A stretch of DNA of 64,000 nucleotides, taken from the NCBI GenBank assembly GCA_029953675.1, contig JAMWBK010000001.1, forward strand, positions 1,798,001 through 1,862,000, given 5' to 3'. This DNA comes from Rhodosorus marinus CCMP1338 (taxonomy: Eukaryota; Plantae; Rhodophyta). The notes under the pieces were generated by a model. It saw nothing but the letters and a program-made list of their open reading frames with translations, was not told the DNA's origin and ran no database searches. A program made the position numbers and the translations under genes. How positions within the stretch are numbered: position 1 is the first letter of the stretch; every line of letters starts with the position of its first letter. Of the stretch, positions 1-64,000 are shown one piece after another.

Positions 1-263
1 ACGCGTATATGAAGGCACGGCGAAGGGGGATTCGTGAGATGCCGGGCGGGCTGGCGAAGACCCGTGCGGTACGACGATATGAGGAAACAGAATCGATGGT
101 TGAATTCGCTCGAGACCATCTGCGGAAGGAGGTGTGGGAGGAAATGCGGTTCTCGTCCACTAGGGTTTTGGAGAAAAGGTTTAGCCATCGAATGAAGGGC
201 GAATACCGAGATCTGCCGTACAAGCGGAAGATGATCCGACGTAGAAAAAAGAGTCCCACTTGA
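1..263 (+). CDS. 3' end of an unidentified protein-coding gene cut by the window edge (basic C-terminus)
   Basis: Frame 3 is open from position 3 to TGA at 261-263; the other two + frames close early. No family recognised. Confidence 0.35.
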   Translation, partial: AYMKARRRGIREMPGGLAKTRAVRRYEETESMVEFARDHLRKEVWEEMRFSSTRVLEKRFSHRMKGEYRDLPYKRKMIRRRKKSPT

Positions 264-605
264 TACAGACAGCTAGTTCGCAGAGCTGCAATGGCCTTTA
301 TTAATTCTTCCGTTGACTAACCTAGCATACTCACCACAGGGCTTGGCAAGCAGGGTTTACGTCTCCGTTTGAACGAGGCCAGGCGTACCCATTGAGAGCA
401 GTAGTTACGAAATCAAACCTTAATTGTTGAGTGTTCCTGTGCTAAAGATTACCAATGTTATCTTTGTATTGTGCCGTCGAAAAGACTAGCGCCACGAAGC
501 TTCGCGTCTGTGCTCCCAACTTCTTGTCGGATTTTCTCAAGCTCCTAGAGGACGAGAGAAAAGCAACATAGCAATTAATACTCAGGGAGACTTGGGAGCA
601 GAGGT

Positions 606-3600
606 TTAGAGCGGATACAGTACCGCCGCGCTGTTCAACCCAGCCTTGTTCTTCGGGAAGTAGGATCCGACCAGCTCGGGGATTTCTATTTCACCACGGG
701 AGAGTTTGTCAATCTTCTGCATAAGGTCGTAGTTGATTTCTTCCGTGACTCTAGAATCTTTTCTATACGAAGGGTGTGTCTCCACAAAGTGGCGCATCCA
801 CTTGGCTGTTGTCCAGAGCGTTCCCTACAACGGATCATAAGGTGGGGTTAAAAAAAACACGCTATTCTTTTCTGTTCTGAGCGCTGCCCTTCTATGTCAC
901 CCGTTCAAGATGCTACAAACACCAAACGAGCTGGATGAGATTGTTTCTCCTATTATGTGCATCCACTCACGTTCGCCTTATCCGAGACAAAATCGAGGTA
1001 AATCCCAATCTTTGAAATGATTTCCTGATTGTCCGCGTGCGTCCCTAGAGCATGCAGATACGTCCGAATGAGAGGGATGAATCCCGGAAACGCAAAGTTG
1101 CAGTTTGGCCCGGATAAGTTCGTTCCGTTAAATATCTCATCCAGCGTCATCAGTTCAAGTGCTTCTGCGGGTAAACCGCAATCGTCAAACTCTGAAGGCC
1201 AAGAGAACTGAAATCACAAATTGCAAACGCGAATATCACGAAGATAACAAACGGATTAAAACAAAACAAGCACTAGGTCCAGTTTTTTGGGGGGTGGTCA
1301 GTGATCCATACCTTCGGGACATGCACATGACCACAGCAGCAAACGAAGCTAGGAACCTTATGCGGACCCTCTCCGAATATGTTTCTTCTAAAATAGAACC
1401 TGCCCGATTCAGCAGCATTCCTTTCGTGCGCGATCTGCATGTTTTCGTCGACTTTAGATATAGGCATGTACAGGTTCAGATCGAAGGCAATAATAACCCT
1501 TGACAGGAGCACGATGAATATGCTGAAGGCCGCGTTCTCAAAATCCGTGAATTGTACCTGGTCGCGGATAGAAACGCGATCGAAGAAGTCAGTAGTGGCT
1601 GCTCCCCAATGTCAGGTTGTCGCGTACACTGGACATACCTCCATACTCCTGAACTCAGTTCTCCAGCCGATGTCTGAATCAGGTGGGGGTGGCTTAAAAC
1701 GTACTGTATTCCAGTTAGTAGACTGTATGTTCTCAAAGTGGCCCATGTCAGTTTCGTTGTCCTGCGCCAGATGATCTTCGAAAATAACCAGTGGATCTCG
1801 AATAAACAAATGAGCAATGTGCTGGGCGAGCAGATCATCAACACCTGGCACAGAAACAGTTCGATCAGCGGCTAACTCAAGGTAAGGAGGACAGTACGGA
1901 CATTCATCCCTGTAGCTGCCCATACAGAATTCAACTGCGCTTGTAAGTGTCCATCTTACCTCCGTCCCGCAGTCTCTTGTATGCGTTCTCGTCCACTGCG
2001 ATTGGAATGTCGTTGTAAATATCAGGAATCATCGCCTTTCGATCGGAGATATAGAGATCGATCGAGTCATATCGAGACTTCCCAATCTTTCCCATCGCCT
2101 CCTCAGGAGTTCTGTCGTCCACAGAGCCTTCGGCATCGCGGAGAGAAGCATAATTAGATGGTGTCAGAACTTGATCCGTTGCATAGGAGCTAGCACTAGG
2201 TGCGATTGATTGACTACTCGGTAGCCTTTGGCAACAAGCTGTGATGGTCCTTACCAGCAATAATGTTCCACCTCACGTCCGTGTCCAAGAGGTATCCCCG
2301 GATCGCTGGACAGGCAGCAGTCAATGCCAACAATATTGGGGCTACAACATGCAGCTGGTCGTATAGATGGCGGCATTCGCCAATATCGGTGCATTGCAAG
2401 GTCACCTTCACGATATCAAAACGTTTAAAGGATCGTTGGTTCAGGTCGTCCACACTGACGCTCAGGCTCAACCATCACTTCTTTCCTCCTCGGTTCAGCA
2501 TGCCAACTAGCGCGCTTACGTCAGAATCAATGCAAGGCCGTATGCGTGAAAAACGTACCTGCAAGCAGCTGCATCCCATGCCAAATGCCATGGAGTCCAT
2601 GTAGACATCATCCTTCTTTTCCCCGCAGGCATCCTCGATTTTCTGATACGCATGGTCGTCGATTGTTACTTCCTCTGGGGGCATTACGCACCCGGGATCG
2701 CATTCATCACAAACTACTGGAACTAATTCCGGAGTGTTCTCGTCCATGAACAAAGGCATGTGAATATCGACCTGCGAATGAACGAGTACTCTGTTCTTGA
2801 GTGAGTTGCAGATCAATAGACACGCTTCAAGGGGAAAAAAGCGCTCTGCCTTATAGGTTATTAGCAAGACGGGGACAGAAATCTACAATCCCGAAAGCGA
2901 CGCTATTCGCGCTCCAGTACCTTCGAGCCTCGTCGCAACCGAATGTTCCTTGTCAGGGTGCGAAACCGTGGGTGTGGATTGATATGCATATCCGAGGTGT
3001 AGAAGGACCTCGCATATTTCCCATAGACTGGCTTCGGGGGGTCTGTGAACTGCTTGCAACCGAGTCGCGGATACGCGGTTAAAGATAGCACCAGCTCATT
3101 ATCTCCTAGTAACCTAGACGTGATAATAATGTACATGGGACACGAAAAATAAATATAGTGGACGAACACCACCATGATCAGCTTTTTACATAGGCGATAA
3201 TTGTTTGCACTACATGAACAGCGGCGAAGCAACTCACCCTTGAATTTCGGCGCGTCGCAAGGCCATGTTCTTCTCCACTAAGGTAAGATCTCTAATAAAG
3301 CTCCGATACGGCGTCCCAGGAGTTCCTTCAACCATCCAGTTTGCGTACTCCGGTCTCCATAAAGTCTCGACGATGATATCCGAGGATTCACTATTGCGCA
3401 AGGGACGACACCAAGTGAGCACGGAGGGAAACGTAGCCCGACAAGCAGGTTGAAATGTTAACAGTTGACCATGAGCTTGAACAACCAAGAGCCCATACCC
3501 AGAAATTTGGAGGTGTTCGGCGACTTGGAGCTCTTCGATGACCTCAGGAGCCCGGACGCACAACCTGGCTGTCTTCGAGGTCTCATCAATCATGATGAGT

Positions 3601-3761
3601 GCATACTCCACTTCATCACCCCATTTCAGCATGGGCCTCCTCCGGTCCCTCACCTTTTCATACGCATGCAAGAACTGCGTAATCCCATCACTCTTGACTC
3701 TCTGACGGTGCGGTTCTGAATCCTTCCAGGTCAAAGGCCTCCCAGCAGTTAACAGTCCCAT
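606..3761 (-). CDS. GCLC: Glutamate-cysteine ligase catalytic subunit, animal/fungal type, multi-exon
   Basis: [12 protein letters not shown]...[95 protein letters not shown] 3761, TAA 606-608. Internal exon boundaries not all resolved. Confidence 0.95.
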
Positions 3762-4948
3762 TCTGTGCAATCCAAGATCACACAAAACCAAAGCTAAACC
3801 AACCAAAACAAAAAAAAAAAGACCTTCCTCAAAACTCCTCAAGAACACCCTGAAGGCCACACGCCCTACCACGACGACAAACCCAAACCTAACACTACTG
3901 CAGAACACTACAACAAGCAACCATTAGCTCCTCACAGGAGTTCCTCTTGCAGTCCGCTACTCACCCACCTCCTTCCCAAGAAATCCTTACGCATTTTACT
4001 GAAAACTACGCCTCCACCTCTCACACACTCTTCAGGTCATCTCACTGGAAAGCGGCACCCTCTCGTCCATGCCTTCTCGTCCATGCGGGTCCTCATTTCT
4101 CCCTTAAAAAAACAAAGATAGTTATCCCATTTCCTTCCCATCCTTCACACAAATCAAAACGCGTCAGCTTCTAGAGAGATACCGGGGGGGAGGGAGTTGT
4201 TCTAGCCAGAGTCCTCGAGTCTACGAAACCATCTTTACGATTCCTTGATGGAATTTTCCAACTGTACTTGATGTACGCTCTCTCAGAACACGCCTCCCAA
4301 CTCATCAACCAGGCTCCCCCTTCAACCACGCCTCCAAACCCTCAACACCAAAACCTGAAAAAGGCTCGGGAAATCAAAGGGGATATTTTTGAATATAAAA
4401 ATCTATAATCAGCGCTAAAATTATATAAATACATTTATAAGAATAGTTCTCTTATATCGTACCCTCTGCCTTTAAATTATACTTCTGTGTACTATGGCAA
4501 ATGTTCTTTGATCGGGGCCAAAAGATCTTTTAGTCTAGAAAGCGAGGAGCCAATGTTCCTTGGCCCGGTATAAGTATTTGATTTTTGTTTACAATATCCA
4601 ATTAAAACGGAAGTGGTCGAAAGTGCTTCAGGGTTTGCTAGTCTGGTTCCCCAGTGGTCTGCTAGTAGGAGTAGTCAACAGTAGTGGACGACTGTTCTCA
4701 AGTCTTACATTACGCGCCAGGCTGTAGATTCGCCTAGTCCGCGCAACGCGCCGAGCAGGTTCAGATAGTTCCGCGACGCGTTTGTGAGCTTCTGTGGACC
4801 TGCATGTGACCACTACCAACGCATTGACGGGTGGTTATGTCCCGAGTAGAGGTCCGCTCGTATCACTCCTATCAGCAGGCGCATGGGTCTGATAGCTTGT
4901 TGTGGTAGAGTTACCAACTCACCGGAAGAGCAAGCTCAGCGTTTCGCC

Positions 4949-6699
4949 TCAGTCCGAGTCTACAGATGAGACTGCATGGAGACCCATGACATTGAATACG
5001 AAGGCGAGGCCCAAAGGTACTGTCGCAGAGCCTGCTTCCGTGCCGTAACCGGTCGTGCTTGCTAACAAGACTGCCATCATCAGGAGGGGGGATGGCCATA
5101 ACCAAAAAATGATTAGCCTCTTCCAATCATGAAAAGGATTATTGTGACAATGCTCTACCTCCGAGCAAAAAGTTAATCGGGGCTGCACGCAGCAAAACGC
5201 TGTGGCTGAGAAAGCTCGCCAGGAACGCCCGAATGTAGTACGGTACTACGATGAACAAGTTGCCTATACCGAAAATGCTACCAGCTGTCTTGTATCCCAA
5301 ATCCGCGACGGTGAGAATCGAGCTCTCCTGATAAATTGAAAAGAGTGCGCACGGCAACAACAACGCGGATGCCATCGATACCTGACAGATGAATAAACTC
5401 AACATCAGGAGCCAGGATTCTCCTCGAGTGAACCGCACATACTGTGTGAAAAAGTCTGGAGACAGTTGGCCTTTGACAAATCACTTACCGACAGAGCAAA
5501 GCTTCTTTTCGTTCCCCCAACTACCGTTGCCAATTTTCTACGGTATCCGCTGGATCCAAGGGTCAAGGCCGACGAGCATAGAACGAGAAATATTCCTAGT
5601 TCAATGCGAAGTGCGCCGTCTGCAACCACCAACCCGTGATTTGTTCCTTTTAAGTCACCGCCCCCAGAGTTCCGCAGATCCTCCTCAAGAACTTCCAGGT
5701 CCTCGCCAAGCAATCTACGCATGCGCTGTGCCGCATCTTTCTCGCCCTATGCCCCACACAGTTTACAGATCTTAGTTGGAATAGCTTGCAAGGATTCACG
5801 GATTATGCAAAGACCACACCTGGTGTCTCTTCGAGAGTTGCTCCGCCACATTCTCGATCTTCGCCTCTGCACCTGCTTTGATCGACTCTAGCGCCTTCTC
5901 TGCTTTCATTCCCAGCTTTGTGCTGGCGAGCCTAGCTGCATCTCCACTCTCTCTTCCGCTTGCGTCGTACATTATAAGGGCATACGAAAGCAAGACCTGC
6001 GACTGGGATTCAGCGTCTTGCATAGGGAGACCAACGAGCTTGACAAACGCTGAATTGACATCACGTTGCTCACCAGTACGAGGCCCCGTATTTTTCGTCG
6101 GGAAGGTCTGTCACGGCCTCTTAACAGATTGAGGGCATAGAGCATCGGCAGCTCCGAGCAATCCAGCAGTAAAGCACGCATTGGTCCGCAAGCGCGCAGT
6201 CCTGCTCCGTAAACATACATTGTCAACGCCAGTAGAGCTCCGCCTACCACAACATCCTGTAGCCCAGCTAGACCGAGTGGTTTGCCCTGCCAGGGCTTTT
6301 GGAGCAGCAAGAGGACGATCGAGGCGCCAGTCATTGCCAGAAACAGAAATATTGGAAGCGGCAAAGTGGTCAGCATCCGAGACGCAGTACCTGTTACAAT
6401 CGGCTGACTCGGGAAATATTTGAAACTTAGCAAAGATCAACAGTAAAGCCGTGCTCAGTCGCAGCGAGGGAATTTGCTGAAATCAAAAAAAGAATCGCAT
6501 GGCCCTCTCTGAGCCACAAAGGAAATAATCGAGATCTCCATACCGAAGTTAAATAGTCAAAGGTCAGGAACACAGCAAACACTCTGGACGCCTTAGCCGC
6601 GACCAGTGCAAATCGAGCCCCTTGCGAAAGTCGGCGCGACCTCTTCCTCGACACAACTGGGCTCGCATTACGGGTGGTTGGCAGCTGGCCGTTGTCCAT
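4949..6699 (-). CDS. Multi-pass membrane protein matching only the N-terminal domain of ZnT5/SLC30A5; no CDF domain
   Basis: Spliced reading: LLLLQKPW...GAGLRACGPMRALLLDCSE...KIRGLVLV...RRKLATVVGGTKR. Parallels human ZnT5 LFQKPF...GLTLCGPLRTLLLFEHSD...KTRG...SRKLSVDVGGAKR (recalled). Stop 4949-4951; one further short exon is possible. Confidence 0.75.
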
Positions 6700-7236
6700 T
6701 CCTATTCTTGCCAACGACCAAACCCGCTACTTAACCTCAACAACAACCTTCAGAACAGAAGCACCGCGGCATACTTATCGCTACTCTATACCAATTCAGC
6801 TCCAACGATCCAAACCGAAACCTCTATCAAACCTTGCTACCAAACTCCCACCCGCAATATCCGCCCATTCCCTCACACCCACCTAAATACAGTGCCCGTG
6901 GTGTCCCAGTTATTCTGTCCCATTGACAAAATATGGAAATCGTTTCCAAAAAAAAGAAAAACAATTTCGGTCTTGAGCCATTGTCCCAGTCCGGCTCAAG
7001 ACCGAAATTGTTCTGCAAGCTAGGTGAGGTTTGGGCAGGGTGTGGAGGATTCTCTCTTGAAAGGTTTGATGGAAAAAACATCAGCGAGTTTATGGTAGCG
7101 AAGTGAATTAATCGCACTCTAGTTCGCTGCATGAAGGACTGGAGTGGATGTGTGCATGCCTGAAAGCTTAGCGTTTGGTAGGAGGTGGTTTTGCCTTTTT
7201 TGCGGGCTTCTGTGATTGGTAGTTCTTGTGCCGGCC

Positions 7237-8026
7237 ATGGAGCGCAATCGACTTGCAACTCAGGTAACATAGCCCATGCGTTTCTTATACGAGCTAGGAC
7301 TCGGACTGAATATGTTTTATCGACACATGGGTTAGCTTGAGGCGATCAGAACAGAAATTGATACTCGACTTAAGCCGGACTTGGACCTTGTCTGCGGTCT
7401 TCGGGATCGTGTCTTTGAGGAGATCATGCAGATTCTCCAACTCAAGCAAAACATAGAGACTATAAGAGATAACCAGGATAAAAATCTTGAGCTGCAGGTG
7501 AGGAGAAAAGCCGTTAAATCTTTTCCCAATAGCCTGGCGTTCCTTACCTTTCTATCCAATACGCTGGAATCTCAAGGTTGACATCGGCGAGAATATATAT
7601 GTTCAGGCAGAGGTGCCAGATTGTAGCCGGATCTATGTTAATTTTGGTGAGCATTAGGTGGACTCCTGCTCCACTGTTGAGCTGCATGGGGTGGTGGAGA
7701 CTTAAGCACAGCCGGCACTTCTCCTTTTCGTTAGGGCTTGGTGTCTGGGTTGACTTGGAGGCTTCGGAAGCGCTGAAATTCATTGAAGCGCGTCGTAGAG
7801 CACTGGAGGAGCGATCTGAGCAGTACACCGGAAGGTACGCGAGACCCTAAATCGCATTCGAGCGCTGGAAATACGATCACCGTCCTGAAATAGGATCTGT
7901 CAGCATGGCGACACGAGAGTTTAAAACTGCCGTCCAAAACTCTAATTGAACAGAATAAGTGAGATCCAAGCTCACCTAATCCCGCTCCTCCAAGGTGCCC
8001 GAGAGCTGGAATCGCTCATGACCTAA
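7237..8026 (+). CDS. UXT: Prefoldin alpha-like protein UXT, 5 exons
   Basis: Spliced: MERNRLATQ|LEAIRTEIDTRLKPDLDLVCGLRDRVFEEIMQILQLKQNIE...LELQ|VDIGENIYVQAEVPDCSRIYVNFG|LGVWVDLEASEALKFIEARRR...|ISEIQAHLIPLLQGARELESLMT*. All introns GT-AG and phase-consistent. Confidence 0.85.
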
Positions 8027-8667
8027 GGACTCGCTATTGGCGATTGCAAACGCACCGCGAGCAAACCTCAGGGAATAGACATGCTGCAACACCTCGGCTA
8101 CCGGAACGCTCAAGAGGCGACAGTCAGCGTCCTTATTTCACCAAACTCTATCCTGGCTTTTTACCCCAAGCAAAATTATAAGGTAACCAAGTTAGTGCCA
8201 ATCTAAAGTCTAATCTTAAACCATCGGCACCTACTCATAGATATACTCGAATTGCTTCGATTCTTTTAGCCAAGATTGTAGGATATGTCATGAAATCGTA
8301 AGGGCTCGTTCAGTACCAGCCCGCGAACCCGCGCCCATCATGGTTGAAGTAAGAGTCTGGACCGGTGTCTTCAACCATTTCTCTCATCCGTTGTACTTAA
8401 TCATCTCAAGATTATTTTTACGTACTACTAATTTATTTTACGAAAATTAGGCTGGAGAATTGAAATGGGAAAAGTTCCGAGCGGTAACTTCGAATTGACC
8501 AATGAACATCAAGTTTGTAGCGGTCGCGAATACTCTCTGCTGCTGCTGGGAGAAGATGAGTCTATTTTGGTTGCGCTTGAGTATTTGTTAGGTGCTCGGT
8601 GGATGGCAGAATCCCCACTGAGCAGGTTTAATAAGTGTCAAGAGATCAAATCATATGTATATAGGAC

Positions 8668-10456
8668 TTATTCCTTATATTGTCCGAAAATGACGCTGCT
8701 GTTGTGGCCTCCAAAACCGAAGGAATTGCTCAAACCGACCTTGACGTCCATGTTAATCGCCTCGTTGGGGACGACGTTGAACTCGACTCCCTCTTCTGGT
8801 TCCTCGTGGTTAATTCTGTTGGTTTTGTGCCAGCATGAGAATGGCTATCAGGAAAATCCTTGCTGCCGTGAGCAAGACTAAACTTTTCCGGGGTTAGCTT
8901 ACGTTGGATGGACCTGGCCCGTTTGTATCGCCATCAGCATGGCAATCCCTTCGAGAGCCCCTGCTGCGCCAAGGCTGTGTCCAGTCATCGACTTGGTTGA
9001 ATGGATCTTCACGTGATCTTTGTACTCTCCGAAAACAGAGTTGATTGCGGAAACTTCGCAAAGGTCCCCGACTGGCGTGCTCGTCCCGTGAGCGTTTACC
9101 AAGTCAACCTGAAGGGTGAATTAGGTCGCTCATGTGAGAAACTCATTGCGTACGGGCATGACTCCCCCTCTTACCGAATGCTTACCTTATCAGCGGTTAT
9201 ACCAGCGTCATCTAGCGCTGACTTCATACACAGGATAACATCCCTCCCGTCCGTTCTAGGGGACGTCAAGTCGTACGCATCGCAAGAGACGCCACCACCA
9301 AGATATTCTGCATAAATAGTCGCCCCTCGGTCCTTAGCATGGTCAAGAGACTCTAGAACAAGTATTCCGGCTCCCTATTATTGTCCGCACAGGTGGTTTG
9401 TGTGAGTTGCTAGTAGGCTTCCTCCAGATCCAACGACGAGCGTACCTCTCCCATTACGAATCCGTCCCTTTGCTTGTCCCAAGGACGCGAGGCACGTTGC
9501 GGCTCATCGTTCCTCGAGGATAGAGCCTTGCAAGCGATGAAACCCGCCATCCCCATTGCGGTAATAGGTGCCTCTGCACCCCCAGCGATGATGACGTCGC
9601 TTTGACCACTCCTAATGTGTTCCGCCGCGTTAATGAAGCCTATCCCAAGCGCAGAAAATCGCAAACAGTGTTAGGGCCGAATCAGTGGTCATCCCGAGTT
9701 CACGCATCCGTGGATCTCGTAAACCGCGCCTTTAGGTCTACTTGGTAGGTTGGATCTGTATCCTGTGGCACTTACAATAGTTACTAGTTGCGCATGCCGT
9801 GTTAATGGAATAGTTGGGCCCCCTAAAACCGAGCTCAGGTTCCATCGCTATCATGCCGGCGCTCATGTTGCTCAAGTAGTACGGAATTGTGAAGGGGGAA
9901 ACTCGTTTCACCCCGCGATTACCTAGAGTTGAAATGTTATCTTCGAGGAATTTCATTCTTGAAACACATACGGCAAAAGTGGAGTACAATCGTGACGATG
10001 TTCAGCCACCCGTGCTATTTGGATGGAGCTACGGAATACTAGTCCTTACCCTCCCATGGCGCTGCCGACGATGACGCCGAATCTAGTTAGGTCGAAGTCT
10101 TTCAGATCATCCGCATATAGTCCAGCCTGCTTCAACGCTTTCTTCGCCGCGACTATGGCATACGCATGGACGGGGTCCAGTCTCCGAGCTTTCTTTGGAT
10201 CCAAATACTCTCCGGCCTTGAAATCAGTGATCTTCGCTGCAATACGAGTCGGAAAGTCGTCGAAGTCCCCAGGAAACAGTTCTTCAAGGGACTTGACGCC
10301 GCTTACTCCAGATACTAGGTTCTCGTGAAACTCCTCCGGGGTGTGTCCGAGTGGCGATACAACTCCCATACCCGTCACAACCACTCTCTTTGACGCCTCT
10401 GCCTGGCATCGAACTGTTCTCCGCTTCGTGCCATGCACCGAGAACAGGAACGCCAT
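8668..10456 (-). CDS. fabF: Plastid beta-ketoacyl-ACP synthase (FabF/KAS I-II family), multi-exon
   Basis: MAF-type transit peptide; KRVVVTGMG; catalytic Cys-His-His motifs NTACATSN, VNAHGTST, GHSLGAAG; C-terminal SNSFGFGGHNS; TAA 8668-8670. Confidence 0.93.
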
Positions 10457-11322
10457 CTTTGCACACCCTGAAGCCCTTCACACCCGATCTACGCAGCCAC
10501 GCCCAGCCTGACCAAGCAATCAACTTATCCGTTCCAAATACACCAACCAATTCAAACAGATCCGATCCAGAAACACTCCAGATTTTAGATTCTACACACT
10601 GTAACACCTATCCAACTCTATCCAGTCCAGCCCCACACGGCAGATCAACCTCGGGCGTCCACCTCCCCTACCTATTGCCCACAGCTGTGTCACCGGCCAA
10701 AAACCATCGCTGTTAATCCCACGCACCAATAACGACTATCCCGATTCGATAAAAATAAATGGCTACGCAAAACCCCTTTCCAAATTTTCTTCTACCCCCT
10801 CCACCAACTACCACCCAATCTAATCCCCAACCGGATTTCAACCGGTTTGGAGGGGGGGAGGGGGGTGGGGAGGTCCCCCACCCCCTAAGCAAAGTGTGAA
10901 GGTTCACACTTTGCTTAGGCCCGCAGAGCAACAAGAAGGTTTCCAACCGACCCCTTCAGGTTAATTTAACAACCCCTTGTGTTAAGACAATGCAATCAGA
11001 AGGCGGAGAGAAAAACCCGGGCATACTTGATGTTCAAGTTAAACACCCGCAAAGCCCTTGTTGGGGATTGTCCGCAACATCAATACCCCTTTGCGGATAC
11101 CGAAAAATACTAACTGTATTACCCCGTTGTCCAGCCCTCTAGTGCTCTCCGGTGGGTATTCGTTTGGGTGTTTCTTGGGCCTACACCCCCCTCCCAACCC
11201 CGCAAATGAGTGGGTAAAATTTGTCCTGGGCGAAACCCACTCACACGATTGATCTCCATCCAAAGATATTTTGAATTAATTTATTACTTGAAATGTTTGT
11301 GAACAAACCAACAAAAGCTTTG

Positions 11323-11396
11323 CACGTGGAATTTAAAATTCAATGATAATAAGCCACGTGTCCAAAGGCCCATATCAAATAGATATGTTCCACGTG
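11323..11396. promoter_or_regulatory. Cluster of three G-box (CACGTG) motifs plus a GGCCCA site
   Basis: CACGTG at 11323, 11355 and 11391 (two within CCACGTGTCC) and GGCCCA near 11367. AT-rich intergenic DNA between divergent fabF and DDX1. Confidence 0.45.
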
Positions 11397-11929
11397 TCCG
11401 AGTGTTTGGCCGTGCCCAACTGTTTATGGCGCAGTCGTTTACTTCCCAATCCGCGACAGAGGCGGGATCAAAGTTCTCAATCCTTAGGGAGGGGTATCAT
11501 TTGAGAGCGGGTGGATATCAGTTACTGAGCTAGCTCGTCTCTCAGATCCTGTTCCAACACATCCCTCTTGAGCAATCGGATTTTCTAGCTTATGCGCTAA
11601 TACCGAGGATATTGGAGTCGAACGCCTCGAGTAGCTTGCGGAGCTCGATCTAGCAATGCCCGAGCCTCCAACTCTAGTCGGATAGTCCACAAGAGGAGGA
11701 AAGAGATACCCCGCTTTGCCCGCCTTTGCACAACTGTCTAGATCGATTGATTTGGGAGTGAAAATTGGGTTTAGTTCCAAGGCCGGAATAACTGAAGAGA
11801 AATGGGTTGCTCAACCAACGGGGACATGTTTCGAGCAGCATCCTTGTCGTGCATAAACAATGGACGGTGACTAGGGGGTAGTTGATCTGAAAGCTTCAGT
11901 CCTGTTTCGGACTTGAGTGCCCCGAAGGA

Positions 11930-14065
11930 ATGTCGTTTCAGGAGCTCGGACTACGTAATGATCTTTGTCGCTTCTTGACGGAAGACCTAGGATGGGCAAT
12001 CCCGAGACCAGTTCAAGCGGAAACCATTGCGCAAATGTTATGCGGGCGAGACCTCTGTGTGGTGGCACCTACAGGCTCGGGGAAAACGGCGGCATTTTGT
12101 CTTCCGCTCGTCCAACGATGCATTGAAACACAGCTAAAGCCATCCCAACCTGTAAAGCATTCGACTGACACGCTCAAGTGGCGAGCTGAAAACTGTAACA
12201 TTAAAAGCTCCAATATCTCCGCTCGCCGTGCGAACGGTTGGGGGTATGCCAGAGCCGATATTCCTGTTACCGAAGGAAAATGCTACTACGAAGTCCAAAC
12301 GCTATCTGATGGTATCTGCCGACTTGGATGGGCGACTAGCAATTCTAGCAAGGATCTTGGATCTGATGCTTTTGGTTTCGGCTATGGGGCGACAGGCGTA
12401 AAAGTTCACAACTCGAGCTTCGAAACGTATGGCTCGTCGTTTTCTGCTAAAGGGCGAACAGTGGGTTGTGCTCTGGACACAGAGGCGCGGAAGATGTGGT
12501 TCATATTGGATGGGGTTTCACTCGGCGATGCTTTTGAATATATTCCTACAGCGCCGCTCTTTCCCGCGATCTGCGTCAAGGACGCGACAGTGCGCGTCAT
12601 TTTTGAAGCCGCCAAGCTGAAATTTGATCCTCCGCCTGGATTCAAGGCTTTGTTAGGGATGAGCTCGAAACGTCGCGGACAGACCTCATCTCAGAGTCCT
12701 CTAGCTGTCATCGTTGAGCCCAATGCTGATCTCGCTTTGCAGGTGTATAGTTTCCTTGTATCCTGCACATCGCAGCTGGAGGGTGATCTACGGATACCTA
12801 TCGGTGGTTCGGCAAAAAGAACTGAAAGGTCGAACGGAGTAGAGGGAAATGGAGGAATCTTGGTAGCCACGCCGGCTCGACTAGATGATCTATGCTCCTC
12901 GGGCCAGCTCAGCCTTAATACAACCAAAATGATTGTTGTGGATGAAGCAGACGTCCTCGCGAGCTCCTCCACGAAGCAGATCCGGAAGATATGTGACTTT
13001 CCACTTGAACAATCGCAGGTTTCTTTCTTTTCAGCAACGCTTCCTTCAGCGGCCCTGAACTCTCTGTCATCAGATCTGCAAGTCAATCCAGAATGGGTAA
13101 AGCTGCATGGTCTGCCCATCCCTACGTCTGTTCATATTCTCGTCCACTACATTTCTAAAACCAATGCGGGGCTCCCCAGTCACGGGCCGCAGCCTTTGGA
13201 TGCCGAGGGACTCGAGGAAAATTCAAATCTGCCTCGGGTCGAATTACATCCACAGAAGGTTGTAATGCTCATGCAGATCATTTCAGAACTCTCAATTGGG
13301 AGGGCTATAGTCTACGTCCGAACACGAAAGGAGGCTGACGGACTCAGCAAAGCTCTACATTCTAATGGGATCTCGTCGATTGTGCATGGGTCTTCTCCCC
13401 GGGCGGTTGAAGAGTTTCGATCCGGCAAAGTCCGTTTTCTCGTTGCTAGTGACGGAGGGGAACGGGGACTAGACATACCAGATCTGGATTATGTCGTTCT
13501 TTTGTCGGTGCCAGAGTCGACCCACAAGTTTGTGCACCGAGTGGGCAGAATTGGTATGAACTAGCCAGCAACAGCTACTAGTCCGATTGAAAACTTGAAT
13601 TGTGGGGGCGCTGAAGACGAGCATCTTTGCTACCTCTCGATCGAACAGGACGAAACAATCGCCGCGGAAAGGCTTTCGTAATAGCGTCTCCGAACAAGGA
13701 GAAGGTATGGGGGGCGCTGCCATGAAGCTACCATCTCATTTTGGCGAGAGCTGAGGTTTAACTCTTCGTAATGCTGCGCCCAGGTTTGGTACCACACGTG
13801 TCGCAAAGGCCATAGTACCTGTAAAAATATCGATAGGTGCACTAGGTGGATGGACGAGGCCAACTCGCTGGAGAAAATTGACCGAGAACTCGGCGGAGTC
13901 CTGAAGTACGTAGATGATCAGCAAGGTGGAACCGCAGCAACCGGGAGAACCGTCACAGTTCCCGACTTATATCACCTCCATACTCTCCCTGCTACTCGAA
14001 GACTCGCTGAACTGGAACGCGCAGCCCAGCTTTCATACCTTTCGTACCTACAAAACAAACGCTAA
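11930..14065 (+). CDS. DDX1: DEAD-box RNA helicase DDX1 with SPRY insertion, 3 exons
   Basis: APTGSGKT; SPRY block (GKCYYEV...CRLGWAT...GFGYGATGVK); VVDEAD; SAT; HRVGRIG|RNNRRG; after two introns EK|VWYHTC and LAELERAAQLSYL, as in the DDX1 C-terminus. Confidence 0.9.
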
Positions 14066-15046
14066 ACATGCAGAATCCGCTTACACACTGAATACATATA
14101 CTTTTTTTCTAACATCCTAAAGCATCTACGCAACAGCAACTAACCAAGACTACTTAATCTTTCTCTGCGAACTAAAATACCTCCATTCCCTCGGCAATAT
14201 CCCAGATTACCACCTCCCCACAGTCCATTTCCACCTAGCAAAGAAGCCCGAAAACAGCGCGTTCACCGGAGGGGTCAACGTGTACAAACAACTTAACCGT
14301 AAATACACAAAAAAAAATATGTACTCAATCATCTGATTCTAAGTTCAATCATCTAACCAGTGATTGTAGTTCCATCTTAATTTCAGTTTTCGCTTATTTT
14401 TGTTCGTACATAATCTTTCGTAGTAAAAAGTACAAATTTATACTATTATGATGATCTCCGAGGCAGAAAGCCAAAATGGATTTATTTTACTTTTTTCATT
14501 AAAAAACGTCTCTGTGGAAAAATTGATCCAATGTTGACCAATGTTACCTTTTCGGTTTTATAAAAGAAATGGAAAATCGGGGTCGTCCCGAATTGAATTG
14601 AATTGCAAAATAAATAGAAAATCCTAACTAGTTCATAGGAAACCGGTAACGAAATTTTTTTTTTAGGGGCTGTTGATATGATTCTAAATGTACATATTCT
14701 TCTTTTAATTTTTTTGAAAGAGGTATTTATGCAAAAATTTGTACTTGCCGAGGAGGGGTAGGGCAGAGATGTTTTTCTTGTTTGGCATGTATTTGGGGGA
14801 TTTCTTGTCTAGTGGGAGAGGAGGCTTCACAGGTATAAGAGGGTAAGTTTGGAACGCTTTTGGAGTTGGAGGGGGAGGGTTGAAGAAGATGTCAGTGGGA
14901 GATTAGTTCGGGGACGTTGTTCTTGTCCTTGTGTTCTAAGGTACTTCTGCGGTGCTGGTTTTTTTGTTTTGAGTTTGGGTTGGTAGGAGGGTGGGTAATG
15001 GGTAAGGTTTTTTGAAGTGGCAGAGCGTGGGTGTAAGTGTCTAGCG

Positions 15047-16946
15047 ATGGGGGGAGGTTTGGGATTTGTTGCTGGAATTTCGGGTCTGAATAGGCAAAGG
15101 AATTTCCGGAGCGAGTCTTACTTGCGGAGAGGTCGGGATGGGTCTTCACTGTGCCGTAGTCGGCGGGTTATTACGAGGATGACAGCTGCGGAGGAGAGCG
15201 AGAACAAATACCAGCGTGAAGAGGCTGAGCTTCTCAATACTCTCAAGGCTATCATAGATCCGGACTTGGGCAAGGATATTGTTACGCTTGGGTTTGTTCA
15301 GGAGATACAGTTCGCAGTGGACGGGGATAAATTGAAAGTTTCCTTCAACGTCGAACTGACAACGCCCGCGTGCCCCATCAAGGACCAGTTCCGAATCGAC
15401 TGCAAGGACCTAGCGGAATCTTTGCCGTTCATCTCCACTGCGGACGTCAACATGACAGCTGTCGACGTTTCAACAACTGTGCGTGAAGCGAAACAGTACC
15501 GTTTTGGTATGGACAAGACCCTTGCTCGATTTCTACTCACACCAGTGACCAGCGACACTTGCATGTCGTGCTTTCTGCTCGTTCGACTGGATTATAGGTA
15601 AACGGCGCTCTCAAGGGCGTTAGGAGCGTCATCGCGGTAGCCAGCTGCAAAGGAGGAGTTGGGAAAAGCACAACTGCGGTCAACCTGGCTTACGCGCTCT
15701 CCAAGGCGGGCGCCAGAGTCGGAATAATGGATGCAGACATCTACGGACCAAGCCTGCCCACAATGGTTAGCAAAACCGCAACAGAGGTTTACGTTGAGAA
15801 GGAAACTGAGAGTCAGAAAATGGGTGTTTTGATAGGTTGTACCAGAATCCGACATGGTCGAGTTTGAGGAGGGTTTAATCAAGCCTTTGCGATACGAAGG
15901 TGTGAAGCTCATGTCGTTCGGATACGTCAACAGCGACTCCGCAATTATGAGAGGTCCAATGATCGCGAACATGTTATCGCAGCTTCTTACTACCACCAAT
16001 TGGGGTGAACTCGACTATCTCATAATAGACATGCCGCCAGGTAAGAAAATACTTGCCCATTGTTCTTTTTGGTGTGCTACGTGGAACTTGACGCAGAGGC
16101 GTCTTCGGAGTTTTTGAACCTCGCTGGAAATAGGCTCACCATGGTTCATCAATTCACCTGTATGGAATAGGTACTGGCGATGTCCAGCTAACGCTGAGCC
16201 AGAACCTGAATATCACTGCGGCTGTCATCGTGACAACACCACAGAAGCTTTCCTTTGTGGACGTAGTAAAGGGACTCGACATGTTCATGAAGGTGAACGT
16301 TCCCAGCATAGCGGTTGTCGAAAATATGTCCTACTTTGAAGCACCAGATACGAAAATCAAGCACTACATATTCGGCTCCGGATACACTCAAAGACTTAAG
16401 AATCAGTTTGGAATTCAGAACAGCTTTGGCATCCCAATTGAGACTGATCTCGCGGAGAAATGCGATGCAGGTGTGCCGTTTGTCGTCTCGGAGCCGGACT
16501 CTGAAACCAGTCTAATCTACGATGACATTGCTAAATCTGTGGTCATGGAGGTTGCCAAGATTCAGCACGGAGCGCTCCCCCTTCCCAAAATCCAGTTTGA
16601 CAAGGAATCGGGTCTAATTGAGGTTGTGGTGGAGGGCTCACCAAAGCAGGAGGTTGTTCCAGTCAAGTTAAGGCGACAATGTAGATGTGCGCTGTGTATA
16701 GATGAAATGACTGGAGTTAAGGTTTTGAAGGACGAGGATGTGCCGGAAAGCATATCTCCCCGTGCTATCAGACCAATCGGAAACTATGCCACCCAAATCG
16801 ACTGGAGTGACGGCCACACAAGCCTCTATCCTTTTTCGAAGTTTGTTGACGCTTGGGTGGAGGGACCAAGACAAGTGGAAGGAAAAGCGGAACAAGTGGC
16901 AGGAAAAGCGGAACAAGTAGAAGAACCAGAGCTGGCGACTGCATGA
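15047..16946 (+). CDS. HCF101: HCF101-type plastid Fe-S cluster scaffold (DUF59 + Mrp/NBP35 P-loop + DUF971)
   Basis: Transit peptide; [16 protein letters not shown]...ELTTPACP; [12 protein letters not shown]; [14 protein letters not shown]; VTTPQ; C-terminal [15 protein letters not shown]...IDWSDGH. Confidence 0.92.
16871..16924 (+). repeat. 21-bp in-frame tandem repeat (about 2.5 copies) at the HCF101 C-terminus
   Basis: acaagtggaaggaaaagcgga / acaagtggcaggaaaagcgga / acaagtagaaga, encoding [18 protein letters not shown]. Confidence 0.85.
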
Positions 16947-17214
16947 TTTTGTTTGGTATTTCAACAAGGTTTCGTTGTGTCGTGAAGTAGAATTATGGGC
17001 GCACACTACCAACGATTAAAGACTCTTGATACGTGGAAAGTATAGAATTCTTTGCGCTTTTCAAGTACGCTCAAATGCAACTCCATCTTTAGCTTCTGAT
17101 TAACAACCGCAACAGTTCATTTGGCACTCGAGACAAGCGCAAGCTTCTTCCGATGGAAGCCCTACTCTGCAAGTTTCAGCGAATGTGAAGGCTACCCCAT
17201 CACAGCTTCCCCGT

Positions 17215-19874
17215 CTATGATTCGCTGAGAGTCTGCAGATGCAGTAACAAAGGTACTGCGACTAGGCCCCCCGCAACTTCCTGATGTAGAACAACCGGAT
17301 CTCGTCCATTGGCGGGTATAGAAACAACTGGGACTTGAAGCTCTTGCGACAGTGAGTTCTTGCAAAGAAATGGATCTACAGAAGAAAACAAGCGAACGGA
17401 TAAAACCGAGCCCACCGCCTGAGCTTCTGACTTCAAGTACTCAACTACCGCTGAAAGGCCATCCGTCACCCCTCCTTCAACACCGATCTGCACACAAAAC
17501 ATATTACAAGCTCATTCAGCCAAGGAAGTAGAGCTTTTCGTGGTTTTCGGTTTCCTGCAGACGAACGCCTACCTGCCAAAAAGAGCGCTTGGCTAAGGTT
17601 CTTTTTGAAGAGAAGAGCTTGCAGCCTAAAACTGTTTCTTCCATGAACGAGCAGCGGGCCCTCTCCTCTCCAACACGAGTACCATCGCAGCACAGTTCAA
17701 CCACAGCAGACCTCGGTAGGCCCGTAACTTCAACCAAACTTATCATGGGCATGTTGTTATCCCACGTACGTGCTAGCTCCTCAGCAACAGCCTTCATTGA
17801 CTCGTTCGATGCCAATCTTGTGTACGCCGTAACCTGAATGAGCCGGTCTAGCGAACTTCTTCAAAAAAAACAACAGGAGCAGAGAACATTGGATCAATCG
17901 AGTCAGCCTCTGGACCACCTCGTTTGTGAAGTCAGAGTTCTTCCAAGCGCTGGACTGTGACCTCAATAGGAGGTTGAGTACTTGATGACAAACTCTGGGC
18001 ACCGGTAAGCTCACTTTGACTCTATCGCGACTGACTCCAAGTTGGACACGGTCAACCGCGTCTGGTCGATTGGACCCATTCCGCTTGGAATGTCAGCGGT
18101 TGGCGGAAAGAGGGGAATCACTCCAGCGAGATGGACAACCTCCGAGACGCCATTGCTCTGCGCGTATGGTCCAATACAAGGAGGTGCCCATTCCGATATT
18201 GACTGTACATGAAGGGTTTCTCTTCTTCCAGACGTCACCGCTACGTCGACACGTGTACCGGCTCCACATTCGATGCAAGCGCGGGCGGAGGGCTCTTTCG
18301 CGGGCAGAAACGCGCAGTACTCTTTGTTAATCAACCCAAAATTTGACATGTCGGAAATGTACAGGTAGATGTAGTAGGCATGTGTGAAATTGGATCCCAG
18401 TGCAGCCATTTTTTCTTCAATGGCTTTCATCGCCTTGCACATTCCGAGAGTACCTTCTTCCTTGCATTCTGCGGAGAAGAAAGCAAACCTTTGCGGGACT
18501 TGATTCAGAAACGAAGCTCCGTCGCCAGTTGGGAATGCTTCAGCGGAAACGGGACTCCGCACTTACTCTCCTTTAACGATGCTTGACAAAGATGTGTCAG
18601 ATATCAACGATGTAATAGATGATCTTTCACTGGGTGAGTCCTCTTCCACGTCCTCAGTGCTGCGCTGTGGTTGTAAAACGGGGGTTGACACTTTTGAAGC
18701 CTCCTTGTCCACTAAGTGGAAGTTGTCGACCTTGAGATATCCCACTGGAGCGTACTTATCTTCATTCGTCACAACCACAGTCGAGCTATCGATTACTGGT
18801 AGTCATTCCGACAGGTACGAGACAGAGCACGACTAAGCACTAGCGTCGAAATGGCACCAAAGTAATGCCTCTTTGTGATGGAGGTCGACTTTCCTAAGAA
18901 CGGATGAGATATGAGGTAGAAACTACGCACCAATTCGTCGTTTGAACATTGGGCAGTCCAGGACGAGGGTTTCGAATTCGCCTCCCTCCCCACAAACGCT
19001 CACGCCGTACTTTTCCTCGAGGAGAATCAAATACGGTTCCATAGCCTTGATGCTCTGCTTCAGATGCTTTTTGGGGTGAAGACCAATTGCTGCAACTTTG
19101 ATGAGGATGGCGTCGACCTGGGAAGCCGCAGACCACCCGGATCGCGTTAGGAGCGTTCACATTGACATCAGCGCGTACATACGAGCAAGCTGAAGGTACC
19201 ACGATTTGACTGATTGTTTTACCTGCTGATCGATCATTTCGCGGAGAAGAGCCCGCTGGTCCCTCTTCCATAGATACGCTAAAGATGTCAGACCCAGGCG
19301 AGAACATACGTTTTCTACTCTAAGACGCTGGTAGTTGGACAGTACCTTGCTCAATCGACACAGTAGGGAAGAACTGTCAGGTCTTGAGTTTGTTTCACTG
19401 ACCGATCGTTCGGTTATCACATCCTGATTTTTTCCAGGCTCGTACGTACAGCTCCAGATGAAACGGCCTGGATTTCCGGATACTGAGATTTTACAATCGA
19501 CAAGAGTTGACAAAGGTCCTCAACTTCGTCACCTGGAGTCGGTTCGTAAGCCAAATCTGAATTAGCCAGCTTGGCTTTGGTCTCCAAGCGCACCAGTGGG
19601 ACTCCCAGGCACTCGCTGTACGCCTCGATCACTTTAAGATGAATTGTGAAGACGAAAATATCTCAGCTGTCTACTTCCAAGGAGTGTTGGGGAACCGTCG
19701 CTCCAGGCGTATACCTTCATGACCCACAGTTTGGTACATATAGGAATCCGCCTCATCAACATTACTAAGCGGCTTCAGATTTGCGAGAGCGACCAGTTCA
19801 TGTCCATACGCCAGGCATTTCATCGCAGCATAGCAGCTGTCCTTGCCCCCGCTAACCAGCGCGACGACCTTCAT
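17215..19874 (-). CDS. DPH6: Diphthine-ammonia ligase with C-terminal RidA/YjgF-like domains
   Basis: MKVVALVSGGKDSC, DSYMYQTVGH, GDEVEDL, VSSGA, QRLRVENVCSRLGL, AYLWKRDQ; later PSARACI and LHVQSISEWAPPCIGPYAQ. Confidence 0.92.
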
Positions 19875-19898
19875 TGTCGCTTGTATTTGATGTCGTTG

Positions 19899-20825
19899 TT
19901 AGTCCTTAAACAACAGCCCACATCTTCCCGTTGTTCTCCACCGCGCGCGAAGCTCTAGAAACATGGTGCCTCGACTGCAGAGTTTGCAAAGACCATCGCT
20001 CCGAGCACTAAGAGCTCGGTGGCAATATCTGCACCGCGAAACATCCGGCTGACGAACGTAGTAAAGCCGTGTTGTCACCAAAGAATCTATATGTCTGATA
20101 CGAACCTCAGAGATACTATCAATAAGCAAGTTTCAGGGCAGCTCGAGGTCCTCCTGAGAAGTTTCCTACCGCCTTCCATCGTCCAAGCAAACACACTGTC
20201 CCAGCTTGCTTAGCGACACCAAGCGTTCGCTCAGGAGGTTCTCTGATACCGTCACGTTTTGAGAGAGAAACTGCAAATATAATACTAATGTTTAAATGCT
20301 CTGAATGTATTATCCATGAACACGTTCAAGTCAGTCGAGGTTCTCAAGATGATGCACAGACTTTTCATGACCATGGCGCCTGTGAAGAGTAATGGGACAG
20401 TCCCACCTGAGGCAATAACATGCTAGATAGGATTTTGAAGCGCTCTTCAATGACTGTTGCTACTCAAGCAGAAGATATGACAAGGAAAGAACTGCAGCCA
20501 AAGAATTGCAACATCATCTAGGGCTGACTGGGTCCAGCAATATTCATAAATGACCTGGAATCGATTTTACCCGTTTGAGCCTTAGTTTCTGCACTGGCAT
20601 CGTGTGGGGCCTGCACACAAAGATGAGAAACTCTAGCATCAACGCCTGAAGAGAATCGTAACATCTATGAGCAGCGTGTGCAAGACCGTTTGATATTCTC
20701 CAGATTACGTCCAGGCACTGAATTGTCAAACCAAGAAAGCTATGGGACAGTCCCAAGTAAGATTGTCCCAGCGCAGCTCCAGCTGCGTTTGTAGGAGCTG
20801 AGAGTCGACGAGTTGAGAATGGCAT
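19899..20825 (-). CDS. Unidentified multi-exon gene ending in a CxxC-x10-CxxC zinc-ribbon-like motif
   Basis: The last two exons join in phase (DGRR|ISEVRIRHIDSLVTTRLYYVRQPDVSRCRYCHRALSARSDGLCKLCSRG...FKD*). The 5' exons and start are unresolved, so the start coordinate is approximate. Confidence 0.4.
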
Positions 20826-20998
20826 TCTAGTGGAAGGCTACATGAGGAGCGCAGCGTGAAAGTTTAAACGCATCAGGGTTGACTGATTACTTCTAGGAGC
20901 ACTGCACTGATTTAGAAATGACTTTGGATGATCCAGAAGCGTTTGGTTGACGGCATCGTCGGTGCTTTTGGGAAGGCCTGTTGAGGAAAAACGCCGGA

Positions 20999-23900
20999 AT
21001 GAAAAAGGAAGTGTTGAATGATGAAAAGATGAATGGTGCTGTGGAGGACCTCGCAGCACCAATCAAGAACGCAGAAGACAAGGCAAAGCTTCTTCCGGCG
21101 TTTCTTCAGGTACACTGGATCCCGAACAGGATATTCATCTGTTCGAGAAATTGCAAGAGCTTTCTTGTAATGATCAGCGGGAGCGCACGAATTTTTCCCT
21201 TCGCTCATGTCAATTAATGCTGTCGCAGGTCCGAGGTCTTGTGAGACAGCACATCGACTCTTTCAACTACTTTATCAACGTCGAGATATGGAACATTGTC
21301 AAGGCTAACTCGAAGGTCAACAGCGATGCAGATGCCAATTTCCAGTTGGTTTACACAGATGTTCAAGTTGGGAGACCTAGCGTGGTATGTACACCGGAAC
21401 AGAACTCCGCCTCTAACCTCGGCTTTGGCTTCTTACCTTTAGATCGCGCTGACAATCACCTCTCTTCATTCTGGCTCATCACCTCTAAAACGACCTTATT
21501 TAGGAGGATGAGTTTCGTGCTGCTACTTCCGTAACGCCACAGAAATGTAGGGTACGCGACATCACTTATTCTGCCCCGATAACGGTGGATCTACAGTACA
21601 CTCTTGGGAAAGAAGTAGTCAAGCAGAACGGAATCCTCATCGGAAGACTTCCGATCATGCTCCGATGCTGCCGATGTCTACTCGCAGGCAAAAACGATCT
21701 TGAACTGGCGAAGCTAGGTATCAACTGGATCCGAAACATGACGATGGAGTTGCATCTAGTTAACTCCATCCCCCTTTGCACATCTGGTAACGTAGGAGAA
21801 TGTCCTCTTGACCCTGGTGGATATTTCATTGTCAAAGGAACGGAAAAAGTAGTTCTCACACAGGAGCAGCTTTCCAAGAACAGAATTATTGTCGAGCCAG
21901 ATAGCAAGGGTATGCTTTTTTTGTATTTGGACCCACCGCAGCATGCTACGGCTGCTGAATATGTTCTGTGGTTGTCTTCTTGTGCCTGGACTAGGATTGA
22001 TGAGCGCAACTGTACAGAGCTCTACACATGAGAGAAAATCGAGAACGAATATCATCATGAAGGCGGGGAAGATGTACCTCAAGCACAATACGATCGTTGA
22101 AGATATCCCTGTGGTCATCGTTTTCAAGGCAATGGGGATGGAGAGTGATCAGGAAATTATGCAGTTAATAGGTACGACTTTGGTGGACAGATTGGCGATA
22201 GCCTTTCTCCAAAAGCATTTGTGTTTTCTACACAGTGGACTTATTCCGCGGTCCCAGCTCACGCCCGTACATATTTGTTTTGTGTGTCAGGATCCGAGAG
22301 TGAATTTGTAGAAGCTTTTACGCGAAGCTTAGAAGAGGCGGCTAGCCTAAAAATTTTGACCCAGGAAGCGGCGCTAGCTTACGTCGGAGCAAGGTAATGA
22401 CGAGAACGAATTTAGCCACTGGTCGCCGTAGCTCAGAAAAATTATATTGATCAAGGCCTCTCTCTATGATACGGTAGGATGAGGATCACAAGGGATATGC
22501 CGCGGTCACTAAACCGGACAAACCTGGCGAGGGAGTTTCTAGCCCATACTGTCCTCGCCCATGTACCTGTTGTCGAGTACAATTTTCGAACCAAATGCGT
22601 GTACGTGGCACAGATGGTCCGTCGGATTCTTCTTGCACTAGGAGATTCTTCATGGGTCGACGATCGAGACTACTACGGAAACAAACGTTTGGAACTCGCG
22701 GGTCAGCTCATAGCACTTCTTTTTGAGGATCTGTTCAAGACGTTCAACACCGAAGTGAAAAAAAGAGCTACTCAAACGCTTTCCAAACCACATAGGGCGG
22801 CTCAGTTCAATATTATCAACGTAGGCCCTCACGTCCTTCAAATCTCAAATAACGGTGGAAAGCAGAACCTGTAAGCTAACATGAGAGTGCAATCTCTTCC
22901 TGCTCCATTCCTTTCATTACTGCGTCTCAGTTGTTTCCTGTAAGTATCATTACGAATGGGCTAGAAAGTTCCATATCAACGGGAAACTGGCATGTGGAGA
23001 GATTTAAGATGGATCGCGCGGGAGTGACGCAAGTACTGTCGCGGCTAAGCTTCATCTCCGCGCTCGGGATGATGACAAGAGTGAACTCACAGTTTGAGAA
23101 AACGAGAAAAGTATCGGGTCCAAGGTCCCTCCAACCGTCAACTTGGGGCATGCTCTGTCCTTCAGATACCCCGGAAGGTGAAGCTTGTGGCCTGGTATGG
23201 ATCCAGCTTACCAGTCATCCTATTCAGTCGTTCATATGACTGACATGGTAAGTGCCTTTGGTTTTTTTGGTGTCTTGGTGGTTTGCGGATCCAGGTGAAG
23301 AACTTGGCCCTCATGACGCACGTGACAACGGATGACGAAGCTGGACCGGTGGCGGAACTGCTGTATATACTGGGAACTGAGGATACGAGCGTAGTATCTG
23401 GAGATGAAATTAACGACAAGAGGAACTCTCTTGTGTACCTCAACGGCTTGCTCTTAGGCGTGCACTCCAACCCAGATGCTCTTACCAAGGCCGCGAGAAA
23501 GTTGCGCAGGAAGGGGTTGATTGGAGAATTTGTCTCGGTGTGCCAAATTGAGGGGCAGAACGCTATCTACGTCGCTTGCGATGGTGGAAGGGTATGTCGG
23601 CCTTTGATCATCGTAGAAAACGGAAGTCCAATGGTTACACAGACTCACCTGGACGAGCTCAAGGCGAAAACCCGGGTCTGGAGAGACTTTGTACAAGATG
23701 GCTTGATTGAGTATCTGGACGTCAATGAGGAAAACAACGCATTGATAGCTGTTGATGAGGAGAGCGTCCAAGAGGAGACCACACATATGGAAATTGCTCC
23801 TCTCACCATTCTCGGCGTATGTGCGGGCCTGATCCCGTTCCCAGACCACAACCAAAGTCCTCGGAATACGTACCAATGCGCCATGGGCAAGCAGGCTGTC

Positions 23901-25668
23901 GGCGCCATTGCTTATAACCAACACCGAAGGGTTGATACGCTGCTATACCTCCTGACCTATCCACAGCGGCCAATGGTAGAAACTCAGGTGCTCACCCTGG
24001 TTGGTGGTGACAGGCTTCCAGGTGGCCAGAATGCATCTCTAGCCGTCATGTCTTACTCTGGATATGACATTGAGGATGCTGTGGTACTGAACAAGGCCAG
24101 CCTTGACCGAGGATTTGGTCGCTGCTGTGTCATCAAGAAGTACACCACCAGCCTTAAAAGATACGGAAAAAACAACCTCAGGGACCGCCTTGCTCCCCTA
24201 TCAGCAACGGACAGACCTCCGGGGTCGAGGTATGAAGCTCTCGATGCCGATGGTATTGCCCCGCCGGGAGAGAAGTTGGTTCCGGGTTCTATCTTCGTCA
24301 ACAAGCAGGTGAGCTACACGAAACGAAGGTTGTGAACGAAACAATGCCTGAGTGGATGGTGCCGACGAAGATACAAGCTTTGCTAACCACTTTCGGAACT
24401 GGTACACATCCTTTCCGTCGGTACACGAAATGACCAAATATACTTCGACAGGTGCCATCTGATGCAGCGCTCACTGACGCAATGACAGGCAGTGTCACAG
24501 AGTATCGTGACGCTCCAGTAACCTACAAGGCACCAGTGGCTGGATATGTAGATAAGGTGGTCATCACGTCGAACGAGAACGAGGATTTCCTCATCAAGAC
24601 GATGGTTCGGGAGACTCGGCGGCCAGAAATTGGGGACAAGTTCTCCTCCCGTCACGGACAAAAAGGAGTTTGCGGTTTGATCGTCCCTCAGGAGGACATG
24701 CCGTTCAGTGATCAGGGCATCTGTCCTGATCTAATCATGAACCCGCATGGGTTTCCTAGTAGGATGACGGTCGGGAAGCTCATTGAATTTGTTACGGGCA
24801 AAGCTGCAGTTTTCGAGGGACGTTTTGGGAACGGAACGGCGTTCGCAGGTGATAAAATCGACGAATGTGCGAGAGCGCTGGTGAGAAAAAACCAGCCACG
24901 GCTCCTCTCCCTGCAGGGACTTACAGACGCAAGATCGGGCCTCACAACTAAATGGCTTTTGATGTGAATCCGCATCTGTTGTGCTTCGTCAGGTGAAAGC
25001 CGGTTATAGCTACACCGGCAAGGATTTTTTCTATAGCGGGATGACTGGTGAGCCGCTGCGTGGATACGTTTTCGCTGGTCCGATTTTTTATCAAAAGCTC
25101 AAGCACATGGTTAAGGATAAGATGCACGCAAGATCCAGAGGGCCAAGAGCGCTGCTGACAAGACAGCCAACGGAGGGTCGCTCCAGAGGTAGGCCCGGAT
25201 TTTCGCAGGGAACGAAATGCTGTGTTGACGTTGTTTTGACAAGGACCTTCCGCCTTCCGTTGCCAAAAATTGACAAGCAGATGGCGGACTACGTCTCGGA
25301 GAAATGGAAAGGGACTGTCTCATCGGCTATGGGGCGTCCATGTTGCTCATGGAGCGTTTGGTACATAGCAGTGATGCGTTTACTATTTACGTGTGCCAGA
25401 AATGTGGTCTCATAGGTTACAAGGGCTGGTGCCAACATTGCAAGAGCGGGGTAGAGGTAATTATGGAAGATATCTCGGTTGACTACTAGCTCTTACTAGA
25501 AGCAGTACAAGACTAACCAGGCCGGACCTTTTTCCCTCCGGTTTGGGCCTGTTGCCTAATGTGTTTTGCAAGGTTGCACCTCTTCGCATACCATACGCTT
25601 GCAAGCTGCTCTTCCAGGAACTGCTTGCGATGAATGTCGTGCCTCGTTTGACACTTACAGACCCTTAA
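20999..25668 (+). CDS. RPC2: RNA polymerase III second-largest subunit, multi-exon
   Basis: LLPAFLQ|[20 protein letters not shown]; [19 protein letters not shown]; [16 protein letters not shown]; [17 protein letters not shown]; [12 protein letters not shown]; [11 protein letters not shown]; [14 protein letters not shown]. Confidence 0.97.
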
Positions 25669-26869
25669 GGGGCGCAAGCGGAATGGATCGTGTCGATGCT
25701 TGGAGTGGCCACAGTTCTGTGATACACCACGTACTTATAAGCATCTACAACCTCCAATCCCTTGTACAGCACCAAATACGTCATCACCGCCGACGGCGCC
25801 CTGCCCATTCCCGCTGTACAGTGAACGTACGTAACCTTTCCCTGTCCTAAAACCCTTTCTAAGTTGGCAGCTGCGTTTCTGCCTTGGTCGATAAAGCTCT
25901 GCGGATCGTTGTCCCGGATCGGATATCTCACATGCTCGATACCGCTTCGACGATAGCAGTCCTAGGATTAATGGGCGCGAACACAGGCGATTTCAAGACG
26001 TTCCATTGTCAATAGACTGCCCTTGCGAAAGCAACCCCGCTTGTAGAGATTCTTTTGTTTGTGGTTTTAGGAGCTTGGGGTGCTGACCTCAATCAATTGT
26101 AAATTTACTTTCCTCTTGCTAATGTCGTCGTCAGTTTGCAAGTTGAGCACCGCGCCTACTCCAAGCTTTTTCAGCTCGTCCACATCGAGTCTGCTTTGTA
26201 CATACGAACCGATAACAATGTCTGGAGTTCTCTCACCCATTGGGACAATGTCGAAGTTCAACCCGGGAACGAAGTTTGCATCTACAACCTAGTGGTTCGT
26301 AAGAGAGTAACACAAAAACTGTTTCAAAAATGCCGGTCTGGGTGGTCCAGTGCTGCAACAAACCAAGACTAGAATGTCGGCAACGGCTTACCTCCACTAC
26401 GCCGTTAATCATTCGGCCGTCCGAGCGATCTGGAAATCTTTGCATTCTGTTTGGCTCATTCTCGACAAGGTAGGTACCCTCTAAATCAACCGCTAAATAT
26501 CTATAGTACACGTCACTTGCTGCAGCGTTGGAGTCTATCGGGAAGGTTGTTTCCCAGCATAGACCGCGACTTCCTAAACGCCAGAAATGAATTCGTCCGT
26601 GAGGCACAAGGAACCGTGTGTCGACAATCTTCGAGTTCGTTTCAACCGAAAGGAAAAAGCAGGCTTTGGCTTTACAGCTTACCAGTAACAAGCTCCCGTT
26701 CAGGACCAAGCTCCATTGGCCTTGGATTGTTCCAATCCCAGTTCTGAAGAGACGGATGTCCGCCAACAACACACATTCGCATGCCGCTGTCAAGCTTGTG
26801 ATACATTACGAGGCGCACTGCAGACTCATTGAAGCTATGCCACAGCAAACTCACGCCATCCGCATCCTC
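25665..26869 (-). CDS. Laforin-like glucan phosphatase (CBM20 + dual-specificity phosphatase); 5' end lies upstream
   Basis: CX5R motif [10 protein letters not shown]; DSP N-part (IVIGSYVQ...[14 protein letters not shown]); CBM20 VRLVMYHK...[13 protein letters not shown]...CWE...YYRY...ENEPNR. The CBM exon starts at an acceptor (26869) with no upstream in-frame ATG. Confidence 0.85.
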
Positions 26870-27176
26870 CTAAACCATTGAAGAAAGCACAGAACCAACT
26901 CCCATATTCAGTGCATAGGTCCCATAAACATATTCGCGTAACTATGTGCCCTCAGAACACTATTCACGCCATCAGCACGTTCCCGCTGAATCCTTCAGAA
27001 ATCTCTCTAAGCCTTTCTACCACCCATGACAGACAAGCGCAACAAGGCACTGGCGAGAGTCTGTTCTGAATGCGCTCAGGCTCTCGAGCCTAAAAAACCC
27101 AAAGACCTGTCTTGCAAGTTCATCGTGCGGTTGAAAAAGAAAGCCGCCGGCACATGCGTGCGTGCGAAGCGGACCT

Positions 27177-28416
27177 TCATCTCGCTGACGATGCTATCAT
27201 CCTCAATGCTTTGACGCTTTCGAGGTCCATTGTATCTCCAATCAACAGCCGACGCTCCTTCATCGCCGCAGCTGAAAATGAACGAGATTTCGTGGCACCG
27301 TTCTTCAAGGTTTGAGGTGACGTCATCGTACTCAGCACACCACCATCGCTTGAAAGCTCGAGTCCATTTTGCTTCCGTGCACCAAATACAGCGCTCGAGT
27401 GGAATGCGCTTATGCAAGTTTTCGGGCACCGCCTGCGCAGATTCGACTCTACAGGTCGGTCTCTGGATGCCGCAATTTTTGCCCACGAGCTGTACCCCAA
27501 TGCCGATTCGAGCTCTCTCTCCATCTCACTCTCATCCAATCTACAATCTACAGAGGAAGTTGGGGGATTGAAGATGTTCTTACATTTGTCTTGGAGAGGT
27601 CGCCATTCCGGTTCGGATCCTTCTCCCATTGATACTGTCCGTCTTGGTCTTTGTAAGCAAATTTGTATTGGAAAGGTGTAGTAGACCTCTCAAACGATAC
27701 CTACAGAGACGAGCAATGAATTAGTTGTGATGCCCATCTTTCCGAGCAGAGGCTTGGATCCTTGAAGCGGGAATCTGTCGCTTGGCATGCAGAGGAGGCT
27801 CCTCGGAAAACGAATTCTTGCATCTGCTCTGCCCCACCTCTGTCTGCCAAACGTTATTCTTAACCTGATAAAGCGATTTGGATTTTGAGAGGTCCCACGA
27901 GCCCAGTTCTGGAGGAGATCCGACGAGATGGACTTGCGATGGTGATGCGTTGCGGACAAGCAGCTGAAAACTGGTGTGAATGGAAGTATCATCAACGACT
28001 GCCTCACGGTCGGTCACTTTCCGCAGATTGTCCTCACTAAGTTTGATGTTGTCACCTGACGGGAACCATTCCTCTTTCGCTTTCCCCGCCACTTTGACGG
28101 CGTATTTGTACTCAATATGCTTTGACGAGACCGGCAACAGCGGGGTGGACCACAAACCCTTAGAATCATCAACCTTTTCCATCGCGACGCCATGATCCAG
28201 TTCCCAAAATCCCAGGTCTTCGCTGCTCCCGACCAATGTCACCTTCTGCGTAACCCAAAATCGAAGCAATCGGAGAAAAAATCACAAAAAAGGGGTTTCA
28301 TCAGAATCGAAAAATACCAAGCCCTGTTTCAGTACGGAGGCACTCACTTCAATCCCATCCGTCTTGAAGTCCCTCACAAATCTAACTACAGGTGGTTCGC
28401 TGCTGCCACCCATCAT
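27177..28416 (-). CDS. Two tandem CBM20 starch-binding modules; either the N-terminal part of the laforin or a separate gene
   Basis: VTLVGSSEDLGFWELDHG...LWST...EYKY...WFPSGDN, and VHLVGSPPELGSWDLSK...VWQTE|VSF...FQYKFAY...YQWEKDPNR. ATG 28416. Linking exons at 27540-26870 are unresolved. Confidence 0.7.
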
Positions 28417-29645
28417 CCATTCAGACAAATTAAACTTCCACATCTCATTCCTTCCTCCCTACAAACCCTAGACTCCTCAAATTAACACAGAAATCCCCTC
28501 AACCAAAAAAAAACAGATGTCACTCTCCTTTCCATATCCCTTACTTCAAAATACCACCAAACCTGCTATCAAACCTCCCCCCAAAACCCCAATATGTCCA
28601 TACGGACCCACAACAGTCCACCAACCTCCCCCCGTCCCCCCACACCCCACACCCTACACGCTCTCCCCCCAGCTCACTCTCTCGATATAAACCCTTCCCC
28701 GAAAACCCAATTTTCCACTGAGATCTTCATTTTCCCATCAGAAACCCTTTAATAGATAACAACAATGACTTTCCCCCATTCTTCCCAACAAACCAGAAAA
28801 AAATAAATAAAAAAAGCTTGACATTTCATCCCCCCACCCCGCCCCCCTTTTCCCTCTCCTCTTTTCTAACACCTATCAAGAAATTCTATGAAAACAAACA
28901 AATCCCGAAAATTAATACCCACTCTATCCCCCCTCCGCAACCCAAAAAGTTAAGTTCACACCTCCAATTCGGGGAAAAGACGTCGCTTTTTTCCTCCATA
29001 ATATATTTATTCTAATTTACAATTGCTAAACTGCCCAATTTCCATTGCTCTGATGCTGTTAAATGTAAATAAGTTTTAGGTGTATTCGAAATAGTTTTTA
29101 TTTTTCTGGTTTCCCGATGTCAGTCAACGTTTTTTTTCCGTCCAATCACCGTCGCGATCTCGATCGTCCTCTCTTCTGGGAAATATGTAATAATAGTTAT
29201 TTGTGAGCATGTTTACCTTTTTTAGTAGACTTGATTGGTTTTAGTTCTACCAATCATGTCAGTCTAGAGGAAGAAGGAGCTTTCTTTTTGAACTTACGAT
29301 TTTCTTGTACGCTCACGACAGAAATCGTTTAAACGATACATCGAGATTTTTTCATCGAAAACTCATCCGAATTTTTAATCCCTCCATCGTCATAAATTTA
29401 CCCATTTTTTCTTCTCCGCTACTCCAAAAAGTTTTGATCATACTATCAAAATATGAATAATTGCGTAGACGAGAAGACAAAAAAAGGTCCGTCGACACGC
29501 CCAAAACAAAAAAAAATTTCCATTGCAGAACATCGTATTCATCAAAAAATCATGGCCGAGATTATACTAATTGGAGAAATAAAATGCAATCAAAAATTTT
29601 TTATCATATATGATTGGGTTAAATTTTACCCAATCAAGATTGGAA

Positions 29646-30597
29646 ATGGTGGCTTATGGTGATGTTGTTGAATGGAGACTTCGCAATAGTAGTGAGTTGA
29701 GGCGGTTGGTATGGGGGGCCCCCTCCATTCGATACCATTCGATGGTCGGATGTTCTTCATTGGGAGGCGAGCATCCACGTGGATAGACAGTGGGATTTTA
29801 CTGCTTTTTGTTTTTTTGAGGGAGTTGGTTGGTTGATTTGATTCACTGCTCTTGTCTGTGCGGCGTAGATAGAAAATCGTTTTTTGTATAGAAGAGCCTC
29901 GTTGGAATGGGCTGGCTTCCTTACCAAACTCGCACAAGTTCTTCGCGCAAGCTCTATGATTTCATGAATGTAGTAGCAGTTTGCGATGATGTCTAGATTA
30001 GATTATTTGTCGCGCCCGACAGGACGCTTTTCACCAAGGGTTTGAGGAAGCATTGTTTTGCATTGGAAGCAGTGCGATTAACCTCGCAGAGATAGGTTTT
30101 CATTTAGGTCTCCCGCCCGCCCCGCCCCCGGATGGATGGCATAGAAACGCTAAAGCCATGCGGTAGACCATGCTTGTTAGGAAGTTTGTTTCTGTTGTCA
30201 TTCTCGCTCGCTGGACAAGAAAAGTATGGTCAGCGCTGGTGATTCTCAGGATCTAGCGCAAGCCACTGGTTGTGCACGCGGCGCACAGGTTACGTTCAGC
30301 TTCAGCCAGGACATGACGACTAAGATTGTCTTGCTTCTGAGAAGATTTGCATGATTCTGTGTCCATGCCTCTGCCAGCCTCTGCCAGCCTCGTCCTGAGA
30401 GCTTGTCCTAGGTAGCCGGCGCTGGAGCAGATGGATTGAATCTCCCGGAGGAGCAAAATGTGCGGGCTTCCTCGAATACCAAAAAATGTTACCGATGAGG
30501 GATCTGGTGAATCCTGCTGACGACGTTGCCTACAAAGAGCACGTAGGCTGGTCCCAGCCGGTACCGGCTATGGAGCTTATGCCACAGTCGTCTTAAT
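29646..30597 (+). CDS. Possible small multi-exon orphan gene
   Basis: Coding-like composition with exon-like pieces (MVAYGDVVEWRLRNS; SRRWSRWIESPGGAKCAGFLEYQKMLPMRDLVNPADDVAYKEH). No consistent model built. Confidence 0.2.
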
Positions 30598-30864
30598 CAG
30601 AAGATTGCGATGCCAGGAGACGCTTTCGTCGTAAAAGACGTTGGATATTTGGGCATTTCGTTCCTGGCAAAGACTTCCGTTTCCCCTTCTCGTTCTTTTA
30701 CTTTCCGGCCAAAAAGCTTGTTTTCTTCATATCAGCGCGATCCTAGCTGTTCATAGCTCCTGTTTGCTTCCGCCGTTTCGCTTCAGTCTTTTTTTTTTCT
30801 TTTTCTCGCTTTTCCAGTGTCAGTGTGATAATACAATAACAGGTACCCGCTTCCCTCGAGAGGG

Positions 30865-31943
30865 TTACTCTATTCGCTTCCATATGTAGATCTGGCCAAC
30901 TTCACCACGTTCAATTTTCAGCTCGTAATCGAGATATGTGACCTCCAAGCTGCGGAAAGCACCAAGAGCTTTCCAGCCTGACTCTGCTTGAAACCTAATC
31001 GATTCACAGATATAAGGTAGCGATCAGTAACGCATGACCTCTTTCTGGTGCCCAATTCTATGGACCCCGATATCTGACTTACCGAAGGAACCACAGCTTT
31101 AGCGCATCTGGCATCCAGGACAGTCTGTTATTACTGAGCCATTTGTATCGACCGTCGATTAATGCATCCCCTTTCAGGGCTCCTCCGAAATAGCTCACTT
31201 TTTCAACCAAATAGCTCCTAAAGTCTTCCGGTTCGATCACCTGTACGGTAGCAAATTGGACACAGCAGGCAAACGGCAAGACGCGGAAGTAAAACCGTCC
31301 AATGCCCCGTCACGGATCACGCGCGAGGGAATTCTATAGATACCTGCTCCAGATCCAAGCTCTTGCCAACAGGTAGCAGAGAATGGATACCACTAATTCC
31401 CTTCTGGAAGCGAGTGAGAGATGAAGAGGTAAACAACAGCTTCCATCGGCCAACCAAAAAGCTGCTGTCCTCCGCTGAGGGTTCGGGGTTCTCATCCTCG
31501 AGGTCACAGACGAGATCATCAATAATGTCGTCCTGATCATCCGTCACGACGACACTGCCGTATCCCTTCTCGAGACCTGCAGCAACCACATAAATCCCAT
31601 CAAGTAAGCATTTTCAAGCGATATTCAGTGCTCAACACCTCAAGCATGCAAACTACTTTCTATCTCCACCCACCTTTTAGCGAAACCAAAACCTTCTCCT
31701 TCAACATCGAAGACCCCTTCGCCTTGCTCGCATTCATGACAACTCTCCGACAGTAGTGTTCCATAACACTTCAAACAAAAAAAATTCCCAGCAGATCCAT
31801 CAGAAAACCAAGAAAACCAATCAAGCAAAACCCGATCCAGAAAAAGTATGCACGAACTCAAGCGGGAACAGACATCCAAACGCTTACCTACTCCCATTCT
31901 TCAGCCTAGTCACCCACACTGAATTTATAAACGCTCCTTCCAT
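30865..31943 (-). CDS. Plastid PAP/fibrillin-family protein
   Basis: Transit peptide MEGAFINS...; LEDENPEP...LVGRWKLLFTS; C-terminal LEVTYLDYELKIERGEVGQIYIWKR*. Confidence 0.8.
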
Positions 31944-32076
31944 TATACTCTAGATCTTTCCAAGCTAAATCGTCTACCTCCTCAAATAACGTAAGAGATA
32001 TGTAGACTCCAACTACACCTTCCCAAATCGAAGCCCAATCCAACTTCCCCGTCACTAAGCATGGCTTCATCGTTAA

Positions 32077-32570
32077 ATGTTCGGTACAACCCTTGTCCCG
32101 CGCGGCAAGTGTGGGACAGTGTCGTTGATCCACTGGACGATGTTCCTGAATGAAACGGATGAACTGAACGTTAAAGTATGAGCATAGAGAAGCTGTGTAT
32201 TAGCGACTGGTTTGCAGAGATATCCTCTTTATCCATTAGAAGCACCCATTTTATCTCTCCGGGGAATCTTTGTTTTTGGCCATGGGATAGAGATGTCAGA
32301 TTGATTGGACCAGGCAGTAATGAGATGTAGGATGCGGGAACATATCTAAAGCGGATCCAAATTCGCTTCGAGAGGAGGTTGAAATCACTCGATAACTTCA
32401 ATGAGCAGCCGCTGGTTCGCGTGAAGTTCGATCATGTTCATTTTTGCATTGATGTGTGCGTACAAAATTACGTCATTATCTGCTCGCCGTGCCCCTCTTT
32501 GCAGGATGCGATGCATTCCCCGAATATGTTCATGTTTCAGCTCATAAAGGACCCCGCCCTTCCTAACTAA
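32077..32570 (+). CDS. Candidate small orphan gene divergent from the fibrillin gene
   Basis: Exon-like piece DAGTYLKRIQIRFERRLKSLDNFNEQPLVRVKFDHVHFCID|DAMHSPNMFMFQLIKDPALPN* with a plausible 51-nt intron. 5' splicing not resolved. Confidence 0.2.
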
Positions 32571-32853
32571 CACGAGATAACCTCCTTAACGAAAGATATT
32601 CGAAGCTTGAATCGTCAAACGTCCTTTCGTCGACATGTTGGCGTTGGTGGCTGCCCAGCCGCATTGCGTTGCCAAGACCTGATGTGCTTGACGACCTTGA
32701 GATACCAAAAACGGATAGCGAACTCTGAACTTGCGTCTACGTTCTTTCCAGCAGCTGAATTCTTGAACTTCTCTGGTCCTTCGTTTTCGTCTCTCGTTTG
32801 GATCTGGCTTCCATCCCCAACGAACTGCTTGATTGCGAATAGGACTGTCCTTG

Positions 32854-33673
32854 TCAAAGAGAGCTAGATTCCGATAATCCCACTCTCCGTTTCTTCCGAG
32901 AATATCCATGGTAGCCGTCATCATCTTCATCCTCCTCCATTTGTGTCTGAGGTTTTGATGAACTCGGACTGCCTGGCTTCCACTTGAGTTGGTCAGTTGG
33001 CATACCTGCAAACAAAGAAGTCAAGAAAGAGTTGAGGAACAACTTTTTGGTTCCGGCTTCCAACAATGATCGGGTTGGTTCACCGTGCCTTTACCGGTGA
33101 TGGTAAGGAAGCAAAGTCAGCCATGATCGGAAAACTTACTTTCGGAGTCTGGCAGCACTTCATTCTGAGCATGTGATAGAGTGAGCTCCCTCGCGATCTT
33201 GTCAAACAGTTCCCGTTTTCTCACAAACTGTTCACTGATTTCTACCATCAACGCATCATCCGGATTCGGCTCGGAAAGGAGGAGCTGAATGCTTCCTAAC
33301 ACTGTGGACAAGTTCAAGGCTGGCCTGCGAAATTCAACGATTGGTTAGCATAAAACCTTGTCACCAAGGTTCGATACTCAACTCACTTCCAACCGCCTTT
33401 CGGTGGCATGTTCAGTATATTCAGACAGATTCTGCCGCTGGAATCAATATTGGGATGATAAATAGGAGTCAAGAATCGCACTCTCGGAGGTTCGAATGGA
33501 TATCTCGAGGAGACCGATATTTCAAGGTGAAAGAATCCATCTCTGTACGGAGTATCCATAGACCCCCGTATCACGGCTCTCAACAAATCAACCGCGTCAC
33601 CTTTAGGCCAAACAGACACTCCTGGAGGTGGCTCTGTCTCCAACATTTCCAGCTCCCGCTTCAACCTCGCCAT
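32854..33673 (-). CDS. UBE2T: Ubiquitin-conjugating enzyme E2, UBE2T type
   Basis: RLKRELEML...YPFEPPRVRFLTPIYHPNIDSSGRICLNILNMPPKGGWK|PALNLSTVLGSIQLLLSEPNPDD; acidic and basic (RKKRR) tail exon. Confidence 0.88.
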
Positions 33674-34529
33674 GAACGCCGAACTCACCATTCTAGACAC
33701 AGATCACTCTTGAAACAGCCGTTTCCTTCCTATACACCTTGTGACACCTGCTGCTTCAAGTCCGATCAATATTCTTTAGATTTGATGCCCTAAAACCGTC
33801 CTTCGGCAGATCCTATACTACCCAATTCCATCCCTCGTTTACTGTCCCACCCCACCACACCCCTCATCCTCATTAACAACATATCTCTTCATTTGAAACT
33901 GTCTATTTTCAAAGGAAAATCACGAACTTAATGACCTTTCGGCGGGAACAGGACATTTGCTAGTTTCTCCGTTATTGAAAGCGATGTGAAGCCTTCGATT
34001 CGACTCTAAAAGGAGTAGAAAGGAACTTTGGATATTCTTCAAGTAGTCTAGTCCATCAAACCCAACCTCATTAGGGTTGTCTTCTTGATCTTCGCATTCA
34101 GAAAGTTTTCAACGACCTTCAAGGTTATCAACGAACTCTGTCAACGTTTTGGACTGATAAAACGTCACTCTATGATTTCTTGAAGTAGTCTTGCCTGCCA
34201 AGAATGACATTATGAGCTCTCTCTTTCGTTGTCTTCTGTTTTATCGCGTTTGCGTTCAACGAGCTGCAAGGTCAGGAGGACCAATGCGCTTGTCCACATT
34301 CCTGATTGAAGAAGAGTCAGTTTGATCGTTCCTTGAACTCACAGACGCCACGACGTCCTCGACAATTCCTCGGAGTTATGGTAGGCGTGAATTGGCACCC
34401 AGCCTTTATCCAGTTAGCAAATGAGAACCCCTTTGGACAGAGGGACTGGGAAAACGCATTAAGAAGTGGGTATTCTTTGGCTCCCTTCCTATCGAGACCT
34501 TCAATCCTCTAAACGACTATCTTCAAGAT

Positions 34530-35365
34530 TTAGTTTTTTTTAGTTACATTGTTCACTACTTTGGAAAGGTCTGCAGTGTTTACCCATTCGTCGATCAACT
34601 CCACGCACGTCCTGAAATACGACACATTGACCGACAAAACGTTTTTTGATCAGCTCAGAAAACAGTCGAGCGTCTTTTCGGGCAAAACCTACCACAGCAT
34701 GTCATCAACAGCATCTATTTCGCTTCTCTTAAACTTGCCGAGGACGTAGTCTTTCAGGTCTGCCTTATCCGGCCCACCCACACCAACTTTCAATCGGGGG
34801 TAAATCTGCGTTCCCAGGGACTTTTCGATATGTTTCAGTCCGTTATGACCTCCTAAAAACGAGTGAGATTCAACGGCTTGATGGCGTTAGCTCTATGAGC
34901 GTAGTCACTCCCTGTTTGAGGTCTTGTCAACGTACCGCTGGAGCCCTTAGCCCGCAATCTAACTCTTCCAAGCTCGAGGTAGATATCATCCGCGACGACG
35001 AGGATCGCATCATGCGGTAGCTTGTAAAAGTCTACAATCTTCCTCACGGAGGTCCCGCTAAGGTTCATGAACGTCATTGGCTTCACCAGCATGACCGTCT
35101 TTCTATCAAGCTTAATCTCGCACATTTCGGCGAGAAACTTCTGGGCCATCTTCATATTGCCGCCATGGCGCTGTGCAAACGCTTCGATAATATCAAAACC
35201 AATATTGTGCCTTGTCGACCTGAATTCGTTTCCAGGGTTCCCAAGCCCGATCACAGCCAATCGAGATCCCCTACTCCCTACCGATGCGAAAAAACGGCAC
35301 TTCCTCGCCACCGATGACCGTCCATAAGGCCGCCAACTAGCAGCCTGTTGAACGAAACAGGCCAT
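34530..35365 (-). CDS. pth: Organellar bacterial-type peptidyl-tRNA hydrolase
   Basis: VIGLGNPG...TRHNIGF, KPMTFMNLSG, VADDI, GSSG|GHNGLKHI, RLKVGVG, DYVLGKF; N-terminal targeting peptide. Confidence 0.92.
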
Positions 35366-35909
35366 CGCGAGCAAACCCAATCACAAGCGCAGACCAGAAG
35401 AAACAATCTCAAAAAGTTCGATCCCTATGAGATTACCTACCCTCGATTAGGGAGACTCGCGATGATCACCACCACCTCGAGACTAGATCGTTCACATTCA
35501 CGAGGTTCAAGAGACCCTTTTCATAGCTCATCCAGGGCAAAGAAAAAACCGACCCAATGACGTTCGTACTGTAAAAGCCCCGTTCGGTTGTTGAAGAAGC
35601 AAGCTGCGCAGCTTGTCGATGACTTTGGAAAGGTGAGATCGGATTATCTGAGCATGGATGGAATTCAGAACAAGCTATTTGGCAGGAATCGAAACATGAA
35701 AAGGAGGTGTATAGATGACCTATGAACTTGAATCAGCTCAAGAAAGTTCTGAGGTTGCACGCTGGTGAGTCTCTCGCGTAAGAATTCATGAACATGGAGC
35801 ATTGCGCGTTTGGACTAGAGGCGGAGTCAGGGTGGCGGGCTTTTCAGTGCCGGTCAGAAGCGTTTTAACAGACGATGGGTTTGCTTTAAAACAATAATAG
35901 GATTCGAGA

Positions 35910-39037
<3,128 letters not shown>

Positions 39038-39250
39038 TCTAAAAACTACCCCCAAAACGCCCAATCCCAACCTCTCCCAACTCACTTACACAAGCAAACT
39101 AAAGCACGTCTATTAAACCACATACAACCAAAATCTCTCCCAATACTCCGATACCCTCCCACTCCACACCAAACCAGTTCATCATCTCAACCAAACCAAC
39201 CTCTCTCCCCAACATACCCGCTCAAAATCTCCTCGCTTTACACTTTTTCG

Positions 39251-39854
39251 CTTCCCGCAAAAAAAAATAAAAAATGAAGTCCTTTCCAATTACATCGATT
39301 TGATCATCCATCGCCCCAACTAAAAGTAAACATTTAGTCACCCTACCCTTAAAATATCTCACAAGCATATAACGTTTACAACTCCTACCCTTTGTCACCA
39401 ACACATTAAAATTCACAATATATATCAACATATTCCATTATTAACAAAATGAAAAGTTGGGATCAATTTTTACCCTCCCATATAAAAATGGAAATCCCAA
39501 GTTATTTGTATTTTTTTCGTACCCGTAAAAGAAGTATTTTTCCCAATTTATGCAAAAAATGAGTCCTTCTTCTGGTCTCGATGAATTTCTGGCTTTCAGC
39601 GATGTTTTCCCGCGCGACAGTTCCTTTCAATACGCAAAAGGTGTTTTTATTAATATTTTCGAACCCTTTAGAAAACGAACGTTTCACGTCCTAGTAATTT
39701 TTTTCTCCAGAACAGAGATAGTTTCCCGCGTTTCTCTTCTTCGGAATTTGTTTTTATATGAAATTAGGGTTTCCCCTGTATGATTGTATATTATTGGCTA
39801 CTCAGCACGTTAAATTACTTTTATATATTAAAATTGATGATTTATGGCGGGAAA
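39251..39854. promoter_or_regulatory. E2F-type sites upstream of MCM3
   Basis: TTTCCCGC at 39606 and 39722, GCGGGAAA at 39847, CTTCCCGC at 39251; telo-box-like TTAGGGTTT at 39764. MCM genes are canonical E2F targets. Confidence 0.6.
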
Positions 39855-39863
39855 TCTTATCGG

Positions 39864-41614
39864 TCAATCTGGTTGATTGGGAGTGTCAGCCGGTTGTGGA
39901 TTGGACTTGCTGTTAGATTGGACTGCAAGCGCATTCAGCTGCTGGTTAAGCCATTTGATGACCTGTAAGTGGGTTCGCTTCAGAAGCCTGAAAGAGAGTA
40001 GCGTTTCTGTTGTTGTTTGTGATGGTTTACCTCATGGTTGTTGAGAATCGTCTTCTTCTGACTGGAAATCAGATGATCCGCCTCCTGAAGCCTGTTCGTA
40101 AGCTCAGTAGACTGTTCAGCGAGGGCTTCTCTCTCGTCGAATTGTTTCTGCAGGACTTTGTACTTTTCCCGAAGACTGCTCATGGAGGCTACAAGAGCTT
40201 CCTTCTCAGCGAGCGCCACTTCCAACTTCTCCACCTGGAAGGAAGTGGCAACTTTTGCGCTCTCAGCGAACTTGAGTTGTTCCTCGCACTTGACCAGTTT
40301 CGAAGTCAGTTCAGCGTTCGCCGATTCAAGTCGTGCGCGTTCTGCAGCGCTCTAAACGTTAACGGTGAGGAGGAATTTAGAGGCTATGAGAAAATCGGCG
40401 CAATCGGTTTACAGAGTCTTGCCCGCTGGACCGTGCTTACCGACTCGAGCAAGGCCCCTATGTGGGAGGCCATCTTGTCTCCGTCCTTGGATGCTCTTTC
40501 CAAAAACTGTAGTTTCTCTGTAGCAGCCAGTTCTCTTTGCCGCGACGTTTTAGCCTCCGAGGATAGCTTCTCGCTCTCAGTCCTTTCCTTTTCGAGCGTT
40601 TTAAGCGCTTCACTCAACTGCGAAAAGCGATTTATGCTCTATTTTCAGCGCAAGCGGTTCACTGACAACCCTCGAGGACAGAAATTCTGAAATGAGCTGT
40701 TTGCAAACCTGCTTCTGCGAACCCTGCACATGCTTTCGAAGCTCCTCGGTCTCATGCTGGCTGTTCTCGAGCTTTTCAATTTTGTCCTGCAGTCTGGCCA
40801 CTTCTTCCGAAGATGCACGTTTGCTTTCCACCAGTTCCTGCAGAAACGTATATGAGTTAGATTATATCGAATGGTGCTATGGAATGGGGCTGCGGAGAGT
40901 GAGAAACACACATTTTGGAGTTTTCTAATCTCATCAGCGCTTTCCGCTCGTTTTCTTTTCTCTTGATCTGCGATATTCCCAGCTTCTGCAGCTTCCCGCG
41001 TAAGTCTATCGACGATGCCCTTGACGTGTAGGTCAACGTCAACTGGCTCAGCTTCCTTCACGTGCAGACTTAAATGTCTAAGCGTCTTGAACTCGTTTGG
41101 CTCCAAGATGGAGAATTGCTTAGTGACTCCCTGAGAGCAAATGTGCGTTTAGCTGAATGGGCCTCACTGGTTCATGCTGAACATGGCGATGTCGAAGACA
41201 CCAACTTACATCATCAACCTCTTCTACCCAAACTTCCAGACGAGGCTCTCGATGTGATTCTGCGCGGCACTCCTTTAAGAGCCCAGCAAGTTTCACCGGA
41301 AAGGAATTGAATTCGATCTTGAGACGCTGCTTTTGGCGTAGTTCAGCGTACTCGCCTGGACCACATTCAAAAACGAGAAGGAAAAGGGGTCTCTTGGAGT
41401 CGCTGATCTAAGCCCCCGAAGAGTTGATTCCATTTCGTCAGGTATCTTACACGGCATCGCAGCCCTGATTTGAACGCCCTACCTTCAAGCTCAGCGACAA
41501 CTCTCTTCCTCTTACATCCCGCTCCAGGACCACATTCAGATGCCGTTTCTCAACTTTCCCACCCTCCGCAACGAGCGACTCCAGAACTTCATCGAACAGC
41601 GTATTCGCTGCCAT
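39864..41614 (-). CDS. SAS6: Spindle assembly abnormal protein 6 (SAS-6) homolog, 7 exons, 424 aa
   Basis: Exons 41614-41483, 41407-41210, 41130-40912, 40837-40709, 40617-40441, 40351-40031, 39962-39864; six phase-0 GT-AG introns. Head: LKISDSKRPLFLL...EYAELRQKQRLKIEFNSFPVKLAGLLKEC...EPR...LEPNEFKTLRHLSL. Coiled coil ending TILNNHEVIKWLNQQLN. Confidence 0.88.
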
Positions 41615-41914
41615 GGATCTTTCCCTCCCAGACCCGTCCTCACGACGCAACAACCCCCACATCAACGCACCAATCCACCGTACAGCCTTCTACGCCTCAC
41701 ATCTCGCCCACATCACCCCTCAAACCCAACCGCCAAAGGAAACATTTCAATCCCACATATCAGATAGTCACCGAACTACCCTCCTCAGCCTATCTACCTT
41801 ACCTATATCCTCATCATCAACCCTCCCAGTGATCTACAAACCCCCAAGCTCCCCAACCTGATCCCAAATGAATCCCTTTGCCGCTTCAAGTACTAACCCA
41901 ACCACATACGCAGA

Positions 41915-42038
41915 AATATCTCAACATATTCCAGATATATAATATATCTCTAAATATGATAGATACCTTCAGATATGTAGAGGACGTATATATCGTAAGA
42001 TATATACCGATATGTTCACAATTCTCTAGATATGTTCA
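41915..42038. promoter_or_regulatory. Dense GATAT/ATATC motif cluster upstream of SAS-6
   Basis: About eight GATAT motifs on both strands in about 120 bp, including two copies of gatatgttca (42009, 42029). Confidence 0.3.
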
Positions 42039-42448
42039 ACGGTAAATCTTCGTTAAGCAGTTAGCATGAAGGGCATTCTTCGCCTTATTCGGTCAGCTCG
42101 GTTGGAGAAGAGTCAGTTGGACGTCAGGACATCAAGTGATATCTCTGGATGGTCGTCGAATCATATGGTCGATTCATAAAAGCACTTGAGAATCTGAACT
42201 GGCTTTATGGGACCCGAACGTGGAATCCAACTCCAACGAATCACGGATGAAATATCAAGAGGTCATTCCGCCAGTGTACAATGTGAAAAAGCGTCGTAGA
42301 TGCTGATTATCAGACCTGGGAGCTCATCTGGATGATTTTTGCCTGGGTGTGTATATATCAAACAGCATGAAGGCATTTTAAAACAATTAAGTTGGTTCAA
42401 GAATTCTCGTGTTCTCAGGAATCCCCTCTCCCCCCCTCCGCGATAATG

Positions 42449-43168
42449 TTACGGACCCATCCTCATTCTGTTCCCTACCACTCGTGTGAGACCTGCGCGT
42501 TGAATGTTTAACGCGATCAAGTCGTGACCAAGGTTGTCATCGTCTCTCACCATGAACACTCTTCCCTCAGAGTTGAAATTCTGCACAGCCGTGTCTCCAA
42601 CCCCAGTTGGCATGCCGATGCAAAATTCCTCGTCTTCCGCATTCGGGAGGGTCCAAACGACCTCAGTGAGGTGACCGCCATCCGCATGATCTGAACTGTC
42701 CAAAGAGGGTGTCTCAAACTCCGTGGACTCGCAACTCGCAACCCGAACGTGTACATTAGTCTTCATCTCCACGTCATAGACCACAACCTCGTCCCCATCT
42801 GTCATCGACCCCCGGACAGGGAGGTATCGGAACATCATGCTATCGAATGTAGCGCCGTTGGCGCTCGACGGGTCTTGCTCGTAGGTCCCGATTAACAGAC
42901 CATTCCTTGGTCCTTTGTGAAGCACGTTCTGAAGTATCGGCTCCGTGAAGTACGCAACCTGTTCTCGTCCCACATACCGAGTCTTAGCCCTTGACGTGTG
43001 AGTGAAATGACCAGCTGATTCATAAACTGGAGTTTCCGACACTTCCACAGCAATTTCTACAACATCTCCCAGATTTACATCGTAGAGCCGAAACGTTTCC
43101 CTCCGGGCATCTACAAGTACAGCTCCCAAGAGCAACAACACCCCACTGACTATGGCTGTCTTCCTCAT
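42449..43168 (-). CDS. Single-exon secreted orphan protein, 239 aa
   Basis: ATG-started ORF with a typical signal peptide (MRKTAIVSGVLLLLGAVLVDA); acidic, beta-strand-like mature part; no family recognised. Confidence 0.75.
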   Translation of the reverse strand: MRKTAIVSGVLLLLGAVLVDARRETFRLYDVNLGDVVEIAVEVSETPVYESAGHFTHTSRAKTRYVGREQVAYFTEPILQNVLHKGPRNGLLIGTYEQDPSSANGATFDSMMFRYLPVRGSMTDGDEVVVYDVEMKTNVHVRVASCESTEFETPSLDSSDHADGGHLTEVVWTLPNAEDEEFCIGMPTGVGDTAVQNFNSEGRVFMVRDDDNLGHDLIALNIQRAGLTRVVGNRMRMGP

Positions 43169-43441
43169 CCTTGGCAGTCGGAATACTAGCCCGAATCTCT
43201 TGAAGTCTATAGAATGGATTGACCAGTGGATACTTCTAAGCTCCCAGGATGAGGGATTAAATACTAATTGCCGAGAACACTTTCAACTAAGGCTACTCAT
43301 GTCAACCTGCTAGGAAGACGCAGCAGTCGGCTTTGTCAACCCTACCAGAAAACCTATGGATAGCCCGGGTTACAGAGGCCGTGGCGGTCGGCTCCTGGGT
43401 CAGGCTGGTCGTCCCGAAAGGCTACTTAAAAGCTACCAGGA

Positions 43442-43484
43442 TAGTCTGGGGTTACGTTAGTCTGGGGTAACGTTAGTCTGGGGT
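43442..43484 (+). repeat. 16-bp G-rich tandem repeat TAGTCTGGGGTTACGT, about 2.7 copies
   Basis: tagtctggggttacgt tagtctggggtaacgt tagtctggggt; the same unit recurs at 59930. Confidence 0.85.
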
Positions 43485-43848
43485 AGTGGGTGTGGTGTTA
43501 CTAACCATCGAAAATACTTTCAGCTAAGTCACGCGACGCGTGTCAACCTACCCGGCTGAGCCAATACTTATTGCGTTCCCCCAACCTTCCACAAGCTCCT
43601 TGAGACCGTGGTTAGCCCGGTTTCAAAAGGCCTCATACCATCTGAATAGTCGCTTGGGCGGGGCTGAGGGTCGTCGAAAGGCTTCGCCATCTTCTCATCT
43701 GAGCTGGCTAGCACTTTATCAACTTTCACCCGCGAAACCCACAAGGGCCACACCATGTTTTTCTGTTAGTAGTTTTGTATGTTTCCTAATCAGCGGGTCG
43801 GGCAGACTTATATATACGTGGACGAAGGTGAGCTGAGTGAATCTCTCG

Positions 43849-43906
43849 ACGGGGCTGGTGATGCACTAGCAACTACGGGGCTGGTGATGCACTAGCAACT
43901 ACGGGG
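43849..43906 (+). repeat. Perfect 26-bp tandem duplication
   Basis: acggggctggtgatgcactagcaact twice, followed by acgggg. Confidence 0.9.
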
Positions 43907-44137
43907 TGGTTTTTATAGGAACGCTTGGCAAGCAGAGTTTTGGGATACCCAACGCTCTCGCTTTTTTGCTGCTCAATCATCTTAGTGAAGAGCGACAACT
44001 TTCTTCAATTTATTGCAAAACTGAGTATCCAGGATTCAGGTGGTTTTTCTTGCAATCCCTAAAACGACTACTCGTGTCCAAAACAAATTCAAAAGAACAA
44101 AACCAGAACAAGGGGCGCACTCATGGACCCCCACCAA

Positions 44138-47100
44138 CTAAACTTCGTCGTCCCTGGTTCTAGCCTCGTCTGGAGGCGCATCATTGACGTCGTCGAAGTT
44201 TATAGTTACGTCCTTATTTGCGCCAGGCTCGTCCTCGAAACCTCGCAGGCCAGGTAGATTCGTTAGGTCGACATTAACTCCCGCGTTCACGGCGGAAACT
44301 CCACCCGCAGCGTTCAGGGCTTCTTCATATGCAGAGCCAGCCACAACCTCGTCAATGGGTACGCTTCGACCAGTAGCACGTTTCGCAACCACCTTCGGGG
44401 GAGCCTTAATCTGGCCGTCCGCCGCAATACTCTTCATTTCCTCCATCTTCTTGTTCGCATCTCTGCCATTGATCCACCAAAGTCCAGCAGCGAGGATAAC
44501 AACGACAACGAACAGAATAAGACCCACGTACCACAGACTCAGATCTGGCCTCATTAGCGAAATCGCGACAAGCCCCACCGTAGTCATCAGCTTGATGAGA
44601 ATGTTCATAGAAGGCCCGCTAGTGTCCTTAAACGGATCGCCAACAGTATCACCAGCAACCGTAGCCTTATGCCACTCGGATCCTTTCGAGTTCTCCTCAC
44701 CAAAAAAGCCAGACTCAACCAACTTCTTCGCATTATCCCATGCTCCACCGGCGTTGGACATCAGAATTCCCATCATATATCCGCTGCCGATTGCAGCAAT
44801 CAGCAGCCCAACCAACGGCTGTTGACCAAACGCGAACCCAATAATCAGCGGAGAGAGAATTGCAATCATCCCTGGCGCAATCATTTCGCGGATGGATGAA
44901 GTTGTCGATATAGCAATACAGCGCCGGTGGTTAGGTCGAACTCCAGGCTTTCCCTCACGGAGACCGGGCATGGTATTGAACTGATGACGTACTTCAGCCA
45001 TGATCGCCCTTGCTGCCCTTGACACAGCGAGCATTGTCAAGGCACCGAACAAATACGGCAACATGATACCAATAAACACCGCTCCAACAACGTAAATGTC
45101 AGTCAACGATATTTGGATAGTATCGTCCAGGATCTTTGTGGGCAACTCATCCGCTGTACCCGTCAGTTCAATTGGGTCCGGAGCAAGCCCAGAATCCTGA
45201 ATCAGAGCGGTTAGGAGAGCATACGCAGTAAGCACTGCAGATCCATTCGAGAACCCTTTCCCAGTGGCAGCTGTGGTGTTTCCCAACGCATCGAGGGCAT
45301 CAGTAGTTTCTCTCACTTCCGGCGGCAACTCAGCCATTTCCGCAATGCCCCCAGCATTGTCTGCCACAGGCCCATAAGCGTCCGTTGCCATAGTAATGCC
45401 CAGCGTACTCAACATTCCCACTGCGCTTACAGCTATTCCGTACGCAGAGAACAAAGCAAATGTTCCTATGATAACAGCAAGCACCAGTAACATCGGCGCC
45501 ACCGTGGAAAGCATTCCAATCCCAAGTCCTTGGATAACAACAGCTCCAGGTCCATACTCGCCGCTTTGCGCGATGCTCTTCGTGGGCCAGTAGCCCCCGC
45601 TCGTCGAGAATTCAGTCAAGAACCCGATACTGACTCCAAGGAGAAGACCGAGAATCACGCACAAAAATAGCCTCCATGGCACCTCGACCGGAGCTGGATA
45701 CTCATAGAGGAGGGAATCCAAAGGTCTATAGTAATCAAAATCTATGAAAGAGCCATCTGGAATATTGTTCTCATTAGGGATGCACTGTGTATCCGGGTCG
45801 CTAGAAAGTACGAAGCGCGGGAGATCCGGTCTTCCAAATCCAAGGTTGTTCTGGAAGTCAGAACCAGCACCAAAGAAGCCCCAAGCAAGGCCAGCGGCCC
45901 CTCCCAGGACGAATACGGCTCCGACTGCAATGTTCAAATTAAGTGCAAGCAGGAGCTTCTCATTCCAGTGCTCACGCTTGACCTTGGACAGGTCGGGTAC
46001 GCGAACGTAGAAAGTACATATGCAAGCAGTCAAGACCCCGACGCATCCCATCATAAACGGAAAGGCAACGAACAATGACACCGATCCGAAGGTTCGAAGA
46101 AATGGATACGTCAGATAAAAGTCCTCATTGGTGCAGATAAAATATGCATACGAAGTGCCGTCCGGAAATCCAAGAGGGCCACAGGTTTCGTCAATGTAAA
46201 GGTGGTTGGCAACGCACAGCGCAAGGGAATTGCTGAAATAGTACGGCAGCGAGGCCCCAAGAATCGCCGTCGCTACAATGGAACCCACATATGATTCGAA
46301 CAAGTCAGCTCCCATCCCTGCGACGTCCCCGACGTTATCTCCAACGTTGTCTGCAATAGTCGCAGGATTTCGGGGGTCATCCTCTGGAATACCAGCCTCA
46401 ACTTTTCCAATGAGATCGGCACCCACATCAGCGGCTTTTGTATAAATGCCTCCACCGACACGAGCAAACAAGGCAACCGAGGACGCCCCAGCGGAGAAAC
46501 CGGCTAGTGCACGAACGTCCCGTAGCAGAAGATAAGAGGCCGAGAGACCTCCCAGTCCTGTGGAAACCACTGCTAGACCCATGACTGCCCCACTGCGAAA
46601 CGCAATGTTCAGGCCATCTTCAATTCCTATTGCTGACATTGCGGAAGTACGAACGTTTCCTCGAGTTGCGATGCTCATCCCTATGTAACCCGTGACACCC
46701 GACAGAATGGCCCCTATTAACAGGCACACAGCCAGTCGCCAGTTGATTCCAAAGCCGGTGAGCAACAACAGCGCGAGGATCAGTATTATCAGAAACGCGT
46801 ATTCACGACGAAGAAACTCCACAGAGCCCTCTCGGATATACGAAGCAATTTCAACCATTCTCGGGGTGCCGCAGTCCTGACGTATGACGTTGATCGCGTA
46901 CAAACACACCACCACATACCCAAGAGCTGCTGCTGTCATCGCCGCCCAGATATAAACAGACGGAACTAAGAACGCAGAAAATGGAACATGCACATTGGCT
47001 TAGCAAGTCGGGACAATGACAGCCTGGCACCTGGACCTTCGATGTGGTTGCACGCTTACTTATAAACGGAAATGTTTCGAACAAGTAGCCTGCATCCGGG

Positions 47101-47432
47101 TTCGTGCTCTGGTCAATGGTAGTGCAGATCCCTTCGATTTGACAGTTCGCGGCCAGACCCAACCAGACCAAAAAGAATAGGGTGATCAGAACCCAGAACA
47201 CTAGGAAGACAATTAAAATGATGCTGGTCGTGCCCGTGTCTCTCAGAGCTTTGAGGTCCACCTCGTACTCTCCCTCCTCTTCATCCTCATCGTACTTCAG
47301 ATCCCAGGCCGGCACAAAGCCCTTCTCCCCAATCGCATGATCGGCATCTGGCGGTTTTGGGACAAAGTCCGGGTCGACCTCCTCGTCATCGACACCCGGA
47401 GGTGGAGGTATAGGAGCTGGTGGGTCCTCCAT
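44138..47432 (-). CDS. Membrane-bound ion-pumping pyrophosphatase, K+-dependent signature, about 1066 aa, 2 exons
   Basis: GGGIYTKAADVGADL, EDDPRNPATIADNVGDNVGD, DAYGPVADNAGGIAEM, GGAWDNAKK, GDTVGDPFKDTSGP. A phase-1 intron at 46966-47059 joins an upstream exon starting at ATG 47432. Confidence 0.93.
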
Positions 47433-49031
47433 CCTCAACTCCAACAATTCAAAAAAAAAAGCCCCCTATCGGAACACCCTGCGAACACCCTGCCCAACCT
47501 TCCTATTCTCCAACAAACCCCGACAGAATCAGAAGATTCTAAAACTGTCAAGCTCTGCCCCTCACAAGCACAACTTGTTATCCTCCACCTCAACGCAAAC
47601 AGTCAACGCTTTGCCTCTGAGAGAATTGCGTCCGTTTTCCCCCCTTCCCTTCTCCCCATTGGAAGCAGATCTGCAAGACGAGAACAACTACCCCCAACCA
47701 GCCCACCAAAAAAAAAAAAACTTCCCACCAAAGGTTGGAAAAATATAATTTATGATACTAGTACCATATTTAAAAATGGGAAACTAAGTTTACATTTTTA
47801 TTGATTGACTAATAACTAATGGCTTCTAATATTTTCTGTTTACGAATATGTCTTTTTTTGATACCCATCAACCCCCTTTGTCTCTTCCCGAAAATTTTCT
47901 CGTAGTAGATCAGCGATATATTTTGGAGAACTCATTGCATGAAAAAAAATTTGAAAGCGCGCTCCTAATATAGGATTCCGTTTTCGACTGTCTGGCAAGG
48001 GGGGGTGTCGAAGGTCGGAATCCGTTCAGCTAGATCAATGAAACGTTCAAAAACGATAATTTATCTACCAAATATGCGGCTTTTTGGGTGGGGCTGAGCA
48101 GCAAGCTCTTCTCAGGAAGGGGTTATGTAAAAAGTTCTCAGGACCCTCGTACGGATAAAAATTTGTGCATTGGATAAGGGGGGGTTCCAATGGTCTTTCC
48201 ATGCTTAAAGTCAGAACTCAGCAAAGAATGTTTTTAACTTGAATTTTAATTGGATTTCGGTTTCCAGAATCGGGGCAAAACTTCAAACAAGACCCAGAAT
48301 TCCACCATATACAGTAAAAAAAGAGGAGGAGAGGAGGGAGAGGTTTGCCGAGATGGGGTGGGGTGCGAAATCACAGTCAATGTCTGATTGTTTTTTATTT
48401 TCGCTCCCGATTTGAATTCCTGGAAATGAACAAACCAAACTCTTGTATTAAATTTAGGTTTTGCAGATTGGCAGGTAGCTTATTGTCAGGAAATGAAAAG
48501 AGACACATGGGAAAAACCTGAAACTGATTAAAACAATTACTAGGAGGAGTATTTCATTGTGATTGGAGGAGAGGAGCAACAGGACAGACTGGCAGATATA
48601 GGACAGACTGTCAGTGAGTTCAATTCATTGTGGAGTTCTTGATTTGCTGCCGCGGTGCTCTACCAGCTGTTCTCCCTGTTCTGGGATTCTGTTGTGAAGA
48701 GCGTTGGACAATGGCGCTCGAATTCGTGGCTTTAGGCCAAAGAAAAGCTGGAACTGGAACCCAGTTCTCCTCGTCGATATTCGAACACTCATGTTGAATG
48801 GGTCTGCCGATGCGTAGCTCTCCTTCGATCATGCGTTTTCGTCGGCAGCCGATGAATTTCGTAGAAGCGAAATACTTTCCTCTCTCGACTTAATGACATC
48901 CTGAGTTGAATTTATTCAGTCATCGACAAGCAAGCCCTTCGCAAAGACAGTGATTTAAACAAAACTTGGACGAGCACTGAGGTGAGGGTAAACTAGCTTG
49001 AAGATCGAAAGGCTTCTGCACTTCAAACGAG

Positions 49032-50390
49032 CTACTTCTTTGCAGCCTTCTGGGCCGACTTGGTTGCCTTGCCCTCGGTCTCCTTCTTCTCGACGGACTT
49101 GATGACACCGACGGCCACCGTTTGCCGCATGTCACGGACCGCAAATCGTCCCAATGGAGGGTAGGACGTAAAGCTCTCAACGCACATAGGCTTGGACGGA
49201 ATCATGTTCACCATGGCGGCGTCTCCGGACTTGATCATCTTCGGGGCCTCTTCAACAGTCTTTCCAGTTCGCCTGTCGATCTTGACAAGGAGCTCCTTGA
49301 ACTTGCACGCAATATGCGCGGTGTGGCAGTCAAGAACCGGCGCGTATCCCGCGTGGATTTCTCCGGGGTGGTTCAGAATGATAACCTGGGCCTTGAAGCT
49401 AGCGCATCCCGACGCGGGATCGCTCTTGCTGTCCGAGCACACGTAACCACGCTTCAGGTCCTTAACAGCAACATTCTTAACGTTGAACCCGACGTTGTCA
49501 CCAGGCACGGCCTGGGGAAGGGATTCGTGATGCATTTCTACGGACTTGACTTCAGTGGACAGGCCAGTAGGCGCGAAAGTCACCACCATACCGGGCTTGA
49601 TAACTCCAGTTTCCACACGTCCCACAGGCACGGTTCCGATACCTCCGATCTTGTACACGTCCTGAAGCGGAAGCCTCAGAGGCTTGTCCGACGGTCTCTT
49701 CGGGGGCTGGATCGCGTCCAGAGCCTCCAGCAGGCACATGCCCTTATACCAGGCTCCAAGCGGATGGTCTCCCTTCACCTTCTCGAAGAGGTTGTCACCT
49801 GTCCATCCAGAGGTAGGAATCTTGGGTACCTTGGCGGGGTTGTACCCGACCTTCTTAAGGTAAAGATCCATCTCCTTCGAGATTTCGTCGTATCTATCCT
49901 TAGACCAGTTCACAGATTTGTCGTCCATCTTGTTGCACGCAACGATCATCTGCTTCACACCAAGGGTGAAAGCAAGCAGGGCGTGCTCACGGGTCTGTCC
50001 GTTCTGGGAGATTCCAGCTTCGAACTCACCTGGTGGAGACGCAACAACAAGAATGGCAAGATCGGCCTGCGAGGTACCGGTAATCATGTTCTTGATGAAA
50101 TCACGATGTCCAGGGGCGTCGATGATGGTGAAGAAGTACTTGTCGGTCTCGAACTTCCACAACGCAATATCGATGGTGATACCACGCTCACGCTCGGCCT
50201 TCAATTTGTCCAGCACCCAGGCGTACTTGAAGGATCCCTTGCCCATTTCGGCGGCCTCCTTCTCGAACTTCTCGATGGCTCGCTTATCGATACCACCGCA
50301 CTTGTAGATTAAGTGTCCAGTAGTCGTCGACTTCCCAGCGTCGACATGTCCAATGACGACAATAGAAACGTGCTGCTTTTCCTTACCCAT
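49032..50390 (-). CDS. EF1A: Translation elongation factor 1-alpha, intronless, 452 aa
   Basis: [42 protein letters not shown]. Confidence 0.99.
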
Positions 50391-51295
50391 GTTTACAATA
50401 CCACTAACTCCAAAACCAATCTCACAGAAGCTCGCCCTTCCTCAATCGCAAACTCCCTCAACTCCCCGCGCACCATCCACGACACTCCCCCCCCCCGGCG
50501 ACCCTAAACAGCTTTCCAACATATTTAGAGTGGGAGTCCCTGATACAGCACAATTCGCCCGCCGGCGACGGCAACAGAACTTACCCCTGCCAGAGTTCGT
50601 ACCACAGATTCTGACCCAGCCTCAAATACACCCAAAAAACGTCATCTACAGTATTTGATAAATTCTCTCCCCCCTAGCTCGCATCTGTACCGGTTATTTT
50701 TGGTGCTGGGCGAATGCTCCGTTAGGATTTTGATTGCCGTGACACTTTTCGGAAAGAATTCCACCCCACTAAAAAATTCCCTCGTCTCTGAAGGATAACA
50801 AAATTGTGAATATTACCCCCCTACTCCTGCCTTCTTGTGCCCAATCCGATAATCCCAATACGCGACCCCCTTAAGCAGATTGCTATGCAAATTAAATTTA
50901 AGAAATAAATAAAAATCCACTCGCTGTGCAAAAGCTCGAACGGGTCGACCAATGAGCGTTTTGTTCAGTGACAATTGTTTGATGTGCGCCTGGGGTTACT
51001 TGCAGGGGGTTAAGCATAGGGTGGAGTTGACTTTCGCACAACAGCAGGGATCTGGATTCTATCCACGCCGAGCTATGGGGTCAAACGAAGGATGTCCCTG
51101 AAGAGGACTCAATGAAGTTGTCGTTTACGGATGTATACGCTTAGTAGGCCCCACCACAGTACTAAGCAACACCTGTTGTTCCTACTCGATGCCATCAAGC
51201 ATGATAGTTTCTTCCTGCGCCAATCGGCCACTAGGAGATTTGCGAGAGGTGTAAATTGTGATTCTGGAATGAGACTGGTGTCCAAACGAGGATTG

Positions 51296-51505
51296 CTAGC
51301 CGGAAACAAAGTTGGATTCTTGTAAGGCAATCTTTAAACGTGCGAAGTGCTCGTCGAGTCCCGGTTCATCCATAGCTGATGTCGCCGTTCTCGACAGGGA
51401 AGATTCTGATGACCCCTCGGCGTAGTTGGGTATACCACTAAGAGCACCAATGCATGCAAGGTATGTAGCTTCGTCCTCGGCACCGTGTTCAGATCTACGT
51501 ACCAT
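51296..51505 (-). CDS. Possible exon of a small orphan gene
   Basis: ATG-started 69-aa ORF in coding-like sequence between EF1A and NOG1; no homology recognised. Confidence 0.2.
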   Translation of the reverse strand: MVRRSEHGAEDEATYLACIGALSGIPNYAEGSSESSLSRTATSAMDEPGLDEHFARLKIALQESNFVSG

Positions 51506-52167
51506 CTTTCGGCATCAAAATCGCCGCGGATACATCCTCACCAAGTCAGTGGCTACTTCGCACTGCTCCTACAGCCGCTCTCGGTGGAGGTTGCTCCCTG
51601 TTCGGACCACAGTCTCCGCTCATACCATAGCACTAACTTTCAACGCAGCGCATTTGCTTATAGATAGTTATCTTTATGCACGTCTCGTGCTCGCGGACAA
51701 CTACGATCATTTCAAGTCGTCATTGTCCCAACCGCGGATCATCAATCCCATTCCCTAAAACCCCAAAAAACTAGTGTCACTTGAAACTAACATCGAACCG
51801 AGAAAAACCATTGGAGAAGCTCACCCTACTGATAACAAATCATGAACGGTAAAACGACCTTAATAAGCCTTATGAGTTTTTAAGATACGTAATTGGATAT
51901 TATTAGGTTTGATAAGTTCGGTTACCGCCGACGCGTATGTTTCTTCAGAATGTCCCGGACGCTTAAGAGTATAGAGAGAGCTGACTTGGGAGCTACCGTG
52001 CTGCTGGTGGGGAGGTCGATGGGTGGAGAATGACAGTGTTCTGTCAGAATTGATGTTAATTAACTGTCTGCCTGGTCAGTTCCAGTGGTTTGTCTAAGGT
52101 TCGAGGGGAGGGGACTGACCTGTTCGTTTTTTGGGGGGTGCGTGAGTTTGAGGTTTAAACAGCTACG

Positions 52168-54408
52168 ATGGTGGTTTATAATTTTCGGAAAATACGGGTT
52201 GTACCCATTTCAAAGGACTTCATTGATGTTGGCCTGTCCAAAACTCAGAGGAAGACACCGACAGTTGTGCACAAGGGATACGCCATCGGGAGAATCAGAA
52301 GCTTCTACATGCGCAAAGTGAAGTATACGCAGCAGACTTTCTACGACAAGCTAGCGCAAATCCTGGAGGATTTTCCGAACATAGCTGAGATGCACCCTTT
52401 CTACTCAGATTTGTTGAATGTACTATACGATAAGGTGAGTTCTCTTCGTGGATAGCAAATCAGAGTAACCCCCGAGCTGCCCGGCCTAAGCTTGTTGCTG
52501 ACCATTCTGCCGCATGTCCATACTACGAACTGTTCAGGATCATTTCAAGCTGGCTCTTGGGCAGCTGGCGAAGGCGAAAACTCAGATCAACACAATCGCC
52601 AGGGATTACCTCAGACTCTTAAAGTACGGAGACTCGTTGTATCGATGCAAGCAGTTGAAGCGAGCAGCCCTCGGTCGCATGTGCACGCTCATGAAACGTC
52701 ACAACTCCTCGTTGGCTTACCTTGAACAGGTGCGGTACTTTTTCAAATAGAGCCGGCCATGTCAAACGCCTCTTTACCATGATCTGGTCCAGAGCCGTTC
52801 TGACTCGAGAATTTTCGTCATCTTTTTATGAATGCTTAGGTTCGACAACATATGTCTAGGCTGCCAAGCATTGACCCATCAACTCGAACCCTGCTTATCG
52901 CTGGGTTTCCAAATGTAGGAAAGTCGTCGTTTATCAACAGGGTCACCAGGGCTGACCTGGACGTGCAGCCTTACGCTTTCACTACGAAAAGTTTATTTGT
53001 CGGCCACATGGACTACAAGTATCTTCGTTGGCAAGTTATTGACACCCCTGGGATCCTGGACAAGATGCTGGAGGACAGGAACACCATCGAAATGCAGTCT
53101 ATAACTGCGCTGGCTCATCTCAGGGCCTGCGTGCTCTTTTTCATTGACCCATCTGAGACGTGTGGGTTTACAATGGCGGAGCAGATCAAGCTTTTCAAGT
53201 CGCTGGTCCCTCTTTTTGTGAACAAGCCTGTGGTTCTTGTTGCCAACAAGACGGACCTCGGCTGGGAGGCTGAGCTGGGAGAGGAACACAAACAAGCAAT
53301 CAACGATTTAGTTGTGGACAGCGAAACTGGTTCGCGCGACAATGAGTCAGGGCGCGTTGCAGACCTCTTCCTAAAGATGTCAGCGCAGGATGAGATTGGC
53401 GTCATGGAAGTTCGGAACAAAGCATGCGAGTTGCTATTGAAGGATCGGGTGGAATCTAAAGTCCGAAACAAGAAGACGCAGTCAGTACTGGGCCGACTCC
53501 ACGTCGCTACTCCCGCGACAGTGCGGCAGCCTCATATTCCACAGTCAGTCTTGGAGCAGAGGGCGAAGATGGCAGAGCAAAACGAGTCAATGAGAGACGA
53601 AGAAGAGGATGAAGATCGCACAGAAGCTGAGGATACCCCGATTCGCAAACTAGAGAAGGATGTACAATGGGAGTACGGAGGCCCAGGCGTATATTCGTCA
53701 GACTGGAGGAAACAGTACACTCTCAAGGACGAGGACTGGCGGTACGATGTTATCCCGGAAATTGTTGATGGGAAGAATATAAGTGACTTTGTTGACCCGG
53801 AGATTGAGACGAAGCTGGAGGAACTCGAGAAGGAGGAAGAGGCTCGTGAGGCTACTGTCGAGATGCTGGTCGAGGACGATCATGACCTGCCAGACCTAGA
53901 CGAAGAACAGATGGCGAAGGTCAAGGCTATCAAGGAGAAGAAACTGATGATGAAAGCAAAAACCGTCCGTGAGAAAGTCAAAAATCGTCCCACTGTTTCC
54001 CATGCACAGCGTGGTAAGCTTCAGGAGCTGTCCGGAAAGGATCTACGAAGTCATCTCGAGGATATCGGCATGGATGAGGAAGAGGTCGATGAGGTTTCGA
54101 AGAACGTTTTGGAGGCCGCAGGGTCAAGAAAACGTGGAAGAGATGAAGCTGAGATTCCTGAGGAACTGCTTCTGGAGGAGATTACGAGACAGCGGCTTGA
54201 TCCAAGCGAATTGCAGGAAGGTACCCGAGGTACGAGCGGATTGCAATCGTCAGCAAGAAGAGCCGAGGCCAGAGCAATGAAGCGGAAGAGTCAGAAGATC
54301 TTCAAGAAGACTGCGAAAAAGGGCGAAGGGGATCGATCAATTCCGACGAAGAAACCGAAACATCTGTACAGCGGAAAGACAGGCAGAGGTGGCACCGATC
54401 GCAGATAG
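52168..54408 (+). CDS. NOG1: Nucleolar GTP-binding protein 1, 3 exons
   Basis: MVVYNFRKI...[16 protein letters not shown]; [10 protein letters not shown]; [12 protein letters not shown]; DTPGILD; NKTD; C-terminal PKHLYSGK. Confidence 0.97.
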
Positions 54409-54624
54409 GCGCTCGAGGTTTTCTGATTTCTATCCTTTATCGTATTTATGAGTCGAACAGCACGTCAAAAATGGTTGTTCACTTGTCAGCCGTAGCTCAT
54501 CACGGGGCTTCAAACATGTGTCCAATTGCTAATCCTATAAAAGCCAGTTTGGAAGAGGGAAGCGATCATTCGTCGATGGTCTCTCAGGCCAGAAATCCAT
54601 GGTTTACAGGAGACATCTTGTCAT

Positions 54625-55364
54625 ACCTGCAGCATGATGGCGCGCACTGCTTGGCAAGCCAGCGAGGCTATCTTTGTTAAGTTGGCTATGGCGACCGTGA
54701 TCAGGTGCCGGTAGGGCGTCCTCCAAGAGGGAGTTGGTCCCAAGGTTTGGAGACCCGTTCATTCAGGTAAAAGTGTGATGTTCCACGCTTTAACTGCTCG
54801 GATATTCCTCGCTATTTAAAACCAGTTAGGCAGCATGTACACTTTGCAAGACCAAAGTGAGTTGCGTGCCCATTTCCAAATTGACCTTGACAGACATTTG
54901 CAGCCTCAACTGGGGCATCAGCAAGATCGTCAATAGCGGACTATGCATATCTCGGCGCTTGTCGATCATTATACCTTCTGCTACTTATCTTCTCTAGTTG
55001 ATGCGAACACACTGGGCCGGTTCCTGACGGCGGAACCGGCTTCCATTTGGGGTCTCTGCGTAGATCACCCAGAACCTTTGTTAAGTATGAATCCCTTGAT
55101 CCATTTAGCCTTTTCTATTCACTGGATTGGAGCCATTTGGACACTGAGAAGTGAACCAACACCGAGACTAGGCCATTCGGAAACATCTACTAGAGTCCGT
55201 CCACGATGCTCTTCCATCAGCCTCGAGTTGGTTGCAAGCTGATCGTGGGGTGTGGTAACCCACAGCATACAACAACAGATTCGCAGAGCGTTGCCGTGTA
55301 AAGGCTTCTTATCACTCTCATGACAATCCAGCAGTTCCCTATTGGCAACCGGTAGATTCTGCAT
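54625..55364 (-). CDS. Possible unidentified multi-exon gene divergent from LAS1
   Basis: ATG-started 81-aa ORF (55119-55364) plus downstream exon-like pieces; two putative introns both end ACTTAACAAAG. Model incomplete. Confidence 0.25.
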
Positions 55365-55504
55365 TTATGCACATACCGTCGGCAGTCCTCTTCGGATGTG
55401 AATGAAGTAGAGGGCCTTCGTAAGTACGCGGCGGGGTGGTGGCCAAGGTCAAGTTGGATAGCGTTCTCGATAGTTCCTGTTCATCGGAACGTTGAGCGTG
55501 AAAG

Positions 55505-56883
55505 ATGGGCGCTCGTCGCGTTCCTTGGTCGGATTGGGAGGAATGGTGGGAGGTGATTGACGGACTCCTGAAATGGGAGGAGTCGCCTGATGGTGCTAGA
55601 CGGGCTTTGGAGCGTGTTTGTGCTTGGAGAGCCCGATCTGTACTTTCTGTTGCTGTGGATGGGGTCGCTTCGCTGGTTGAGGTGCTGCTTCAACCCTCTT
55701 GCGAGACAACGAGACTGGCAATGGGGTTGGTGCTCACTAGGGTTGTTAACGCACTCACAGAAAAGGAACAGTCGGGCCGAGTCGCAGCGCCATTGTCTGT
55801 TCTTGGTGCAGCACTGGGACTGCCTGAAGGCTTGGTCGAGCTACGACACGACGCAACTCACAATGCCCTGCCCACACTGGCCGCCATGCGAACATCATCA
55901 AAGCAGTGTTTGTCGTTCTTCTACGAAACATACATTCTACCTCAGTATGAGCTGTCCATGAATCGAGGTGCCGGAATTATCTCGAATGCCGAGAATGAAT
56001 CCGGGGACTTTGGCTCCGCGCTCCACTTGGAAACCGCCCGTCTATCACAGGCTCACCAGGCAGGTGACCAACGCGCCGCCCGCGACGCTTTCGATGTCCT
56101 CATAAGCATGTTAGAAAGAGCCCTGCCAGCGGGGAGCACAAGACCGGATCAAGCTTTGTGGACGACTATTCGAGCGCTGATGCCGCTAGCACACAAGGAA
56201 GACGCCCGAGAGGTGATCAACAGGTGTGCTTCCGTTCTAAATCTTCCCGCGGCTCAAAAGGCAAGGTTCGAGTCTCTCATCGAAATCTCGGAACCAGAAT
56301 TTTTTCATGCGGTTCGTACTCCAAGCATACAAACCGAACCATTGTCGAGCTTTTTATTATTACACGAAATATACACATGCCGTGGCTCCTAAATTCGCAT
56401 GCTTTTCGCTGTACAATACGGACAAAAACTGCCGCTTTGCAGAACTCGAGCGATTGGGAAAAAGTGCTTGGCGCGCTCATGGAACAAGATCCCCTAGTGG
56501 AAACCACCGAAAAGATATCTTCGCTTCTGGAAGTAAGCTGCAAACAACCCTTTCGCCAATCGCGTCTGCCTCCTCGAACTGACCGACCTCAACTTTCCAA
56601 CCTGCTTGTGAAATGATCCTCTTCGCTCGTTCGAAAGTCGAGACACCGATCAACCTGGAAAGGGAGGTCTCCATGGTCCCTTTGCCCTGCTAAAGAATGG
56701 GAAGGCATTCCATTGGGACTGCTACCCGGTTCTTCGAAAGTACCCAAGTTGGTTCGAGAGGGCTCGCATAGTCCCGACGAAAATAATTCCGCGTTGATTG
56801 ATGACCCTGTTGGGGTTCCGTCGATAACCCTGCAACAGATTGATACGATGTCTCGGCATCTAGTAGAGCTGTTAGAAAGCTAG
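55505..56883 (+). CDS. LAS1: Las1-like pre-rRNA endoribonuclease, 3 exons
   Basis: RRVPWSDWEEW, VCAWRAR, LTRVVN, LVELRHDATHNALPTL (HEPN RHxxTH); phase-0 introns; C-terminal W...EWEGIPLGLLPG; TAG 56881-56883. Confidence 0.85.
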
Positions 56884-56884
56884 C

Positions 56885-58121
56885 CTAGCTGCCGTCTTTG
56901 ACCGCGACATCAACCATGTTGATCAGAGCCGAACGAACGGGTGAGTTTGAGGTCAGCTGCCTGGCAGCCTCAATTGCAGATTCCGCGTGGAGCATGGCCT
57001 GCGCAGCAGTCCTCTCTATACCTCCACTTGTGCGGATCGACTCAAGGGCGCCGAGAGGATCATCGTTAGTACCACTGAAGCCCCTAGACAATGCGTCTTT
57101 GAAGTGCTCGTCTCCCTCCGCAGTATGAAGAACCGGCCCAGTGGCGCTCATGGCCAGCAAATTTCTCACACTCTCCCTTCGAAGTCTCTCAGATGTTACT
57201 CGCTCCATATTCCGGACATCCGATGCCAGTCGATACGCCATACCTACGGGTCATCGGCAACGATAAAAAGAAGAGAGGCAAGCTTGAACAGGGGAGACAT
57301 GGTTTGCACAAGGCTTGCAGATGGCAGCGCGGTGAAGCGTGTTTTGGACGCCCTTGATCTCGCTCGTGTTAAGTAGTGGTAAGCTCTGGCGGCTGATTCC
57401 TACCGAGGTGCTTTCCGTACGCAAACGCTGTGGCAACGTCAGCCTCTGACCGGTTTTCCAAGGTCATGACAGCTGTTCCTGCGTTTGCTAGCAAAGCCGC
57501 GGTTTTGAGAAAGCTCTTCTTGATGTAGTCATCGAAGGTCTCCGCCGGGTTTGGGCTTTCTCGGTGGAGTACATCACCGTGTACGATCGCCTCGATGACG
57601 TTTGCCATGAGTTCAACAACGCGACAGTTTCTGAGCTCGGCGAGCAATGTCACGGATCTCGCCAGGAGAAAATCGCCAGCCAGAAGTGATAGACCATTGC
57701 TGAGGCCAATACCCAATCTCGGATTGTCTTTTTTCATGTCAGCATCATCCACAATCTCGTTATGTAGAACTGAAGCTATGTGCAACATTTCAACAACCTC
57801 CGCGAACTTTCTATGGATGGTCATCCTGTGCTCATCTCCATCAGTGACCGCATGAGCGAGCAGCAGTACAGTAACCGGTCGGAATCTCTCCCTCCTCAAA
57901 GACAAAAAATATTCAGCAGCTCGTTCCAGTACAGGGGAAGCCTCATAACCTTTGACTGACTCCTCCACGGATTTTGCAACCTCCTGCAAATCCGCTTCAC
58001 ACATTCTAAAAGGATCTACCGATGCACTATGATCCTCAGCTCCACTCAAATCAACTCCATTTCTCAGGATCCCTCCTCGGCTCCTCATCAACCAGTTTGT
58101 GATCACACGTGGACGCCACAT
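56885..58121 (-). CDS. Trans-polyprenyl diphosphate synthase homolog with degenerate DDxxD motifs (PDSS2/Dlp1-like), 2 exons
   Basis: RFRP, EMLHIASVLH, LLAGDFLLARS, YIKKSFLKTAALLAN, AYGKHLG|MAYRL. First Asp-rich motif HNEIVD, second ASDVRN. Arg-rich, acid-free N-terminus. Intron 57244-57403. Confidence 0.85.
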
Positions 58122-58330
58122 CGCCACGAAACTCTAGGAAAAATATTTCAACCCCCCCCCCCAAACCCCCAAATCCAATCCCATAGACAAGCAATCCAAC
58201 GACCTTCTCACTCGCCCCGAAACCTTTCTTCAAATATCTTCCATCCTTTTCATGCCATCGAAAGCTCTAATAAGAAAACCATTAGCTTCCAGTGCGATGA
58301 ATGGAGTTTCTCACCAAACACCGATCTGGT

Positions 58331-58645
58331 CATCGAGACTTTGGATGCCAACGAATGGCTCACCGTCACCATTTCCACAGCCGTTGTAGAGAAAATGCTC
58401 TCCAATCGAAATGCGATGACAACCACAGTGGAGTGGAGATGAATCCTTTGGGATTTGTAGGGCGAACGTTAGTGGATTGTGGTCTTCTTGAAGACTCCCA
58501 GCAGCCCTGTTTATACATAGTTAGTGTTAGTTGATGATTGGTATGACGATGCTCTGTTGTTCGCCTTGCGAATGGAAAATTCGCGTCGTCGACAACGGCC
58601 GTAGAAATGGCGACGGTAAGTAATTTGGTGGTAGCAAAGTCGATC
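58331..58645. repeat. Diverged inverted repeat, arms 58331-58391 and 58588-58645
   Basis: ctcaccgtcaccatttccacagccgttgtagag versus (minus strand) cttaccgtcgccatttctacggccgttgtcgac, with weaker similarity upstream. Confidence 0.7.
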
Positions 58646-59178
58646 GTAATACTCCCGAGCACGCTCGAAGACGCGTCTTCAAGAGCAGCACTGCTCTCAG
58701 CGTGCAAGCGATGGGCGATCCTGGTAGGCGAACTAGCACGTGCCAGTCCATAGCTATATCAATTTTGTTGTTTGCAGGGATATTGAGCTAGGGAGTTGAT
58801 ATGACAGACTATGGTTTTTTTTTCTTTTCTGAGAAGATCCTGGCTGGTTGTTGCGTATGTATGGGGATCTCTGCGGGGAGGGTTACAGACTTGGCCTGTT
58901 CGTGGATCTCCGGGGTAGTCGCTTGAAGCCGTTGGGCTCCGCAGGTGAGTTGGGTTGCCAACTCACCTGCGGAGGATTGCAGAAATCTGGTCGGTTGCTT
59001 CTGGTATCGTTCATCAATAGACCGTCATGCAGCCTTTGTTAAAGGCAAGAGGCTCTCACGGCTCACCTTCTTTACGAAGCTCTTGCCTTTGGTATACCAT
59101 GGCAATGACGTGCGCCCGAGCTACAATTTTTCAAAATTAAACAAGGACAGAAACGAAGCGGCATCGATGCAGATGAGA

Positions 59179-59218
59179 TTGAAACAGTGCTCAAGTTTAT
59201 CCTTGAGCACTGTTTCAA
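59179..59218. other. Perfect 17-bp stem, 6-nt loop hairpin
   Basis: ttgaaacagtgctcaag-tttatc-cttgagcactgtttcaa. Confidence 0.9.
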
Positions 59219-59929
59219 ACACCAAGCCAATTGGACTATCGACTGTTTGTGTTTATTCAAACCTTGAACCGCTTTCGTACTGGTCAGAGTGGTGGATGAT
59301 TCTTGTCCTCGAGATTACCACTTAGTTCCGATTCAGGTCAGGTGAGCTGCAACCGTTCAGGGATAACCCAAATTCGTAAAAACTCAGTCCAAACTACTCA
59401 GAGCTCGACAAGCTTACCGCTTGGGGCTCTGCCAACTCCCAAAGCTCCCGCAGACTGATGGCCATTGGCTCTTCCAGCAATCTCAAGAAAGAGTAAATAA
59501 ACGATTCCAATCTACCAATCTAAATCCTTACAGAGTTCCTCCCAGCTATAATCAATACTCTAATTGGTTCAAAACTTGTTATTGTAGTGATATAAAGTCC
59601 TAATAGTACGAGCATAGCAAATTAAGACTCACCAGCCTGTCTCTAAAAGCCAATAATAATTCTTAGTTTGTTTTAATTTGCTGACAATTCATCCGTTCAA
59701 TATTCTGTCACTTCCGAACAGAACATAGAATTAGGAGGGGGGGTGGTAGCCGATACAACGACAAGAACCGAAGGATAAAAATACTAATTAATTTATAATT
59801 TGTATTAATACTTTTATTTTTCTTGGGTCTCATCAGGGGTAGGATAGTGCTTGCTGAAGTACTTTTCTTCCTTATGAGTTGGTCGGACTTAGTTTCGCCT
59901 CTCGGCAAGCCCAGCTTGAAGAGGGTGGT

Positions 59930-59958
59930 TAGTCTGGGGTTACGTTAGTCTGGGGTTA
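59930..59958 (+). repeat. Second locus of the TAGTCTGGGGTTACGT repeat, about 1.8 copies
   Basis: tagtctggggttacgt tagtctggggtta. Confidence 0.85.
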
Positions 59959-60267
59959 AAGGAGAACCTAGTACAGTAGGTGCTGTGTTTCTGGAGGCAG
60001 CGCAGGGACTGAGAAGCTTCAAGATACACATCTAGAGAGGATAGTGGGATAACTAGATCCTAGTTAAGAGCTGAGGACTGTTTGTGTAGTGTTTTGAGGG
60101 ACGTTGGTTAGGGCTAGGTAGGGTTGAGAGGATTGTCACCTTGGGTGGAGGGTTGGTAGGTTGAGGTTCTCGCGCTGCTGGTGACGAGGCTATTTGGTCT
60201 TGTTCTCGGTGTTTTATTCGGTGAGGGCAACTGAGCTGTCGAAGTAGGGTGGCACTGACCTTTCAAG

Positions 60268-62462
60268 ATGGGTGAGGATAGAAAGCCCGGCATTGTTCGG
60301 AGAGTGCTGGTGATGTTCGGCTGGCCTGACGCGATTGAGATGAAGCCAGCGAGTGAGTATGATCTGCATTCTGAGGAGTACTACAACCGAATCGCATGGA
60401 ATTTTGCAAAAGTGATTTATCCTGTTCTCCTTACAATGATCGCGACGCTCTACTTGCGAGGTGAGTGGTGCTCTTTAACTCTTAAGCGACTCTGTTCTTG
60501 ATTGAGATGCAATTTTTGCAGCAGGCAATTTGTATCCATCCAAGGGTGCAGCTTCGCTCAGCTCAAATCTTGGGCCAATCTCTTCTCGCTCCCTTGCGTG
60601 TCATGGATAGGATCTTACGGAGACTATGCTTGTGAATACGACGGGTCGAACCTCAACGGATTCAGCAATGATTTTAATCCGGAGGACCCGAGCTCCTTCG
60701 GGCAAAGCGATGATTTCGATGCAACGACAATATTTATAATAATTATAGTGGTGTGGTTCGTCTTTTTGATCCTTGCGACGTTTGGGCTTGTTTTCGTCCT
60801 GAAGCGCAACCTGGACTGGATCCTCTTCAGCCTATTGTACCTTTCAGTCTTCATCTTCCTCGGAATCATAGGAGGCAGATATCTATTCTATTGGGTGAGG
60901 AGTGTATGTTGGAATTTCGATTGGATAACACTCGTCTTCTTGACTGGGAATTTCTGTGCTGGTGGTATAATTGCTATATTTTGGAAGGCTCCTAGGTACG
61001 ATCCTGCCCCCTTCCAAGTATTCCTTTCTAGCCCAGGGCCGTTTTGGGGTCACGCGGAACGGGAGGACTCCGTTTGTACGACCACCCTCTCTTACCCTAT
61101 CTGCTTTTTCTCTTTTTTTTGTTGCGTTTTCCTACAGATGGATGAACCAAGGCTACCTCGTTGCTTTGAGTGCGCTCATGGGTAATATTTTTGATTCATC
61201 AGCTCCCGCATGGACTCTATGGGTGTTGTTGGGTCTACTTGTAGCATGGGATCTGTTCGCAGTGTTGGCACCTTGCGGCCCACTGCAGGAGTTGATCAAG
61301 GTCGCCGGGGAAAGGTATCTTGGAGACACCACTGACCCATAGCGTTTGTTAGCTGCGTCCGATCAGCGAAAATGGTGATTAACGATTCCTCATTTCGTGT
61401 CAACTCGCCCGCGGCAGGCAAAATGATCTGTCTGGAATGTTGTATGACACAAACCCGGTCGCACGTGGTAGGGAGGATCCAGCCGAGCTGAGAAGGAGAA
61501 AGGGTGAGCCGCATATGCTCATGTGCTAGAGTACACCTGCACGCAGATATCATTCTTAAAGTCTACTTTCGGCTGTTGTTTATTGAAGAGCGCCGAAATC
61601 GCAGACGGCAGAACAATGAGGAAGTAGCAGGTTCTGCACCCGCGACACCGGATGTCACTGGAGCCGAAATTGAGCCCGAAACACCGGCTCCGAGCTCACA
61701 GCCTATATATCGTGCTGAAAGACGCGACGGGTCAGGAACTGAAGAGTACATCCCTTCAAGTCGAACAGCGACACAGGATGGCACTGGAACCGGAACTGAG
61801 CCCGAAACACCTGCTCCGAGGTCACAACTTATTTATCGTGCTGCAAGACGCAACGGGTCTGGAACTGAAGAGTATATCCCTTCGAGTCGAACAGCTGTGA
61901 TCGATCCCCCATCAGGTGGCGATGAGGAAATTGTTGATTACAACATTGCGGGCACCAATACTGCGGACCAACCAAACGGATATTCGCATTTGGCAAAGCC
62001 AGAGGAAACTCCAGAGAATCGGTTCGCTACGCCTGCTGCTTTGTCCCGCCCGGTAGAACATGGCCGTGGCGGTACCCAGGCACAAGTAGACGATGCGAGC
62101 AAGTTTTTGGACAAGAACGTGAAGCTCGGATTGGGTGACTTTGTGTTCTACAGTGTCCTGGTTTCAGTGTCTGCGCGCTTTGGATTCATGGAAGTGGCGA
62201 CGAGTTTCAGTGGAGTAGTGGCGGGGCTTTGTCTCACGTTTGTAATCCTTATCACACACCAGCGACCACTTCCGGCTCTGCCCATCTCGCTGACGTTTGG
62301 ACTAATCGCCTTTTTCGTTACGCGGTAAGTGCTTGAGACAGATCAGATTTTCAAAGCGGACCGTTTCTGAAGAATTGATTACGTCTTTTCCTCATGCGCA
62401 CTACCAGATACTCGCTGAACCCTTTTGTGGGGAATCTTCTCGAGAACATGTTATTCAACTGA
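60268..62462 (+). CDS. PSEN: Presenilin (gamma-secretase catalytic subunit), multi-exon
   Basis: DWITL...NF...G..AIFWK, WTLWVLLGLLVAWDLFAVLAPCGPL, VKLGLGDFVFYSVLV, PLPALPIS; last exon YSLNPFVGNLLENMLFN*. Confidence 0.93.
61672..61896 (+). repeat. In-frame duplication (126-nt period) in the presenilin cytosolic loop
   Basis: EPETPAPSSQPIYRAERRDGSGTEEYIPSSRTA versus EPETPAPRSQLIYRAARRNGSGTEEYIPSSRTA. Confidence 0.9.
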
Positions 62463-64000
62463 GGTTTTTCCCGAATCTTACGGAACAAAATGTTGAGTTG
62501 GACAACCAATACCTGTTTCGTATGCTTGCGTGGAGCTGCTTGGGTTCCACAGAAGAAGGATGCCGTTGCCCGCATGTTGGAGGCTGCTTATTCGTCAGAT
62601 CATGCGGCTCGGAGGAAGGATTATACTGTGCGCAATCAGCCTCCGAGGCTCTCGGACTAGGGGAGCGCAGAGGCGAAGGCCCAGTTACAGACATGGTTCA
62701 ATATTGTTCAAATTTATTAAGATGTGTGCGGAATGCTGAGCTCTGGATCAGGAAAATAGGTGTAACATTGCAAGGGAAATTTTTTTCACACGAATACAGT
62801 CCGTATTTGCAGACTCGCACCCAACCTGTTCCAAGTTCCGGGGAGGGGGGGGGGGTGGGGACAGTTCAAACCCACAATCAGCGATTATGATGGTATTGTC
62901 GTCTCCGAGCTTCGCATTAGAAATTGCCCCGTCTTTGTCCAGTGGACCTGTCCGCTATGATGTCAGACAGGTGGTCGATAACGCTACAGATGCACCCATC
63001 CCTTCAATGCGTGCCGAGATGTATGTTTCGACAATCCAAGCCTCAAGCGTTAAAGCTTGGGTCTATCAAAGCCGCGCAAGCCCGTGCTGTAATGAAGGTA
63101 CTTTTAGTGGATTACAAACACCTGCCTGAGAAGCCTGCTACTATTTTTCCCAAGCTGAGGTGACTAGCATGTACACAAACGCTCTCAAACACCCCATCAT
63201 GAAGGGTAAGAAAAGCACCTTCTGATTCGTTTCGACGTCTTTTAGCAAATGGAGAGGGGAGAAGGGGGAATAGAATTTTTCGATGTATGTGCGGAGAAAG
63301 TGCCTGTTCAATTCCCAAGAGCCCGTGTCGGGTGTTGATGTTCTTGAAACGACGCCGCTTCCAAAACGTCAGACAGGTCAGAAGCAGCCAACGTGCGACA
63401 GATTGATTGGCTATCTTACATGGTCGTTTTTTATTGGTTATATCTCAACAACCAATCAATTTTGTAACCCACTCATTTCTACGTATTTGTTGTCCAGGAA
63501 TTTTTTTATTTTTTTGGAGGCCCGTGAGCCTTGCATTATCGTCAATTTTTATTCGAAGCTTTTTTTTTTACCGCTGAGGGGCATTGCGAGACCCATATAT
63601 CGTATTTACTAGATGAATGCTTGTTTTCACGATACGGGATACACTGATTTCAACGGAAAAAAGGGAAGAGAACTAATCACAGTATAAAGGCACATCGAAT
63701 ATATAGGCCAGGATCACATTAGACGAAAGATTTTCCAAGATCGTTCTGTAGCCCCTGGTGGCTAGACTTCGTCCCAATTCCTTGAAATATGTTTTGAAAT
63801 AATAGTACTTATGGCTTTTATGACGAAACGCATAGCCCCCTTAAGAAATCGACATACTTATTTATATGCAATTTCATTCGAAAAAAATGTAATTTCTACG
63901 AGTCGGCTGTTGCTAATCTAAGAGTCAGACAACTGAGGGTTTGGGGCTGAGAAGGCGCCGTTTCGTAAAATCGATTTTGAAAGGCGGATTTCCTGAAACT

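What the first reader, a model, noticed from the sequence alone, without database searches (positions are those of the whole stretch)
39864..41614. Intact SAS-6 (centriole cartwheel protein) in an apparently red-algal, acentriolar genome
Seen in sequence: the ORF track fragments this locus into anonymous coiled-coil pieces. Splicing seven exons across six phase-0 GT-AG introns gives one 424-aa frame. It has the SAS-6 head (FLL...Y..L...Q.L.I.F..FP.K...LL..C...PR), the loop LEPNEFKTLRHLSL (human VETNPFKHLTHLSL, recalled), a coiled coil and the terminal NNHEVIKWLNQQLN. Established: SAS-6 builds the 9-fold cartwheel through head-to-head contacts needing that loop Phe (human F131); it is retained here as F124. 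Red algae are described as lacking centrioles and flagella at all stages, and many have polar rings or nucleus-associated organelles at spindle poles instead. Inference: this could be a cartwheel protein repurposed for an acentriolar, ring-shaped spindle-pole structure. I cannot rule out that red-algal SAS-6 homologs have already been noted.
Basis: partly seen in the sequence, partly recalled or inferred. Interest (0 to 1): 0.92.

Follow-up and report, generated by a model that had tools for sequence, protein, structure and literature searches.

The report
Intact SAS-6 gene in red alga
A red alga (Rhodosorus marinus), from a phylum defined by having no centrioles or flagella, carries an intact, expressed and selectively maintained gene for SAS-6, the protein that templates the nine-fold centriole cartwheel, so the alga either hides a centriole-like structure or uses the protein for something else.

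Summary
On the minus strand, 41614-39864, seven exons joined across six phase-0 GT-AG introns give a 424-aa protein, identical to NCBI's model NDN08_005427.

It is a true SAS-6:
- Pfam SAS-6_N scores 62.6 bits against a cutoff of 25.
- The AlphaFold head model (pLDDT 94) matches only solved SAS-6 heads among the top 50 PDB hits.
- The oligomerisation-loop Phe (F124) lies in a column invariant across 34 family members.
- A helical rod of about 270 residues follows the head.

The host is a red alga: Rhodosorus marinus CCMP1338, on a 3.8-Mb nuclear contig among housekeeping genes.

Transcripts from two other Rhodosorus lineages confirm all six junctions. dN/dS is 0.23-0.30, with no indels in 424 codons, while retained introns carry indels. 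One more distant relative with the same architecture (P0005) exists in an unidentified transcriptome.

The polar-ring idea is untested. I could not survey other centriole genes or other red algae. None of the papers returned by ten full-text searches reports a red-algal SAS-6, although UniRef already auto-names this protein. The phyletic anomaly is real and interesting; what the protein does is open.

The parts
39864..41614 (-). SAS-6 coding region, start codon to stop codon: 7 exons, 6 phase-0 GT-AG introns, 424 aa. It equals NCBI NDN08_005427 of Rhodosorus marinus.
41483..41614 (-). Exon 1 (residues 1-44)
   Evidence: The junction with exon 2 is spliced in L002 and L003.
41210..41407 (-). 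Exon 2 (residues 45-110). It contains the PISA-motif core (F53, L67, Q71, F77, F80, P81, L87).
41131..41209 (-). Intron 2 (79 nt). It is retained in both JGI transcript contigs and spliced in the MMETSP0011 protein P0002. Retention gives a premature stop and a truncated head-only ORF.
40912..41130 (-). Exon 3 (residues 111-183). It covers the hairpin loop, the end of the head and the start of the rod.
41089..41091 (-). Codon TTC for F124, the hairpin-loop Phe. It is equivalent to zebrafish/human F131 and Chlamydomonas F145.
   Evidence: invariant column in 34 heads; loop between strands 113-121 and 126-136; the F131E, F145W and F257E mutant entries are named at this site.
40709..40837 (-). Exon 4 (residues 184-226), rod
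40441..40617 (-). Exon 5 (residues 227-285), rod. It includes the conserved island and the helix break.
40441..40512 (-). Conserved island within the rod (residues 262-285, FLERASKDGDKMASHIGALLES). It is 46% identical to P0005, against 24-26% for the rest of the rod. The predicted helix break lies at 267-272.
40031..40351 (-). Exon 6 (residues 286-392), rod
39864..39962 (-). Exon 7 (residues 393-424 plus the stop codon). It holds the end of the rod with the VIKWLNQQLN motif, then a tail of only about 13 residues.
41047..41614 (-). Genomic span encoding the head domain (residues 1-138), including introns 1 and 2
39906..41046 (-). Genomic span encoding the helical rod (residues 139-411). It forms two predicted helices, 139-266 and 273-411, and has no proline in residues 146-400.
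39779..39863 (-). 3' UTR, at least as far as transcript L002 aligns
41615..41763 (-). 5' UTR or upstream transcribed region, as far as L002 aligns. It contains an in-frame ATG at 41662-41660.

Best explanation
This is the nuclear SAS-6 orthologue of the red alga Rhodosorus marinus. It appears to be vertically inherited, and it is still expressed and still under functional constraint.

Shown: the protein has a canonical SAS-6 head, with the PISA motif and a hairpin loop carrying F124. A helical rod of about 270 residues in two segments follows directly. The rod breaks at a conserved KDG island, and almost no C-terminal tail follows it.

Inferred from the family's established mechanism: two chains pair through the rod into a parallel dimer. 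F124 of one head then inserts into a pocket on the head of a neighbouring dimer, which chains the dimers into a ring or spiral with outward spokes.

Not shown: where this happens in the alga. My best guess is that the protein scaffolds a small structure at the spindle pole or nucleus-associated organelle of dividing vegetative cells, one that is centriole-derived but lacks microtubule triplets (a vestigial cartwheel or ring). On this reading it does not build a full centriole.

Confidence by step: about 0.95 that it is a genuine, constrained SAS-6 in a genuine red alga; about 0.7 that it still self-assembles through F124; about 0.35 for the spindle-pole or vestigial-cartwheel location.
For: Identity:
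- Pfam SAS-6_N, E=5.6e-17, 62.6 bits against a cutoff of 25.
- The best PDB sequence hits are all SAS-6.
- The AF2 head model has pLDDT 94.4 and pTM 0.85.
- The Foldseek top 50 are all SAS-6 heads from five species, with target TM-scores up to 0.88.

Interface:
- F124, F80, E120, N122 and L132 lie in invariant columns, and six further positions conserved at 90% or more are all retained.
- F124 lies in the hairpin loop.

Rod:
- Helices 139-266 and 273-411.
- No proline in residues 146-400.

Host:
- EF-1alpha from the window matches GCA_029953675.1 contig JAMWBK010000001.1, 3.8 Mb.
- That accession is R. marinus CCMP1338.
- The neighbouring genes are housekeeping genes.

Expression and splicing.

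Constraint:
- dN/dS is 0.23-0.30 in three pairwise comparisons. The head alone gives 0.18-0.22.
- Fisher p ranges from 1e-10 to 4e-18.
- There are no indels in 424 codons, whereas the retained introns are 78-81% identical with indels.

Deep conservation: P0005 aligns end to end, shares the EPNEF loop and the KDG island, and is the reciprocal best hit.
Against: - No localisation, oligomerisation or partner data exist.
- I could not test whether CEP135/BLD10, SAS-4/CPAP, STIL or delta/epsilon-tubulin are present in Rhodosorus.
- The usual long C-terminal tail is missing. From my own knowledge of the family, that tail contributes to links toward the centriole wall.
- The head is somewhat more divergent than typical. 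It scores 101-118 bits on a generic SAS-6 head profile, against 140-210 for most of the best-matching members. Core identity to other heads is 31%, against 38% among those heads.
- The exhaustive search showed a red-type SAS-6 only in Rhodosorus and one unidentified transcriptome. It is therefore not evidently a general red-algal spindle-pole component.
- Both JGI transcript contigs retain intron 2, so much of the mRNA may be unproductive.
Confidence: 0.55

Rival explanations
1. Cryptic centriole. Rhodosorus, and perhaps other early-branching mesophilic red algae, still builds a true cartwheel-templated centriole or basal body. It could be a tiny or transient one, or belong to an undescribed flagellated or sexual stage. 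SAS-6 would then do its ordinary job.
For: SAS-6 presence is reported to track centriole presence almost perfectly across eukaryotes (PMC3144413). Here the interface residues are intact and under purifying selection. I found no study of spindle-pole ultrastructure in Rhodosorus itself; my only source is a table entry, 'ring shaped', in a 2026 review.
Against: Red algae are defined as lacking centrioles, basal bodies and 9+2 structures at all stages (PMC6492006; PMC9010356). The transcripts come from MMETSP culture transcriptomes, which as far as I know are ordinary vegetative cultures. The protein lacks the long C-terminal tail. The presence of other centriole genes was not tested.
Confidence: 0.2
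2. Moonlighting. The protein has been kept for a role unrelated to spindle poles or centriole remnants, for example as a self-assembling scaffold elsewhere in the cell. Its SAS-6 ancestry would then be only historical.
For: The gene occurs in a lineage without centrioles. The head is moderately divergent. The tail is lost. An island inside the rod is conserved between Rhodosorus and P0005, and I did not check whether other SAS-6 proteins share it; it could be a binding site for a partner. From my own knowledge, SAS6-like paralogues act outside the cartwheel in apicomplexans; SAS-6L is mentioned in PMC5756292.
Against: The residues that matter for cartwheel-type oligomerisation are exactly the ones conserved, and the whole architecture is canonical. 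No positive evidence points to any other function.
Confidence: 0.17
3. Decaying relic. The gene is a leftover on its way to loss, transcribed but without function, in the way Ostreococcus is said to keep some centriole genes.
For: Exceptions to the gene-structure correlation have been read this way (PMC3144413). Intron 2 is retained in both JGI transcript contigs.
Against: dN/dS is 0.18-0.34 in both head and rod (0.5-0.7 in the short 24-residue tail). Three lineages separated by dS 0.25-0.38 share no indel or stop in 424 codons, while their introns accumulate indels. A relative at about 30% overall identity keeps the same length and architecture. From my own knowledge, crown red algae are about a billion years old, far too long for a neutral ORF to survive.
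Confidence: 0.04
4. Contaminant or recent horizontal transfer. On this view the gene belongs to, or was recently taken from, a flagellated organism.
For: None found.
Against: The gene lies in the middle of a 3.8-Mb contig of a near-chromosome-level assembly, between MCM, H+-PPase, EF-1alpha and other housekeeping genes. Orthologues occur in two independently sequenced Rhodosorus transcriptomes. No donor-like close relative exists: every non-red-type hit is only about 25-40% identical, and the hits are spread over choanoflagellates, chytrids and stramenopiles.
Confidence: 0.02

Closest known systems
Canonical SAS-6 (human SASS6, zebrafish SAS-6, Chlamydomonas Bld12p/CrSAS-6, Leishmania SAS-6, C. 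elegans SAS-6)
   Same: The head fold matches, with target TM-scores of 0.63-0.88. The PISA-motif residues and the hairpin Phe are retained. The helical rod starts directly after the head. A VI.WLN..LN-type motif sits near the end of the rod.
   Different: At 424 aa it is shorter than most full-length hits, which run about 550-700 aa. The disordered C-terminal tail is almost absent, at about 13 residues. The loop reads EPNEF rather than the usual E(T/S)N.F. The head is moderately more divergent. The host phylum is described as having no centrioles.
P0005, a 426-aa protein from a polyadenylated mRNA in JGI transcriptome sample 3300016877 (organism not identified)
   Same: It is the reciprocal best hit. 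The length is the same, and it aligns end to end with one 11-residue indel. It shares the ILEPNEF loop, SFPVKL, the KDG island and the NN.E.IK motif.
   Different: It is only 37% identical in the head and 24-26% in the rod. Its source organism is unknown, so it cannot yet be counted as a second red alga.
SAS6-like (SAS6L) paralogues of apicomplexans and kinetoplastids
   Same: They are SAS-6-family heads that work outside the centriole cartwheel (my own knowledge; SAS-6L is mentioned in PMC5756292). That is a precedent for non-cartwheel use of this fold.
   Different: SAS6L proteins lack the long coiled-coil rod (my own knowledge). The Rhodosorus protein has a rod of about 270 residues, so it is of the canonical type and not the SAS6L type.
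Ostreococcus, a green alga without a visible centriole that keeps some centriole genes
   Same: It is also an exception to the rule that the centriole genes are absent where the structure is absent (PMC3144413).
   Different: [quoted passage not shown] The red-algal condition is a trait of the whole phylum, and the gene here is demonstrably under purifying selection.
XRCC4 / XLF / PAXX / CCDC61 superfamily
   Same: They share the general plan of a beta-rich head followed by a coiled-coil stalk (my own knowledge).
   Different: None of them appears among the top 50 structural matches, and none gives a Pfam hit.

Membership tests
SAS-6 | N-terminal SAS-6 head domain with the PISA motif (Pfam PF16531 above its gathering score) | tested here: met
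   62.6 bits against a cutoff of 25, E=5.6e-17, residues 33-133. It scores 101-118 bits on a generic head profile built here.
SAS-6 | Head fold superposes on solved SAS-6 heads | tested here: met
   The AF2 model has pLDDT 94.4. The Foldseek top 50 are all SAS-6, with E down to 1.8e-11 and target TM-scores up to 0.88.
SAS-6 | Hydrophobic residue at the tip of the hairpin loop that mediates head-to-head contact (F131 in human and zebrafish, F145 in Chlamydomonas) | tested here: met
   F124 aligns to that position. The column is invariant in 34 heads, and the residue lies in the loop between strands 113-121 and 126-136. This is residue conservation only; the contact itself was not tested.
SAS-6 | Long coiled-coil rod directly after the head, which makes the parallel dimer and the cartwheel spoke | tested here: inconclusive
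   Helices 139-266 and 273-411 are predicted at pLDDT about 80-92. There is no proline in residues 146-400, and the composition is rich in E, L, A and K. My simple heptad score did not discriminate, and dimerisation cannot be tested with these tools.
SAS-6 | Extended, poorly conserved C-terminal tail after the rod (typical of the family, not strictly defining) | tested here: not met
   Only residues 412-424 follow the last helix. Most full-length hits are 550-700 aa.
SAS-6 | Assembly into nine-fold rings | not testable with these tools
   This needs recombinant protein and EM, AFM or crystallography.
SAS-6 | Localises to the cartwheel and is required for centriole assembly | not testable with these tools
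   This needs cell biology in Rhodosorus.
SAS-6 | Co-occurs with the rest of the core module (SAS-4/CPAP and CEP135/BLD10; PMC3144413) | not tested
SAS6-like (SAS6L) | SAS-6 head without the long coiled-coil rod | tested here: not met
   A rod of about 270 residues is present, so this protein is not of the SAS6L type.
XRCC4/XLF/CCDC61 | Best sequence or structure match to those families | tested here: not met
   There is no such Pfam hit, and none appears among the top 50 fold matches.

The most novel reading that the evidence does not exclude
In Rhodosorus and its relatives the spindle-pole body (nucleus-associated organelle or polar ring) is a stripped-down centriole remnant. A SAS-6 ring or cartwheel would persist as the templating core after the microtubule wall, the flagellum and most other centriole genes were lost. 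Red-algal polar organelles would then be homologous to centrioles, and SAS-6 self-assembly could be maintained by selection for hundreds of millions of years with no centriole around it.
Probability: 0.22. Interest if true: 0.9.

Novelty: new member of a known kind. Interest (0 to 1): 0.72.

Why it matters
SAS-6, SAS-4 and CEP135 are treated as a module whose presence predicts centrioles almost perfectly. Red algae are the textbook phylum without centrioles or flagella.

A SAS-6 that is demonstrably constrained in a red alga breaks that rule in a way gradual loss cannot explain. It also shows that the red-algal ancestor did not shed the whole centriole toolkit during its genome reduction.

It turns an old ultrastructural question into an experiment: what are red-algal polar rings and nucleus-associated organelles, and are they related to centrioles? 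The route is to localise this one protein and test its F124-dependent assembly. A chromosome-scale genome and culture strains already exist for this organism.

If a cryptic centriole turns up instead, a defining character of the phylum would need revising.

Tried and rejected
1. Word-indexed homologue searches with the full protein, the head alone and a 34-sequence head alignment. They returned only Rhodosorus sequences and one unrelated JGI entry, not even the alignment's own members. They cannot be used to survey other red algae.

2. Metagenome scan with a red-type alignment. 290 pattern matches, none confirmed. The JGI transcriptome contigs are evidently not in that collection.

3. Naming the HMMER hits by cluster look-up. 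The named ones are choanoflagellates, chytrids and a stramenopile; none is red-algal and most have no name.

4. I suspected that the GC-rich, intron-free hits (P0012, P0013, P0015, P0021) and the 423-aa P0042 might come from Bangiales. Their contigs (L005, L006) and neighbouring genes gave no names. P0021's cluster has 40 members from marine metagenomes, which suggests an abundant picoeukaryote. Unresolved and dropped.

5. The organism behind JGI sample 3300016877 (P0005/L004) could not be identified. GC content and codon use are not diagnostic.

6. My simple heptad-register script did not separate rod from head. I relied on the AF2 helices and the absence of proline instead.

7. The full-length AF2 run on a 3-sequence alignment modelled the head poorly, as expected. 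Only its rod is used.

8. Hodges 2010 and the Porphyra genome paper are not held.

9. One loosely phrased paper search returned no SAS-6 papers.

10. The antisense ORF at 40010-40690 (226 aa) lies opposite a transcript-confirmed gene and was not examined further; I treat it as a chance reading frame.
Full report
**The observation**

I read 39500-42000 on both strands and rebuilt the gene on the minus strand. The exons are 41614-41483, 41407-41210, 41130-40912, 40837-40709, 40617-40441, 40351-40031 and 39962-39864. The six introns are 68-91 nt; all begin GT, end AG and are phase 0. The CDS is 1275 nt and encodes 424 aa.

It is also 100% identical to NCBI's own model, 'hypothetical protein NDN08_005427 [Rhodosorus marinus]', which UniRef auto-names 'Spindle assembly abnormal protein' (P0001). 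A long plus-strand ORF at 40010-40690 lies antisense to this gene; I did not examine it further and treat it as a chance reading frame.

**Is it SAS-6?**

Pfam SAS-6_N matches residues 33-133 at E=5.6e-17, 62.6 bits against a gathering score of 25. Nothing else is significant. By sequence, the best solved structures are the SAS-6 heads of zebrafish, Chlamydomonas, human and Leishmania.

I aligned the head with 33 other heads taken from an exhaustive HMMER search. F80, E120, N122, F124 and L132 fall in invariant columns. F53, L67, Q71, F77, P81 and L87 fall in columns conserved at 90% or more, and Rhodosorus has the consensus residue at all of them.

An AlphaFold2 model of residues 1-178 built on that alignment (without the L003-derived row) has mean pLDDT 94.4 and pTM 0.85. 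All 50 top Foldseek matches in the PDB are SAS-6 heads from zebrafish, Leishmania, Chlamydomonas, human or C. elegans. E-values go down to 1.8e-11 and target TM-scores reach 0.88. No XRCC4, XLF or CCDC61 entry appears among them.

F124 sits in the four-residue loop between strands 113-121 and 126-136. It aligns with the residue that is mutated in the PDB entries described as F131E (human), F145W/C (Chlamydomonas) and F257E (Leishmania).

A full-length model on a shallow alignment predicts the remainder as two long helices, 139-266 and 273-411, followed by only 13 residues. Residues 146-400 contain no proline.

The protein is therefore a canonical head-plus-rod SAS-6 and not a head-only SAS6L type. 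It lacks the long C-terminal tail usual in the family.

**Who is the host?**

The intronless EF-1alpha at 49032-50390 matches exactly one record: NCBI GCA_029953675.1, contig JAMWBK010000001.1, 3.8 Mb. That accession is the nuclear assembly of Rhodosorus marinus CCMP1338: 31.2 Mb in 13 large contigs, 12 contigs with at least one telomere (PMC10250338).

R. marinus belongs to Rhodophyta, class Stylonematophyceae. Genes around SAS-6 are ordinary nuclear housekeeping genes: MCM, a DEAD/SPRY helicase, an RPB2-family polymerase subunit, peptidyl-tRNA hydrolase, H+-PPase, EF-1alpha, NOG1, Las1 and a polyprenyl synthase.

Contamination is excluded. So is the alternative that the host is a flagellated relative such as Rhodelphis or a glaucophyte.

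**Is it used?**

Two transcript contigs from other Rhodosorus cultures were recovered. L002 comes from JGI sample 3300017118, and its spliced CDS equals the MMETSP0011 protein P0002. L003 comes from JGI sample 3300016967.

L003 is spliced at introns 1, 3, 4, 5 and 6 exactly at the predicted boundaries. L002 is spliced at introns 1, 3 and 4. Intron 2 is retained in both, but it is removed in P0002. All six junctions therefore have RNA-level support in close relatives.

The three coding sequences are each 424 codons, with no indel or stop between them. Pairwise dS is 0.25-0.38 and dN/dS is 0.23-0.30. The head alone gives 0.18-0.22. The deficit of non-synonymous change has Fisher p between 1e-10 and 4e-18. 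The retained introns are only 78-81% identical and carry indels.

The gene is under purifying selection across its length.

**Relatives**

I ran an exhaustive HMMER search of 1.84 billion representative proteins with the head. It found 218 hits at E<=0.001.

Apart from Rhodosorus fragments, one hit stands out. P0005 (E=5e-15) is encoded on a 1490-nt polyadenylated mRNA from JGI sample 3300016877 (L004).
- From its first Met it is 426 aa and aligns end to end with the Rhodosorus protein, with one 11-residue indel.
- It shares the otherwise unique ILEPNEF loop, SFPVKL, the NN.E.IK motif and an island inside the rod (ER..KDG..M.S.I..L.E).
- That island is 46% identical, against 24-26% for the rest of the rod, and it coincides with the predicted helix break.
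- The two proteins are reciprocal best hits. They are the only 'red-type' sequences when scored with a red-type profile against a generic one.

I could not identify P0005's organism. Another red alga among the cultured-protist transcriptomes is my inference, not a result.

All other listed hits are ordinary SAS-6 at about 25-40% head identity. The named ones are choanoflagellates, chytrids and a stramenopile.

The red-type head is modestly more divergent than usual. Its core identity to other heads averages 31%, against 38% among those heads. It scores 90-118 bits on a generic profile, where most of the best-matching members score 140-210.

**Mechanism**

Shown: the gene is an intact, expressed and constrained SAS-6 that keeps every residue the family conserves, including the loop Phe.

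Inferred from the family's established mechanism: the rod forms a parallel dimer, and F124-mediated head-to-head contacts link dimers into a ring or spiral.

Not shown: where this happens or why. I commit to a small, centriole-derived structure without a microtubule wall at the spindle pole of dividing vegetative cells, at roughly 0.35.

The rivals are:
- a genuine cryptic centriole (0.2);
- an unrelated scaffold role (0.17);
- a decaying relic (0.04);
- contamination or recent transfer (0.02).

However, most hits could not be named, and intron-split genes in short-read assemblies would escape detection. That absence is weak evidence.

**Comparison with what is known**

The literature states the rule plainly. 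[quoted passage not shown]

There is 'almost perfect correlation' between absence of the centriole and absence of the SAS6, SAS4/CPAP and BLD10/CEP135 module. [quoted passage not shown] The red-algal ancestor is thought to have lost about a quarter of its genes (PMC6811547).

Ten full-text searches returned no paper that reports SAS-6 in a red alga. The genome paper does not mention centrioles or flagella. Subscription journals are largely outside that library, so an earlier report cannot be excluded. The automatic UniRef name shows that databases already 'know' the domain.

**Verdict**

The identification of both protein and host is correct. The functional idea is untested.

As a protein, this is a new member of a known family with a shortened tail. 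As a phyletic fact, it is a clean exception to a well-used rule that cannot be put down to decay, and it occurs in an organism with a good genome and available cultures.

Interest is 0.72. It would rise sharply with localisation to the spindle pole or discovery of a hidden centriole. It would fall if the rest of the centriole toolkit and a flagellated stage prove to be simply undescribed in this genus.

Noticed in passing
window 41131-41209 (intron 2); L002 and L003: Both JGI transcript contigs, from two different Rhodosorus lineages, retain intron 2. Retention gives a premature stop and ORFs of 163-172 aa (P0003, P0004) that end before the F124 loop and the rod. This could be inefficient splicing, regulated unproductive splicing, or a truncated head-only product.
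   Followed up: partly
window 41660-41662: An in-frame ATG lies 16 codons upstream of the annotated start (MWGLLRREDGSGRERS-MAANT...). It is also present in L002/P0003. L003's contig starts downstream of it, and P0005 supports the shorter start. The true N-terminus is therefore not fully settled.
   Followed up: partly
window 40441-40512 (residues 262-285): A conserved island sits inside the rod (FLERASKDGDKMASHIGALLES), 46% identical to P0005. It coincides with the only predicted break in the helix. It may be a hinge or a partner-binding site. I did not check whether other SAS-6 proteins have it.
   Followed up: partly
window 38285-39085 (minus strand): An MCM-family replication helicase gene (MCM_N and MCM_OB domains) lies about 780 bp downstream of the SAS-6 stop codon on the same strand. 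This places an S-phase gene next to a gene that in other organisms is switched on at S phase. No shared regulation was tested.
   Followed up: no
window 42449-43168 (minus strand): The ORF immediately upstream of SAS-6 (239 aa, hydrophobic N-terminus suggesting a signal peptide) has no Pfam match.
   Followed up: no
window 44138-46993 and 49032-50390: H+-pyrophosphatase and EF-1alpha are single uninterrupted ORFs, whereas SAS-6 nearby has six short introns. Intron density varies strongly between neighbouring genes.
   Followed up: no
L006 8001-9272 (Logan SRR23272274) and L007: An intronless 423-aa SAS-6 (P0042) occurs in an unidentified organism. It is almost the same length as the Rhodosorus protein and has a similar C-terminal VIAYLNRQLN motif, but it is generic rather than red-type in sequence. 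Short-tailed SAS-6 proteins therefore exist elsewhere.
   Followed up: partly
window 1-64000: ARAGORN found no tRNA genes anywhere in the 64-kb window.
   Followed up: yes

Follow-up and report, generated by a model that had tools for sequence, protein, structure and literature searches.

A red-algal membrane pyrophosphatase whose gate residues suggest a pyrophosphate-driven sodium pump in a eukaryote

A nuclear membrane pyrophosphatase gene in Rhodosorus marinus

In the window, a stretch of 64,000 nucleotides from the red alga Rhodosorus marinus CCMP1338, the minus strand carries a membrane-bound pyrophosphatase (mPPase) gene of two exons (Table 1). Its spliced translation is 100% identical to KAJ8908724.1 (P0269, Rhodosorus marinus), an independent NCBI gene model, and the exon junction (FPFI followed by IPSVYIW) is unbroken in a transcript-derived homologue (P0270, MMETSP). 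UniRef labels the protein 'H(+)-exporting diphosphatase', an automatic name. The protein matches PF03030 with an E value of 2.4e-231 over profile positions 3-644 of 645, spanning the whole core. All 77 of the residues conserved family-wide, taken as those reaching 95% conservation or more in a set of 196 canonical homologues, are kept; they include 22 Asp/Glu/Lys positions, and the hydrolytic centre lacks none of its conserved Asp, Lys and Glu residues. Judged by its sequence, the gene product is a membrane-bound pyrophosphatase of EC 7.1.3.x with a complete set of conserved catalytic residues. The neighbouring genes are nuclear housekeeping genes (Rpb2, MCM, eEF1A, NOG1, Las1 and presenilin), and the GC content of the mPPase gene is close to that of the rest of the window. 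The host is a eukaryotic alga, as had been proposed in an earlier, sequence-only reading of the locus, and the gene has a spliceosomal intron.

Table 1. Features of the R. marinus mPPase gene and protein (positions are those of the window)
Feature	Position	Strand	Residues	Description and basis
mPPase gene	44138..47432	-		CDS plus one intron; two exons, 1066 aa product
Exon 1	47060..47432	-		Acidic cytosolic N-tail, TM0, two-Cys outer segment; sequence read and spliced
Extra helix TM0	47231..47148	-	68-95	AF2 helix 71-95, pLDDT ~96
Spliceosomal intron	46966..47059	-		94 nt, GT...AG; only intron of the gene
Exon 2	44138..46965	-		16-helix catalytic core, TM17, C-tail, stop codon
S5.43	46481..46483	-	286	Helix 5; Ser, vs Glu in Flavobacterium-type H+ pumps
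TM6 gate motif GMGADLFESYVGSIVATAILG	46256..46318	-	341-361	Translation and alignment to solved structures
D6.50, S6.54, G6.57		-	345, 349, 352	TM6 gate positions
E6.53	46297..46295	-	348	Codon GAA; TM6 gate Glu
Outer loop 6-7 insert	46082..46243	-		~50 aa; red-algae-specific, three conserved Cys; alignment and consensus
Outer loop 8-9 insert	45674..45883	-		~65 aa; red-algae-specific, one conserved Cys, short strands; alignment and AF2
K+-dependence motif GNTTAATGKG	45254..45283	-	686-695	Translation and alignment
A12.46	45271..45269	-	690	Codon GCT; in GNTTAATGKG
G12.49		-	693	In GNTTAATGKG
Outer loop 12-13 insert	45095..45199	-		~25-35 aa; red-algae-specific; alignment
TM16 gate GPSMNILIK	44591..44617	-		N16.46 = aa 912, K16.50 = aa 916
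Extra C-terminal helix TM17	44465..44536	-	935-958	Hydropathy; AF2 helix 936-973
Cytosolic C-tail	44141..44464	-	959-1066	Mostly disordered; conserved APPK / AAGG / LPGL motifs

Residues of the ion gate and the potassium site

The two motifs on which the sequence-only reading was built, a DLFES-type motif in TM6 and GNTTAATGKG, are both present in the minus-strand translation. They lie within 45241-46310, where that reading had placed them, except that the TM6 motif starts 8 nt past 46310, at 46318. In HMMER alignments to solved structures, the Glu of DLFES falls on the Glu of DLLESFVG in Thermotoga maritima, whereas Vigna radiata reads DLFGSYAES, with its gate Glu four residues later than in the other two enzymes. 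GNTTAA is common to all three, and the K+-independent homologues of the representative set read GNTTKA..TKG. The motifs that the sequence-only reading gave for other enzymes (DLFGSYAE in plants, DLLES in Thermotoga and Lys in GNTTKA) are thus correct, since the alignments show the same residues in T. maritima, V. radiata and the K+-independent homologues. The assignment of a K+-dependent signature with the gate Glu at 6.53, not at the plant position 6.57, likewise holds, with A12.46/G12.49 and E348 aligned. DLFES and GNTTAA occur in all of the more than 40 red-algal orthologues retrieved with readable motifs and therefore reflect neither chance nor sequencing error.

The full gate string of the R. 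marinus enzyme (S5.43, D6.50, E6.53, S6.54, G6.57, A12.46, G12.49, N16.46 and K16.50, or S-D-E-S-G / A-G / N-K) is also the commonest among K+-dependent E6.53 homologues, occurring in 114 of the 211. In the literature, Na+-PPases are described as having A12.46, G12.49 and E6.53, the K+ part of the rule coming from PMC5150537 and PMC10897367. The enzyme has the K+-dependent signature (A12.46 and G12.49, not Lys and Thr), the Glu at 6.53 with none at 6.57 or 5.43 that is a feature of Na+-PPases, and the Na+-site ligands D6.50, S6.54 and D/N16.46 plus K16.50 (D345, S349, N912 and K916). It has Gly at 6.57, where AVP1-type enzymes have the Glu of DLFGSxAE; A690 and G693 in place of the Lys12.46 and Thr12.49 of AVP2-type enzymes; and S286 at 5.43, the position to which the Glu has moved in the Flavobacterium type. 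At 16.46, R. marinus has Asn, like the plant H+ pump, whereas Thermotoga has Asp; this position was dropped as a discriminator, as Asn is usual among bacterial E6.53 homologues.

Tree position and profile scores

Neighbour-joining (NJ) trees were made with two distance corrections and also with the divergent paralogues removed; they agreed in their supported clades, and in each the backbone stayed unresolved. The R. marinus mPPase lies in a red-algal clade (bootstrap 100) whose sister is the diplonemids (joint clade, 73-80). The next clade has 82 members, mostly eukaryotic or metatranscriptome-derived (60-66), and Chloroflexota-type bacteria join at 55-60. All neighbours out to more than 110 sequences carry E6.53/A12.46, and the enzyme groups only with such sequences, the bacteria-including clades having bootstraps of 52-66 and the deep nodes ~0%. 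The plant-type clade containing V. radiata (95-97) excludes it, and 27 K+-independent representatives fall outside all R. marinus-containing clades of up to 166 sequences. The grouping with plant enzymes that would have refuted the sequence-only reading is therefore not seen, the enzyme lying outside both the AVP1-type clade and the AVP2-type K+-independent group.

The sole characterised Na+ anchor in these trees was T. maritima. A scan of genome contigs with query-specific peptides yielded 22 loci, all in uncultured genomes such as those of Puniceicoccales and Planctomycetota and none of them from a species with a characterised mPPase. In the tree with these loci added, Puniceicoccales/Planctomycetota/Melioribacter-type sequences, one bearing the NCBI name 'sodium/proton-translocating', join the R. 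marinus-containing clade at a bootstrap of 52. The named carriers in the eukaryotic clade are Rhodosorus, Bangiopsis, Porphyridium, Timspurckia, Pyropia, Diplonema, Hemistasia and Chattonella, all marine organisms. Two Porphyridium proteins (P0005 and P0012) are orthologues or paralogues with 57-60% identity and the same architecture, and the Porphyridium orthologue already carries a sodium-pump name. The relative from the raphidophyte Chattonella falls in the same broad clade.

When the signature residues were masked, the R. marinus protein scored 733-788 bits against nine-sequence HMMs of bacterial E6.53 enzymes and 637 bits against an eight-sequence plant-type HMM. Identity over conserved columns reaches 52% with V. 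radiata and 46% with T. maritima, values that refer to different column sets. The best NCBIfam model is NF001960, likewise for the Chloroflexota and Oscillospiraceae enzymes. On NF001954, R. marinus (710) and its eukaryotic relatives stay below the cut-off of 894 that is passed by Melioribacter roseus and Puniceicoccales proteins. Model names were rejected as evidence for the ion: each of the 12 PRK00733 sub-models bears the name 'sodium-translocating pyrophosphatase', and R. marinus passes TIGR01104, 'V-type H+' (688 vs 652), as do enzymes from Chloroflexota (876) and Oscillospiraceae (865).

Additional helices, outer-loop inserts and tails

The AF2 model (pLDDT 86, pTM 0.85) predicts an 18-helix fold and matches the 16-helix fold of all solved mPPases at TM 0.82-0.89, with values of 0.88-0.89 (rmsd 3.4-3.8 Å) for TmPPase and 0.82-0.85 (rmsd 5.5-6.3 Å) for VrPPase. 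As a class discriminator, this comparison was set aside as unreliable, all three solved classes matching within that range. Compared with the 726 aa of the T. maritima enzyme, the 1066 aa of R. marinus add TM0, TM17, three outer-loop inserts and cytosolic tails. The acidic N-tail comprises aa 1-67, the loop 6-7 insert is modelled as helices 371-386 and 397-410 at high pLDDT, and TM17 is also found in the diplonemid and Chattonella relatives. TM0 and TM17 are predicted to put both tails in the cytosol, with the Cys-rich inserts on the exit side, where the outer loops would presumably form disulfides. Red algae also have catalytically degenerate mPPase paralogues.

Which ion is transported?

The ion-gate residues suggest, without proving, that a eukaryote has a Na+ pump driven by pyrophosphate. 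The favoured reading, held with modest confidence, is that R. marinus has a nuclear-encoded, K+-stimulated mPPase with a Thermotoga-type E6.53 gate, which most likely uses PPi to pump Na+. Cytosolic Mg2-PPi would bind the conserved acidic funnel of loops 5-6, 11-12 and 15-16, and the site left open by A12.46 would be taken by K+. The gate formed by D6.50, E6.53, S6.54 and N16.46 would hold Na+ after K16.50 swings away, and Na+ would be expelled to the non-cytosolic side, either the sea or the vacuole lumen. Some H+ may be carried too, as in bacterial Na+-PPases, especially at low Na+. At either presumed site, the enzyme may contribute to salt homeostasis. Animal-type Na+/K+-ATPases already give red algae Na+-based membrane energetics (PMC7911474).

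The closest functional model, the K+-dependent Na+-PPase of T. maritima (PDB 4AV3, 5LZQ), shares with R. marinus the PF03030 fold and E6.53, D6.50, S6.54, K16.50, A12.46 and G12.49. However, the two are only 46% identical over conserved columns, T. maritima has D16.46 where R. marinus has N16.46, the R. marinus gene is eukaryotic and intron-bearing, and the deep tree nodes between them have ~0% bootstrap. The AVP1-type H+-PPase of V. radiata and Arabidopsis (PDB 4A01) resembles R. marinus in A12.46/G12.49, N16.46 and a eukaryotic host, but its gate Glu is at 6.57, its clade leaves R. marinus out, and the plant type gives the lower masked-signature HMM score.

While the signature identified in the sequence-only reading stands, the strict rule that K+-dependent enzymes with Glu6.53 are the Na+ group does not, as dual pumps and, according to PMC5150537 and PMC6882861, at least one K+-dependent H+ pump type share the residues. 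The E6.53 pattern is necessary, but not sufficient, for the Na+-PPase class (PMC5150537, PMC6882861, PMC10897367). The same signature residues occur in Na+,H+ dual pumps (PMC10897367, Table 1), and K+-dependent H+-PPases are listed with E at 5.43, 6.53 or 6.57 (PMC5150537; PMC6882861, Table 1), the one named with E6.53 being that of Carboxydothermus hydrogenoformans (PMC6882861, Table 1). According to a structural study of 2024, Glu position does not by itself set ion selectivity, which is argued to hinge on the geometry of helix 5 and the contact of S5.43 with the Glu (PMC10897367).

It is possible, though rather unlikely, that the enzyme pumps only H+ despite E6.53 and acidifies a vacuole or acidocalcisome, with a helix-5 geometry in which S5.43 could hold E6.53 in its protonated form. 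The K+-dependent E6.53 H+-PPases already on record provide a precedent, and E6.53 is also found in K+-independent H+ pumps (PMC10897367). Characterised eukaryotic mPPases, moreover, are without exception H+ pumps acting into acidic organelles (PMC7332688, PMC6882861). The presence of S5.43, an N16.46 as in the plant enzyme, the 52% identity to VrPPase over conserved columns and the UniRef name are consistent with this reading, although the name was assigned automatically. However, R. marinus falls outside both the plant-type clade and the K+-independent group, all of its nearest bacterial relatives show the Na+-type pattern, and the masked HMM test is ~100-150 bits in favour of the bacterial E6.53 group.

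Dual pumping as in Bacteroides, Clostridium leptum and relatives, with both Na+ and H+ moved at physiological Na+, would be a special case of the favoured Na+ reading and is judged unlikely. Gate and K+-site residues of the Bacteroides vulgatus/Clostridium leptum-type enzymes are identical to those of R. marinus (PMC10897367, Table 1). The Puniceicoccales/Planctomycetota/Melioribacter-type sequences that join the R. marinus clade, including the one named as sodium/proton-translocating, also point this way, and Na+,H+-PPases would be the neighbouring NJ clade if the Melioribacter/Puniceicoccales group represents them. Melioribacter and Verrucomicrobia enzymes have been characterised as dual Na+,H+ pumps. 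However, the Melioribacter/Puniceicoccales group passes the NF001954 cut-off, of which R. marinus and its eukaryotic relatives fall short, and it reads DLYES where R. marinus reads DLFES. The Na+,H+-PPase signature described by Luoto in 2013 reportedly consists of four residues outside the channel.

A bacterial contaminant, a recent transfer unused by the alga or a pseudogene is a negligible prospect: the closest non-eukaryotic relatives are bacterial and the red-algal cluster has been listed with a prokaryote sister (PMC3237598), but contamination and a pseudogene are ruled out by the GT-AG intron, the eukaryotic nuclear genes on both flanks, the fitting GC content, the intact reading frame and the conserved residues, while orthologues across red-algal classes and in transcriptomes argue against a recent event, and any transfer was ancient.

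Significance for marine eukaryotes

The mPPase literature searched describes Na+ and Na+,H+ pumps solely from bacteria and archaea, and it yielded no account of a eukaryotic one that had been tested biochemically (PMC11593465, PMC7438732). Na+-PPase-like orthologues were reported in silico in 2020 from marine prasinophytes and diatoms, with red algae not discussed (PMC7438732). The idea of a eukaryotic Na+-PPase is already in print for other marine algae, and the R. marinus inference is not new.

A more far-reaching and doubtful interpretation is that red algae and marine protists have a eukaryote-specific lineage of 18-helix PPi-driven Na+ pumps, with regulatory or targeting tails, an outer cap over the ion exit and dead paralogues possibly paired with an active subunit. 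The loop 6-7, 8-9 and 12-13 inserts would build this disulfide-bonded cap, and the cytosolic tails at both ends would serve to regulate the pump or to target it. Catalytically dead long-form paralogues could pair with an active subunit because mPPases are dimers with half-of-the-sites reactivity. On this interpretation, the eukaryotes would have their first known primary Na+ pump powered by pyrophosphate in place of ATP.

The R. marinus gene is an intact, single-intron candidate for testing eukaryotic Na+ pumping. Its lineage is far from the three solved enzymes and would serve as a test of selectivity models, setting Glu position against helix-5 geometry. If the favoured reading of the R. marinus mPPase as a Na+ pump is true, its activity would bear on proposals for salt-tolerant crops engineered with Na+-PPases (PMC7438732). 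Marine eukaryotes would gain a second primary Na+ pump beside the P-type ATPases, fuelled by a biosynthetic by-product, with a bearing on salt tolerance and Na+-coupled nutrient uptake in seawater.

Gene model and genomic setting

Rhodosorus marinus is a marine unicellular red alga. An ORF reading of the window places the signature region of its membrane pyrophosphatase (mPPase) in a minus-strand ORF of 951 codons, and the full gene model was guided by the homologue P0001, which has 1066 aa and 96% identity, together with the DNA upstream of the ORF. Joining the two exons yields a protein of 1066 aa, here called Q, with 100% identity to KAJ8908724.1 (hypothetical protein NDN08_005429 [Rhodosorus marinus]); a transcriptome-derived homologue, 97% identical to Q, reads unbroken across the exon junction. 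The spliced model and its identity to an R. marinus protein therefore establish the window as nuclear DNA of R. marinus.

The remaining large ORFs of the window encode eukaryotic housekeeping proteins (DEAD/SPRY helicase, Rpb2, MCM, eEF1A, NOG1, Las1, polyprenyl synthase and presenilin), and GC content is even along the window; its minimum (0.42) and the most negative GC skew (-0.25) both fall at 28001-30000. Upstream of the pump gene, at a distance of about 2 kb, comes the eEF1A gene, which is covered almost entirely by an ORF on the opposite strand that is most likely spurious. The N-terminus encoded by the ORF directly downstream of the pump gene is hydrophobic and resembles a signal peptide; a Pfam search with this ORF returned no match.

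Features of the pump gene, its product and its neighbors (window coordinates)
Feature	Window position	Strand	Residues of Q	Remark
Exon 1	47432..47060	-		From P0001 and upstream DNA
Intron	47059..46966	-		94 nt, GT...AG; from P0001 and upstream DNA
Exon 2	46965..44138	-		From P0001 and upstream DNA
ORF with signature region	44138..46993	-		951 codons
N-tail	within 47067-47432	-	1-67	Acidic, disordered
Extra helix TM0	within 47067-47432	-	68-95	Predicted
Short outer segment after TM0	within 47067-47432	-		Two conserved Cys
TM6 gate motif	46318..46256	-	341-361	GMGADLFESYVGSIVATAILG; spliced translation
Outer loop 6-7 insert	46082-46243	-		~50 aa, three conserved Cys
Outer loop 8-9 insert	45674-45883	-		~65 aa, one Cys, short strands
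K+-dependence motif	45283..45254	-	686-695	GNTTAATGKG; spliced translation
Outer loop 12-13 insert	45095-45199	-		~25-35 aa
Extra helix TM17	within 44141-44536	-	935-958	Predicted
C-tail	within 44141-44536	-		~110 aa; conserved APPK, AAGG, LPGL
eEF1A gene	49032-50390	-		452 aa, intronless ORF
ORF antisense to eEF1A	49122-50312	+		396 codons, most likely spurious
Downstream ORF	42449-43168	-		239 aa

Catalytic integrity and gate signature

PF03030 covers Q end to end (E 2.4e-231). All 77 columns conserved at ≥95% among 196 canonical homologues are kept, including every conserved Asp, Glu and Lys of the hydrolytic center. An AlphaFold2 model built from 68 homologues (mean pLDDT 86, pTM 0.85) is superposable on all solved mPPases, with TM-scores of 0.88-0.89 to the Na+-PPase of Thermotoga maritima (rmsd 3.4-3.8 Å), 0.87 to the enzyme of P. 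aerophilum (4.6 Å) and 0.82-0.85 to the H+-PPase of Vigna radiata (5.5-6.3 Å).

In HMMER alignments to the solved structures, the Glu of DLFES in Q pairs with that of DLLESFVG in T. maritima; V. radiata reads DLFGSYAES, with its gate Glu four residues further on. GNTTAA is common to all three proteins, and K+-independent homologues of the representative set read GNTTKA..TKG. The DLxES and GNTTAATGKG motifs of the sequence-only reading were thus both confirmed in the spliced protein and in structure-based alignments. Standard numbering gives S5.43, D6.50, E6.53, S6.54, G6.57, A12.46, G12.49, N16.46 and K16.50; E6.53, G6.57, A12.46 and G12.49 bear out the earlier classification of a K+-dependent enzyme with Glu at the Thermotoga position. 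N16.46 is non-discriminating, since Asn is usual there in bacterial E6.53 enzymes. DLFES and GNTTAA occur in every retrieved red-algal orthologue with readable motifs (>40).

Relatives and phylogenetic position

The nearest named proteins among the matches listed come from the red algae Rhodosorus, Bangiopsis, Porphyridium, Timspurckia and Pyropia (54-74% identity, 850-1220 aa). These are followed, again among the matches listed, by Diplonema and Hemistasia (diplonemids), the raphidophyte Chattonella and metatranscriptome proteins, and then by bacteria at about 620 bits, chiefly Chloroflexota and gut Clostridia. DLFES or DLYES is present in 120 of the 120 best matches, and GNTTAA in all with that motif readable. 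Red-algal genomes hold at least two intact E6.53-type long forms each: Porphyridium has P0005 and P0012, and R. marinus has Q and P0017 (NDN08_003860; 1036 aa; identity 58%, or 56% by the multiple alignment).

A neighbor-joining tree (100 bootstraps) was built from 211 sequences over 641 columns, these being red-algal proteins, 148 representatives of clusters at the 50% level, and the T. maritima and V. radiata segments of the HMMER alignments. A first rerun used gamma distances with the divergent paralogues removed, and a second took in 21 further bacterial loci. Q lies in nested clades stable across these reruns: red algae (44 sequences, bootstrap 100), with diplonemids (48, 73-80), with P0045 (49, 88-90), a clade mainly of eukaryotic or metatranscriptome-derived sequences (82, 60-66), and a clade including Chloroflexota-type bacteria (113-134, 52-60). 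Nearly all canonical members of these clades carry E6.53 and A12.46, with altered motifs in three or four representatives. The plant-type E6.57 clade with V. radiata (95-97) excludes Q, and 27 K+-independent sequences fall outside the Q-containing clades; Q thus groups with neither AVP1- nor AVP2-type enzymes, in line with the earlier distinction from the plant vacuolar pump. Deeper nodes, including the placement of T. maritima, have ~0% bootstrap.

With the signature masked, Q scored 733-788 bits against HMMs of nine bacterial E6.53 sequences and 637 bits against an HMM of the eight plant-type sequences. Raw identities separate the groups less sharply: Q averages 50% with E6.53 bacteria and 46% with plant-type enzymes, but has 52% with V. 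radiata and 46% with T. maritima, the last two over different column sets.

Some 17 representatives, each 1013-1119 aa long (P0121, P0122, P0123, P0125, P0127, P0140, P0150, P0152, P0154, P0164, P0171, P0172, P0180, P0184, P0191, P0202 and P0217) form a degenerate long-form set, P0127 being the member from Hildenbrandia rubra, a red alga. They align with Q over its full length, extensions and loop inserts included, and join the red-algal clade (bootstrap 99). They retain just 25-58 of the 77 conserved residues, with many catalytic Asp and Lys gone and the GNTT..KG motif lost. They look like catalytically dead (pseudo-enzyme) paralogues of a dimeric pump.

Red-algal additions to the fold

Judged against bacterial and plant enzymes, red-algal mPPases carry added tails, helices and loop inserts. 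All solved mPPases have 16 helices, whereas red-algal mPPases are predicted to have two more, TM0 and TM17; this predicted 18-helix architecture is so far undescribed. Diplonemid and Chattonella relatives have TM0 or TM17 in common with red algae but lack the loop inserts, which AlphaFold2 predicts with high confidence. The catalytic loops 5-6, 11-12 and 15-16 would be turned to the cytosol, and all three inserts would therefore lie on the ion-exit side. TM0 and TM17 would put both tails in the cytosol, a topology that fits the positive charges beside these helices. The C-tail motifs are conserved among unicellular red algae, and the tail is short in Pyropia.

Transported ion

Na+-PPases have E6.53, A12.46 and G12.49, and plant-type H+-PPases have E6.57 (PMC10897367, Table 1; PMC9408878); Na+,H+ dual pumps carry residues identical to those of Na+ pumps (PMC10897367). 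Judged by its signature, Q may well transport Na+, with or without H+, as a reasonable prediction. Pumping of H+ only is the less likely reading. Besides the overlap with dual pumps, two further caveats apply to the signature. Published lists give K+-dependent H+-PPases a Glu at any of 5.43, 6.53 and 6.57, with C. hydrogenoformans as the named 6.53 case (PMC5150537; PMC6882861, Table 1). In the view of the authors of the P. aerophilum structure (2024), selectivity is decided by where helix 5 lies and by contact between S5.43 and the Glu, not by Glu position alone (PMC10897367).

A homology search from a Puniceicoccales locus led to Melioribacter roseus and relatives, one named 'sodium/proton-translocating', which exceed the NCBIfam NF001954 cut-off. 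Q and its eukaryotic relatives fall below it (710 versus 894), their top NCBIfam match being the broad model NF001960; Q is therefore not in the Melioribacter-type subfamily.

Annotation and significance

Database names conflict: Q is a 'hypothetical protein' at NCBI and an 'H(+)-exporting diphosphatase' in UniRef, whereas the orthologue in Porphyridium goes by the name of sodium pump at NCBI. A single name serves for all 12 PRK00733 sub-models of NCBIfam, and the TIGR01104 'V-type H+' cut-off is passed by bacterial E6.53 enzymes too. Recent literature describes Na+,H+ co-transporters as prokaryotic (PMC11593465), and among the papers searched none reports a biochemically validated eukaryotic Na+-PPase. 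The idea of a eukaryotic Na+-PPase is already in print for other algae: the one paper among those searched that discusses candidates reported orthologues in silico in marine prasinophytes and diatoms, with validation under way in 2020 and still to come (PMC7438732). Q is a good candidate for experiment.
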